Of a DNA stretch of 64,000 nucleotides, positions 1-64,000 are shown in pieces. The position numbers and the translations under genes are program-made. Location of the stretch: assembly GCA_965655095.1 (NCBI GenBank), contig OZ296651.1:112220001-112284000 (forward strand), read 5' to 3'. The notes below the pieces were generated by a model. The model was given only the letters and a program-made list of their open reading frames with translations. It was not told the DNA's origin and ran no database searches. Each line of letters begins with the position of its first letter. Positions within the stretch are counted from its first letter, which is position 1. Source of the stretch: Haplodiscus bocki (lineage: Eukaryota).

Positions 1-3000
1 GGAAATCAACAGTTTTTCCCACAGATGGCCTAATTTTGAAAACTGTTTTTCGCCCATCAAGGCTTTTGTGAATCTTTAAGTGAGTCGTAGATCAGCTGGT
101 GTGACTACTGTTCGTTCCTGATGGATCTCCCTAACTTCATACCAAATGGGAATTCTGTTACGTGGTAGCTCCTTGTTTTCATGGGTCGACGTCTTTCAAT
201 TCTTTTTGGAGGTACAAGAAAAGATTAGTGTTCTGTTGTCCAGAAACCTACCGCTTGTCGCAGCAAATGTTTTTGCTGATGGGTCTTCTGTTTGTGTTCG
301 AATGGCTCAGCTTGTATATATGGTCAGGACGCCAAATCATTTCCGGAAAAGTTTCACACGGTGCAAAACTACTAAGTGAATTTCGGACAATAGGAGGTGT
401 TGGAGTTAGAACGAGTGATGCAACCGGAGATTGCCACGGGCATTGTCAAAGACTTAAAGCGCAGTGATTTTCTTAAAAGGAATCCAGTGCTTCACCCTTT
501 CCAGACATTTGCGCAAACTATCACATAGGATCCACTTTTCATCGATTGCGATGAAAATGAAAATATTGGTGTCCACCATCACAGCTTCAATTATGGTTCC
601 TGCCTTATCATTTGATTCTAGCATTTTTTGAAAACTTGCGGCCACGTTGCCAGCAGAACTCTCCTCAGGGTGTGGCTCACGTTGGATATTGTTAAATGTA
701 GCCTCAAATGGGAAAAAACTCCAAGATATTTTTTCAGAGCTTTTTTGGAGCCCTTCTGTAATTTTTGCACACGCTACCTCACGTGCCCCGCAGAGCCTGT
801 AAGACATTTTCTATCGACTGAAATATCTGTTGTTCCACAATATGATAACTTAGAGTTCCCGATGTGTAATCTTTTGTTTCTTGTCTGCCCATTACTTCGG
901 CAGCTGCTGTTCTGCCTGCTTCGGTTTACGGAGCATATCTTCCCGGGCATGTTCGTTTGGAGCTCACTGCGAATGGAATCTATCAAAATTTGGCTCAGGG
1001 ACTTCGCAGAAGAAATCGACCTGTTGTATATTGGTGAGTGCATAGCGTATCGGCGTTGATGCTGTCCGTATTCAGTAGGGGTGTCCAAAATAACCATTGA
1101 GAGTTTCCAAATTGGTCGTGTTCTGCGCGTTTTGTGACTTCGTCGAGATGCGCACTCCATCAATTCATAGTTTAGTCCCGAAAAAGGAGTTTTAAAATCT
1201 TGTAGAATGTGGGAACGACGGATGGAAGGTCTCCCACTAAGTGAAGTTGCCGTCGATTGATGTGTCGAAAGGCCCTGTTGAGTTGTTGTTGGGCTTTTGA
1301 TTCATTTGATTCGAGTCTTTAATTTGTATACTCCTTGTAACAGGTTTACTCGGGTACTAGGTTTCGCGGTTGTGAATGGTGTTAGAGAGTGGCGGATAGC
1401 CTAGCGCCAGATGTTACTGGGTAATGATTCATTCGAGAGCTGAAATGATTGACTATTTGGAGATTCGAGCACTTGCAGATTGTTTCCAAATCATTCAGTC
1501 GACAAGTCACCATAAGTGTCCTTGCTGGTTGGACCAATGAGATCCCGGGAAGTTTAGCACATTCTGGGTGTTCCGGGTGTGCATCCAGTCGAGACATCAC
1601 CAGTTGCTTTCAATGGTTGGCACTCTTCATCAGGTTGCATAGTTGATATCATCAACAGATCCACATCAAAGTGGTTATCGAAGAAGCTTGGAAGGTTATA
1701 AACTTCCATGCCTTTACCAGGAGATTCGTTTTTTCGTCGTCAAGCTGATTGCATAGATGAGGTGCGTCGAAGGGATTGAACGCTGGGTTCACATCTTCTT
1801 GAAGAACCAGTGACTGAGACTTCCTAAAGTGACTCTTCTTTTCCAGAAGAACATTTTTCGATAACCGTGTCTATCATTTAGTCAGTGGGGTCTGTCTGCA
1901 AAAGTCTCGAAGATGATTTTTTTGTCTGGGTTTTGGTGAAGTAGAATTTACGATTGCTCAAGAAGAACCAGACGCGCTCAAAATGAAGTCTGAATCCATC
2001 CAACGAATCTATTAACTGCCCATCTACATTCTTTTATGACAGAAGATGCTCAGCGCGCAAGACATGCAACTAATCTCGGCATCCCCTCTCACGTGTGACT
2101 CGCTAAAACAACATGACTTTTTCTTTTTGAGAGAATTCTTCAGCTTCAACGTCAAGGCGTTTTTCTAACTGTCGCTTCGATCTGAGTTTGGCCTGATGAA
2201 GTCCTCTGCGCGTACCTTCATTCCTTTTTGTTTCTGCAAAAGTCGACAACGTTGTTTGACGATGATCAAAACTTTTTTTGCGGAGATTTCTGGATACATG
2301 TACGCAAGCGCAGTAATTTTCTCAGGCCCTGTTAAGAACATTTAAGGAGAGATTTGATGAGCGTTTTGTCCAGTACTATTGCAAGCTCTGATTACTTGTT
2401 CCAGACACAAATCTCATTCCTTTTTCAATTACATTTGAAAGAGATCAAGTTCTGAAGATCCACCGGAATTTAGGTTTGCAGTAAGTTAGCTGTTGAAACC
2501 GCTTGCAGTACTTGACAGAGGCTGGAAGGTGATTTAATCAAAACAACAAAAACTGAGTTCAATTATTTGATCACAAAATTGATGAACTGCCTTGCAAGGA
2601 GACCAGCAAGTCCGAGGATATCTGCCTGCACTCAACGGATTTACATTTGAGTACTTCTGTGTATTGTTGATTTGATTGATGCTCACCAATGATCTGGTGT
2701 GGCCTGCTTTAGTCTTGCTAAACTTGCGATGGTCACTTTGCAGAGACTTTATAATTTTCCCGCTGACAAAATTTTCATAGCAAAACGCTTGGCATCCTCA
2801 CGGTTTCGTTTTCACTATCAGATAGGACAGGCTGCTATCCATTTCTTTTCTTGTCTTTAGAGGCCGGAACGGTCAAGGCGTAGTTGAATTGATTTCACAA
2901 CAATTTCTGGTGTTCGAAGGTTGTTATTAAGATGATTCTTTCCAATTGTTTCACTGCAGACATGATGTCCTGCTCATTCATAAGCAGATGATTCTTTTCT

Positions 3001-4300
3001 TGATCCCAGTTTTTTTTGCTAATGTTTTTAGTCGCGGTTAAAGCAGAATTTGCAATTCATTGATAAATCCGCTAAAAGTCTGCGTTTTGCGTGGATCATG
3101 GCATCCTCCTTTTGTGCTTTGAGCACATTGTCCAAAGAATAGACGTTGCTCTTTTGTTTTTGCAAGAAAGTTAGTTACAATGAGGTGAACCCAAGCCTGA
3201 GGGTGTCGAACTTTTTGCTAAATTTTTGCAACAACAACCATGTGTATGACTCCCAGCTGCATGTGCCAGACAGGGTTGTTCCTTTTAGCTTATTTTGGCT
3301 TCTGTGTGCTTCTTTGGGCGAGCTCTTTTTCCAATTGCTGAGTGGGAAGCTGGAGCATTCGAGTAGGAAAAGAAACTTCCTGGACTTCCGAATTTTCGTC
3401 CCGTTTTCAGTTGAGCTTTTCAAGGCCGAACATTGTTGCTGAGCGAGGTTTTGAATCGAAACTGTTTAGAAGATTCTGTCGTCCGATGCGTTGTTTTTCA
3501 AAGTCGGGCCAAAAGTTAACAAGTCATGTGTTTCCTCCCGGAAAAGGAAAAGCATTATAATTTTTTGTCAACCACTTGAGCAGTTTCAGATTCTGTTGCT
3601 CTTTTGGTAGATTGTCTGATCATTAAGCTTATTCCATCTGAAATTCCGCGTTTTCTAAGTGGGCTGTGTTAAACATCCATGCCTTACTGTTCCAATAGCA
3701 AACTCCATCGTCCAAAGCTTCTCTCCTCAAAAAAGTAAACCAAGAGCCAAGTCAGGAAGTATTTGTCAATCCTCAAAGTGAACTAACTTGGTGCTGAGCT
3801 CAATGTGTAGTTGTTGGTTTAAAGCACAGTGGAGATTATTTCCAGCGCATGCTTTTTTGGGTTCAAGTCATCAATTTATTCCAAAGTAGACAGCGCGTAG
3901 CATTCTTCTGCTTTGTCACTCTAACTTTTGATGGAGAAAACCGGTCATTTTTTCCGTCTGTGTGTAATCAAACGTCCAAAATACGTGGTTAGAACCAAAA
4001 CTACTGCGTTGCATGGTTCATGATAAATTTGCTGGAATTGACGCTGGGCGTGTCTGGACCATTGAAACGTTACAAAGAATCTCATCAGGATCATCTTGAG
4101 GTGTCTCTTTGCAACGTATTTCCTGTTGAATTCCAATTGGTAAGACAGGAAAATCTTGGAAGCTTCACTTTTTTGTGCGTCCTTTACTGGAGCCTCTTGA
4201 TGGCCTCGCTGTCCGGTATCTTTCGTTGCGCATGATATTGTTTTTCCCAAACAATTTGGCCTAAATTTCAAAAAAAGTCTTTCTGCTGGTTTACAGATCT
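1..4300 (-). mobile_element. Decayed BEL/Pao LTR retrotransposon body (gag-RT-RNaseH-integrase remnants)
   Basis: Broken minus-strand frames in BEL order: RT-like region near 2600, integrase-like 'KISWSFFP' (454-807) and C-terminal 'ELPRNRIPIW' near 150-190. Many stops and frameshifts; boundaries approximate. Confidence 0.6.
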
Positions 4301-6405
4301 CCACAATGGACGATTTTTCTCAGACTCACTAGGTGGTCCTCGATTTATTTGGTAGAGATGATGAGGTAACCGTAATAACAACTGATCATGTTACCGTTAC
4401 GCTGTTCAATCGAGACTCAGTATTTCTTCATTACATTTTGGGAATTCTTTCTCACATAACACAGACGGATTGGCAAATTTTCTACTCAAATTAACCTAGA
4501 TTTCAAGGAAACGCTGTTGTGGGCCGTTATTTTTTCTTCTGAAGCTTTCGCCAGAAGTAAAGACCAGGCCAATGTTGGCAAGCCTCCATTGATCTGGGGC
4601 AAAAGCAGCGTCGTTGTATTAATTGAAGTCAGACAGAAACGCATGTCTCCTGATTTTCTACAATGCCCACACCACTTGTCAAGGTGAGTACGATGTATAA
4701 TTTTGCTTAAGGCCAACAAGCGGAGCAAATCTTGATTGATAGATTACACATTGTCTCGAGTCGTCCTTTTGGCTCCATCTCTATAGGGCTAAGCCTAGTG
4801 AATTTATTCAACTCCATATTTCAGAAACGTACAATTACCTAGACCTCCTGTATGCGTGCATCAACATTTTGTCCGACTATTCTTTTAGTAGCTGACTGTG
4901 CCTTTCTCCCACTTCCTCTCCCAAGCATTCACTATTGGTGAAAAATCTGGACCTGGGTAGATTCTCAACAACGCACAATTTAAATGCGCTTCACTTTCAG
5001 ATTCAAAGTATTCATGTGAGGCGCATTCAGATCCCAAACAAATCATTCTCATCTGTTTCTAAAACTGACATTTCGTCAGCTGCATTCAATGTGCAAACTT
5101 GTAGTTGCATTCACAAGTCAGTTCCATTTCTGTGCTGGAGATGATTAGTGCGATTCCAAGTGCTCCAATATTGCCATAAAAAACATTGGTTTCATTAGAG
5201 TCAATCTTTATCCAATTGAGTGATGGTTGCGCAATGCTGACAGTGTCAGCTATAACAAAAGACAGTTGAGCAATGCTTTGGCCTTTAGTGACTACCACGA
5301 ATTCATGTACAATTGGCCATTCTGGACTTGTGTTGACTTTAATCTTCATACTTTTCCTTTCCTTAGTTTTGAACTCAATTTTCTTCGCACAGAAAAAAAA
5401 TTTGCCATTCTGGGAAAAACATCATGGATTACTGTGAGCAATTTGGTTTTGAGGAAAGTTTGGTTACTGAACTTGAAGTGCACCAACCTATCGTACTGTC
5501 TCAAGACCGGTATCTCCAAGATGGGCTCCAAAGAAAGTCAGTTTTCAAAGTGACTCCGGCCACCATAGAACTTACTCAAACCAGCATACCAAAGGTACGC
5601 ATACCCAATCCGTTGGCAGCTATGACGTTGATGCTTTGAGGTAACATGCTGTGGAAGGCAATCAACGCAAAATTTGTCGCGGCGAGATTGTTTTCATCAG
5701 TTGTCTAGATCCAGTTTCTAATAAAACACGCAAGTTAATTGGTTGTTGTCGCGTATGAAAACATAGGACAAAAGATGGCTTGTAAGTAACGAGCGATTCC
5801 TTGGGATGCATTGTTGTGGTCAAGAGGTTCCAATAACTGCTCTGTTTCTCAATGCTTTTCAGGAGAAGTCTCCTTTTGTGAAAACTTGCGTTTCCGATTT
5901 GAGCTCAATGCTCAACGCCATCAGTGAACAAAAAGACTCACAAAAATAACTTTCAGGAGTTGTTTCGCTTGACGTCCATAAGCAACCTCTTACGATTGCA
6001 AAATCAGTATTTTTTTTAATTTTGATGCGTGAGATGGTGATCCAGCTGACGCTTGTGGAAAGGAAACAACTCCATGGAGCCTATGGGTCTCTTCTTTTCC
6101 AAATGATTTACCTTGAACGCTTATATCTCTCTGGAAAATGTTGACCTCTGAGCAGGAATTTTGTAATCAGTGAGAAAAAATTGATTAATTTTATTGTGGG
6201 GGATACCAGTTTTTGTGCTCGGTTAATTTCATCGTGTTGATTTTACGAAGTTCGGGTCATTTCACCGTAATACTTAGCTATGTCAACGCAAGTGGAGACC
6301 AAGTGTTGCTGCATCTGGTTAAAAACCGGCCCAATTTCGTGCTGTTTTCTATCTCTATTTTCAGTGTTTTGATTCGGTTCTGGGTGGATATCGCCGTCAC
6401 AGGTT

Positions 6406-6435
6406 GCCGTGCCGTGCCGTGCCGTGCCGTGCCGT
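6406..6435. repeat. (GCCGT)6 microsatellite
   Basis: Six exact GCCGT units read directly. Confidence 0.95.
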
Positions 6436-8229
6436 ACCTGTTCAATTTTTCACATAGTCTGACGAAGTATCCAAGTACGAAGCAGTTTTACCCCTTGACC
6501 AGAACTAAATCTGGGGCTTGTTTTTGTTCAAAATATTGTGGTTGCTTTTGCGGTTGACCACTTGCCTGCGGGTGAGTTATTGCCACTGCAGCTGGTGCTT
6601 TAACTGTGTGATCGGTTCATGTGTCAATGTGTCGGTATATGAGAGCAACTATCGCCGAAATTGTTTCTCCACATTGTTCTCTCGTTTTGACAAATCCATG
6701 GGTCAAAAATCTCAGTTCCTCCACTGTGGGAAAAAATTGTGGGAGAAAAGAATCAAAAGACTAGTCTTTTGGATCTCTGACCCGCCTGTATTTGAAATGA
6801 ATTCTCTTGCCTGTATTTTTAAGTTTCGGATCACCAACCAAGCTTTTTGCGCTTCCTTCATGGACGATAGGGATGTTTTGATGACAAGCACATTGATTCA
6901 TCTCTCGGAGCTCCCAAACTTTTTTCCTGTGAAGTGAATGGGCCTCCTTTTTGCATCAATTTGTTACACGATAGAAAGCACAATTTTAGCTATTGTTCCT
7001 TAAAGAAAATCTATCATTTGTTCAGTTACGTTGAGAACAGCCGCGACACTTCACATGCAGGTGGCCTCCCGTTTTTTGTCCGCGTTAGTCAACTCAATGT
7101 TGAGTTCCGTTCCCTTGTTCAACATTCTCGATCACACTACCAGTTCCACCTTGCTAGTGCTCAACAACACAGCTTGAGATGTTTGTCTGCTGTGAAGCAT
7201 CGGGTTCCGTCTGTGGTCAAGTATGCTTGCGCTAGGCTTCCTCCTTCAAAAGCTGTTGCATAAAGCGTAGTCATGAAAAATTTTCTGAAAATCGAGGTTG
7301 ATAAGGTCGTCTCAACGCACGTCTTGGCTTCCACGCTGAGGTCCCCTCTCCGCAATTCATAGGCCAAAAGACTGTGTCCGGTTGCTACTGTAAAATTTTA
7401 CTGCACTTCACGGATTTAATGCCTTCCAAAAATTGTTTTCCTTCATTTGAAACGAAGACTTTTGTAAAACTGTAACTTTTATGCTGCATTTGAGAGAATC
7501 TTCCATTTAGTCCTGCATCGCGGGCTTGAATCTGACCGGCTTGAATTTATCAGGTATTTCGGACGATTGGCTGCGCAAATGACGTCGGAAATTCATCATT
7601 CGTTGTCGATTACTCTTTTTATCTGATTTCCTGCATATGCGAACGCAACAGTTTGTTTAGCTCTTGGTCAATGCGGTTCAAGCGTAACCCGCTGTCCGCG
7701 TTCGTCTTGGTATTGTGCAAAGGACTACCGTGGCCAGCAAAACTGAGGTCTCTTCAAGATTTGCCTCGACGACTATGGGTTTTAAGTCATCTTTTGGAGT
7801 TAATCCGACAAAAATTGACTCCTCTGTTGTCCGAGCTTCAACAACTATTGCAAATTGGAGCAAAAAAAACATTGCCGCGCTCAGCAATAGCCGATGAAAA
7901 GGAATTGTCATGTGAGGTGCAGGATGTGCTTCATTGAGCGTTTTTAATGAAACCCCAATCACACTACTCCTGTTCCTCAGCTTTTATACTCTCGTGAAAA
8001 TCTCTCATATTTTTCGCTAAGAGTCTATGCTGTGCGGGGTGGTCCTCTAAATCTTTTGAATGGCTTTCATGAGCACCATAGTTGTCCGAATGGGTGAGGG
8101 CTATCTAACCACTACACTTCGTTATCCTTGCAAGTCATCTTTTTAGTTATCAGGGTTCCTGAGAAGAACCAATTGACATCAATTTCCTCATTTTGTTTTG
8201 ATTGCGGCATGTTGGCTGGCTCTAGTTCA

Positions 8230-8250
8230 CCCCCCCCCCCCCCCCCCCCC
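8230..8250. repeat. Poly-C tract (21 nt)
   Basis: Read directly. Confidence 0.9.
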
Positions 8251-8899
8251 ATTGCCCCTATTGATGCAAAGAACAAATTGTCTTTTATCCTCAAACTTTA
8301 GTCGAGTCTGGTGACAATCCCTCACGAGGCTTACGACTTTTTTTTGTTTTTGTTGGTTTTGTTGGGCACACTTCTGAGAATCACGGTGTTGGGTCTGGAA
8401 GATTATAACTTTTGTTTGGACGACTTGGTCCTTTTCTGTGAGTTGCGGAAAGGGGCTCCAGGATCCGCCCAATGTTAAAAGTTGGTCAGGGAAGGCCAAA
8501 AAGACACATACATCTTTGACCATTTTTGAAAGTGAAATAGAGCGCGCAGGAAATGCTCGGTTCCTCAGTGCAGACTGCAATTTTTGAATGAAAAAATTCA
8601 ACTACGTGGCCCACAAAACATACTGCAGTGTGAGTAGGATCCTGATGTCAAGATCTTAAGAAACTAGTCGTTTTTGAATTCATCGGCTAAAACTTACCTC
8701 TGCTCCAATATCCACTTCAAAATCCATTTCATCTCGATTATCTTAAAAATCACTCAGTGTGTTTTAATAGCTGTTCGGGATTCAAAAAACAAAAATTTTA
8801 CATCGGCGCGACACTTTGAACAGATTTTGATTTTCTTGATTTTGTCATTTTCAGGTGCAATTTCGCTGTTTTTGCACTGATGGGTGGGTTCCACGTTCC

Positions 8900-11400
8900 C
8901 AATTAGGCAGAAAGTTATCATTTTAGTACTTTATAGTGTGTCAGAGACGTTCATGAATTCCTCGAACTTTGATTTTCGCTGAAGCAAATTTCATTTTCCA
9001 AGTTGTTTCCTTCCAACAGGTTTCAAAAGGCGGTATTGTCAGTTTAGTTCTTTTGCCACTTTTTAGGTGAGTTTCCAGATTCAAAGAGTGGCGCAGGAAG
9101 TCCCAAAAATTAATGGAAATTTGGTTGAAGGGTTGTTAAAGTGCTCCAGGTGTAATTCAACTTTCCAGTACTGCTCATTGAAGATGGAGTTTCAGCGTTC
9201 GGATGATGAATGATTCGTTGCAGTTCCGATCATTACTCACAGTTCTGCTCGAATCAACTGGACAAACAGCCGGTAAACACCTGTTGAAGTACGGACGCAG
9301 ATTCAGGCTCACATGAACAGTATTGGCACAGGCTGTGGTTTTCGATCCGGAAAATATTGTTTCTGGGGATATTTCCAAAAAGGGGTGTTTCTGAACTTTT
9401 GCGGCCACTACTCGTTGACGAATCGTGCAAAAAAATCTAAATTAAAGGCAAAAGTCCCAATTTTTACTGCCAAGTCCGACTCAAGCCACTTGGGTTGCTG
9501 CTTTGTACGACGATAGTGCACAGTCGTCAACCAAAATGCCCAATTGAAGTCCCAAAAGGCGGCTATCTAAATGACTGAAAACTCGCGGCAGAAAGTAAGT
9601 TTTATTACAAAATGACTTCGATTTACCCTCTGAAATTATATACTGGAACTGAGTTGAAATCTAAGCTCGGAATTTTTAAATTTTGTATCAGAGTGAATTT
9701 GAGTCTGACATTCTATTTTAACCGAAGTGACCTCATGAATGGGCATTTTTTAACGCTATCTTTTATAAGTTTGGGAAAGTGGTCGAGCAGGTTCACATTA
9801 TCGAAGAAAGAAATTGAGTCCTTCGAAATTGTCTTCACTTGGACTTTCCGATGGCTCCATATACTCCTTCTTCTACTTCCGGCTCTGTGACTTTTGTTTC
9901 TTCAGGACGGGATCCGGGATATGTTTTTTGGCAGTTTTTGTGACCAGAAGAGTTGGAAATTTCTGAGCTGGACCCAAACAGGCAACAACCCGTTGGTGGC
10001 GATGAACCGCAACCGGGTGGAAACGGGCAATGTGGCATCACAGTTGTGGTACCAAATGCTAAACTTGGGTAATGAAAAGGCAAAAAGTGAGAAAATAGCT
10101 ATTCGAGCTAATACTCACAATCGAAGTATTTTTCTAGGGATTATTTCGGGATTTATGCATTGCGGCCAAAAATGGTTTGCTCTAACAACAGACTGTTTTT
10201 GATGCCAGACAGCACGGTACTGGGATACCAAATAAATTTTCCCGATTCCTTTCGGTTCTTTTTCAATTTTTGGCCATTTCTCTTTCTGGGTTGCTTTTCA
10301 ACTGTTTTGCTTGTTTTTTGATCTTCATGCGTCTTTGGTTCAATCAAAGAGCTCACCAAATGTCCCAGCAGACTCTTTGAACAAAAAAATAGGCTTGTTT
10401 CAATGCCTATTTGTCCTTTTTATGGCGCTAAGCGTTAATCTAGACAGAAATGTGATCACAAACCTTAGAACTCTGGTAGGCCTCCTATGGGTTTCCACCT
10501 AAATATTTCGGAGCGAAACGGGAAAACAAAGAAAGGTCACTGCTTAAGTTGCTCTAAGGCCGCCAATAAGAAACACTTCTGATGGTATAAGGGCTCTGGG
10601 ACTCGAATTTCGTCCGAGAAGATAAGGCTTCTACCAGTTAAGGTTTTGACTCGAGTTGTTCGAACAAAACAATATAAGCTAGAAGAAAACCAAAGAGCTC
10701 TCGGCATAATTGCAAGAACTTGCAGACACAAATTTAGCACTAAATTGACAAAACCAGATGTTTCTCTCAATTTTTGCCTTGACAACGAGGAAGAATGCCA
10801 AATAATGATCAGGAGGCTTTTCACGTTTCACGTCCTCGAGAGTATTCCACTTTACCGGGTACCAACTGTCTTGGTGGGAAAAACACGATCTTACAAAATC
10901 AATTTTTTATGTCACAGCTGCCTTTGATTCATCTATGGTCCCCATGCCAACTTTTTATGGAATGGAAGGCCGCCCAGTTTTCAGCAGCATATTTGTGAGT
11001 CACGGAAAATCCAGTTCCGGACCACAAAAATCCTCATACGCCCGAGCTGCTCACAGTTTAGGTACCCGATTATTCCGGCGGATTCCAGTTTTACGGGCAG
11101 TTGATCTTGTGGATTATTTTTAATAACACTCAGGCTCAACCTTCGACTGCTGAAGACATAAAACCACTATGTATTACTTGACTGGGCACATTCTTTTGCG
11201 GAGTGATGTTCGGCTCGCTGCTGGAAAACTGAATTTATTAGCGAAAGTATTTTTTGTCAAAATCTTCACACCAAAACCAAATCAAGGGTAAAATTCAGGT
11301 TTCTCGCTGGTTTTCTGCTTCTTTCTTCTCTATCAGATTTCGCAGTTTTCTGACTTCTTGCCTTTATAATTTCAGGTTGCTCTTTTCCCTGAGTTCAACC
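8900..11400 (-). mobile_element. Decayed BEL/Pao 5' part (gag-protease), third copy
   Basis: Minus-strand 'GLLPVWVQL' near 9960-9995 resembles the BEL protease entry motif; gag-like remnants upstream. Weak and highly decayed. Confidence 0.4.
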
Positions 11401-11506
11401 TAATTTATTTTATTGACGGGTCCGCGATTGATTAATGATTCATGACCTTTAAAAAACCTACATCGCACACCCGTACCACAAAGCTTGCAAATATGTGAGC
11501 GATGAT

Positions 11507-11966
11507 AGTAGTGTACAAAAAAGCATATGACACCAGCCGCGCAGGCCGCATCCTCATCCGACACCAATCATTCAACAAATTATCCTCCAAAATCACAATA
11601 ATACAACTCATAGGGTGTATAATTAAACAAAAACCAATAAATAAAAATGAAAAAATATAATAATATTCAAATAATTTAAAGAATATAATAAACAAAATTT
11701 ACACTCTATGATTTGTATTATTGTGATTTTGGGGGAGAATTTGTTGAATGGTTGGTGTCGGATGAGGATGCGATCCATTGCGACTGATATCGTATGCTTT
11801 TTTGTACACTACTCTATCGTGAAATTATAATATTTCTTTTTATTAGATAGAATTCTATCATGATACCTCACATTTCTTTGTCCTCGTGAAATATACTTTT
11901 TAGATTTATCATTATTTTTAACATATCTGGTCTTTTCAAATTTTTCTTTCACTTTTACAACCATTT
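11507..11966. repeat. Left TIR of Polinton 1, containing internal hairpin 11507-11813
   Basis: Reverse complement of 20648-21108; arms of about 118 bp (11507-11624, 11696-11813) around an AT-rich spacer. Confidence 0.95.
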
Positions 11967-12000
11967 AAAATATATTCAGTAATAAAAATGGAAGAGGATA

Positions 12001-12675
12001 GATATTCAGAATCTGTGATTTCCAAGGCAAGAGCTTTCCAATGATGCATCATATGTAAGTTTAACTGAAATTTTTATAAATTCTACATGTTCAAGGCTTG
12101 AGGTTTGAAATGGTATCATTCCACATGAGGATCTCGGATCATGGTGATATTCAAAATCTGTGATCTCCAAGTCAAGAGCTTTCCAATGATTTATCATATG
12201 TTAGTTTATCTAAAAATTTATAATCTCTACATGTTTAACGTTTGAGGTTTGTGATGGTATAATTTCATTTCAGTGTGTCGGATCATCGTGATATTCTAAA
12301 TCTATGATCTGCAAATCAAGACCTTTCGAACGATGTATCATATGTAGGTTTACCTTAAACTTTTTTAATCTCTAAATGTTTAAGGTTTTGGGTTTGAGAG
12401 GGCATAATTTCTCCTGTGTATGTCTGATCACGATGATATTTAAAACCTATGATCTCCAAGTCAAGAGCTTTCGAACAATGTATCACATGTATGTTTATAT
12501 GAAATTTTTTTAACCTCTACATGTTTAAGGTTTAGGGTTTGAGATGGTGTAGTTTCACGTGAGAATGTCAGATCAAGGTGATAATAACCATCTGTGATCT
12601 CCAAGTCAAGAGCTTTCCAATGAAGTATCATATGTAGTTTGATCTTAAAGTTTATATTCTCTACATAGTTAAAGT
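12001..12675 (+). repeat. Tandem array, about 4.7 copies of a 144-145 bp unit
   Basis: Core CAAGAGCTTTCCAATGATGTATCATATGT recurs at 12028, 12173, 12317, 12462 and 12607. Confidence 0.92.
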
Positions 12676-12839
12676 ACGTTTTGAAGCGTCCCTAAAACAT
12701 TGAGCTCCATTCCATAATTCCATATATTTCCATATTTCCAAATAATTCCATACTTCACGATTTCTCAAATCGAGGTAATTCCCGAAAATCCTTAAACATG
12801 TGAAGATTACGAAATCAACGAATTTTTAAGCTACAGAAA

Positions 12840-13225
12840 AGTATATTATACCATATCAAAGGTCTTGAAAAATGCAATTCAATGATGATAGTTTCAAAAA
12901 CATTAACCGAAACCTTACTATCGAAAAACCCAAAAAGAACCCTAGGATAACCCTGAAACTTAGTATGTCAATGAAAAAATTTTTAATAATGATGACATAT
13001 TATATATCGTTGAAAAAGTCTTGAAAAGTTCTATTCAGTGATGATATTTTCGAGATCGTTGACTGCAATTATTACCATCGAAAAAACCCAAAAACCCTAA
13101 AAATAACCCTGAAATATGGTTTGTCAATGAAAAAATTTAAATAATAGTGGAGTGTCATACGTCATTAGGAAGGTCTTGAAAAGGGTACTTTAATGACAAT
13201 TTTTTCAAAAACTTCAACCGATTTG
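12840..13225 (-). repeat. Tandem array, about 2.5-3 copies of a 155-156 bp unit with the same core inverted
   Basis: TCTTGA anchors at 12863, 13019 and 13174; e.g. CATACGTCATTAGGAAGGTCTTGA is the reverse complement of the core in the first array. Confidence 0.85.
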
Positions 13226-13269
13226 TAAACCAAACGTAATATTAATTTTTTGTTTACTTTTACAACCAC

Positions 13270-13557
13270 TTAATTATTCATCTCATCATGAATCTTTTTT
13301 TCTTTAATTATTTGGAAAAAGTCTTCACGCAATAATTTAACTTTATCAACTATATTACTAAAGTCCTGAATCCTAAACGAAATATATAAATCATCGAGAA
13401 TACCCAACATATTTACTATTTTCTTTGAGTCAAGATCTTGAAATTTGTCCACTAATACATTTCTAACACAATCAAATTTTTTATAATCATCTTCTTCTAA
13501 ATATCCAACAAAAAACAACTTGTTTGAAAAATACATTATATGATTTAAAGTCTTCAT
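13270..13557 (-). CDS. Polinton accessory protein, unknown function (95 aa)
   Basis: Open ORF starting at TAAATG; similar in pattern to ORF 14077-14379 (MKTLNHIM.../METVKDIL...; DFSNIVD/DFGNIVE). Confidence 0.6.
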   Translation of the reverse strand: MKTLNHIMYFSNKLFFVGYLEEDDYKKFDCVRNVLVDKFQDLDSKKIVNMLGILDDLYISFRIQDFSNIVDKVKLLREDFFQIIKEKKIHDEMNN

Positions 13558-13564
13558 TTATAAT

Positions 13565-14035
13565 TAAAAAAGTATATCTTTGACGACCATTGAAGATACA
13601 AAAACGCCTTTCATGACACTGTTGAACAAATCTTTTTGGTCCATTATATACGTTGTCTCAATCGTTTGCGATTGTTATGCTAAACTTTCTCCATAATATA
13701 GGAACACTTTCACTTCTTGAATAAAAGTTTATGAAATTTTTGTATATCTCTTCCTCTATTATAATCATCAATTCCATAGCTGTAATAAATTTATTCATTC
13801 CGTTTGACGATTGCATTACTATATTAACTCCTCCAACAATGTTATAACTCTCGATCGTAAGATTTTTCGTTTCGTTTTTTATTTTATCAAAAAATTTAAC
13901 GTTACATTTATCATTAACTTTTCCACATTAATTATATCCTTATTTTTGATCGTATTTAAGTCGAGTGTTATTTATAATATGATTTATTTCATTTAATTTT
14001 GGGTTGATAAAAACGTATTCACTAGTAACAATCAT
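13565..14035 (-). pseudogene. Polinton accessory gene remnant
   Basis: Starts TAAATG 'MIVTSEYVFINPKLNEINHII...'; stops and frameshifts; resembles the body of the neighbouring zinc-finger-family ORFs. Confidence 0.45.
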
Positions 14036-14076
14036 TTAAATAATTCATTTTCTTTGAAATAAAATGGTATGAGATA

Positions 14077-14379
14077 TCATTCATGAATAGCTGATTGTTC
14101 TTCTCGACTTACTTTCTCAAATGAGAGCATGTATATTATAATCGATCTTAAATCATGAAATTCTTCGACAATATTTCCGAAATCATTATTATTAATTTTC
14201 AAAAATACATCATCTCTTAAAGATAAAGTTATTAGTATTCTACTAACAGGTATTGTTTGATGAAAAATGTTAATTATATCTTTACGCGCTTGATTTAACT
14301 TCTCAATAATACCTATGTTTTTATAATCAAAAAAGATAGCAGCATTACAAAACTTTAAAATATCTTTTACTGTCTCCAT
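14077..14379 (-). CDS. Polinton accessory protein, unknown function (100 aa), paralog of 13270-13557
   Basis: Open ORF starting at TAAATG; shares motifs with 13270-13557. Confidence 0.6.
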   Translation of the reverse strand: METVKDILKFCNAAIFFDYKNIGIIEKLNQARKDIINIFHQTIPVSRILITLSLRDDVFLKINNNDFGNIVEEFHDLRSIIIYMLSFEKVSREEQSAIHE

Positions 14380-14937
14380 TTAAATGGTAAAAATTTAGTG
14401 TTTTTTTTCCAAAACATTTTGGAAACCAATTATAATCAAAAATAGCATAAACTTCTCCGATAAACTTTTTTATAAGTTTTCTACAAAGCATTGATTTTGG
14501 TTGATCCATATAATGTGAAAATTTCATATTTTGAAGATCGGATTTGAAAATTATATTTATTTCAACAGCTTGTTCAGTTATATTTTTATCAAAATTATCT
14601 AGAAAATCAAGAGGTGGCACTCTTATTACTAATGGTAATTCAATCATGCTTGGCATAAACAAATATGGTTTCTCTAGTGCAATTGTGTTCGGAACAGAAA
14701 TCTTTTTTAAAAGCACTTCATTTTTCTTCCAAATAGGACTTACAGAAAAGTTATCGAATTTCCATTTATGATTATAAAAGTATGGTTGAATGATATCTTT
14801 AAGTTTATCAAATTCAGGGTTTCTTACAACATATTTTTTTATAATCAGATTTGAATAATTTTTATGTTTCTTTGATTGTTAATTATTTTTCTTATTTTTG
14901 TTTTTTTTTTAGTTAGACAAATATTACATTCTCCCAT
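14380..14937 (-). pseudogene. Polinton zinc-finger-headed accessory protein (frameshifted)
   Basis: 'MGECNIC...' start at TAAATG, continuing into ORF 14345-14716 'HYMDQPKSMLCRKL'. Confidence 0.55.
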
Positions 14938-15186
14938 TTATATTTTAAACTTTTCACTTTCCAAATATTCTCTTCTACTAAGTTTCATTTTTAATTTTAT
15001 ATCTAAATCAGTTATTGTAGCACCCATAATATTTATCAATCCTTTAGGAATAACATTCTGAATTAGACTATCATATCCTATTTTCGATTGACATTTATAA
15101 GGTAATCTCATATATCTATCTAACTTATCATTTTTTTAAATTCGTACTTGTAGATCATTTTTAATTACCTTTAAAAAATCATCCAT
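14938..15186 (-). pseudogene. Small Polinton accessory ORF remnant
   Basis: TAAATG start 'MDDFLKVIKNDL', decayed, ending 'SRREYLESEKFKI*' against the next start codon. Confidence 0.4.
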
Positions 15187-15247
15187 TTATCATATGTAGA
15201 ATAATGAGATCTTTTATAAATCATTTCAAGTAGTCTTATTTAAAAAA

Positions 15248-15828
15248 ATGGTTAGTGATAATCAGGAAAATATTTTTTCCGAAGCAGTATTTTGTGACAT
15301 AGGTGATAAATTAATTGAAAATATTTCGAAATGTAGTCAATTGAAAGCTCTCTCATATGAAGAGTTTGATAGATTTGAACACAAAAAATTAACTATTAAA
15401 AACCCAGATATAAATAACAAAAAAATATCATCGATACATTCATTATTGAATATGATTAAAAACATGATTTCTATCCTATAAAATATAATTTCAAATTAGT
15501 GTTTAACAATCTTCAATATGCGGTGATTATTGAAACTAGTCCACAAAACAATCGTATAACAATCTCTTCGGCATATCTTCTGAACGACGCGAATAATGAT
15601 ATTAATAATCAAGGATACACTTTCGATCGTATAGATGAATTTAATATTATAACGATAGCTGATAAAATGGATATGTTGTATCATTTCTATTTTAAACATA
15701 ATATATGTGATTTGGAATGGAAATTATTTGTAATGATAAATAAAAACAAAAATATATTCAAAAAACTAGATCGTAGTAAACATCATCTTCTTATTGGAAC
15801 TTTTTCTAATGTCCCCTTTAAAAATTAA
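15248..15828 (+). pseudogene. Polinton zinc-finger-headed accessory protein (frameshifted)
   Basis: ORFs 15248-15481 and 15499-15828 join through a frameshift; degenerate CDIxDK head; C-terminal 'YFKHNICDLEWKL...KLDRSKHHLLI'. Confidence 0.55.
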
Positions 15829-15831
15829 TAA

Positions 15832-16017
15832 ATGTTTGTGTTAAATATTACAGATGATTATGATAATATGACTTTGACTAATTGTACAGACAATGAAAAT
15901 AATATTGATATAAGTATACCAATATTATTAGTAACAATGCCATGTGGTATATCATTTTTATAATTAATGAGTTTGATGGTATACACATTAAGTGAAACTT
16001 TATTAAGAAAAAATTAA
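15832..16017 (+). pseudogene. Small single-pass membrane protein (about 61 codons, one internal stop)
   Basis: TAAATG start; MFVLNITDDYDNMTLTNCTD followed by hydrophobic 'ISIPILLVTMPCGISFL*LMSLMVYTL'. Confidence 0.5.
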
Positions 16018-16275
16018 AATTATGTCAAATTATTAGATTTCTCTTTTATTAGATGGAATAAAAAATTATGTAAATACACATATAAGTGTACGTATACGAT
16101 TGTATAAAAACGAATATAATTGTATGAAAATTAATTATGACTACATCTCTGATATAAATACAAATATAATTGTATGTATACCTGTAGTATAAATACTCAT
16201 AAAATTGAAAGTATGTTTATTCTATCATAACATCTTGCATTTCTCTGTCCTCGTAAAATATGCTTTATTAAATAA

Positions 16276-17000
16276 ATGGAGAAATTTTTATACCCAAATC
16301 ATCCTGTTAGGTGTATAAGAACCGGACCTAGCAAAAGCGGCAAATCGGTATTTCTAACAAATTTAATTTTAAATATCATAAACGAATATGATAAAACATA
16401 CATCTACTCACCTAGTCTTCATCAAAATATATATCAAAAATTGATTAAATATTTTAGTAATTGTATACCAATTCACAAAATACCAAAAATTCTCAATGAA
16501 GAAGATATTGATTTAGTAATTGATGAGGTAGTTAATAATAAAGGCTTTCAAAAAACTGATACAGAAACAGGAACATGAAAATATAGAAGATTTCAAATTT
16601 CCACAAGAAAATGAAAATAATAGTATTAATGACTTAGACGACCTAAATCAAAAAGAAATGGATGATTCTCGAGTACAAACAATGTTCAAGGGATGTAGAC
16701 ATGATAATTTGTCTAATTTCATCATCTCTCAAGATTACAACGATTAAAGTAAAAAAAAACAATACGCTGCAATGGTAATATCTATCATATATTCAAACCA
16801 AATGTTTTTAGAGGTGTTCAAAATTTTTATCAAGACAAAGATTCAATGGATATGACTCTGAACGAAATCAAAATATTAACAATTACTTGTTGGAATGAAA
16901 AATATCAACCTCTTACAATTGAAATGACTAAAGATCGGTACCAAGGTCGTTATCGAAGGGGATTAAAATCAATATTTGTTCCAAATAGCTCACCCTTTTA
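16276..17000 (+). pseudogene. A32/FtsK-HerA-family DNA packaging ATPase of Polinton (frameshifted)
   Basis: Walker A GPSKSGKS; after a frameshift, Walker B-like 'DLDDL', 'RHDNLSNFIISQDY' and 'TIRCNGN'; ends 'FVPNSSPF*'. Confidence 0.9.
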
Positions 17001-17196
17001 ATATATATAGATACTTACAATAACAATTAAATTTATACTTAATTTTCATATTTGAATAGTTGTAATTATACTTATATTCATTAGATATAATTACAAATAA
17101 GTTAAATTATTCTTACAAGTATAATAATATTCACATAAGGATAGTTGTAATTATACTATAGTGAATTCATATTCGATGATAATTTCAACGTTATAA

Positions 17197-18039
17197 ATGA
17201 GTATTTCTTCTATTGTAATTAAACAGGATTCAATCAATCTACGTAAATTAGCAGAACAACAGAAAAATCAACGAGCTCTTAAAATTGAAAATAGAATTTT
17301 AAAACACACTCACGATATAAAATTACCAAAAAGCTTATCACCTATCATTAAAAATTTAGATGAAGTAAAAGAAACTACTCAAAAGTTAGGAGAAGCAATT
17401 GAAAAATCACAACCTGAAAATAATATACGTCAACCAGCTATTGAACACACTCCACCTCCTCGTCCAATTGAAAATAATGAAGGTAAGGTATATGATACAG
17501 AATTAGAAAATACATTAAAAAATATGAAAAATAATACAGGTTTCTTCCAAACATTTGAAGACCCAGAACAGAGATATGTGGAATGGCTATACTGTTAAAA
17601 TATTAGGTGGAACAGAAGTAGAAATTAACGAAAGAAATATAATATAACTGCAGGTATTCAAAAAGTATTAACCGATACATCTAACATACCTAAGAAAAAA
17701 TTAGTTGATAAAGACAGAGAAAAATTTTGAAATATTTTAGAAAGTCTCGATTTTGAGAATTATAAAGCAATACGTGGTGAATCTAAATCAAGTAGATATA
17801 AAAAATCTAAAACCATTTTTAAAAAACGTAATTTGGAAGGTCAATGAGTAAAAAATATCATACCTGCAAACAACATTGATATCTACACTAGATTAGAAAT
17901 CTTACTAGGTTTGAAAATGTCTGGACACACCGATACTTTTTCGGAAGCAACCAGTTTGAAAGATGAATTATACAAGAGAGGTGAAAAACAAAATGAACAG
18001 CAATATCGGAATGCTCTTAACAAATTTCATGCCCAATAA
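17197..18039 (+). pseudogene. Conserved Polinton coiled-coil/core-type protein (frameshifted)
   Basis: ORF 17197-17598 continues through frameshifts to 'IDIYTRLEILLGLKMSGHTD', resembling the Polinton 'NELxxRLxLL..AGN' tail; lies between the ATPase and the minor capsid gene. Confidence 0.6.
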
Positions 18040-18824
18040 ATGGAAATACCTAGTAAAAATTTAGAACAAATAGCATTTAATACAATACCTAAAAGTGAAG
18101 AGCATATGTTGATAGTTATGGATAAATCTACTCATGAAGAACATCTGGCTCAACCACTTCAAACTAATATTAAATAATTTAAAATCGCAGTGACTTTTAT
18201 AACTGGTTATAATGGAATTTTTGATGTTAAAAATTCAAATACTGAGTTTTATTTCAAGAAAACAGTTACTAACGAAGATGATTTTATTCAGATTAGTATA
18301 CGACCAGGTGCCTATGAAATTGAAGGTTTGAATATTGAAATTAAGAGGATTATTACTGATAAAGGTCATTATAGTGAAAAAGAATAACCGTTCATGATAA
18401 AACCAAATTTTAGTACGCTAGGTAGTATTATAGAAATTCAACCACAAAGACCGATAATTAGTTTTGTGTTTAATGACAGTATTAGCAAAATTTAGGACTT
18501 CATGAGACTATATTATACAAAAAAAAATAATTTATCACCTAGTCCCGTTGATTGTTTATCATTTGGTAAATGTTTTCTCGAATGTGATATTGTTAAAGGA
18601 ATGATTTTCAAAGGTAGGAGAAGTGGTGTCATTCACAATTGGACAATGACAGTCGATCCTGGTTATAAATATGTAGAAAATTTGCAGAAGGTTTAACTCG
18701 GTATATGGCCGAAACTAAAGCTGTTATTTCAAGTATTTTTTTCAAATTTAAAAATGAAAATGACAAATTGCTATCATTCAACGCTCAAAGCTTCTCTTGT
18801 AGAATATCAGACAAAGAAATTTAA
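18040..18824 (+). pseudogene. Minor capsid protein (penton, single jelly-roll) of Polinton
   Basis: 'ISIRPGAYEIEGLN', 'ECDIVKGMIFKG', 'VDPGYKYVE' and 'KNENDKLLSFNAQS' match the Polinton minor-capsid pattern; internal stops. Confidence 0.75.
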
Positions 18825-18839
18825 ATTTCAACATAATAA

Positions 18840-18995
18840 ATGCCCAGAACATTATTAAAATCAAAATTACATTCTAAAAAACAGGAGCCCAGAAACAATT
18901 AATAACCTAATAAAACTAAACCTAATTTACCTCCAAATCTACGAGCAATTAAACAGAAACTATTATCAGGAAATGGTTTTTTAGTATATAAATGA
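18840..18995 (+). pseudogene. Short basic protein ending in a GxG motif
   Basis: MPRTLLKSKLHSKK...KQKLLSGNGF; TAAATG start; internal stops. GxG is the pattern of adenain-type cleavage sites (inference). Confidence 0.4.
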
Positions 18996-19018
18996 GCTTA
19001 GAAGATTTTCAATTATTA
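18992..19018 (+). pseudogene. First nine codons of the next Polinton gene (probably major capsid), truncated
   Basis: TAAATG start, MSLEDFQLL, then interrupted by an insertion; the identity is inferred from gene position. Confidence 0.35.
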
Positions 19019-19211
19019 TGCCGCGGAAAGCGGGTTATTGCAATCACCTTCGTGTGTTTGTTTGTTTGTTTGTTTGTTTGTTTGTTTGTTTGTTTGTTTG
19101 TTAGCAGGATTTCTCATAAACTGCTGGTCGGATTTTGATGAAATTTGGCGAGTAGTGAGGTAATGGTCATAGAAAGACCGAGTTCAAAGTTGGGCGTGAT
19201 CCGAATTGAGC
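19016..19211 (+). mobile_element. Non-autonomous Helentron-type (HINE/DINE-1-like) element, 3'-truncated, with (GTTT)n
   Basis: Starts TTATGCC in a TT context; (GTTT)n at 19056-19102; 'CGGATTTTGATGAAATTTGG' core typical of such elements; higher GC than the flanks. Confidence 0.7.
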
Positions 19212-20639
19212 AATATTCCTCTATTTTGTGTGAGTTTACCTGGTTATACTTGGCAGTGTAGTTTTGAAATATACAGGAATAAACTTACAAACACTTCAAG
19301 ATAAAGGTATGATTTTTTTATTAGAGAATAATATACGTGGTGGGATAAGCAGTATTATGGGAAATCGTTATTAAAAATCAAATGAAAATGAAAAGATAAT
19401 GTATATTGATAGTCCTATTCTTTATGGCCACTCAATGTGTCAATCATTACCTTATGATGAAATCAAATTTGATAAAAATGTTAAGTTAGAAGAAATTTTA
19501 AATACTGCCAAAGATAGTGATATTGGTTATTTCATTGAGGTTGATTTGAAATATCCAGATAATATAAAATATAAAACAAAAAACTTTCCATTTGCTCCTG
19601 TGAATAAGAAAATTGTTCCTGATAAATTTAGTGATTTTATGAGAACAATTAAACCTAATACTTATACTCAAACTAAAAAATTGATAAGTGATTGGTCTAA
19701 TAAGAAAAAATAATTGATTCATTATAGGATGTTAAAATTTATGTTAGACATGGGATGGAAGTAGTAAAAGTTCATACTGTTATTTCATTTAGACAGAGTA
19801 AGTGGTTGGAAAAATATATAAGTGTTAATACTCGAAACGAAATAGGGCTAAAAACGATTTTGAGAAAGACTTCTATAAATTAGTAAATAATGCATTTTAT
19901 GGAAAAACTATGGAAAATATTCGTAATCGAATAAAAGCAGAAGTTATAAAAATAGGTGTTACTGATAAAATTGTAAAACAACAATCTAAATTGACTTTCA
20001 ATGCAATTCATAACTCATATGAAAATTATGATAGCTATACATTCAAACAAAACGAAGTTCTTATGGATAAACCGATATACGTAGGCTTTAGTGTGTTAGA
20101 AATGAGTAAAATATTTTTGTATGAAACATATTATGATATATTACAACAGTATTTTGGTCAGAAAAAGATACAACTACATTATATGGATACAGATAGATTC
20201 GTATTAAGTGTTAATACATAAGATATTATCAAAGACTTAGAAAATTTTGAGGACTTATTTGATTTCAGCAATTTGAATAAAAATCATGAATTATTTAATA
20301 ACAAAAATAAGTAAATGGTAAATTTAAAAATGAAACTCCTAAAAATATTTGGATTGACGAATTTGTTTGTGTAAGAAGTAAGATGTATGCTTTTAAATGT
20401 GGAAATGATAGTAAAAATAAATTAAAAGGTCTTTTTAAAAGTCAATCGAAAAGAAAACAAATTAAAAGAATATAAAAAGTGTTTGAATGGAATGGAAAAT
20501 CAAAGAGAATATAATATTTACATTCTTCATTCAATTAACCATGACAGGCATTTTCATGAAATAAAAAAAATCGACATTATCTTTTTTCGATGATAAACGA
20601 TGTCATATAAACGAAGCTGAAAATAAACCATGGAATTAG
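19212..20639 (+). pseudogene. Protein-primed family B DNA polymerase (pPolB), C-terminal half
   Basis: 'ENNIRGGIS', motif A 'YIDSPILYGHSM', motif B 'KLVNNAFYGKTMEN', motif C 'YMDTD', C-terminal 'FDDKR'; stops and frameshifts. Confidence 0.93.
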
Positions 20640-20647
20640 CACTATGC

Positions 20648-21108
20648 AAATGGTTGTAAAAGTGAAAGAATAATTTAAAAAGACAAGATATGTTAAAAAT
20701 AATGATAAATCTAAAAAGTATATTTTCCGAGGACAAAGAAATACAAGATATCATGATAGAATTCTATCTAGTAAAAAAAAATCTTATAATTTCACGATAG
20801 AGTAGTGTACAAAAAAGCATATGACATCAGTCGCAAGGGATCGCATCTTCATCCGACACCAACCGTTCAACAAATTCTCCCCCAAAATCGCAATAATACA
20901 AATCATAGGGTGTAATTTTTTTTATTATAATCATTAAATTATTTGAATATTATTATATTTTTTTAGTTGTTTATTTATAGGTTTTTGTATATTTATACAC
21001 GCTATGGTTTGTGATATTGTGATTTTGGGGGAAAATTTGTTGAATGGTTGGTGTCGGATGAGGATGCGGCCTGCGCGGCTGGTGTCATTTGCTTTTTTGT
21101 ACACTACT
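20648..21108. repeat. Right TIR of Polinton 1, containing internal hairpin 20801-21108
   Basis: Reverse complement of 11507-11966; AGTAGT at 20801 and ACTACT at 21103-21108. Confidence 0.95.
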
Positions 21109-21211
21109 GATGGTTACATACAGTATACTGTATGTAATCATCGTTCACTTATTTGCAAACTTTGTGGTTGGGGTGTGCAATTGTAGATTTTTTAAAAGTC
21201 ATTTCCAAATG

Positions 21212-21416
21212 TTTTGTGGAATATTATCTTATTGAATGGGTTGAGACTTAGTTGAAACACTGAAAATAAGTATTCATTTTGAAAAAGAGTATGCATGTAA
21301 CAGAAAATAAGTATACTTTTTTTCTGTTACATGTATACTCTTTTTCAGAAAAAAATAGTTACTTTCAGTGTTTCAGCTAAGCCGCAACCTCTTCAATAAG
21401 ATAATATTTCACAAAA
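21212..21416. repeat. About 205-bp imperfect palindrome (fold-back element)
   Basis: TTTTGTGGAATATTATCTTATTGAA ... TTCAATAAGATAATATTTCACAAAA, centre AAGTA|TACTT. Confidence 0.85.
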
Positions 21417-21442
21417 TAATTGCAAATGAAAACTGATTCAAG

Positions 21443-22145
21443 GTTTGTGTACGATGATTTGAGTTGGACGTCTGCTAAAGCAAACTGTGAAAAACTTGGA
21501 GGGACTCTCTTCTACAAACTGGATGGTACAACGGAACAACTGGACCAATTGATTGAACGGTTTGAGATTATCACGAAAGTTTTTTCGAATGAAATAATAT
21601 TTTGTTCAGATGACATTCGAGTATCATCGGAAGAGCACGGTACTGTTTTTTGAGCTTCCATGGGCTCAAAAAATTACACAAAGCTTTTGCATATTTCGAA
21701 ATAAGTTAAATAGGAAGATGATTATTTCCAGAGTTTTTTATTTGAACTTCCCTTAGAAAAACAGGATGTGTCATCAATCATGTATTTTCCCGGATTTAAA
21801 AATCCAACGTTTACAGTTGCGAACAAAGATTCAAAAATTTGAATGGCGTTTTTGAATTTTTCATTGCAAGTAGATGCCAGTTTAAACGTAGTAATTATAA
21901 ATTTTTGATAATCTCTGGTTAGAATCCAGCCTGGGCGTTACTGGCTGGGTTTCTCAAGAAGAAATTCGAACTCTGATGATTGGTTGAATGTGTTTGGGGT
22001 TCATTATAGTGAACATTTGTTCAACTGGGCATCAGGTCAGCCCTATTCCCAGGATCAGGAACATATGGTTCTTGACACGGGAAATTATCTCCATGACCAC
22101 GACGCGGAAGACCAATTTTATCCATCAATTTGTGACGTCTTGTGA
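21443..22145 (+). CDS. Host C-type lectin domain, last two exons (21443-21559, 21923-22145)
   Basis: 'SWTSAKANCEKLGGTL' spliced by a GT-AG intron (21560-21922, frame preserved) to 'YWLG...FNWASGQP...SICDVL*'. Upstream exons not found. Confidence 0.85.
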
Positions 22146-23469
22146 GAGGGTGGGCGTTGGGCTGGATTGTAGAAAAATCCCTACTTCGAAAGGATGAAGA
22201 ACTCATTTATTTTTTCAAACAAATATTGACCCAGTTGACGTCTCAAAGAGTTTCAGCGCTGCACATTACTAAAAAGGTTTCAACAGTGCCGGAGCACCTG
22301 CTCGAGCAAAAATGTCCCTTGTAAAACAAGACCCAAAAAAATTAATTCGAAACTAGCACTGATAATGTAAAGAATGACCTAAAATTATGATGCTTGATAG
22401 AAGGTCCAATTTATGGATTTTTCAATTATTACACCGAATCATGAACTTGTGCCTTAAAATGTGCTTATTAACAAGATAGTGCTTCAGTTCACATGAATCA
22501 TGACATTATGCGCATTATCTATCATGATTTAGATAGTAAATTTGAAAACATGTATGTTGTATTTCCCTGATTAGTTTCCCGTCAGTCCACGAACGGCGAT
22601 GTTTTGCTTACACCGTGCCATCGCTGTTAACCCACGGGAAGTAGTCACGCATACTATTCATGAGAACATACCAGATGACAATGAAAGAGAAAAGGATGAA
22701 ATATTATCCACCTTCGATGATACAGTTCAAAATGCGATACCAGTGGTGGTCAATAAAATTATAGATGCTCGGGTTGATACCGCGGTCAAATTTAGTAATC
22801 TCTTCCACAGTACTGTAGTGGTTACTCTACAACAACGAATTGGGTGATTTAGATGGAAAAATTCGGAAACGCATTTCTTGGTCGCTTCGAACAGAAACCA
22901 TTTTGAACATTTTTGTAACAAAAATGACAACACCCATGTCGAGAAAAAATTTAGACAAAACAACCCAACGTTCCAAATATCCCTCGCTAGAAGGACAGTC
23001 ATCGCGGTTGTTAAAGCTGAAAATGTCCAAAATCAACATTTATAGAAAAAAGCATGTAGCATCTAAATTTCTTGGAAATTTGACTACACACGTGTTTTTT
23101 CCAAAGAAATCAGAAGTAAGATGAAAAAGAATGAAAACACCAACGTTTTACATTTTTCGTGATTCTCCTACCAGTACTTCCTTCCACATTTTTAGGATCT
23201 AAGTGGACAGATATTTTCCACTGACTGAGCCATCACAATGTAACCGAAACCATGATTGGAAAATTTGAGATAAATTTCCGTTTATTTTACAACTGTTTTT
23301 TTTAGTCGGTGCCTCTACTTGAGCAAAAAAGCTAACTCTTGTATTTACCTTGTTGTTTTGCTTGAAATCACAACGAAATGTCTACTTTTACCTCAACTTT
23401 TTCCCCTGGCATATTATTTTAAGGCATGCAAGTAGAGTCTATAAAAAGTACGGGCACGTACTCACGAAG

Positions 23470-23800
23470 CATCAAAAGGTGCCCTTCACTAAACTTTTTG
23501 GCACTGTGAGACAAAAAGACTAGAACAAAAATCGTGACGTTTCTCATAAAGTTTTTCTTTACCAGAATTTTTCAAGAACACCAAAGGGTGTTCCCCGTAT
23601 TAAATTTTTCGGTACTGTGAACCAAAACTTTTTTTACGAAAGTCGTTATGCCTCCCGTACGCATGTAGTTTCTCGATAAGGCAACCTTTCGCAACACCCA
23701 AAAAGCCTCTTCGCATTTTTTGGAACTATGAGACTAAAAAATTGCTGCATCTTCTTTTTGAGACCTCCCTTCATGTTTTACCGAAATTTTCGGAAGGCTC
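23470..23800 (+). repeat. Diverged tandem repeat of about 115-120 bp units (dispersed family)
   Basis: Recurrent TTTTYGGNACTRTGAGACNAAAA core at about 23495, 23605 and 23718; related units in reverse orientation at about 37790-38070. Confidence 0.65.
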
Positions 23801-26800
23801 ACTAAAATTTTTGCGTCTGAGAGATGGACAGCGCCAACTTTGAGCTGTTTTCAGCTTGTTCAAGATAGGGATGTTTTGTTTTCCGTGCATCATAACTTGA
23901 AAATTCCAACCTTCAAGATAGGTAGAAGAATATAGAATGCAGGTTTCTAGCGTTGTATCTTTTCCTTAAACTTTTGGCATTAACTTTTTTCTGTATTGTG
24001 TACTCTGAGTGGTTTGAACTTTTTTAAACTTAGAAAATAGCAATTTTACTTCACTTCAGAAGCATAAACTCTCAAGGGTCGCCCGAAAATTGTAAGGGCC
24101 AAAAGTTTTGTGATAGATTCAAACCTACAAAATTTCTTTGTGAAAGTTGAAGTTTTTCTGTATTTACCGCTGAATTTTCGCTAGCCATTTCATTTTGTCA
24201 AGTCAATACTGTGTAAATGCTACAGAGAACGTGAAAGATATGAGCTTTGAACAGACAGTGTAGTTTCAACTGAATAAAAATGAAATGAAAAAAGATTGAA
24301 ACTGCTCTGAAATGTTTCGCAAATTATTAGGAAATCTTTCCCTTTAGATTTAACGCCATGTCTCAAAACAGACGTGAGCCTTGAATTGCTTTAGAAAAAC
24401 AAAACAGGGTCATTGTCAGACGTCTCCAAACATTCAAGTAATCATTGGAATCTTGAAATATTCTGATTATTTGATGTCTTTGTTCTTTCACGGATGAATG
24501 ATCAGCAGTTATCCCAAAACATCGTAATTCAACTCCTTTGATATTGTAGTGTTATTTACATTTTTACATCCCCCCCACCGAAGCACACCCACACACAAAG
24601 AGAGCCAAATTTTGTTTCACATTGAATCTCAATTGATTAAAAAAGAATTTTCGAAGATCATTCCACAAAATTAAGAAATGTAGAATATTATTGCCGTTAC
24701 TAATCCAGAAGATTACATTGAAAAGTTTTTTAAAATAACAATCGGTGGAAAAACCCCGTCTACTTTATTATAATGTTATATTAGCATATCTCAATTACAA
24801 AAAAAAACGGAACAAGTAAAATGATACAATAAGTTCAATCAACAGCTCAGCACAAAGTACCGACAGCGAAATTTTTGACCAGGCGAATCAATGCTATAAA
24901 CAGAAAATTGATGAAAACGAAGCATGGGAAATAAGAAGATGCAGCAACACAGAAAATGGAAAAGTTGACCTTCGTATTGTACATGAGGCAGAAAAAAACA
25001 AGCTTGCAGCTCACTGAATAGGATCCAATGGCAGGTTAAAAACAATATTCTCTAAAAAATTTCACATTTCACGAGAGCTCTCTCTTTCCTTTGTGAAAGC
25101 CTGTATTACCAAAGTTTGTAGTGGATCTGCGAAAATGCCGTCAACAAGTACTCCGAAAAACGAAAATAAATGAACTACCTCTGATAGTTTCCTGCTTGAG
25201 AACTTCAAAATTTGTTTGTTTGGGATTTGAAGAGGAAGCGGGTATTTTTACTTCACAGAAACGGGCTCTTTAGTCTTGCTGCAATCATACAATTATGATA
25301 ACGTCACTGATCAATTCCCAAAAAGTCGTCAGATTTTTTCGAAAAAGTTTTTTTCTGGAAAAATTTATCATAACGTTTTTAGAGTAAAGTACTAACGAGT
25401 TTCGAAGCGTACTTTAGTATTTATTTCGAATTCAGATAAAAATGTTCCCTTTTTGAGTTTGCATTGCTAGCATTCGCAGAAAATACATGTCGCACGAACA
25501 AGGGGTGTGTTTTCAAGTATGTTTGCTGTTGTTCGCTGTAGCTAATGCTGCTCAGCGGCGTGTGCGGCCATACGTCTGCGTTATCGTGTGACAAAGTCTC
25601 AGAAGTTTACACTGTTATTAGCTTTGTAAAATTCTCTTGCTAAACCGTGCGAACAAAGTTGCGTAAGTTCTAGTAGGAAAGATTTAATTAGCAGGGAAAG
25701 AGTATAAAATCAGATATGATTTATTTGGTGAATATACAGAAATGGCAATCCATCTAAAAAAATGCAAATGTGCAAAAGATAAGACTAAATTTTGGAAGGG
25801 TGAGATTATTAGGGGCATGATTTGAGCAAACCATATTATTGAAACCAAGCAGCAATTTTAAGAAAGTTTCAAAGCACCAATTAATATTGAAATTCATTTC
25901 CAAACTTTATAAAATCGCCAACCGAAATTCTCCGCAATCTCCTCTTTTGCAAGAACAAGTTCCACAGCAAATGGGAATCGGAATTGAAATTCCGTTAAAT
26001 AAAGACTTGCCAAAACCAGGAATGACACCTTCGCCAAAAGCTCTTGAGGAAAAAATGTTATTTTTTGGGGGTTACACTATCGAACAGTTGCATGCGTTAA
26101 TCACTGGTTATGGTAAAATGACAAATCTACTGAAGCGGTTTTGGTTTGACCAATTCGTTCCTTGGTCGCCTACAGTTGTTCAGGCTCACATCAAAGGGCT
26201 CGCAGAGTCTGGAAGCCTTTAGAGATTGAATAAGCCTGTGGGCATCGCAGTAGGTGGCGTGGCAGTAACGTCAGTCACATTTATACTCAGCTTGTGTGCG
26301 TTTACTGCTTTTCGGTAAAATGTATATTGCGCAAAATTAAACAACTTAGCAGTGTAAATCAAAAGGAATGAAATGATCTAAATTTTATACTGATGACATA
26401 ACTGAGAATGCAGTCATCGATGATGTCAATTTACAACTCTGCCTAACAAAAATGGGAAGATTTATCGAAATTAAACACTACGTTGAAAAAATCTTTTATT
26501 GGCTTTTTATCTCAGACGAACGATTCCTTTCGTTGTTTTTAGCTCAATTTTTAACCTGTGTTCTGTTTTGTTTTCTAGTTTCACTTGGTATTGAATTCCT
26601 TTTAGCTAATACTTCGGTAACATACCATAGAAGCTGTAAACCTAGTCATTTTTTGACTTCCTTTTTGTTCCGAACCGCGATTTGGAATAGTGGAATTGTC
26701 GAACGGGATATTGAGTTCTTTCGCCATTTCTTGAGGGAAATTATTAAAAAGAAATGTCTAGTGGGATTAGCTCTACTAGATAATAGCAAAATCAAAACTT

Positions 26801-27299
26801 AAGAATACCGAAACAGACTGGGAAGAACCGGTGGTTCTGACAAAAGGGTGAAGCTGCATCTCATCGTTCGGCAGGGATGATGAATTGAAACTAGACAGGT
26901 TTTGGTAATGTCGTAGAATATTTTCGAAACAATGATGTTAAATTCCGGCTGAGACAAGTATTGCAAGTGTGTTAAAATATTTTCGAGGTGACGCAAGTTT
27001 AAGATAGGAGAATTTATGTCCCTTGATAGAAGAAGAGAGAAAAAAGTATTCAAAATTTTAAGTGAAGGCTGAGTGGAAGAATTTAGCGTCGGGTAAATAG
27101 GGAGGGCAGCGGGAGCGAACAACTGAAATTTAGGGCTCAACACTGGGGATTTATACCCAGTTTGGTCACGTGACCACGTGGCGTCACCGAGCATGTTGGT
27201 ATGTAACCAAAAGTAAAATCCCACCGAGCTGGACGAATTAGAATTTTGGTTGTTGTGATTTTTAATGAAGAAATTGTGCAATTCTAACTGAATAACTCG

Positions 27300-30200
27300 A
27301 GCTGACCATAAATTTTATCACTTCCTTCGTAGTCTCGTAAATTTCGGAAGTCAAATTTGAATAGCCAATAAACAAACTACACTAATGACCCTGGGTATTT
27401 ATCTGAAACTTATTAAACCTTGAGCTTTTCATTTATCGTCGAAACTTCCGAGGTTATATTCAATTGTACGTTTAATTTAATTTAATAACTGCACCTTTCC
27501 CAAGGTTTTAGCGTTAGTCGTAACTCGATAAGCCTACTGGAAAATGTTCTAGATTTTTATTTTATTGTATGTTGAATCACGAGCTAGCTTGATTCAGATT
27601 CTAATGCTTCTGGACTCCATTCTTGGATACCACCTGAAAACAACTTCGCAGCACTCGTTATTTTCTCTGAAGATATTTATTCTCAGCATTCAACAAAGTT
27701 TAGGTGTATTTCGAAATCAAAGAAATACATTTCAGGCAAGAGATTTCCAGCATTGAACTAAATGGATGATGTCGGTATTCCAGAATTCTAAATAGTTCTA
27801 TCAATTATTTTACAGTCGACGGGGCTTCAAAAATAGCAAATCCATAAAATTCCCGTGTTCTTTTTTGAAGAGTGTTCCAAATTTCAAACTTCCTTTTAAG
27901 TCTTCAGTTTCAGTGGTGGTTGTTATTTTGCGTTGAAGCTCCATTGTGAAAAATCAGGCTTGTATTCAGATGGCGCGGTCTGTCTTTTAGTTCAAGTGTG
28001 CATCGAAATATTTGTAAACTTGAGTTGGTAAATTTTACTGAGCTTTCGTTGCTGAAATTTGAGGTGACAACAAAGTGGACATTTTGACTGGTTTGAGGCG
28101 GGAGGCTCATCCGGTTAGGCTTTCCAGCCTTTTTTGGAGATAAGCTTTTGACTGAGTTGGTTCTTCAAAAAATTTGCTCGCGAATTTTCTAACAGTATAT
28201 TTATATTTCGACCAACTAAATGGTTGCATCTCAAAGAAGTTCCATATACAACAAAACCTAATAAAACTCGGGCTACGTAGAAATGATACCATGACATAAA
28301 AAGTGAGCGTTGAGGTAAAAAAAATTACGGTGTGTGCGAGATAATCTGAAATTTATGTTTAAAAACTTAAAGTTTGACTGTAAAATGTTTTTGAATACTG
28401 GGAACTCTTGAATGAACCAAAAAAATATTATGCATTGGTGATCAAAAAGATGCAGAATTGAAATCAAAGTCATCGTTCAGGGAAACGCTCAGATTTACAG
28501 TCGTCGCGGAAAAGAGACAATATGTCAAGCATATTAACATATAGAGTGCCAGGGAAATCGTTATCAGAAGTACCAAAAAAATTGGAATAAAAATCGTCAT
28601 GGGATCGAAAGTGTTATGAGAAGGCAGTTAAGTTATCTCGTTGGGTGTCTATGAGGCTATGAAGAAGTAGTCTTGCCTTGTGGTTCCACATTGACCGCAG
28701 AGTCTTTGCTTTCCGATTTCCCCTATTAAGAGATACCGTCAACTTTTTCATCGCAGATGAAATCATTTTCAGGGTCCAAAGAAACGTATGAAGAGATGAT
28801 GCCAGAAGAACACTTTTTTGCTTTTTGTATTCCGACGTATTAAAGATATCCGAAACATTTTCATCCCAAACGAAATCCTCTTCAGAATCCAAAGAATCTG
28901 TGAGACAGTCCCAGTAAAATACTGTTGAAAGGGGAATTGTTGATTTAATTGTATTTAATGCAGAGTCGTTGTGTCGAATTTTTGCAGGGTGCAGCGAAAT
29001 TTTTTTAAAATATTTTTGAAAGTCTTCAGGAGCACTGGAAGTGCCAAATTTAGACAGTTTAAATTCAATTGAAAGTACAGAAAGCTTGGGCTCTTCCTTG
29101 GTAAAAACCACAGTGGTTTTGTTTCCTTTAAAATTTGAAAAACACTGTCAACAAATTTAACAACATTATAGTTCATGTCAAACAATTTATTTATAGGAAT
29201 GTGGATTTTTAGAATTTTTTGTCACGCCAGGCCCCCTTTTAGCACGACTCGAATTATGTCAAAATGGAGTTATCGGTGACTTCTGGTGATGGATGAAGGG
29301 TTGTGGAATAGTGCAATGATGCAAACATCGGTTGCTTGTGGATTTGAGAACGTTACCTATTTACGAAATATAGCTAGGAATACTTTGAACGGCTTAGAAC
29401 CTTTGTAAGAAATTGTGATACAGTCGATTTAATGTAGTTGAAAAAAAGATGTTGCTGATAATCTACTATCAAAATTATGACAAAGTTTTTCCAATTTTCG
29501 CTAACAAATTTCGAGTCATTTCTGAATTAAACTATGAGAACCCCAAATGAATATTTCCAGTAGCAAAAAAAAATAACTTTTGCTGAAGTCCTTGAAATAC
29601 TCGGCCAGATTAAGGTGGCAGAATGGAGCGGTCTTACTGCAAAATTTTCTGCAGGCTGAGTTTTTGAAAAGTGACGATTGAAGATTTCAAGTAAGCTTTT
29701 GTTTTACATCGAATGTGTTTAATCTTCGTAGATCATTCAGAATAGAGGAAAACATTGTATACGCAGACGCATAACCTTCAACGACAATTTTCAAAATTTG
29801 AGGATCAAATAATTTCGTATTAAATTTTCGACAGGGCGCCAAAGCATTTCAATTTGAGGCTAGATATCACGAATAGGGATTTTTCGGATCACAGATCATG
29901 TTCCGGAAGAATAGACGAATCAGCAAAACGAAATTTCATTGACAATAGGGTATATGAAATGTTGTCGCCAGATGGAAGTGACCAGTGGGGTAATCTTGTG
30001 TTGCAGGAACATCACTACTTATCTGTGGTCATTCAGTAACTTTGTGGTATGGACGCCATACTTTTGTTGGAACATGAACATTTTGGAGGTGCAAAAATCT
30101 AATGAGACAACACATTGATGATGAATGAGATTTCGTCCTTCATTGAAATTTCGTCATGTTTTGTAGTGAAAAGATACTCCTTTTTCTACGAGTAATAGTC

Positions 30201-33200
30201 ATGGCTTCTGAACAAGCCAATTTGTATTCCATTTTTATATGATAATAGAGATGAATAGAATATGGCGAAGTAAAAATGCGATTTGGAAAAAAAAATCGAA
30301 GTTGAGAGTACTTCCAAAAAAAAGTCTTAACACATTTGACAAACACATTTGCCGATTGCAAAATGGAGTTCGAATCATCGTTTTGAAGATGAAGTACCTA
30401 GGGAAGGAGCATATTAAAGTACACAGAAAAAATTGGTTGATTTGAAAGCTAATAATTTAACTTGCTGAATTGACAGGAGGCATGTGAAATAGATTAATCC
30501 ACACTTTGATTTGCGGTGACGCAAAAATGAAAACTAGTTGAAATCATGTTCAAAGAAAGTATTAAGAGGTTTTAATGGAAATATTTGCGTTGGCAACGGT
30601 TTAATATAAAGATCATCGTGGTAGAGATTAAGTTTTACAGGCGAACTTAAAACAAGCGGCGTTTTTTTGTTGAGATGGTCAGAATCCTTCAAATTACTGT
30701 TTTTGTTATCAACTGCGATGGATCAAGGTCAAGACTTATTGGTTTTTGCCATTTTGCGTGACTGTCTTAATTAAGTAGTTCGTTTAACTATCGATTCTTA
30801 TTTCAATTAATTTGGCATTCCAATATTTCATTAAGAAAAGACATTTGTATTTCGAACAGAATTAGAGGAAGAAACCTGTGTATGGATTGGTACCTATCGA
30901 CGGACGATAACAACGGAGTTTAAATACTGAATGTCAGCAAAGGGAGGAGAAGTGAATTTTATACAAAAAGACGAAAACCAACTAAATGAAGAAGCTTTGA
31001 TAAATTTTCTTCAGAACTTGTATGACATAATTTTCTTAAGCTCTTTATGGAGTTAGTTTTTACAGCGAAAGTTCGTTTTTCCAGCAAGATACAGTGTATT
31101 ACCTTTACGCGGATGATTCGAGAAGTTTCTTAGAAATTCTGCTTGTTCGTGTTCATCAACAAAAGAATTCCCAGGCGAAGGTTGTCAAGCACTTTGTTGT
31201 TCTCTGCAAAGTCGAGGGCAGAGGTGCAAACCAAAATGGGAACAAAGTAGCGTTTCTCAGTAACAATAGCTGAGATTGGAATTTTGAAGCATTTCAGTAA
31301 GTGAAAAGTCGATTAGATTAAAAAAAAACTATGTGTGAATGATTTGTAACTTTCAGTGATACGATTAGTCTCTGCATATCGAGCAGGTACGTGTCTAAGG
31401 GTGCCAAATCCAGTAATTGTTCTGGTGATGTGTGTAACAGGATATGAATATATCATCAGTTCATGATTAAGAGTTTGTGGTATATCATGAGGTCTCAAAG
31501 TTTTTTCCAATGACATTGTCCATGATAAGAAATGAAAAACGCAGGAAAAAGTCTCGGTAACAGTTTGAAAAGAATTTTCAAGATGATTTCATAGAATAGT
31601 TACACTGTGGCTTTAATTTGATTAGCGTTTGACTGTTTTGGAGCAAGTGCACGAGATGGTGGAATTTTTGTTGAGGGTTGGAACACAGTTGTTTCAAATG
31701 CATGTGTGTCAATCAACAATGGATTCCAGGTTTTTTGAACTCGATTCAATGAAAGCCTCATAGGCATGAAGTGAAGGTCTTCACTCAATTCCACTTTTTT
31801 TGTCTGAGCAGATATCGTATTTAGTAATATTTCAAGGAGACCTGCAAACTTTCAATTTTCCTGATTTTGCCGTTTCAACCTGATAAACGTGAACGTTAGT
31901 CACAGTTTTTGATTTAGTGGAGTCCAGATGAAAAATGAATATGTCGAAATAAATATCCTACACTTTCTGAATTTGACATGGATATCCAACTTGGGCTAAA
32001 CATGCTATACAAACCATGCCTGAGTAACAGAGGGCCTCCATTTAAAAGGTCATCATGAAGACTCCCACGTGGACTCCAATATGGGTTGTACTTTTGTGTA
32101 GAATCATAGTGATTATGGCTTTTTCGGGAAGTTTCAGTGTAAAATCGGAAATTTTTGTGAACAAACAACAATTCTAAAGGCTAATGTTCTGAAGAAAAGT
32201 TTCAGCACCTCGAGCAGTGATCGTAATAGGACCATTTGCAATGAATTTGTGTAGATTCAAATATTTTTGGAGTTGCTTTTAATATGGGCTCATCAGGAGT
32301 ACGAACATAATGTTCATTACTTTCAGAAGCTATAGGAACAAATTCTTGTGAGTGACTGTCATGAGAAAAGGGAGTTGCGTAATCAAAAGTTTTCCAAGTA
32401 ATCAGATCGATGTACATTGCAGTGATGCGGTAAAATATTGGAAAAAAATCAAAGCATGTATCAATTTCATACGGAAAAGACAGAAAAAAATGAAAATCTC
32501 AGAAAGAAAAGGTGTAGAACTTTCTTTGTACGTAAAAAATTCACTGCAAGTTCCAGTAAGAACAAATCCAGTTGGTTATGGGCTCAGCAGAAATCGCAAA
32601 AATTGGTGGAAGTCACGTTTTCTTTGAGTGACCAGATATATTCAGAGTTTTTGAGTTCTTGGATGGGTTTTGTTTCTATTATATTACTTGTTGGATAGCC
32701 AATTTTTGTGTTACTGTGACATCCTGGTGAACAGCACAATCATTGCTACAATTTTTCGGTGAGGTAAACAGGTTTCCGTTAAGATATTTTCAATCAAAGG
32801 TCAGGACTTTGAATTTTGCGTTTTTTCATCCTTTTTCTCAAGTATTACCAACGCATTTTCATTTCTAGCTGGCGCATTAAAAATTTCATGAGGTGTGACA
32901 AAATGATGCGTGCATTGATTAGAATATACCCTCAAAAACGCTTTTTTTTCTTTTGACTGTCATCCGTTGGTATCAGAATTATAAAAAAATTAACATATAC
33001 CATGAGGAAACCAGATAGTAATCTAAAAATGTCCGTCAAAAAAACCACTAGCATTTAAGCAAGCAAGTGTGTTTTTTCGTCAACGAATTTATCCTGTCCG
33101 TCATCATAATCATTGAAAAATACTTCGATAAATTATGTTAAGCCTTTATAAATCATCATCAAGTTATCATCTGTCAAAAAAATTTCATCATATTTGCAGC

Positions 33201-34400
33201 AAGATTACGCAGTGATGGAATTGATTATCCATCCTATATTGTTTGGTTGGTCAGTGAGAATACCAAATTCAACAAAACCAAGTTTAAATGCTGTGGCGGA
33301 AGTCTGTTTTTTTTCCTCACTTGAGTTGTGATAACGGATCAGAAGATTAAAAAAAATCCCCTGTAAAGACACTGATTCACTTCAGGACGATTAGTTTCCT
33401 TCCGATTTTTAAAAATTTTAAATCAACTTCCATGAGGTCGAACTTTTTTGGTTTCAGACAGATCATCATTTCGGCAAATTTTATCGTAGGCACAATGACC
33501 AAAACATACTTTAGCTTATGAACAGCTGCAGCACAGCGATGAGCACGTATTCTTTTAGCTTATACATGAACAAAAACTGGGGCTTCTGTTATAGTATGTT
33601 TGATATCAGAAGGAGCTTGATTACAAGTCCCCACTCCTGTCCAACTGAAATACCTCAGATTTTGTTCTTTTATCAATGAAGTAGGTTGGAAAAGTTTAGT
33701 TGTTCTCGGTAACTGAGGTTTCAAAAAAAAACAAAAACTGATCGTTTAGTTTAAAGGAATCATTCAAACCATAGTTGAAGAACGAATAATGAAATTAGGA
33801 GTATAAAAATTGTTGCAAAATATGATTTGGAAAATTCTATAAACTATTCTGTATTACAAGCCAAAAGTTCAGCTGTAAAACATTGTGCGTCAACATTGAC
33901 GATCAAATGGCTGCTCGTCTCCTACAATGAATTAACTAAAATCAATAGAAGTATTTCGTTTTGTGTGATACGCAGTCTCAGTTGTGGCAGGACTATGATG
34001 AGAATAAAGTCCATTGATTCTAACAGTTTATTCAAAATGGTTTCATGATTTTCAAGGGTTTAGGATTTTTTTTGACGTGCAAGAAGACACTATAGCAGAT
34101 ACTTTAGAAATCCATAAAGAAGTAGTATTCGATTTTGACGATCGTTTCCTGGATGATAGACTTTTTTGTAGTCAAGTTTCAAATGATATCCATCATTTTC
34201 AGGGGTCGAAGATCTACAGTTTTTCTCAAAAGTATGAAAAAGAGGTTCAGTTAAGATGGTTTTCACTGTAGGTAGATAATAAGAAAGGAGGAAAAAGATA
34301 GGGCAGAAAAAAAGTGAGAGACTAGCGACAGGAACTTGTGGAAAACTTTAACAGACATGAACTTTTTTATATAAGATTTTGACTGGATGTATAATGATTT
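27300..34400 (-). mobile_element. Decayed Ty3/Gypsy-like LTR retrotransposon body
   Basis: Minus-strand remnants in gag-RT-RNaseH-INT order: 'VPIH' near 30885, 'HPSPEVTD' RNaseH-like near 29290, 'HNGASTQN' integrase-like near 27940. Very fragmented. Confidence 0.5.
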
Positions 34401-34654
34401 ACCGGCTATCATAAAATACTACGCAAACCCAAAATCACAAATACCCAATCGGACTTGATTATTAAACAAAAGACAGCCGGTTACCACCGGCGTTTTTCCG
34501 CCCTCCAACTTTGTTAGAGATGCTTTTCAAAAGAATGAAAACGAATAATACGAAAAATACGAATAATTATTTTTAATTCACAACTTTTCTAATTTTTTCA
34601 AAATTTGAATTTTTTCTATTTTTTTTGCAAACAATCTTCACAACTTTGGTGTAA

Positions 34655-36430
34655 AAGACATTAGGAAATAATATTATATGACAAGCATTCTAAAGAAATT
34701 TGGCCATTTTTAACAATTTTGCAAAGAAATTCGTTTTTTTTTTAAAAAAAGCACCTATTTTTTCCAAAAGAACCCAATTTTTCTACGTTTCAAGAAATCT
34801 TAATATTTCAATTGTATTCTACGGCATATCTGCTACAATTTGGTTATTAAAAATTTTCAAGTTCAGAATCTGGGAATTTTCCGTACAATTGGCAAGTAAA
34901 CGTTACGAAACGCACGGCTTTAAGTTAAAGTGGATGATTTTTCTTTCATAATAGGGGTGGCAAATAATAATTCAAAACTTAAGTGTAAACAGAAGCAATG
35001 CATGCAAATATAATCAAATTAACGAGGACAATCAGAAATGTTCTCGAATTGCAGCGATTTTAACCTATTTCTCAATTAAGTTCGCGAAAAACTTGAAAAA
35101 TGGGTTTTTGTGGTTTGAGTTATGAAGTTTCAGCCTACTTGTCACAGCATAAATCGCTGCAAGTAAAAAATTCGGTGACAGCTAATTTCTGATTTTAAGG
35201 AGAAAAAAACTCAGCCAAGTATCGGAAGCTATCTCAACAAATACAAGCGATTTTTTTCCTCATTTCTACAATTGTCCAACAAAAAATGCTGCAGGGAGGA
35301 AATTTTGAAAAAAATTCCGTGAATTTCGCGATTTTCATCAAAATTAGCGCATTTCTGCGAGAATTTAGCCTTTTTCAGCGCAATTTTCTCCGCAAGTTTC
35401 GCTGTGGAAACTCCCCAAATTTTTGTAGGGCTTGGTGAAAATCAAATTTGAAAATGGAATCAATTCTGGGCAGTCTCTCCGAAAAGCGCAAAAGTTTCTG
35501 AGATAGCTCGAAATTGATGAATTTGTGTTGGACATATGCATGAATGCCTTTGTGGGACAATGGGCTACACTAAAAGATTAAAAAACGTTAAACAAAGAAG
35601 CGCCTTTAGAGCGTCTGTAGAATTCTTACAGACGGCTGCTTATGAAAAATAAATTAGCAACAAGGAGCCCAAACTCAGGCTGGAACTGATAAATTATTCA
35701 ATTGTGGAAAATTCACTTTACAATAGATTCAATTAGTTTTCGATAAGCAGGTGGTTACGATTGTAAGATCAACTTTTTCATTCATTAATTTATTGCAACA
35801 TTGTAGTTTAGATTTCCACCATACGTGAAGCATGGACGTGAGTTGAAGCGAGGAATTATAATATCAATTCTTTTCACTCCATTTTGCAGAAAAAATATTG
35901 TTTTATCATTTTTACCCCTCGTAAAATGAACAAAATGTCTCTTCGTAAAAAATACAAGACGGCCGGTTCCCACCGGAATATTTTTCGCTTTCCCATTTTT
36001 GTACAGAAGGCTTTGAAAAAGGTGAAAACGTTTTTTTTTTGAGAAAGCACTCCTTCTTCATCATATTTTTTAATTTTTCCATTTTCAAAAATTGTCTGAT
36101 TTTTGCCAAAAAACATCATAATTAAGGCGGAAAAGACATTTCTAAGAAATGTTGCCATTTGATACGTATTCACGTATTCTACAGCAAATTTGCCACCTGT
36201 AGCGATTTTGAAAAAATTTAAGTTTTTTCCGAAGAAAAAACATCTATTTTTTCAAAAAAAAAACCCAAATTTTAAATGTTTTGAGAAATGTTACTTTTTC
36301 AACGCATTCTACGGCAAATGTTCTACAAATCTGATGAAAACGTGAACAAACGAGAACGCAATTGGCAAAGTCGGGTAAAAAACGTTCGCTTTGAGTGGAA
36401 GATTTTCCTCCCATATTATGAATAATATGG
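34655..36430 (+). repeat. Two diverged direct copies of a dispersed repeat (about 34655-34960 and about 36130-36430)
   Basis: Shared blocks CATTCTAAGAAAT, AAAAAAGCACCTATTTTT..AACCCAA, ATTCTACGGCA..T.TGCTACAA, CAATTGGCAA and AGTGGA.GATTTT.CT..CATA. Confidence 0.7.
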
Positions 36431-37789
36431 CGGAAAATAAAAAATCGATCCAATATTCCACCACTTTTGGACACAACATGATTTTCCAAAAACCTGTCGC
36501 ATGTAGTACTATTGAAATTCCTCAATTATTCTAAATTACTCCTATGATTCTTCACAGTAGTAGACTTGTCCCTTAATCAGATGTCTCCCTTAATTCCTGC
36601 ATTTCTGATATTGATGTTGTACTTTTTTGGCCGGACGTTTGAGCGATGAAACGGTGATATGATGTATTCGTTAATGAAAGAAATTAGAGAAGTCTTTTGA
36701 GATTAAAGATTGGGTAAATAATGATGTCATTAATAACAATACCTTCAGTAAAATAATCTTAATGTTGCTAGGTATCGATCAATAAATGCATTTAATGTAA
36801 AAAAATCAATTTTGTTTCAGTCACTTCGTTTTTTCCTGGCTGCTGATTTTTCCTAGATTGTATTGGCGCTTCGAAAAGACCGATTTCAATGAAAAAACAA
36901 TAGCCCTTTGAAGTAACAAACCACTCACCTCCTCAAAATTGTGTAGAGTTCCCAAAGTAGAAAAGATTAGGTTGAACTGTAAAAAACTCCACAAATTGGT
37001 GGGATCCGCCAGAAAGAGATAAACTCCTCTCTAAGAAATAACAAAATATTATTTGTTAACTTGCATTTCTAATAACAATGGAGAATCGCATTCATTCCCT
37101 TGAAGCATTTATTTTGATGGCATTTGATGGAAACCAATGAAATTTGTTCCATTTTTGTTTCAGAGGAATGGTGTTCTTAGTTTTCTCTCTTTGTGTTTCA
37201 GACGGTGGGCCCTGTTTAAAAATATGAGCAATCGCGCTCCACAAATACAGACAAAAATATAATTCACTCTCTTGATTCACAATAGTTTCCAGCATTGATG
37301 ATCAGAAATATTCAAAGGTTCAAGGCGTGTCTTCCTATGATGAATATTTGCTTTTAAATATTATCGAGGTACCAGTCTAAACCCAGATATTCTATGGATA
37401 TATAATTCTCAAATGACAAAAAACCCAGTAAACATAAAAATGAGGAAATTGTTTAAACATAAGCCAGCCTGTAATAGCCTAGGCAAAGGTTGTTCCTTCC
37501 CATATGACGGAAGGGAGCTTTTGATAACTGAAAACTTTTTGATCTTTGAAAGAAAAATTTTGTCCCAAGTTTTTTACAGTGCTAATTATTTTCACAGAGA
37601 GATTAGTGGAACTGCATTATTTGAGTATTATTATACGCTGCCAGAAGAGTATTTGCCTTTCGGTGTTTTTGGACTTTGCAAAGTGTGTATCACAAAACTT
37701 TTGATATGCTTTCCATCAGTAAACTTTGAGAACATCCAGGCATTTAAAAACACTTGGTACTCTTGTTTTTGGTTTTCCCGAAATGCGAT

Positions 37790-38080
37790 AATGTGAGGGT
37801 ATCACGGGAAACGTTGGTATTAGCCTTTTCAAAAAATGGTGTTCTGGTAGCGATAGTATCTAAAAAATTTTTGTATGGGTAAAAAGGGTATCGATTTTTT
37901 CAATAGTTTTTCGTTTCTCAGTGTCTTAAAACATCTCACAGGACACCATTTAATGTCTAAAAAATATCTGGTTCCCAAAAATTTTTTAGTAAAGACGAAG
38001 AGCCTATCACTATTTTAGTACAGAATTTTCTCTCGGATTACCAAAAAAATTCGTAGGGAACGTTTGGGTGGTTCACAAAA
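37790..38080 (-). repeat. Diverged tandem units related to 23470-23800
   Basis: TTTCTCAGTGTC..AAA and AAAAAATTCGTAGGGAAC resemble the reverse complement of the 23.5 kb units. Confidence 0.5.
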
Positions 38081-40269
38081 GCTGAGTCCACCTCAGAAAA
38101 GTCAATGAATTCTAACACAAAGTTTTCCGAGGTGTTGCCGAAAGACAATGAATTCGAAAAGAGATCAAACGTCTTACAAAACTAAAACAAGCCAAGAACG
38201 GCCGGAGTTGGCACCACCCGTAAAACTTTGTGGTGCCACTTGTTATATAGGGGGAGCACTTATTATTTTGAAGTTTCATTTTTTTTCGATATAACTCTGT
38301 GTACACAGAATGTATCATAATCACTAGTTTTTGCGCAGCATTTTTGGGGTGGATATTTTAGCGCGTTGCCTGACTGAGAGCTTAATTGAGTTCATATATT
38401 CTACTTTCAAAATGCTAAAACATCAAAAGATTGAAAAAATGTTTCAAAAATGTTATCTTTTTGTCGCATATAATCAGCTTTAGCCTTATTGACCTCAGGC
38501 AAACAACATGAGTAGTGTAGTTGTGGGAGAAGCAACCCACTCATCGTTCATCTGAAAAAGACGACAAGACTAGAACAGAGATCATACTCCAAACTACTGA
38601 ACAGGAACAACATATACATATGAATACAACGTACAAGTTTTACTTGTATATTACAACAGACAATATTTACAAAAAGTTGACTACAATTCTATGCACTCTT
38701 GCTTGTACAACAATTGTAGTGTAGTTGAGTTTTGCTGTATCTTCTAGTCTTGCCGTTTTTAAAGTGAAGGATAAGTGGGTTATCTCTGATTATTACACTA
38801 ATGGCATGACGACAAATTACTGTGATTGCTATAGTGATGGGAAAGGGTTACTTATACGAACCTGTCAGATATGTAGTACATGTGACTGTGACTGCTGTTT
38901 GAAATATTACAGCGTTTCGTTAAACCGGAGTTTGTGATTTTGTAAGATCTCTTTTAAAGAAAGATGTCGTTCAGAACATAATAGGTAAGAAAGTCACATT
39001 CAAATCAGAAGAGAAACCAAAAGCGTGATGATGATGCTTAGATGGATTCACATGTCGAGGAAAATATATTAGGACATGGAGTTGCACAATATGACACCAT
39101 TGAGTGGAGGAAACTGCGCATGCTAAATGTCTTGTACCTAACCATGTTTTTATGAGTAGAAGAATGGATAGTAACGTTTTTTATGAATACTACTAATTAG
39201 CTTATTGCGTGTAGTAGACAACATTTTTTCTTTTTTTTTAGTGACAAGGAACAGGAATATCCAATCCGTCAATCTCTCTGAATAGGAATAAAAACTCAAC
39301 GGACTCTCACAAATGTCCACTCCTGGGAACAACACATGTCTGTTCATCTTCACTCATTTCAAAAAATCCTTCACAGATACATTGAAGACCACACTTGCAA
39401 AAAGAGCATGAATTTTAATTCCCCAAACATATTACACAATTTCAATGAGTTTTTTAAGGAAATCATTCGCTCGAAGAAGAGACAGAATCCGCATTGGAGA
39501 TACAGACCCAAGACGCAAAATTTTGGGAACCAAAAAAATTTGAAAAACATTACAAAAACGCCCATAAATAAATTTTTTACTCTGGCTTTAGTTTTTACAT
39601 CGAGGATATTCTCACGTATATTTTGGCATTGTGCACATTTTCAAGCACACTTTCTACGTTTTCAAAATTTACACCTACATTTTTCGCATTCTTGACTATT
39701 TCAAACAAGATTTTTACTTTGAGTATATTTTCACGTACATTGTACATTATTCCCTTTCTGTACAGTTTCAAACACACTTTTTACGTTGTGCATGTTTGCG
39801 TAGCGAAAGAGTGGCTTTGCCGACTGTTTAACACATTGTGTATTTTTTTACAGAAAAATCCAACCACCGAAAAAATTGAAAGCAAAAATATATTTATAGC
39901 TGCTCTAATTTTGCCTCCTGTAGCCTAATGGTAATTTCATTGACTAAAGTTAAGGCTTTAACCGGAATGTTTGTGGTCCATTCCTAAAGCATTTCATAGA
40001 GCTGCTTAACGTCCCACTGTCTTTAACGTACGCGCTTGCTGATAGGACGAAATTTGAATCAACCTTGTTGAAAGAATTGATTTGATAAAGGGGGCATTTC
40101 AATAGGAATGTTTGGTTGGAGACACTTGAAAGAGTGGAATTATACTAGTTGGTCAGTGAAATTTCTGGAAAAAAATATTGGAAAAAAATAATACAAACTA
40201 AAAGACGACAACATTTGAAATTTATGCTGGTGATTCTTTTATTTCAGATTTGCTGAAGCCAAACCAAAT

Positions 40270-40860
40270 ACTAAATTTTGTATTGTGTGTAATCGACGTT
40301 TTAAAAGAACTGCTTATTACAAACATATAAAATCAAATATATACTCAACTACGTTAGAAAAAACATTTCAGTTAGTTTTCCCTGTTATAAATGATTGAGA
40401 TGTCGTGAAGAACTGCAAATATGAAAGAGTGTGATGTGAGTAATAAAAATATAAAAGAAAATATGATGAAAAACATTTAATAACCCAAACATGTGAAAAC
40501 AAAATAGGACAAATAAGAAAAGTCCCATGTAGTCTTTGTGAGAATACTCTTTTCCTTATGGCATATGAAAAACATTTGCAATCGGATGAACAGTTAGGTA
40601 AAACACGACAAAAAAATTGATATGATATATAATACAAATATTTAAGGACAGACGTCACAACCATAACAGTCAAATTGTTAAATGCGATACTTGCAATGAG
40701 TATCATCATTTTCTTGAAAAAAGAACATGAAAAAACAAGAAGCAATCGTAATAATGTAAGAAAAATCACTTCACGAAACTACTATCGTTGTGATATTTGT
40801 TATATTTTTGTTAAGCAAGAAGTAGTGAGAAACATATTAAAGGCATTGGCCATAAAAATT
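40270..40860 (+). pseudogene. Tandem C2H2-type zinc fingers upstream of pPolB
   Basis: CIVCNRRFKRTAYYKHIKS, CSLCENTLFLMAYEKHLQS, CDIC...KHIKGIGH; frames broken. Confidence 0.6.
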
Positions 40861-40949
40861 CAATTCCAAACTTGTAAATAAAATTCGAATTGAAAATTTA
40901 AAAGAGGGTAGAAACAACTAGAAACAACAACGAATCGTCTCACCCTTAC

Positions 40950-42290
40950 CGATGATCAACAATATTATTAAGATTCTCAATTAAAAGATGCTGGTCGTTT
41001 ATACGGTAGTGCTATTGTTCGAAAAACAGGTTTTGAAAGATCTACTGAAGCTGATTTTGATCCACAAGTTAAAAAAACTGTGACACTAATGCATTTCTAA
41101 TGAAAAAACATAATTTTAGAGACCTTTTTTCCTTCTATGCAAAGTTTGAACGTAATTTTTTGATGCACAAGAATCTTTCCCAACTTTAAATGTGAATGAT
41201 GTTCGCATAAACCTAAGACAAAAACAATTATCAACTCGAAAGTGCATAAACATTATATATTTGCAACCTGAATAGTTAGGAAAAGGGTCCGGTTGGAGGT
41301 AATTAAGACTATAAAGTATGGATGTCACACAATCTAAATTAGGCATTTTAGGAGGCACGAGTTATGTAGAACTTCCTATAAACCATAGGTCAGCTATGAA
41401 CGTAAGAGATACAAAAAACAATTATTGTTCTATTTGGTGTAATTCAAATCGTTTACATCCTGCAAAAGCAAATGTTTCTTTAAAAAGAAGCTATGTAAAA
41501 CAATTTAGCACCATAAACATAAATGGTAAAAACTGGACAATGGACTATAAATCAAAGCCATCCCCATATTAGAAAAATTGAAAGAAATATCAACACACGC
41601 CTTTGACATAGATGACGAGGAATTACAGCTTGCATGCGGCTTGGCTTCTTACTATTATACAAATCAAAAAGCAAAACCAATTTTCTGAGGAGAAAATTGT
41701 AGGTTTGTTTCCATATAGAAATCGTTATTGTTCAAGTAAAAAATCACAAACTTTCATTGGATGAAAAACAGAGAAGAAAATTTTTTTCTGTACTTTTTCA
41801 ACAGATGATGTAAAATCAATCGCCATAAAAGATGTTTAGAACAATAACCTCGTTTATTGAATTTTCAAATAGAAGTTTCCTTTGCATTTAAGAACTTCAA
41901 TAAAAAACACCACAATACTTTGTCGGTATTGCTGATTTCCAATGTATGAGCAAAATACCTTCTAACACAAATACTAGTAAAATAAACAACAGTTTTCTAT
42001 GAACTAATTGCTTTTAGCTGGAGTTTGACAATAGTTTTTTGAGTAAAAAATCTTTTGAAAAATAGTTAACAACGATACTTAGGTACTTAGGCCCATTTAA
42101 TGTGACAGAATTTGTAGAGACTATATTACCTTTAGGATAAAGAATGAGAGTGAGTTTCATAAAAAATTTGAAAAGAACAATATCGAAAAAAGTGAAGAAA
42201 AATTTGGAAACGCAGAAACATGAATTGTGTTGGATGTGCGAACAACCGTTTTTACTCAGAGCCAAAAATAGAACAAAACAAAGTGAAAAG
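40950..42290 (+). pseudogene. pPolB N-terminal region of Polinton 2, truncated
   Basis: 'GSGW', 'GTSYVELP', 'NNYCSIWC..RLHP' (41318-41572) and 'CWMCEQPF' are typical of Polinton pPolB N-terminal regions. Confidence 0.75.
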
Positions 42291-43246
42291 TGTTCCAGAT
42301 TGGGGGAAATCTAAAGTTATTTCCTTGTCAAAACTTCGAACTAATTCAAGTCTACAAACAGCATATGATACTGGCAGTGAACCAAATGTAGAGCTATCAT
42401 TGATTTGTGAAAGATTGTTATCAAAAGGCATGATTCCCTCATTACCCCAAGACAGTACGTTTTCCAGCTTGCAATTCCTAATTCAAAAATACATTTACCA
42501 GTCATCTTATTATATTGTGAAGAGCAATACAATTTTCAGAATACAATTCCCTCTATATTTCTGTTAACATTTGATTTGCAACTAAGTGGTGATTATCAAG
42601 ATTGGCGTACTTTTCTCAACAAACTTTGGAATATCTCTGAAAACAAGTTTTGCTTGTGCGACTGCCCTTCTTTTACAATTACATTGCTTGAATTAGTACG
42701 TTTTAAAGCAAGATTAAATCCTAGTCCACATTTAGTTTCATCTTGATCTGCAAGGCCAAAATTATCAAATAAACGTTTTCTGTTAAGAAAAACTCTCTTG
42801 AAAATTCTTGTCGTAGTTTGCTCTCTCAGTTTTTCTCCTTCCTCGATCGCTGTGGAAACCGTAATATAATTCATTTGTTCCAGCACGTGATCCTGAAAGT
42901 TTATACACTAATGAAACTGTATGGAAAATTTCGTTCATCTTCACATGTTTCATGTTTGTTACAATTTGTAGTAAATTTTGCTTTGCTAAAAAGAGCAATA
43001 GGACCAAGATCTACTGAAACATTGGCAACACCATTCTCATATCGAACACCATTAACATAAAATTGTCTCTCATATGGAACAGAATAACTATATGGCAATG
43101 AACTACAACTATCTATCACCTGGTAAATGTTTTTATGTGTTATCAATGACTTTATTTACTGCTTCTATTGTTCGAGAAGAATATCTATAAAACTTTGATT
43201 TGTAAAGTTCTTTGGATAAGGCTTTAGTGTTTTTTATATTGAACAT
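42290..43246 (-). pseudogene. Major capsid protein (double jelly-roll) of Polinton 2, 3'-truncated
   Basis: 'MFNIK...FYRYS', 'VDLGPIALFSKAKFTT', 'FGLADQDETKCGLGFNLALKR' match the invertebrate Polinton MCP pattern from memory. Confidence 0.7.
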
Positions 43247-43429
43247 TGTTCTTATGTACATGAAAAATATTATTGCAACAAATAAATCCAACTAAAAGAA
43301 ATATTGTTTTCGGGTTTTTAACGTAATCGCAAGCTCATTTGAAGAGTAATCTTTGCCGCACGAACAATGTGCGACCAGTGTTGTTTCATTGAATATACAT
43401 ATCAGTGAATTTTTTTATATATTTATGAT

Positions 43430-43865
43430 CAATTTTATTTTATTTCAAACTTTTTGACACATTCTTGTGAGACTTTCAACGGTGTTAATTGGAAGTGAAT
43501 ACTTTTGTGAATAATATTTCTCACCCTTTAATACAAATCACCTGCTAAGTTGGTAGTAATTGCAACACCACAACCAACACGTGCTTTTATTGGTTTCATA
43601 TTTATTCTAAAACCAGTTATACTCAGTGTAATTGAACTGCCTGTTGATACAATAGTAATTTCGGAATCAATTGTACTTAAAACTTTATTGAATTTTTTGA
43701 CTTCCTTATTTTTTTATTCATCAACTCTTTCTTTATACGTTTTTGAAAGTAGATCCATGTTGTTTCAAGAATTATTGGAAATATTAACTTCTTTTATCTT
43801 TTTTTCTCAATTCCTTACCAATTTTTTAATCAGTTATTCAGATATTAGGGTGGGGTTTCCCCATT
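43430..43865 (-). pseudogene. Polinton coiled-coil plus transmembrane protein remnant
   Basis: Lysine-rich helix followed by 'STGSSITLSITGF...VGCGVAIT'. Confidence 0.5.
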
Positions 43866-46800
43866 TAGTTTTCTAGAACTTTGCATTTCTGGTCTTTCCA
43901 ATCTGTGTTTCATGTCAACCATATCTAATTTGTTTCCTGATTTTCTTTCATTATTTAATCCTCGTATAATTTTTTTCTAAGTCTTTCGTAAGACAACTCT
44001 GGCAAATAGTACATAATATTATTCAATATTATTTCTCTTCCATAGTTTTTCCAAAGTTAAACATCTTCAAAACACAAATATTCTTGAAAAAATCTATTTT
44101 TCTTGGGTAAATTAACAAAATATTTCAAATACTAACTGTACCAAACTTTTTCTGATACTTTGTTCATTAAAAAGCGTATGACTAGCAATCTCTTTTTCCT
44201 TCATTCGATCGTTCTATCACATTTCTACAATATGTTTTCATCGCAGTTACCTTTTTTGATTAACTGCTCTGTGAATGGTTGAAATCATCAACAACTTTCA
44301 TTTTATCCACTTCATAAGTGAGTTCAGATGTATTTCATTCAATTTTTTCCATTTTTTTGTCAGCTACTTTCTCATGGGATTCGTGCTTTTGTTTCAACTT
44401 TTCTTTTTATCATGGTTGTAACATTTCTTCACCATGACCATTCATATGCATTGTCATATTTTAATGCTTGTTTTTGATGAAGGTTTTTCCAATAGGGCTA
44501 TGGGAAATTTAGCCCCTTTTTATCATTTAGGCCTTTTAGTTGGTTTTCTCTACTTTCCTACAGCCATTTTTTATCATATTCGCCTAATTATATAAATATT
44601 AGTTTTTTAATACTCAATTTCGTAATCTCATCTCCCAATGTATCATAAAAATCTTCTTTGAATAGCTGGTAAGATTGCTAAAAAATCTTAACCTCTCTTA
44701 GCTTGTGTTAACTATGATTGGGATTTATAATTTTTTATTGTTGTACTGTTTCTTCTATTTTAAGTATATCATTGTGTGCAAGCTATATTGCTAAGCCCAT
44801 TTATCATAATCAATTTTTTCGCTATTCTTAAGAGTTTCCTTTAAATATTTGTCAACAATTTCATCGTTTTCATTTTTGGTAGTAGTACCTTTTTACAGGT
44901 TAGTTGAGCTGACTAAAGATGGTTGGGGTTTCCTCTTCTTCTACTCTTTTCTATTATTTGGGTTATCCATATTTTCAACATTTCTTTTTGTTTTAATTTT
45001 TGAATCAGGGCAACCTAAAACATTCCCATTTCTCTTTGTTTGGGTTTTTGAATAATAGATTTATTTTCCATAAATCATATCATTAAGTTTGTGTTTTATA
45101 ATCGTCATACAGAATTCGGTTCTTTACTTCTTGAATCAAAAAGTGAATCTGTAGAGAAAGTCTAGGACAATTTTTAGAAAATTTTTGAACGAATAAATTT
45201 TTGAAATAGACACCAGTTTTTTTGCGATCTACTTCGTGATTTGTAATTTATTTTGCAAGTAGGTTTGTATTATTTGCAACACTTTTTCAAAAATTGAGTT
45301 TTATTCGAAAAATTTAAAGAAGATGCTTATTTTTTTGTTATGATATATATATATTTGGCAGAAAAAAAGAAATTGGAGTTTTAACCAGAAATTTGAAGAT
45401 TTCAAGCCAAAAAAAGTTTGTCATAATAATATTAGTAGTGTTAAAGAAACGTGTTGAAAACAGTACAAGAAAAGTTAATTTTGGAATCTTTTCAGCACAT
45501 TGTAGTTAATCCAGCTAGGGTTTCTCACATTTTATCTGGAGATGATGTTGCAATTTTCATTAGATATGTTATCAAAAACTTTTGTTACCGTAAATCTTGT
45601 GACATTTATGTTAGGGAAGAAAATGGAAAAGCCATAAAAGTACTTGAAATCATTATGAAAATGTTAAAAATCACTTAGATGATTGCAAAAGAGTTTTCAC
45701 ATATTTTGCGAAGTAGGTAAAAAATATATTGCGTAAAAGAAAACCAGATGGACAATTTTTACAATTTTTACAATTTTTAACGAAAGATTATATGTGAAAA
45801 AGTAAAGAAAAAACTCTCCGGTTTCTATTTTGGGGAATAAAAAAAATCATGTTCCTCTATCAACTTTTTTAGTTTTAAAAAAACCGGCAACACACAAATG
45901 TTGGCAACGACGACGATTCCCCGAGAAACATCGTCATTTAAGTGGTGATTTGTGAGTACGCGAGGAAAAGCTCCAAAAAAAACTAGTATACCTTCAATCT
46001 TTCATCTACCTCCAACAAAATAATTCCAGAGAAATTCCCTTTCTATCAAATCAATTCTTTCAAACAGATTGACTCAGATTTCCTCCTAATAACAAGCGCA
46101 TACGTCAAAGACAGCGGGACGTTAGGCAGCTCTATGAACTGCTTTAGGAATGGACCGACAACCTTCCTTCTAAAGCCCTAAATTTGGTCAATGACATTAC
46201 CACTAGGTTATAGGAGACAAAATTGGAACGGTTTTAAATGTATATATGCTTTTAAAAAACTTTTAGTTTGCATTTTTGTGTCAAAAATCTACACAATGTT
46301 GGAAAAAGTCGGCAAAGCCTTCCGTTCGATACGGAGCATACAAAACGTAAAAAGTGTGTTTGAAATTGTATAGAATGCAGAAAATGTACGTGGAAACATA
46401 CTCAAAGCAAAAGACATGTTTGAGAATTTACAGAATGGGAAAAACAGATGTGAAAATACACACATAGAAAGTGTGTTTGAAAGCGTTTATCATGCGAAAC
46501 ATGTACTCAACGTAAAAGTCCTGTTCAAAAATGTGCAAATTGCAAAAGTATGTGTGAGAATTTACCCAACGTAAAAAAAGATTGGAAGACGAGGTCGCAA
46601 AAAAGATGGAATTATGGGCGTTTCTAAATGCTTTTTAATTATATTTGTGGCTCCTATTTTTTTGTTTATATTGCGGTTTTGTCTCTGCTGCTCGATTGAA
46701 AAAATCAGATTAGTTTCCAGGCAGCTTCATCTTCCTTTACTTCATCGTCACTTTGAACGTGAGCATGAATTTGTTCTTTTTCTTGTTTTGGAATTGAATC

Positions 46801-47599
46801 AACTTCTCGTTTGACATTAGGAAGTCAAATGAATCAAGAGTCCTATCTAAGGTTCTTAACATGTATGTTTCTTCAATTATTTTTTTGCGGTAAAATTTTA
46901 GTTGTGAATAAGGAAAGAACTGTTCCTGTCTCCATAAGCTACTGGATAGGCAATCATGTCATAACCTAGATTGAGACTATAGTTGAAAATTTTATGATCA
47001 GTTCTGAATGTGTAAATTCAATTTGTACGGAAGTAGACATGCTTCAGTATTTTAATGAGTAACGGAAAAAATGGCTTGATATTTAGGATTATCGCGTGAC
47101 CCAGCTACTTGTGCCAATGGCTTAAAACAACTTTTATTTTGAAACGTTTCTTTGGTTTGCAGTCTACACGTTCTTCACCTAACTTGAAAGACAGTGTAAA
47201 ATTAAAAAGATTCAAAATACAAGCATTTAGAATAAGCAATGAATTTCTGCAACCATGATTTTGCTGTATTATGTATGTCCCCAGTCAATAGGGACATTTT
47301 TAAATTGATATTGTAAAAAATCAGTTTTAAAAATTAGTAGATATGTTAATGAATGTTAAATTACTCACAAGGGTTTTCACGGCATTCTTATTTTCCTTCA
47401 AACTCCTCAAGTTGATCACATTGAGAAGTAGCGAACAGTGGAAATCTAATAAAACGAGTTCAAATCAACTAAACGAGATGTAAGTGGACAGTTAGAAACA
47501 ACACCCTATATTTTTTGTCTTCTCCTATTTTTTATAAGTTCATTCATTTGAAATGAAATGTCAATACTCGAGAATTTTGTTTTAGTTTTCCATACTTCC

Positions 47600-50500
47600 A
47601 GACTAAAACACAACATTTACTCAAAAATGGACATTTGATAACAGTACTCACGTCTCAAAAATAGCGATGACAGTAGAAAATAGAAATAGAGACGAACTGC
47701 CGTCAAAAGGAATTTTACCACCAGAAAAGAGATGGCCACCCAACCATAAATGGAAACAGCCTTGCACCAGCTGACAGTCGAAATTTACAAGTACCAGGGC
47801 TGTCAATCAATGGTAAAGCCATCAATCACCACTCAAGATAACTCCACATTATCTGAGTTGCGAGGAGTTCGAAAATACTAACCGTTTTCCTCCCAATCCA
47901 GCAAAAGGTTGGAAAATTGATTTCCAAATCTCATGTGGGAACCAGTAAAGTACATGCTTCTACAAATCACGAAAAACACATCATTTTCTTATGGAAAGAT
48001 TCCATCATGCACATTTGATGTTGCATCTTCCACTTCAACCTACACAAAGAGATGCCTGCTTGATGGAATTTTTAACTTTTTATAGCTATGAACATGCAAT
48101 CAGACTATGTGATAAAAAATGAAGCTTCACTCTAGGTTTCATTACCTAATACATGAGCAATTGTTGCACCTCTGTAATAGTAAACCAGTATGAAAAACAT
48201 AAAATCGTAACAATACCTCCCAACTCTTATAAACGCAAATTTTTTCATATAGTGAAATCAAGGGTTTGTTGAAGATCTCCCGAAATACTGGCAATGCGTT
48301 TGGACGAAACTCAAACATCACGATAAGATAAATTGACGTCAACCAATGATGTTGAATCATTTTCCGCATGAATAACTTTAAGCATGAGAAAACTAACTAG
48401 ATTTGTATTACATTGCACTTCTCGTGATATCAAACGAGTGCATGAAACAACAAGGCCAAAACAAAAACACGTTTTCATTTTCGTGATTTCAGATGCCTGG
48501 TTTTTTCAATCGAAGGGACAATGAAGTGATCGTTCTACAACACGGTATATATTTTGAGACTTTTTAGTTCTGTTATTCATTCCATTAGTTTGAAGTTGGC
48601 ACTAGCCATATTGTCTGAAACAACAAAATTAACAGAGGTGTTCAACTTTTGTGACTGATGAATCACAGCGCAGAACAAAAAAAGCTATGCATGAAAACGC
48701 GTTGAATTTATCGCTGTCATCTGGTGATCATTTGTAGTTGTGAAGATCACTAATCAACTGAAAGGCCAGCGCTCGCTCATGTGATTGCCTTCACTGACAA
48801 CATGACCAATTACTGCGAGTAGTTAAACACATGCCAACCAGATGAGTTATAATACACAGCTAACATCATTTTTTTCAGACGTCTTCAACGCTACGTTTTC
48901 ACGTAGTTCTCAGAATGCAGTATCTTACACCTTGCTCATACCCTTTTGTAAGTGTATATTTTTCAATGCTTCACATTAGAAACTTGCGACTAGACTCTCA
49001 CAACTGAGAATTGAACCTTACCCTTGTTTCTCTAGTTTGACGAACCAAACAGCTGTTAGCACTGAAATTGACGTTATAGATTACAGTACGGAGACTAAAA
49101 GTTTACTCACAAAAACTCCTCACAGACTATATAATCAGGCTCCATAGAATTGATCCCGCATTTCAGTCACGTCTAGGGAGGTTGCTCGCCAGATTCAGGT
49201 TCTGGCTGACCCTGTAATGTGGTAACTGGTAACTATTCGCCTTTGCGATATAACTCAACATTTCATTGATGAGTAATCAGATCAATGTTCCATTCGAAAA
49301 GACCATCACCTTCAGAGCCAAGTGCTAATCATTAGGCAGTAGACACAGGTCTCACATTTTTAGTAATTTTGATATGACGGACCAATGCGCTATTTCTTCT
49401 GCTTTAACCTCACCTGTGAGAGGACAAGAAGACATAGACGAGAATTCAGGGTCAGTGATAATAAGCGGGTATCATAGTTTTTTTTTGCGTTTCCCGGTTT
49501 CTGCAAGAATAGTGTCACAATTTTTTTTTGTCTTTCTACTTCCTAAAAAATTTTGGCAACAGCTGAAGCGGTATCACCGATATATCTCGACGTTCGGGAA
49601 CTTTGGACGCTATGCCATAATTCATTCCATCAACACCATCACTTCAACCAACTTGATCAACAATATGAAACTGTAAAATCTGATCAATTCCAAGTAGGAG
49701 TTCACTGGAATTAACGCAACCAGCGTAAAAACTTGACCAATTTGACTTTTTCGAGACGCGGTAAACATTTTGATAACGTAGTAAACAAGGACTTTTTGTG
49801 TAGGCTGGGTCACACCATCTTTCGAAGTTTTTCAACGGAAGAAGCGTATAGGCGGCCAAAGAAATTGAACATTTTCCGTTATTCTGTGATAGAAAGCTAT
49901 TGCCAAGCAAATTTCCAAGACCGAATATATTGATTTCGGATCAAAAATAGGAAGTTATTTCACACCAACCTTTGCAGCAAACCAGGCAGGCAAAAAACCG
50001 ACCACATTCGGAAAGGCCGAAAATCAGATATCTTTGGGCCCTGGATCCTTTTGTAAGGAACAGATGGTAAAATATCAAAGGAAAGTTTTATCAAAATAGA
50101 ACATAAACTCCGCTGCAAACTCAAGTTTTCTCTGGAATTCCATAAATCAGTTCGGTTCTTTTATTTACCTTTCCGACAAGGATTGAGTTCCCACCCAACA
50201 ACAGTACATGGCCAGCCAAGATTCTTACACGGGTTCCAGGTTTTTAGTACTCAGAGACTTAGCTCGATAGTCTTTCATGTTAGCGATTGAGATCAATTCT
50301 CTCTCCATACTGGAATCCGAGGACGATTGTGAGATACCAAATTGCCGGAGAATCCAGGCGTATCATAATTTTTAGTGTTATAGGACGGGACTATCCGTCG
50401 GCTGCATATTTGAAAACGGAACTACTGACGGTTTCCAGTACGAAAAGTTTCCACGGAGACAACGGATGGATAGCATTGGAGCTGTGACCTTAAAACGGAA

Positions 50501-51500
50501 ACCGGGAGATCGCGGATTTTCCTCCAAGACATATGAGTAAGTTTTTCGGATGTTTTCCTCAGTCCCAAGAACGTTAAACTCACTCCTCAAAATTAGTCTT
50601 AGGTTTCTTGGCTGAAGTTGCCTGACAAAGTTTGGTCAGTTTCACCTAGAATTTTGGACTTTTCCGCTGTTGCTTTCTTTTTCAGGGTAATTTTTCTGTG
50701 AGAAGTCTTCCATTTGTTTAATTTGGGTTTGTTGCTACAGTTTTCTTGCTTCTATTCCTAATTCAGTACGTTCTGTATAGCGCAAACAGTTTTGGCTGTC
50801 TTTAGCCTGAATTTAATCATTTTCAAAATACGTTTTCGAACAAAATTTCTCCCGGTTGGCATCCTAATGCCCCTAATTTCTCTCCGTCAATGATATTTTA
50901 TCGAGAGCGTCTCCGCATTGCGTCCCTGGAGCCACAAAAACGAATACAATCCTTTGAGTTCCGATCATGACCCATGATTCCGCTAAAAAATCACGGATTT
51001 CTTAAACTTCCGGTAGGTGTGGTTCAAGAAAGGTAGTTACGCTATAGATAGGTAATGCAGGCGTCAGAAAAAAGTTCAATCACTCTCACCACTTGCCTTG
51101 GTGCAAAATTGAGAACTTGCTGCTCATTAGCGGAAACGCAAAACGATCAAAGAAGGAGCCAAAAAAGCAAATTACTACCGAAAATCTCTAAGAAAACCAA
51201 GATATTAAGGAAATGAAATTACTTAGAAAGTTCCTAGAATCAGGGATCTTTTTGTTTATTCCCATAAAAAATCCAAAAATACGCTGCAAAACTTCCTGAT
51301 AGATTCCTGGAGCGACAACTCTGGAAAAAATATTTGCCCCAAAGGCTAATGTTTCTGCATTTTGCCCAATTTTAACCAATGTTCTACAATTAGCATCAGA
51401 TTCGCGACGTTGTACCTGCTGTTTACGCTCGTTTTCAGGTTCTTCCATCCTTAAGAGCGGCCGCCGTACTGAGACTGGATCTATAACCGCCCCTCCTAAC
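47600..51500 (-). mobile_element. Decayed BEL/Pao retrotransposon
   Basis: Minus-strand remnants in BEL order: 'TVVGW' near 50190, RT-like 49550-49900, RNaseH-like near 48700. Approximate. Confidence 0.5.
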
Positions 51501-51899
51501 TCGTTAGCTTGGAAAAGCTATCAAAATTTTGCTTCCTAGCGCCTTTGAAAAAACAGACATGACAGGTCTGGAAGCAGAGAGAAGAAAAAATTGGAGCCAT
51601 TGTAGTATCAGAACAAACCATACTGACTGACCTGCACTCCCCATAAAAGTTTCAGCATGATCAATTCCTCTCCCGAAGAAGACTCGTAGAAAAACGTTCT
51701 CAATTTCAGCGAAGAAAAAATATCTGGGTTCAACTTTTTAAAATTGTTTTAGGCGTCCTCAGATTGGGTTTACCTTTTGCACCAAGGTCGGGTTTCAGTG
51801 ATTTTCGGGGCAATTTTTCAATTTCTTGGAAAGTCGCATTTTGGACTCTGATATGAGTTTTTTCATGGAAAATATGAATTATCACAGGACCATTGCCTC

Positions 51900-54800
51900 A
51901 CCAAAAATTGCTGGGAAGATTTTTTGGCAGTACTAGGACGACGATTGTGACGACTGGACAAAGTTCAACCAACATCATCAATACGCACCAAAAACAAGGG
52001 GAAATACTTCAAAAAAAATTCTTTTTCGGACATGACAGTGAAATCAAAAATTTCCCATCTAAAAATCACAAATTACGCCAAAAACGTACGTCTGAGTCTG
52101 AATCCAAGATAAATCAGCCACCATGTAGTGTTCGAAGCATTTTCGGAGTGTTTTGATTGGAAATTGTACGGAGTTAGCATCAACCCAGATTTGAAGTTAC
52201 AGAAGAAAGGCAACACATTCGGCAACAAACAGTTCCTATGAGTCTACCAGCAACATTTTCCTTGAACATATAAAATTTTTTTGATCATTTTAGAGCTTGT
52301 TCTGACCCCAGAAAACTTCGCATTTGGTTGGATTACCTAAGAACAACCGCCCTTTAAGCAGACGCAATTAAGAGGCGACAATGAAAAAATTTGATGCTCC
52401 TGGTGGTTGGTGGCTCCTGGATAATCGGGCTTTGAGAAGAAACGGAGTCAAAACTGTTGTACCGAATTTCAACGAGCCACACCTCAGTTTTTAAAGTCAC
52501 CGGGACAACTTTTTCCATTTTCGGGGTCCCCTGCCAGTCAAAAAACAACTTGAGAGGGTTAGAGGGCAAGGTGAACCGCATCGACTATCTCCAACTATTC
52601 AAAAAATGACATTGGGTCAGATAGATTTATCGGCTAAAAAACACAAAAACCGATCAACTTCACGAGTTTTTCTCGCCGTAACTTCGTCAAAATGCAATCT
52701 AACTTGCAAGCTAAAGCCTACACAACTTCTAGCCTTTTTTTCGACTAACTGTAAACTGTGGTGAGAAACTAATGTTTGAACATGCACTCTGTTTCACTAC
52801 TGAGAAACGCAGAAAGCACAACTTTCTGCCGCCGACGCCTGGTTTTTAGAGTAAACACTACAGTAAACACTTGTAAAGCCCCTCTCAGTCAACTTCAGCT
52901 CAAAAATAATTCATTACAGCAACAGTTCACTCAGAAAGACGCATCAATCGAAAGTTGGCACTTTTGAAAGTTACCAATTTAAGGGAGAAATTCAGAAAAT
53001 TCGATACTTTTTTCGTGAACCAATACAGCTGTTCATTAAAAAGGGGGAGCCAGCTAAATTGCAGACAACAAACTGGCTAATGTGATGAGAAGAATATGAA
53101 TTCCAATGATGAGGGTGTTGTGGGTTTGGCCAAACTTCCCGGCACGCAAACCAATCCTTGAACAGATTTTTTACTGAAGCAAAACATTCAAGAGAGCCCA
53201 GAAACACATCTGCATATCTCGATTTTTCTGAGAGCGCGTTCATGGATACAAACAAAATGATTGGACTCCAGTTTGCAGAAGAGGATGAACATTGCGTCCA
53301 GAGTCCCTTGGAGTACACCTACCACCTTAGTGGATGACGAGTTGATCTGTAAAACTAGTCTTCAGTCGGATATTTTTGCCAATGCGATGCCCCGTACTTG
53401 TAGAAGCAACCTGACTGACGAACGATTGAGTTCAAACCCATTAGTCCTAGAGATGACTTTGATCTCCTTCTTGGTTATCGTGCCAAATCTTGAGACAATC
53501 GCAAGCTTGATGACAACTTGCGTCCCCTGGAGGGACCCAAGAAAAACATAGGAAGCCTGGCAAGCTTCAACGGCAAGGCTGGGACGTGGGAAATAGAAAG
53601 CAGGGTCGTCTATAGAAAATGATATATCTCCACTGCCATTCACACAGCTAATCTTCCAAGAACACTGAAAAACTTAAAGCTGCCAGTAGTCAAGATGTGA
53701 TCCTCCAACGAATCATGGAGCACATACAACACACTTCGAAGATCCTGGAAGCGATTAACACGACTTCTGAAAAGTCTTCTTCAGAAATGAAGAATCAAAG
53801 TCATCAATTCCCTTCGAGAAGAACAAAAACGAAGAGAACTGTCTCCAGTGTCAAGCCGACGCATACAGCAAAGTCCCAAAACCCCAGAGCGCTGATTCAA
53901 GGAAAAGATTGTTGACGTCATCACCTATGCGGACTAATTTTTTTCATCTCGAAGTGTTGGAATTTTCGTTTTGACCCAAACCTTGGTCCCAGCAATGAAA
54001 AGAGGTACCTATACGCATGTCTAACTAACACTGGAAAGAAGCTGCAGCTTAACCAAAGATGTTTCTTAGCGATTGATTTGAAGTGTGGTTGAAGTGAAAT
54101 TGACCAGAGAGTCAAGAATAATAAGCAGAGGTACTCAATTAGAGGTTAGTTTACCTGATGCTGATCACGAACCGAATGCGACACCAATGGGAATTTATAA
54201 TCTTAGCGCGAACGTCACCAAGTTAACCTTTAATGAACTCACAGAAACGTTTATCAGAAAACACCATCCACTTGTGCAGAAAAGTGACCTTAAGTGGAAG
54301 CCAACAGCGCTTCCAGACGAACGAAAACTAGAAATATCATGGTACGGATTAACCTTATGAACATTAGCATCGGTGTCTCTCAGCTACCTGTCAAAGGCCC
54401 GCGCGAAGCGTGGTAATTGATCAAATCTTTCGAGGGTGAAGTAAGCTGATTCACATTGAATTGTGCTCAATCTGAAATGAGAGAGTCTGATCAAATCTTC
54501 TTTCTCCTGTCGCGAAGAGTTGGAAAAGGTGCCGGCTGATTCACGAGACGCACCTCCCTCGCCAACCAAGAACAGAAACCGGGGAGTCTAAAAGGCCCTA
54601 CTATGTTTAAATACAAGTATTAAGAATCAAGAAATGTCCGAAAAAACTATCACAGATCCGTGGCTATGAGATAATTTGGAAACTCTTAGCCGGAATGAAA
54701 AAGAAAGGTCTACACCCTAGCTGCATCGTACGGAGAGGATCACCACCTGGACATCTCTTATTAAGTGCAGGGATTGAAGTCCTCCTCAAGGGTTTGTGAG

Positions 54801-56200
54801 AATCAGAGAACAAGGCCGAGATTGGGCAGTTACAAACCTTTTGCCCTACAACCATAACTTACTAGTGGTGAGAGCTCCCAAACTAGCAGCATCCACATCG
54901 GGAGCAGATGATATCAGCCCACCCTGGATCAACCTCAAACTCCAGATAACGAGGAAAAGGATTCAACCTGACTATTGTCAATGCTGCAATTGCATCCACT
55001 AGAGTGAAGTTGCTTTATACTGCAAATAACCGCGCTGGTGAAACAATGTACCGCAACCTGTCGATACAATACCGTCACCCAAACTAAAACCAAAAACGAA
55101 CACGGGAAATCGAAAATGACAAAACAATGGACCTTTTCTGTAACAAATGCGGAAAAATCGATTAATTTGACTCAACCGGCCGGCACAAAATATCCGATGG
55201 AAATTCCAAAATTGATCCGAGTGATACCAACATCAACCAAACCAAATCAACCGACCGCCGAGTCTCACAACATCATCAATCGATCGTTCCAAATAACTCC
55301 AAATGTCCAGTGAAAAGTTCACTGACTTGTACGAAGTGATTCATCCGAGAAACAAATGAGCCATCATTTCTGTGGAAGTGTACGTAGCATTAAAATCAGC
55401 TGGAACCTCACCAAAACGAAAGGAAACTAGAAAAAAGATTGGATTTGCTTTTATTGAAACAAAAAGCACAAGCTTTGAAAGTCACAGGACCAGTGCAGCT
55501 AAGAGTATTTCTGATCAGTTCTGATTTATTTATCAACACACAAGCCATGGTGGTCATGCAAGGTGATTTCCACAAAATAATTTCGGTAGGAAAAGCAATT
55601 CCTTTGTTGGAACATCCAAATGATCTCGTTGCTGCCCGGAAGCGACCAGATGGACGACCACAATGCAACAATTCAACTGAATTCCCGAACTTGAAGTCAA
55701 TCAGTCAGTTTGCGTGGACCAATTGTCAGGAAATTGTTTGGAATGTAGCATCAAAATTGATACGTTCTACCTGGCAGACACCTGCCTTTCTGTCCCATGC
55801 TGCGTGTTGCTCCAGCTTGCCAATCTAGTAGTAGCCAGTGGCCGGGACATTGGCACTTTTAGAGTACTCTTTGAGTGTTTCATGATTGTCTGACTCATTG
55901 TGCATGACGAGACTTCCGGTGTTGACTATTGCTCTCCCCGATTTTTCTAGGAACAATGTTCTTGAGACAAAGCGTTGAGTTGATTGATTTAAAGTCAAAG
56001 AAGCTGGCCCTGAAAATCCTACATCAAACAAAGAAGCCTGTAACTTCCCATTTAGTGCATACTGGAAGGCCTACAGTTTCAATTACTCACACTATGGAAA
56101 CTAAATTGGAAAGTTTTCAATCGAAAGAGGAGTCAAGGAAAATCAAGATTCATTCAGAATGGTCTCAGACACATTAACGTTTCCTAGTTACCAATGGTGA
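51900..56200 (+). mobile_element. Decayed BEL/Pao retrotransposon
   Basis: Protease-like 'SLLRNAESTT' (52776), 'KPGKL' near 53553, 'TPMGI...KW' (54085-54360), integrase-like 55439-55828. Confidence 0.6.
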
Positions 56201-56899
56201 CCGCATTGTTTATGTTTGATTTGTTTTAGTTAACACTGTTGATCTACAGCAACTGAACAATTCATAATAGAGTTTGATAAGAAACGCCACCCATGAAAGT
56301 CAGTTTCTGGAAAAAGATAATAATTCTGAAGTGGAGAAGTTGACAGCTTGAAATCTTGCCATATACTTCAAACCGAAAGAACGAAAGCGTGATTGGCAGA
56401 TAGCATGAAATGAGCGTAGCGATCAGCCCCTCCCAATCGGGTAATCACGTAGACGTTCGCGGAGAAAAGTTATACCTATGGACATTAGGTTACAGTTATT
56501 GCTTAAAAAACATTTTCTTGAATCATATCTAGCAGAGACTAACTGTTTTTGTATTGCAAGCGGCGAATATTTGAAATTTGGGCTGGGCCGATAACCCTAC
56601 TCGGGAACACTTTTGATGGGTGCTGAAAAGCTTAGTTGTAAAAGTTTTATGATTTTCCACCCGGTGGTTCGGTTTTTTTTACAGCCAATGCTTATAATTT
56701 CATATTTTGAACTTTGTGGAAATTTAGGTTATACATCCGTTTCACTGCCTTCTACAAAAAAGGAACTTATAACATAGCAATCTTCTGATCAATGGAAAAA
56801 GAAGAATTTGCGATATAGCGTTTGTACGCAACAAATTGTAGAGCCTCCTGATTGTCAAAAACAGTGCTGCAAAAACAGGCAGCCAAAATGTAGTGGAAA

Positions 56900-59500
56900 T
56901 CATAAAAGTGCTCGGTAGTTTCCCGCTGCCTAATGATTTGGACGTTTCAAACACCTTTGATCACTTCCTGATTCCTGTTTAGTTAAGGACTAGCCAAGGA
57001 TACGAAATCGTTCGGTTTCTGGACAAGAGCGATGATATAAAGCTGAAAATGTTTAAGAAGACAAAATCCGATGTCAACTTCTATGAAGTTTGGCAATCTC
57101 AAGTTGAAAGACCCTATGAAGTTCCTGACAAGTCAATGGGCTTTTCTCTAACACAGCTTCTCTTTGTTGAAGACTCTACCCTCTCGTTAGTATTCCTGAG
57201 CACTCGGCTCTTGAAAATCAAAAAGTATTTTCCTGGGTGATCCATTGCAAAAAAGGTAATAGCGGCAATGGAACCTATGAAGGTGCAGATCGCTGCTACA
57301 GTTGCTGTACTATGGGGTTTATGCATCAAATTACAAAAACACAAAAAGAAGCAAAGTGATAATTTTCTTGTCTTCCATGGAACGAACAATGTTACGGAAG
57401 TTCAACCAGCAAGCAACAGTTGAAACTATTCCTAATCTGTTGTAGTGGATGAGCAACAAGTCGAACCCTGTAACAATTCAACTGGCAACATTTCTACCTG
57501 TTGATTGTTAACTTCATTCACAAAATTCTATCATCACGCAGTTGAATGAACAATTCCAAGGACAGTTGAGGACTTTAATGTTCCAGACTAAGATTTTAAT
57601 ATCCAAATTTTGCACATATTTCCAAAGTTTATTAATTTAGCAGCTTTTGAATGAAGATGGTTTACATCGTATTTCGGAAGATGTTAAACATATTGTTAAT
57701 AATATTAGAGATCTTATGTCAAGCTTGAGCTGTGATGTAATTATCCAATGCAATTCTAATGCTGTCCGATATCTTTCTTTCTATCAGGGAGTTCCGAAAA
57801 CGTCCAAAAATTAACTGGTAACATGTATCTCTGCAAGCTAAAATCTTATTTGATTCTTTCAGATTCCTCCAAATTATATTCCAAGTCGGAGACGATGTTC
57901 AAGATTTTTGAACGCTGTTTTCCTGAATGAGCTGAGTGTCAAACAGAAGCATCGTAAGTGTCCAAAACAAAATTACAAAATGGCAGAGAAACTATTATGG
58001 GAACTGCCGCTACTTAGCTCAGTAAAAATCTGTATATTGAGCACTGGAGTTTGATTGTCTTGGGGGATAAAAGCAAAAATTTCTGTCGTTTTCTATCTAA
58101 ACAGGAAAGATGTTCTATGCATACTTTGAAAAACTCAAAAACTCATAACTTCTCAAACGTACTTTGATACTTACGAAGAATCTGATGAACGGGCTTTATT
58201 CGAAAGAGATCGAGAAAGTTCATCCGCTGCTATCAATACACCTCAATTGATAACGAACAAATCAACACTTTCTGAAAAAATACTCCTAACCCAAAAGCCA
58301 TGAAAACAGATAGGGAAAAACAAAAAAAAGAAGCGAGCAAACACGAAGAGCAACCTTTTCTTAGGCCCTTCTTTGCATCATTTTGGTTGACGACTTGAGG
58401 AGCTCCTCAGGCAGGTGTTCGTGCCGGTTACTGTTTGTGCCGGGTAATCTAGAGACTGATACCAGTAACTCGCAGAAACTAAAACAACATCACCCAATTT
58501 ATTCCAACTCCCAAAGCTTAAAAAATGGTAGAAACTGCAAATCGTGCTTTTAGGTCTCCAACAAGAGTGAGTGAGTCCTTTTTGTGTTACGTGCTGATGA
58601 GTTGCACTTTCACTGGCAGCAGTGTCGAAGAAACTGGAGTTCTTGCAATTCTACTCTTCATCAAATGTCATGAGAACGAAGCGAGAAGTCGCTTTATCCC
58701 ATGATTTTCGCATTCAAATCTGGTTGATAAAACAGAGAGTCTGAACCTGATTGAGAAATTGTTGAAAGCGTAAAGCAAAATCACGGAGTTGGTAGTCAAG
58801 ATTCTAAGCAAACCTCTTCATGGAATGAGCGGAAAAAAGGAAACATACCGATTATTGGCTTGAATAGCATAGATTCAAATTAGACGAAAACAAACTCGTG
58901 AGGCGAGCCAATCAATTGGTATTGACGAGATTCCGATAAGTAGCAATCGTTGAAAGTGCAATGTAAAAAAATCCGTCCTGCAAACGTAGAATGTGAAAAC
59001 GACAGCTGGTGAAATCAAGTGGTCTGGGAAGTTCGATCCTCGTAAAACAAAACTAAATTTTTAATCGGATCTTTCTATTGTCGTGTAGTGAAGCGAAACT
59101 TGGAGAACTATCGTTGAAGTACTTTTTTGTTCTCCCTGCAATCACAAAAGAGGATAAAAACCAAGAAAGGAGGTACTTAATCAAAAAGCGCCTGCAATTG
59201 AGTTGAAACTGAGAAACCTGGACTGCACAGGAAGGATGACAAGGTGGATCTAAACAGTTATTCAGAATAACAAATAATCCGACAACTAAGACGCCTAACG
59301 GACCTCCAATTGGATGTAAGGAACATTTTTACTTCGTAATGAGGATCAAAACGAACAAAATTGAGCTTTGATAAGGTAGCGCACTTCGAACTCATTTACA
59401 AAAAGGTCAATACATTTGATTGTACATCAATGCGCGGAACGCTGATCAATCATCTTAGTCCAGGATTGATTTTTCCTGATTATGTTAGTACATTTTACTT
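56900..59500 (+). mobile_element. Decayed BEL/Pao 5' part (gag-protease)
   Basis: Gag-like 'FYEVWQSQVE' (57049) and protease entry 'QVFVPVTV' near 58412. Weak. Confidence 0.4.
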
Positions 59501-59554
59501 GATTTTGGTGCATTTTCCAATACTTTCCTCTTATGGAAAATCTTACTGATCATT

Positions 59555-59954
59555 TGTTTATATTATTATTTATTGTGTCGGCGCGGGAATAATCACTTTG
59601 ATATCCATTTCCGACTGACCAGACACGTATATTTTCCGTCGAAAGATGGAAAAGACGCGGTCTGTAAAGGACGAAATGGAGGGAAATGTGTTTATTTCCC
59701 GCCAGAGTCGGCATATTTTCTTTGAAATTATTATGATTAAAGTACTTTTCCCTACTTTGTACCTTTACTTGGCGTGTAAACAATTATGTTTCCCGCCAAG
59801 GAAAAGGTATAAATAGGAGAAACGAAAGTACTAAGGGGAGACCCTTAATATCATTTTGATTATCAGTTGACTGTACGGATTGCGACTAGTTGTTTATTTT
59901 AAAGAATAACATTTTTGTAAAACTCTCAACTTGATTAACAAATACAAACTAATT
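59555..59954 (+). promoter_or_regulatory. Putative 5' LTR with TATA box (TATAAATA 59808-59815)
   Basis: TATA box upstream of gag; no second LTR copy in the window, so the edges are inferred. Confidence 0.5.
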
Positions 59955-59991
59955 CAGTCTTCATAACTGCGTAGCATTTTTCCCTTCAAAA

Positions 59992-61581
59992 ATGGCAACG
60001 TTGAGAAACAAACGAAAGTTGGCAGCCGTTACAAGAGAAACACAAGAGGAAAATCCTGGGAACGGCCAGTCACGAAACACGTCCGTTCCTAGAATTAACG
60101 AGGAATATATCACACAAATTTCTGAGGAGATTGAAGGCAGAATCTCTAAAAAACTGTCCCAGGAGTTCAGCAGGACAGGGTCTCGCATTTTGGGTGCTCT
60201 GTCTAAATTAGACGAGTTTCTTCTGAACCAGCAGATACGGACGCACTACGGAACCGTTCCGGAAACATTCCGGAACACAAACGTGGGAAACCAGGGAACG
60301 AATGAGGACGACTCCCAGAGTGATCCTCATCCTGAAGCAGGCATCTTCTGCGGCCAGACTACACAAAAATCAGGCCCAAAAGAATGTCGTGACATGGTGA
60401 CAGGAGTTACAGAACAAACACGCAACGGTCATTACATGGTGACAGGAGCTACAGAATGCCCTGACATGGTGACAGGAGCTACAGGAGAGATTCGTCAGTG
60501 TCGTGACATGGTAACAGGAGATTCAGAAGAGATTCGCAATGGCCATGACATGGTGACAGCAGTTCAAGAAGAGATTCCCTACTGCTCCTTTGGAATTTCC
60601 TCAGGAAAACAAAAGAAGGCGCGCTCCACAAGTCAGCCACAATTTCACAGTGACAACACCCCTGCGACAATTGAAGCAGACCAGATTTTGTTGGCCCTTC
60701 AGCAATTGCCGAGGAGCAGTATTTCTGCCAATGTCAATAACAACAGTAACAGAATCTCGAAACTGCCTAAATCCCTCACGACAACAATGCCCACCTTCGA
60801 CGGGAAATCAGAGAAGTTTGAACTGTTTGAAGATTTATTCCAAACGAGTCTGAAAATCCACAATCAGCTAACAGACGAAGACAAAATAAACTATTTCCAC
60901 TCTCTCATGCGTGGTGATGCGCTGCAGACGTTCAAAAACATCAGCAGCCCGAACCGAGAGAATCTGACAGAAATTCTGACTGTGTTCCGTAGAAAATACG
61001 TGAAACCTCAGTCAATGGCTACGGCAAAACACAAATTTCAACAATTAGTCTTCAATCCAGCGAACCAGAAGTTAATTGATTTTTTGGACGAACTCCAGAA
61101 ATTGGCAAAAGATGCGTTCGGAGTTGCTGCCCAAGCAATCATTGACCAATTCATATATGCCAAGATGCCTCCACACCTGAAGAAATCAATAAACCAGGCC
61201 CACTTGGAGAACGGCACGTATGGACAGATTGTGACACACCTCGAAAGGGAATTAGAGCTAAACAGTTTGGAATATCCTGATGAAACTCAGATGAACACTG
61301 TGATGCACAAACAGCAAAATGAAGGCAACCCAGATGATGCTGGAAATTTCAACAGCGACACAAACGACTCTAACCCCAAAAACAATGAAAGTGACAGAAA
61401 ATCTAGAACTCTCTACCCTCCCTGTGAGACATGTGACAAAACGAACCACTCTACAGAGAGATGTTATGTTGGAGCCAATGCAGCAAATAGGCCACTTCCC
61501 TGGAAAAACAAACCTCAAGAACAGGACGCACACGACAGTGTAACTGGTTGTGCCTTGGCTGCAGCCCAATCTCTAAACTAG
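59992..61581 (+). CDS. Retrotransposon Gag protein (529 aa)
   Basis: Longest intact ORF; capsid-like 'MPTFDGKSEKFELFEDLF...RGDALQTF'; zinc knuckle CETCDKTNHSTERC (CX2CX4HX4C). Confidence 0.92.
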   Translation: MATLRNKRKLAAVTRETQEENPGNGQSRNTSVPRINEEYITQISEEIEGRISKKLSQEFSRTGSRILGALSKLDEFLLNQQIRTHYGTVPETFRNTNVGNQGTNEDDSQSDPHPEAGIFCGQTTQKSGPKECRDMVTGVTEQTRNGHYMVTGATECPDMVTGATGEIRQCRDMVTGDSEEIRNGHDMVTAVQEEIPYCSFGISSGKQKKARSTSQPQFHSDNTPATIEADQILLALQQLPRSSISANVNNNSNRISKLPKSLTTTMPTFDGKSEKFELFEDLFQTSLKIHNQLTDEDKINYFHSLMRGDALQTFKNISSPNRENLTEILTVFRRKYVKPQSMATAKHKFQQLVFNPANQKLIDFLDELQKLAKDAFGVAAQAIIDQFIYAKMPPHLKKSINQAHLENGTYGQIVTHLERELELNSLEYPDETQMNTVMHKQQNEGNPDDAGNFNSDTNDSNPKNNESDRKSRTLYPPCETCDKTNHSTERCYVGANAANRPLPWKNKPQEQDAHDSVTGCALAAAQSLN

Positions 61582-61977
61582 AAATGTCACATTTTCATTC
61601 CGGAACACTGACCGACAGACCGGAGACCAGCAAAAGAATATTCCACCAATCCCATGTGTTGTATGGCAGCAACCTCTGGAGATATTTGTGGATAATTCAA
61701 GTTAGCTAATATTCAAAATGACTCTACTGCTGAAACTAATGAAAACACGCATACGCCCCAACTTAAACAGAGAAATGATGTAGAGTCACAAACGTCGTCA
61801 ATGAAGGAACCCTCACTTCAACGGATATATGACGGAATGGATACGGACCATGTTTTCAGCTATAAACGGGACACGAATTGGAAGCATCAAAACCCTAATT
61901 CTACCAAGCCCCGCAGCACAGTATATGGTCCACGTCATAACCCGAAGCCAAATTGCAATGACGACTACAGATATTAA
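61582..61977 (+). pseudogene. Residual pol: 5' stub joined to 3' tail
   Basis: No protease, YxDD, RNaseH or DDE motifs; ends 'PRHNPKPNCNDDYRY*', resembling the YxLR-type tail of gypsy integrases. Confidence 0.55.
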
Positions 61978-61987
61978 CTCGTCTGCG

Positions 61988-62101
61988 CTACAAATGTGGT
62001 CCACGTGGTGCGCACGTAGACACTCCTACAAACGTGGTCCACGTGGTGCGCACGTGGACACTCCTACAAACGTGGTCCACGTGGTGCGCACGTGGACACT
62101 C
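61988..62101. repeat. Three tandem copies of a 38-bp hairpin unit
   Basis: CTACAAACGTGGTCCACGTGGTGCGCACGTGGACACTC at 61988, 62026 and 62064 (first copy has two mismatches). Confidence 0.95.
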
Positions 62102-63781
62102 CGACAGTTCTCATGGACCAAATAAGACGTTTTGACTACTAACTTTCAATGGATATTGGTGATTGCAATAATGAATTTCTAATATCATTTTGTGAGGATA
62201 ATCCTTGTCGACTGACTCATTCTCTACTCATTCTCTCTCAGACTGCAATTCGACGATATTGTGTGCAACCAGACCAATACAGGCAATGAATTGACTGAAT
62301 GACAAAAACCTTAGAACAGCCCCAGATAACCCAGTATGTGCGACACCAACGACATTACTGCTTCCACCCAGGAAAAAACACGGAGTGATACGGAACAATT
62401 CCGGAAATTCTACGGAACGTACCACAAAAGTGTCGCAGCTGATCCAGTACTTTATTCAACTCTGCCGACAAAATATACTTCACATACACTACTAATTGCC
62501 CAAATACAAATCCAACGGGAATGCTCACTACTCATTAGCGGATTCAGCAGCTGAGCCTTTTCTACCTCACTGACGGAGCGACAAAACAAACAATCTAATG
62601 CCCAGTGGCATGCACAACAGTGGCAGCAGGATCCGGTGACGAATTAATATAAACGGCAAAAATGAGGTGAAATCTGGAACCATTTAGGAACAATACTAGT
62701 AGATTCCTCATTCGAACATGATTATTGCCATCATCAAAAGCCTGCTCCAATAGCTCCCAACATCGACTACGACTATGGACAACTTCAGAGACGTCAGACT
62801 GAAGCCAGAAACTAGCGATATCAGGCGTCTGACCATCAGTCTCAACTCCAGTCGGTACGTCATCTCTTCCGGACTCTAGGAGCAAATTCGGCATCACCTG
62901 CAAAAACGAGGATATTAAACCACTGCCCCAAAAACAAATCCACAATGTAGATTAGAGAGAATGTTACTCTCAAGAGCAGCCGTGAGAGATCTTTTTCTAG
63001 AAGCCCCTTTCCGGACATCCTCCTCCGAAGTGGGAGCAACAATTCCAAACTCGGATCAAAACCGAGTCAATCCGAAATGTCCCGGAGATATCCGGAAGAA
63101 CCATACAATAGCCTCACGAAGTCATCTTCATGAAGAGGTGCGCACTGATTACTAGCTTATGGAAAATTTGAGTGGCCACCATATTATTCCAACAAACAAA
63201 AAGCTAATGAGGTATGAAGATTTGAAAATTCACATTGCGGAGGTCGAGCGGTGTCAAAACCCACTCAGACAAAGTCTGTCCCTCCAGTCCTTTTCGCGGA
63301 AAACCTCTGAGAAATTGAAACCCTGCAACTCAAACCCGGAATTCGCCAACGCAGGAGCACCACAAACAACATCGACATCCTAACCCTCGATGTGTGTCTC
63401 CCTCCCCGCATCTTCATCAGTTTCACCATGATCTCCAACAACAAGCTGTTCCAGAACTTCACCCCGATTCCCGGACTCTCCTTGCCCGTATCCACAAGAA
63501 ATTTTATTCAGGGGCACATGGAGATTAATAGAAATGGCAAAATGAGTTCTGGCAGAACCTACAACTGACACAGTATCTGCTTGAGACGAAGTGATCTCCT
63601 CATGCAGGATCACATTTTTCTCAGACATTCCATGGAATAGCAACACTTGACTATCAATTGGCGATGGTAAATATGATGGACACGCTGGAAGAATTGTTGA
63701 AATTGGAGAATTGGAACCTGGATAGAAGGACGCTGGAAGGAACCAGACGAATTTGGATGGAGAAGTTCCGAGTGATGAGTG

Positions 63782-64000
63782 GGACGTACGTATCCAGTTG
63801 ACACGTTCTTTTTGGCTCCCGATGAACAGTCTCATGATTATATTTGGGCTAGTATGGTTTCGGTCATTCAGGTGCATCGTGCCAACCCTGTGGACGGAGA
63901 CATTTTATTGTTTCTCACTGGTGAAGAAGAAATCGAAAGTGCTGTCAGAACTCTACGCTCTGTGGCCAAAGAATTCGATCAAGAGACGCCTGGGATTTCT
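63782..64000 (+). CDS. DEAH-box RNA helicase fragment (Prp43/DHX15/DHX33-like), running off the window
   Basis: GRTYPVDTFFLAPDEQSHDYIWASMVSVIQVHRANPVDGDILLFLTGEEEIESAVR: start of RecA2 with motif IV (FLTG.EEIE). Not in the ORF track because it has no start codon. Confidence 0.9.

Follow-up and report, generated by a model that had tools for sequence, protein, structure and literature searches.

Doubled, fold-back termini in a Polinton/Maverick family of Haplodiscus bocki

Polinton/Maverick elements are recognized by terminal inverted repeats (TIRs), (AGT)2//(ACT)2 ends, 6-bp target duplications, and a length of ∼17 to 20 kb (PMC8097293, PMC11161782, PMC10748475), and by a gene set that comprises a pPolB polymerase with an N-terminal terminal-protein-like region, a vOTU domain, and an inserted nuclease, together with an rve integrase, an A32 ATPase, and a double jelly-roll capsid protein. 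Their replication and end regeneration have had no experimental demonstration so far, and even the step in which the terminal protein comes off ahead of integration is described as unclear (PMC11161782). The word “hairpin” and the stem “palindrom” do not occur in PMC8097293 and PMC8502044, nor does “hairpin” in PMC10748475. Terminal palindromes have, however, been reported for Halocafeteria virophages (subtypes 1, 2, 5, and 6) and for subtype 4 of the PLVs, in a preprint that puts forward hairpin priming as a hypothesis (bioRxiv 10.64898/2026.07.28.741278).

The family described here shares these Polinton features but, unlike known Polintons, has TIRs that open with a fold-back of 267 to 583 bp bearing a second full end motif. 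Like the virophages and PLVs, it is an integrated Polinton relative with TIR palindromes beside the target duplication. The palindrome figured for those elements is 52 nt, whereas the arms here are ∼110 bp plus a loop; those palindromes accompany mainly replication genes other than pPolB, whereas this family has a pPolB that keeps its protein-priming signatures; and the section of the preprint that treats them describes neither a fixed asymmetric patch nor an analysis of co-variation or orientation. A sequence-only reading of the locus knew of no description of the architecture. For a pPolB-encoding Polinton we likewise found none in print, but a simpler form is known in protist relatives, hairpin-priming model included, and the claim of novelty narrows to that extent. 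What the family adds is an extension of terminal fold-backs from protist virophages and PLVs to a Polinton that encodes pPolB.

Three further systems offer comparisons. The left end of the parvovirus MVM is a terminal fold-back of 100 to 200 nt in which a mismatch bubble makes the arms nonequivalent, and some parvovirus ends occur in a single orientation (PMC1185569, PMC8242256); in contrast, the fragmented ORFs scanned here gave no NS1/Rep nickase, the gene set is that of a double-stranded DNA virus with its own polymerase and integrase, and both ends are alike. Streptomyces telomeres belong to a protein-primed linear replicon in which a shortened 3′ end is rebuilt by elongation along a folded-back copy of the terminal sequence, and so provide a precedent for fold-back repair in a terminal-protein replicon, although they are bacterial, consist of several short palindromes, use a dedicated Tap primase, and do not integrate (PMC5449611). 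Poxvirus terminal hairpins have conserved mismatches that are functional, in that case for packaging, but are covalently closed and occur in flip and flop forms, whereas no flip was seen here (PMC8956199).

The window that we analyzed is a 64,000-nucleotide stretch of the Haplodiscus bocki assembly (contig OZ296651.1). Positions 11507 to 21108 hold an internally deleted, nonautonomous Polinton/Maverick copy of 9.6 kb, compared with ∼17 to 20 kb for full copies (Table 1). The identification as a Polinton holds: the copy has long TIRs with (AGT)2//(ACT)2 termini, as the definition of the group asks (PMC8097293), a 6-bp target duplication, and remnants of pPolB and A32 ATPase genes. It lies off-center within a ∼140-bp host palindrome, and the inverted flanks (11448-11506 and 21137-21195), which could be taken for a longer TIR, are that palindrome, the target of the insertion. 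A deletion of ∼10 kb removed the capsid, integrase, and HNH-like genes and cut pPolB down to its 3′ part, with the 5′ ∼60% lost; tblastn of this remnant covers only residues 741 to 1214 of the natural relative P0016.

Table 1. Features of the Polinton copy and its flanks, in window positions
Feature	Positions	Strand	Remarks
Left target site duplication, 6 bp	11501..11506	+	GATGAT; 5/6 match with 21109-21114
Left TIR, 460 bp	11507..11966	+	424/459 aligned bases identical to right TIR
Left outer arm (true end)	11507..11624	+	AGTAGT start; outer-type patch ~11529-11549
Left cassette AT-rich loop	11625..11694	.	
Left inner arm (inverted second end copy)	11695..11813	-	Inner-type patch ~11771-11791; ACTACT end
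Hypervariable 2-8 nt junction	11814..11816	+	Inner ACTACT to conserved TCGTGAAA-like interior anchor
Tandem array, 4.7 copies of 145 bp	12001..12674	+	Inside element; common to some full copies
156-bp tandem repeat	12858..13145	+	Inside element
Broken A32-type packaging ATPase gene	16276..17001	+	Three frames; Pox_A32 E 8.7e-5 and 0.002, below curated cut-off
Broken conserved ORF	18184..18821	+	Upstream neighbor of major capsid gene in full copies
Approximate deletion breakpoint	18982..19203	.	blastn vs full copies
Listed feature between deletion breakpoint and right TIR	19218..20636	+	
Right TIR, 461 bp	20648..21108	-	
Right inner arm	20801..20914	+	AGTAGT start; inner-type patch
Right cassette AT-rich loop	20915..20995	.	
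Right outer arm (true end)	20996..21108	-	ACTACT at end
Right target site duplication	21109..21114	+	GATGGT
Host palindrome (~140 bp), right part	21109..21195		Insertion target, outside element; left part 11448-11506

Every copy examined is degraded. Pfam scans of fragmented ORFs gave DNA_pol_B_2 on a fragment (E 0.0014, below cut-off), an rve integrase in a broken frame of one full copy (E 0.0014, below cut-off), DJR-like_dom, the double jelly-roll capsid domain, in copy L040 (E 3.4e-8), and Pox_A32 in four copies besides the window copy. Integrase pieces are present in most full copies, and natural full-length PolB relatives at 78 to 84% identity exist, some annotated PF03175. No adenain-type maturation protease matched among 85 ORF pieces of ≥118 amino acids from seven degraded copies, whose fragmentation limits sensitivity, and the scans of fragmented ORFs likewise gave no Pfam match to an HUH/Rep nickase.

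Alignment and folding confirmed a doubled, self-complementary cassette of 307/308 bp at the start of each TIR (11507-11813 and 20801-21108), each with two AGTAGT ends. All four arms start with AGTAGTGTACAAAAAAGCA; the outer pair has GACACCAGCCGCGCAGGCCGCATC, the inner pair has GAYATCAGTCGCAAKGGATCGCATC, and the conserved arm asymmetry that had been noticed from the letters was found at both ends. The folding energy is −100.6 kcal/mol for the left cassette (z −24; none of 100 shuffles reached it) and −88.1 kcal/mol for the right (z −18.3). The right loop measures 70 to 81 nt, depending on the pairing of its AT-rich base, and loops across the family range from 14 to 363 nt at 16% GC. Inward of the cassette, the TIR of the window copy continues for ∼153 bp. 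The cassette is not an assembly artifact, because it is present again at dozens of other, independent sites of insertion and matches short-read contigs, which span the junction of inner arm and interior without differences (X1 record 5, 11748-11854).

Doubling is a conserved, family-wide architecture. The end motif has 1,957 exact matches genome-wide, and in a sample of 78 ends chosen by the 23-nt motif alone, 59 are doubled (cassettes of 267 to 583 bp), 15 single, and 4 broken. The ordinary single ends that would have made the window copy a one-off are a minority of the sample; yet they exist, and some terminate complete elements that have the same type of polymerase and flawless target duplications, so that doubling is dispensable. 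On a PolB tree that took in 25 of 27 stretches (the other two have no PolB stretch), the trait changed at least four to five times, and its clustering was not significant (86 of 500 shuffles as low); a single origin of the doubled state was not recovered. Doubling is optional and was lost or swapped several times, and given the single-ended elements and these scattered changes it is nonessential, with no gene correlate found. One apparent half-doubled element (L085 and L086 as its two ends) was rejected, having no target duplication and TIRs that diverge after ∼75 nt.

The two arms of a cassette vary together. In the distal stem, outer arms are 0.86 identical to their own inner arm versus 0.66 to other outer arms, and the own inner arm lies above that mean in 41 of 41 cases, although it beat the best other outer arm in just 19 of 41. 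Of 574 distal variants, 429 are mirrored within the cassette (shuffled mean 0.21, maximum 0.33, in a shuffle that does not keep relatedness among copies), and the mirroring takes in ∼65 bp of distal sequence that is specific to the subfamily. The arms are kept alike through copying between them. Gene conversion without selection for pairing can give mirrored variants. The exception to this likeness is a mismatch patch of ∼20 nt, which follows the arm and not the end of the element, with 175 arm-type versus 0 end-type differences in 26 end pairs. Its inner signature, GAYRTC...GATC, occurs in both capsid lineages, whose ATPases are ∼27% identical, and all 15 single ends have the outer-type patch. 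Most patch conversions observed run from outer to inner (L023, L024/L028, L120/L121, L211, and C2 at 49 Mb). Outside the patch, G-T wobble pairs have no significant polarity (20 versus 14, P = 0.39), and the 3′ hairpin is not singled out; its folded form is the more stable in 60 of 91 nonindependent cassettes, by a mean of −1.4 kcal/mol.

Integration uses the outer ends only. Target duplications flank the outer termini in 15 of 26 end pairs at 6/6 and in 3 more at 5/6, none of 91 cassettes is flanked by a target duplication of its own, and all 87 decidable cassettes have one orientation. A genome-wide orientation search returned 363 normal cassettes versus 12 candidates, none of which is a flip. 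Because of these outer-only duplications and the lack of solo or flipped cassettes among those scored, three readings prompted by the letters alone fail: release of the 307-bp cassette as a MITE, use of the inner ends for alternative excision or for integration, and flip/flop hairpin telomeres. No empty-site joint or free end is listed among the assembled contigs.

The polymerase appears to retain protein priming, judging from its residues. Doubled copies keep the full N-terminal region of pPolB. Among relatives, 58 of 61 have the Ser of an SGW (Ser-Gly-Trp) motif there, as do 14 of 17 doubled copies, which fits the description of the linking residue in PMC11161782; in the same region, the vOTU-type Cys is invariant and the His conserved. 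An ESM Atlas search with this N terminus returned unnamed clusters only. Endonuclease_7 matches, below the curated cut-off, occur in PolBs of the family and its relatives; as a specific partner of doubled ends, Endo VII was discarded, because the motif is present in all 8 doubled stretches and in 7 of the 8 of single type, the remaining one having no genes.

The junction between cassette and interior is itself variable. The 2 to 8 nt just past the inner ACTACT are hypervariable, with 21 fillers among 52 scorable elements, and in 7 of 21 pairs the two ends of one element have different fillers. Two fossil junctions resemble the expected products of 3′ fold-back extension. Near 21.60 Mb (G000:C8), 48 nt of inverted interior abuts a complete outer arm, in three tandem copies that represent one event; near 197.0 Mb (G000:C1), an element with its left end truncated to a point just beyond the patch has 40 nt of inverted interior and inner-type patches on both arms. 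Such junctions are rare, and template switching of a generic kind, from one homologous arm to the other where the palindrome is fragile, explains them equally.

A hairpin role, one of several that had been suggested for the doubled ends, is the reading we favor. In its specific form, for which our belief and doubt are about equal, the displaced 3′ end would use the inner copy as a template or primer close at hand, and the patch would bar that copy as an integration end. At both ends of the element, the terminal ∼110 bp is present a second time, inverted. Strand-displacement replication by the likely protein-primed polymerase would leave an end single-stranded; its displaced 3′ end could fold back onto the inner copy, which would likely serve as a built-in template or primer and so restore the AGTAGT origin, while the fixed patch would likely prevent the integrase from mistaking the inner copy for an end. 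In favor of this reading are the prevalence of doubled ends, arms that co-vary while the patch stays arm-specific, the outer-only target duplications, the fossil and hypervariable junctions, the retained priming signatures, and the Streptomyces precedent. The outer-to-inner patch conversions argue against this fold-back repair, since repair of a 3′ end from the inner arm does not explain them; the single-ended elements, the wobble pairs that fail to single out the 3′ hairpin, the conversion route to mirrored variants, and the rarity of the fossils weigh against it too. A parvovirus-like rolling hairpin, which we think unlikely but credible, would instead make the 3′ hairpin the main primer; at the patch, palindromic dimers would undergo asymmetric cleavage, with the polymerase Endo VII as a possible enzyme, and one orientation would thereby be kept, as happens at the left end of MVM. 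In size and in having a bubble, the hairpins are similar to parvovirus ends (PMC8242256), a bubble in MVM determines which of the two dimer-bridge arms serves as origin (PMC1185569), the same model has been put forward for the virophage/PLV palindromes (10.64898/2026.07.28.741278), and the fixed orientation, the bridge-like fossils, and the Endonuclease_7 matches agree with it; however, the terminal-protein and vOTU signatures are intact, single-ended elements have Endo VII too, no HUH/Rep gene was detected in the fragmented ORFs, and the inverted extensions in the fossils are just 40 to 48 nt. Combining the two, a hybrid cycle would join protein priming at the outer AGTAGT to parvovirus-style self-priming at an asymmetric terminal hairpin, with dimer junctions resolved at the patch by Endo VII; we hold this doubtful, but if true it would be a natural bridge from protein-primed double-stranded DNA viruses to hairpin-ended single-stranded DNA viruses such as bidnavirids.

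Other readings dispense with the hairpin. The inner copy may act as double-stranded DNA that offers another site for binding or initiation in inverted orientation, be it an origin, a packaging element, or a promoter element, with arms homogenized by conversion and the hairpin incidental. A patch conserved as an arm-specific sequence motif, freely varying loop length, and wobble pairs without strand bias fit such a site, which we nevertheless consider rather unlikely, as it leaves both the mirrored subfamily-specific sequence and the fold-back-like junctions unexplained. It is improbable that the cassette is an old, neutral inverted duplication hitchhiking with a successful lineage, its patch a degeneration that made the inner end harmless: single-ended relatives do transpose and losses are repeated, but the inner AGTAGT is intact as often as the outer (53 versus 51 of 61), the inner signature is common to those divergent lineages, and long palindromes are expected to be costly, as the inverted flank duplications described below illustrate. 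Two complete end motifs per cassette could also reflect a composite of MITE-like cassettes, alternative inner excision ends, or misassembly, which the outer target duplications, fixed orientation, absence of solo cassettes among the 91 scored, independent insertion sites, and agreeing short-read contigs make very improbable.

For Polinton replication and end regeneration, the family is a natural experiment. In hundreds of copies, two near-identical ends adjoin, only one is used for integration, and the difference between them is the ∼20-nt patch, which makes the patch a direct candidate for the signal by which the integrase, or the origin, is directed to an end; sister elements with single ends and the same type of polymerase serve as natural controls. 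Inverted flank duplications in three of 26 end pairs, together with tandem arrays, suggest that doubled ends can drive host rearrangements. Beyond this genome, the end motif had no match in viral contigs and four in a metagenome, of which two are chance bacterial matches and two are doubled cassettes.

The doubled end is a real, conserved and selected-looking architecture of a large Polinton family, for which we propose a mechanism. In a doubled end, the terminal inverted repeat (TIR) begins with a fold-back cassette, consisting of an outer arm on the host side, an AT-rich loop and an inner arm that is an inverted second copy of the end. Sequence checking and folding bore out both cassettes of the window copy at the coordinates proposed in the sequence-only reading, and AGTAGTGTACAAAAAAGCA opens all four arms. 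The arm asymmetry was likewise as that reading described, and is a single mismatch patch ~23 to 45 nt from the tip, of outer or inner type, distinct from the distal stem of the arm. The TIRs are 460 and 461 bp long, with 424 of 459 aligned bases identical between ends. Hexamers GATGAT and GATGGT flank the element. Since the insertion hit a host palindrome of ~140 bp, the flanks of the element are inverted as well. In this degraded copy the A32 ATPase is present but broken, and only the 3' part of pPolB remains.

Features of the window, and loci elsewhere in its assembly (contigs C1, C8 and C12) and in sampled sequences (L-numbers)
Feature	Location	Observation
Left cassette	window 11507-11813	fold -100.6 kcal/mol, z -24; 0/100 shuffles as good
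Right cassette	window 20801-21108	fold -88.1 kcal/mol, z -18.3; 0/100 shuffles as good
Deletion in window copy	window, near 18982-19203	~10 kb
Another host palindrome	window 21199-21429	immediately right of element; 88-nt arms and a 37-nt perfect-centre pair
Possibly a second, distant Polinton remnant	window 41282-41791	another AT-rich stretch; weak match to polymerase vOTU region (25%, E 8e-8)
542-aa ORF	window 59953-61581	retrotransposon Gag-like, judged by eye
HNH-like ORF	L036:802-1320	read by eye; precedes the integrase in most copies belonging to the main capsid lineage; no Pfam match
Recurring right end, capsid gene and host flank	L046-L049, C1 16.44-16.48 Mb	period 4.29 kb
Host flank inverted-duplicated at other end	L120/L121, C1 74.4 Mb	~1.8 kb; element otherwise normal
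Same	L112/L113, C1 69.4 Mb	~1.6 kb; element otherwise normal
Same	L076/L077, C1 26.1 Mb	~0.1 kb; element otherwise normal
Same	L212/L213, C12 1.48 Mb	observed over 40 nt only
Junction	C8, near 21.60 Mb	
Junction	C1, near 197.0 Mb	

Exact matches to the 23-nt end motif number 997 and 960 genome-wide in this 1.5-Gb eukaryotic assembly. We sampled 78 places from the first 100 matches listed (C1, 0 to 80 Mb), excluding six inside an already-sampled cluster. A facing partner arm was present at 59 of the 78, a proportion that is somewhat high because doubled ends get two chances of a motif match. At 18 of the remaining 19 ends there was no partner arm within ~4 kb, and by reading the 19 comprised 15 ordinary single ends and 4 that were broken or gapped. 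The refuting condition of the sequence-only reading, ordinary single ends in other family members, was thus borne out for these 15 of the 78, but most ends were doubled. Perfect target duplications flank three single-ended elements. Together with the 30 best genome-search matches and two metagenome contigs, the 59 motif-picked ends formed a set of 91 cassettes, 267 to 583 bp long (median stem, 111), with loops of 14 to 363 nt and 16% GC. The metagenome contigs, L149 and L151, were two of four motif matches there and have arms unlike those of the window's assembly. In L151, on a short contig where the interior side is not callable, both arms carry the outer-type patch, with near-zero asymmetry.

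The two parts of the arm evolve differently. Across 26 end pairs, patch differences sort by arm type (175, versus 0 by end), and distal-stem differences mostly do so (74 versus 8). When each element is represented by a single cassette, distal stems of outer arms have an identity of 0.86 with their own inner arm versus 0.66 with other outer arms, and for the patch these values are 0.66 and 0.81, respectively. Distal identity to the own inner arm exceeded the mean of the others in 41/41 cases and equaled or exceeded the best other in 19/41. The own inner arm mirrors 429 of 574 distal variants, against a mean of 0.21 and a maximum of 0.33 in shuffles that ignore relatedness (40 elements, 500 shuffles), and different subfamilies mirror wholly different distal sequences. 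In several elements, the inner patch has been converted towards the outer type. A wobble-polarity test singled out neither strand.

Synthesis by protein-primed polymerases begins at short terminal repeats, with displacement of one strand. We propose that the displaced 3' end would fold onto the inner copy and be repaired or extended on it, and that the patch would prevent the inner copy from acting as an integration end; we give this combination about an even chance. The precedent is the Streptomyces telomere, where, in the available text of PMC5449611, the 3' end is folded and then repaired or extended on a fold-back copy.

We regard a parvovirus-like rolling hairpin, resolved at the patch, as unlikely. 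The cassettes have a fixed orientation. With the interior side called by flank sharing, the outer-type patch faces the host in all 87 decidable cassettes of the 91 (the other four are two with flanks that look interior, a truncated one and one on too short a contig), and it is present on 15/15 single ends. Following the interior anchor, a conserved element sequence inward of the inner ACTACT, inner-type starts occur 363 times genome-wide and outer-type starts 12 times. These 12 comprise eight inner-type variants, one truncated arm, one inner arm wholly converted to outer type and two instances of a junction, so that the suggested check for flip/flop orientation yielded no flip in either set.

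That the inner copy is instead a second site in duplex DNA we find quite doubtful, and a neutral duplication improbable. AGTAGT is intact in 53/61 inner versus 51/61 outer arms, while the bases right after the inner AGTAGT are highly variable (21 fillers among 52 elements, differing between ends in 7 of 21 pairs). Target duplications sit at the outer ends (of 26 pairs, 15 match at 6/6 positions, 3 at 5/6, 3 at 4/6 and 5 at fewer), against the suggestion that inner ends serve as alternative ends. The proposal that the 307-bp cassette is released as a solo MITE with its own 6-bp duplication found no example, since hexamers on a cassette's own two sides never match (0/91 cassettes). Short-read contigs, which may derive from the source sample, cover pieces of the cassette, and an origin as MITE or artefact is scarcely credible. 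Three end pairs have inverted flanks in place of a target duplication; where the host flank is duplicated in this way, the TIR seems to have been extended into host DNA, with loss of the target duplication. In the duplicated hexamers, positions 2 to 5 are biased towards A, C, G and T, respectively (symmetrised counts, flanks of 61 elements).

Two fossil junctions bear on the proposed fold-back repair. On C8, 48 nt of inverted interior, which match the element's own inner flanks at 40 to 43 positions, are fused directly to a complete outer arm in three tandem repeats. On C1, the inverted interior is 40 nt long (100% identical) and runs into a cassette whose two arms both have the inner-type patch. 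The left end of that element is truncated to a point just beyond the patch; this junction lies inside a 13.4-kb tandem array, 99.9% identical, that could include assembly duplication. Read on one strand, both correspond to a 3' end folded on the inner arm and briefly extended. The same product arises when synthesis simply switches template, generically, from one homologous arm to the other, and the junctions are therefore moderate evidence.

Full copies of ~17 to 20 kb encode an ATPase, a double jelly-roll capsid protein (E 3.4e-8) and an rve integrase (matched in a broken frame, E 0.0014); their pPolB contains an Endonuclease_7 insert. All copies examined are fragmented, and natural near-full-length polymerases (78 to 84% identity) occur in other assemblies. 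Left and right outer arms are 0.88 to 1.00 identical (20 pairs), and insertions are therefore of mixed ages. Endo VII is present in doubled- and single-ended elements alike, and doubled copies retain the whole polymerase N-terminus. A Ser-Gly-Trp motif, whose position resembles that of the linking residue described in the available part of PMC11161782, occurs in 58/61 relatives and 14/17 doubled copies; as a sequence signature, the vOTU-type Cys is invariant.

Two capsid lineages, with ATPases ~27% identical, share this polymerase type, and both end types occur in each. A PolB DNA tree with 25 rows requires five changes of end type, of which supported branches force at least four, and end type shows no clustering beyond chance (86/500 shuffles). 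Because the inner-arm patch signature is common to both lineages, a single origin long ago, followed by repeated losses or swaps, appears the likelier history.

The sequence-only reading knew of no description of this architecture, which holds in part. One direct precedent emerged from our literature search and no other: a 2026 Halocafeteria preprint, the available text of which reports 52-nt palindromes where the TIRs end in virophages and in one PLV subtype, in most cases alongside non-pPolB genes, and proposes hairpin priming. The available text of PMC8502044, PMC10748475 and PMC8097293 has no hairpin passages, and that of PMC11296320 mentions hairpins only for poxvirus; older or subscription TIR descriptions, supplements and Repbase may bear on novelty. 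The parvovirus analogy draws on parts of PMC8242256 and PMC1185569, and the poxvirus one on part of PMC8956199. The Halocafeteria palindromes are a partial precedent for the doubled ends.

A 19-nt iteron-like motif, ATCAATGG...GTACACAGG, occurs as one to three direct copies of constant orientation in single-ended TIRs (L063, L066, L071, L078, L081, L105, L108, L110, L126 and L127) and also in 14/91 cassette loops. In doubled L088, the inner ACTACT abuts interior sequence that lies after this motif in single-ended L110, hinting that the joint may mark a site of interconversion between doubled and single ends.
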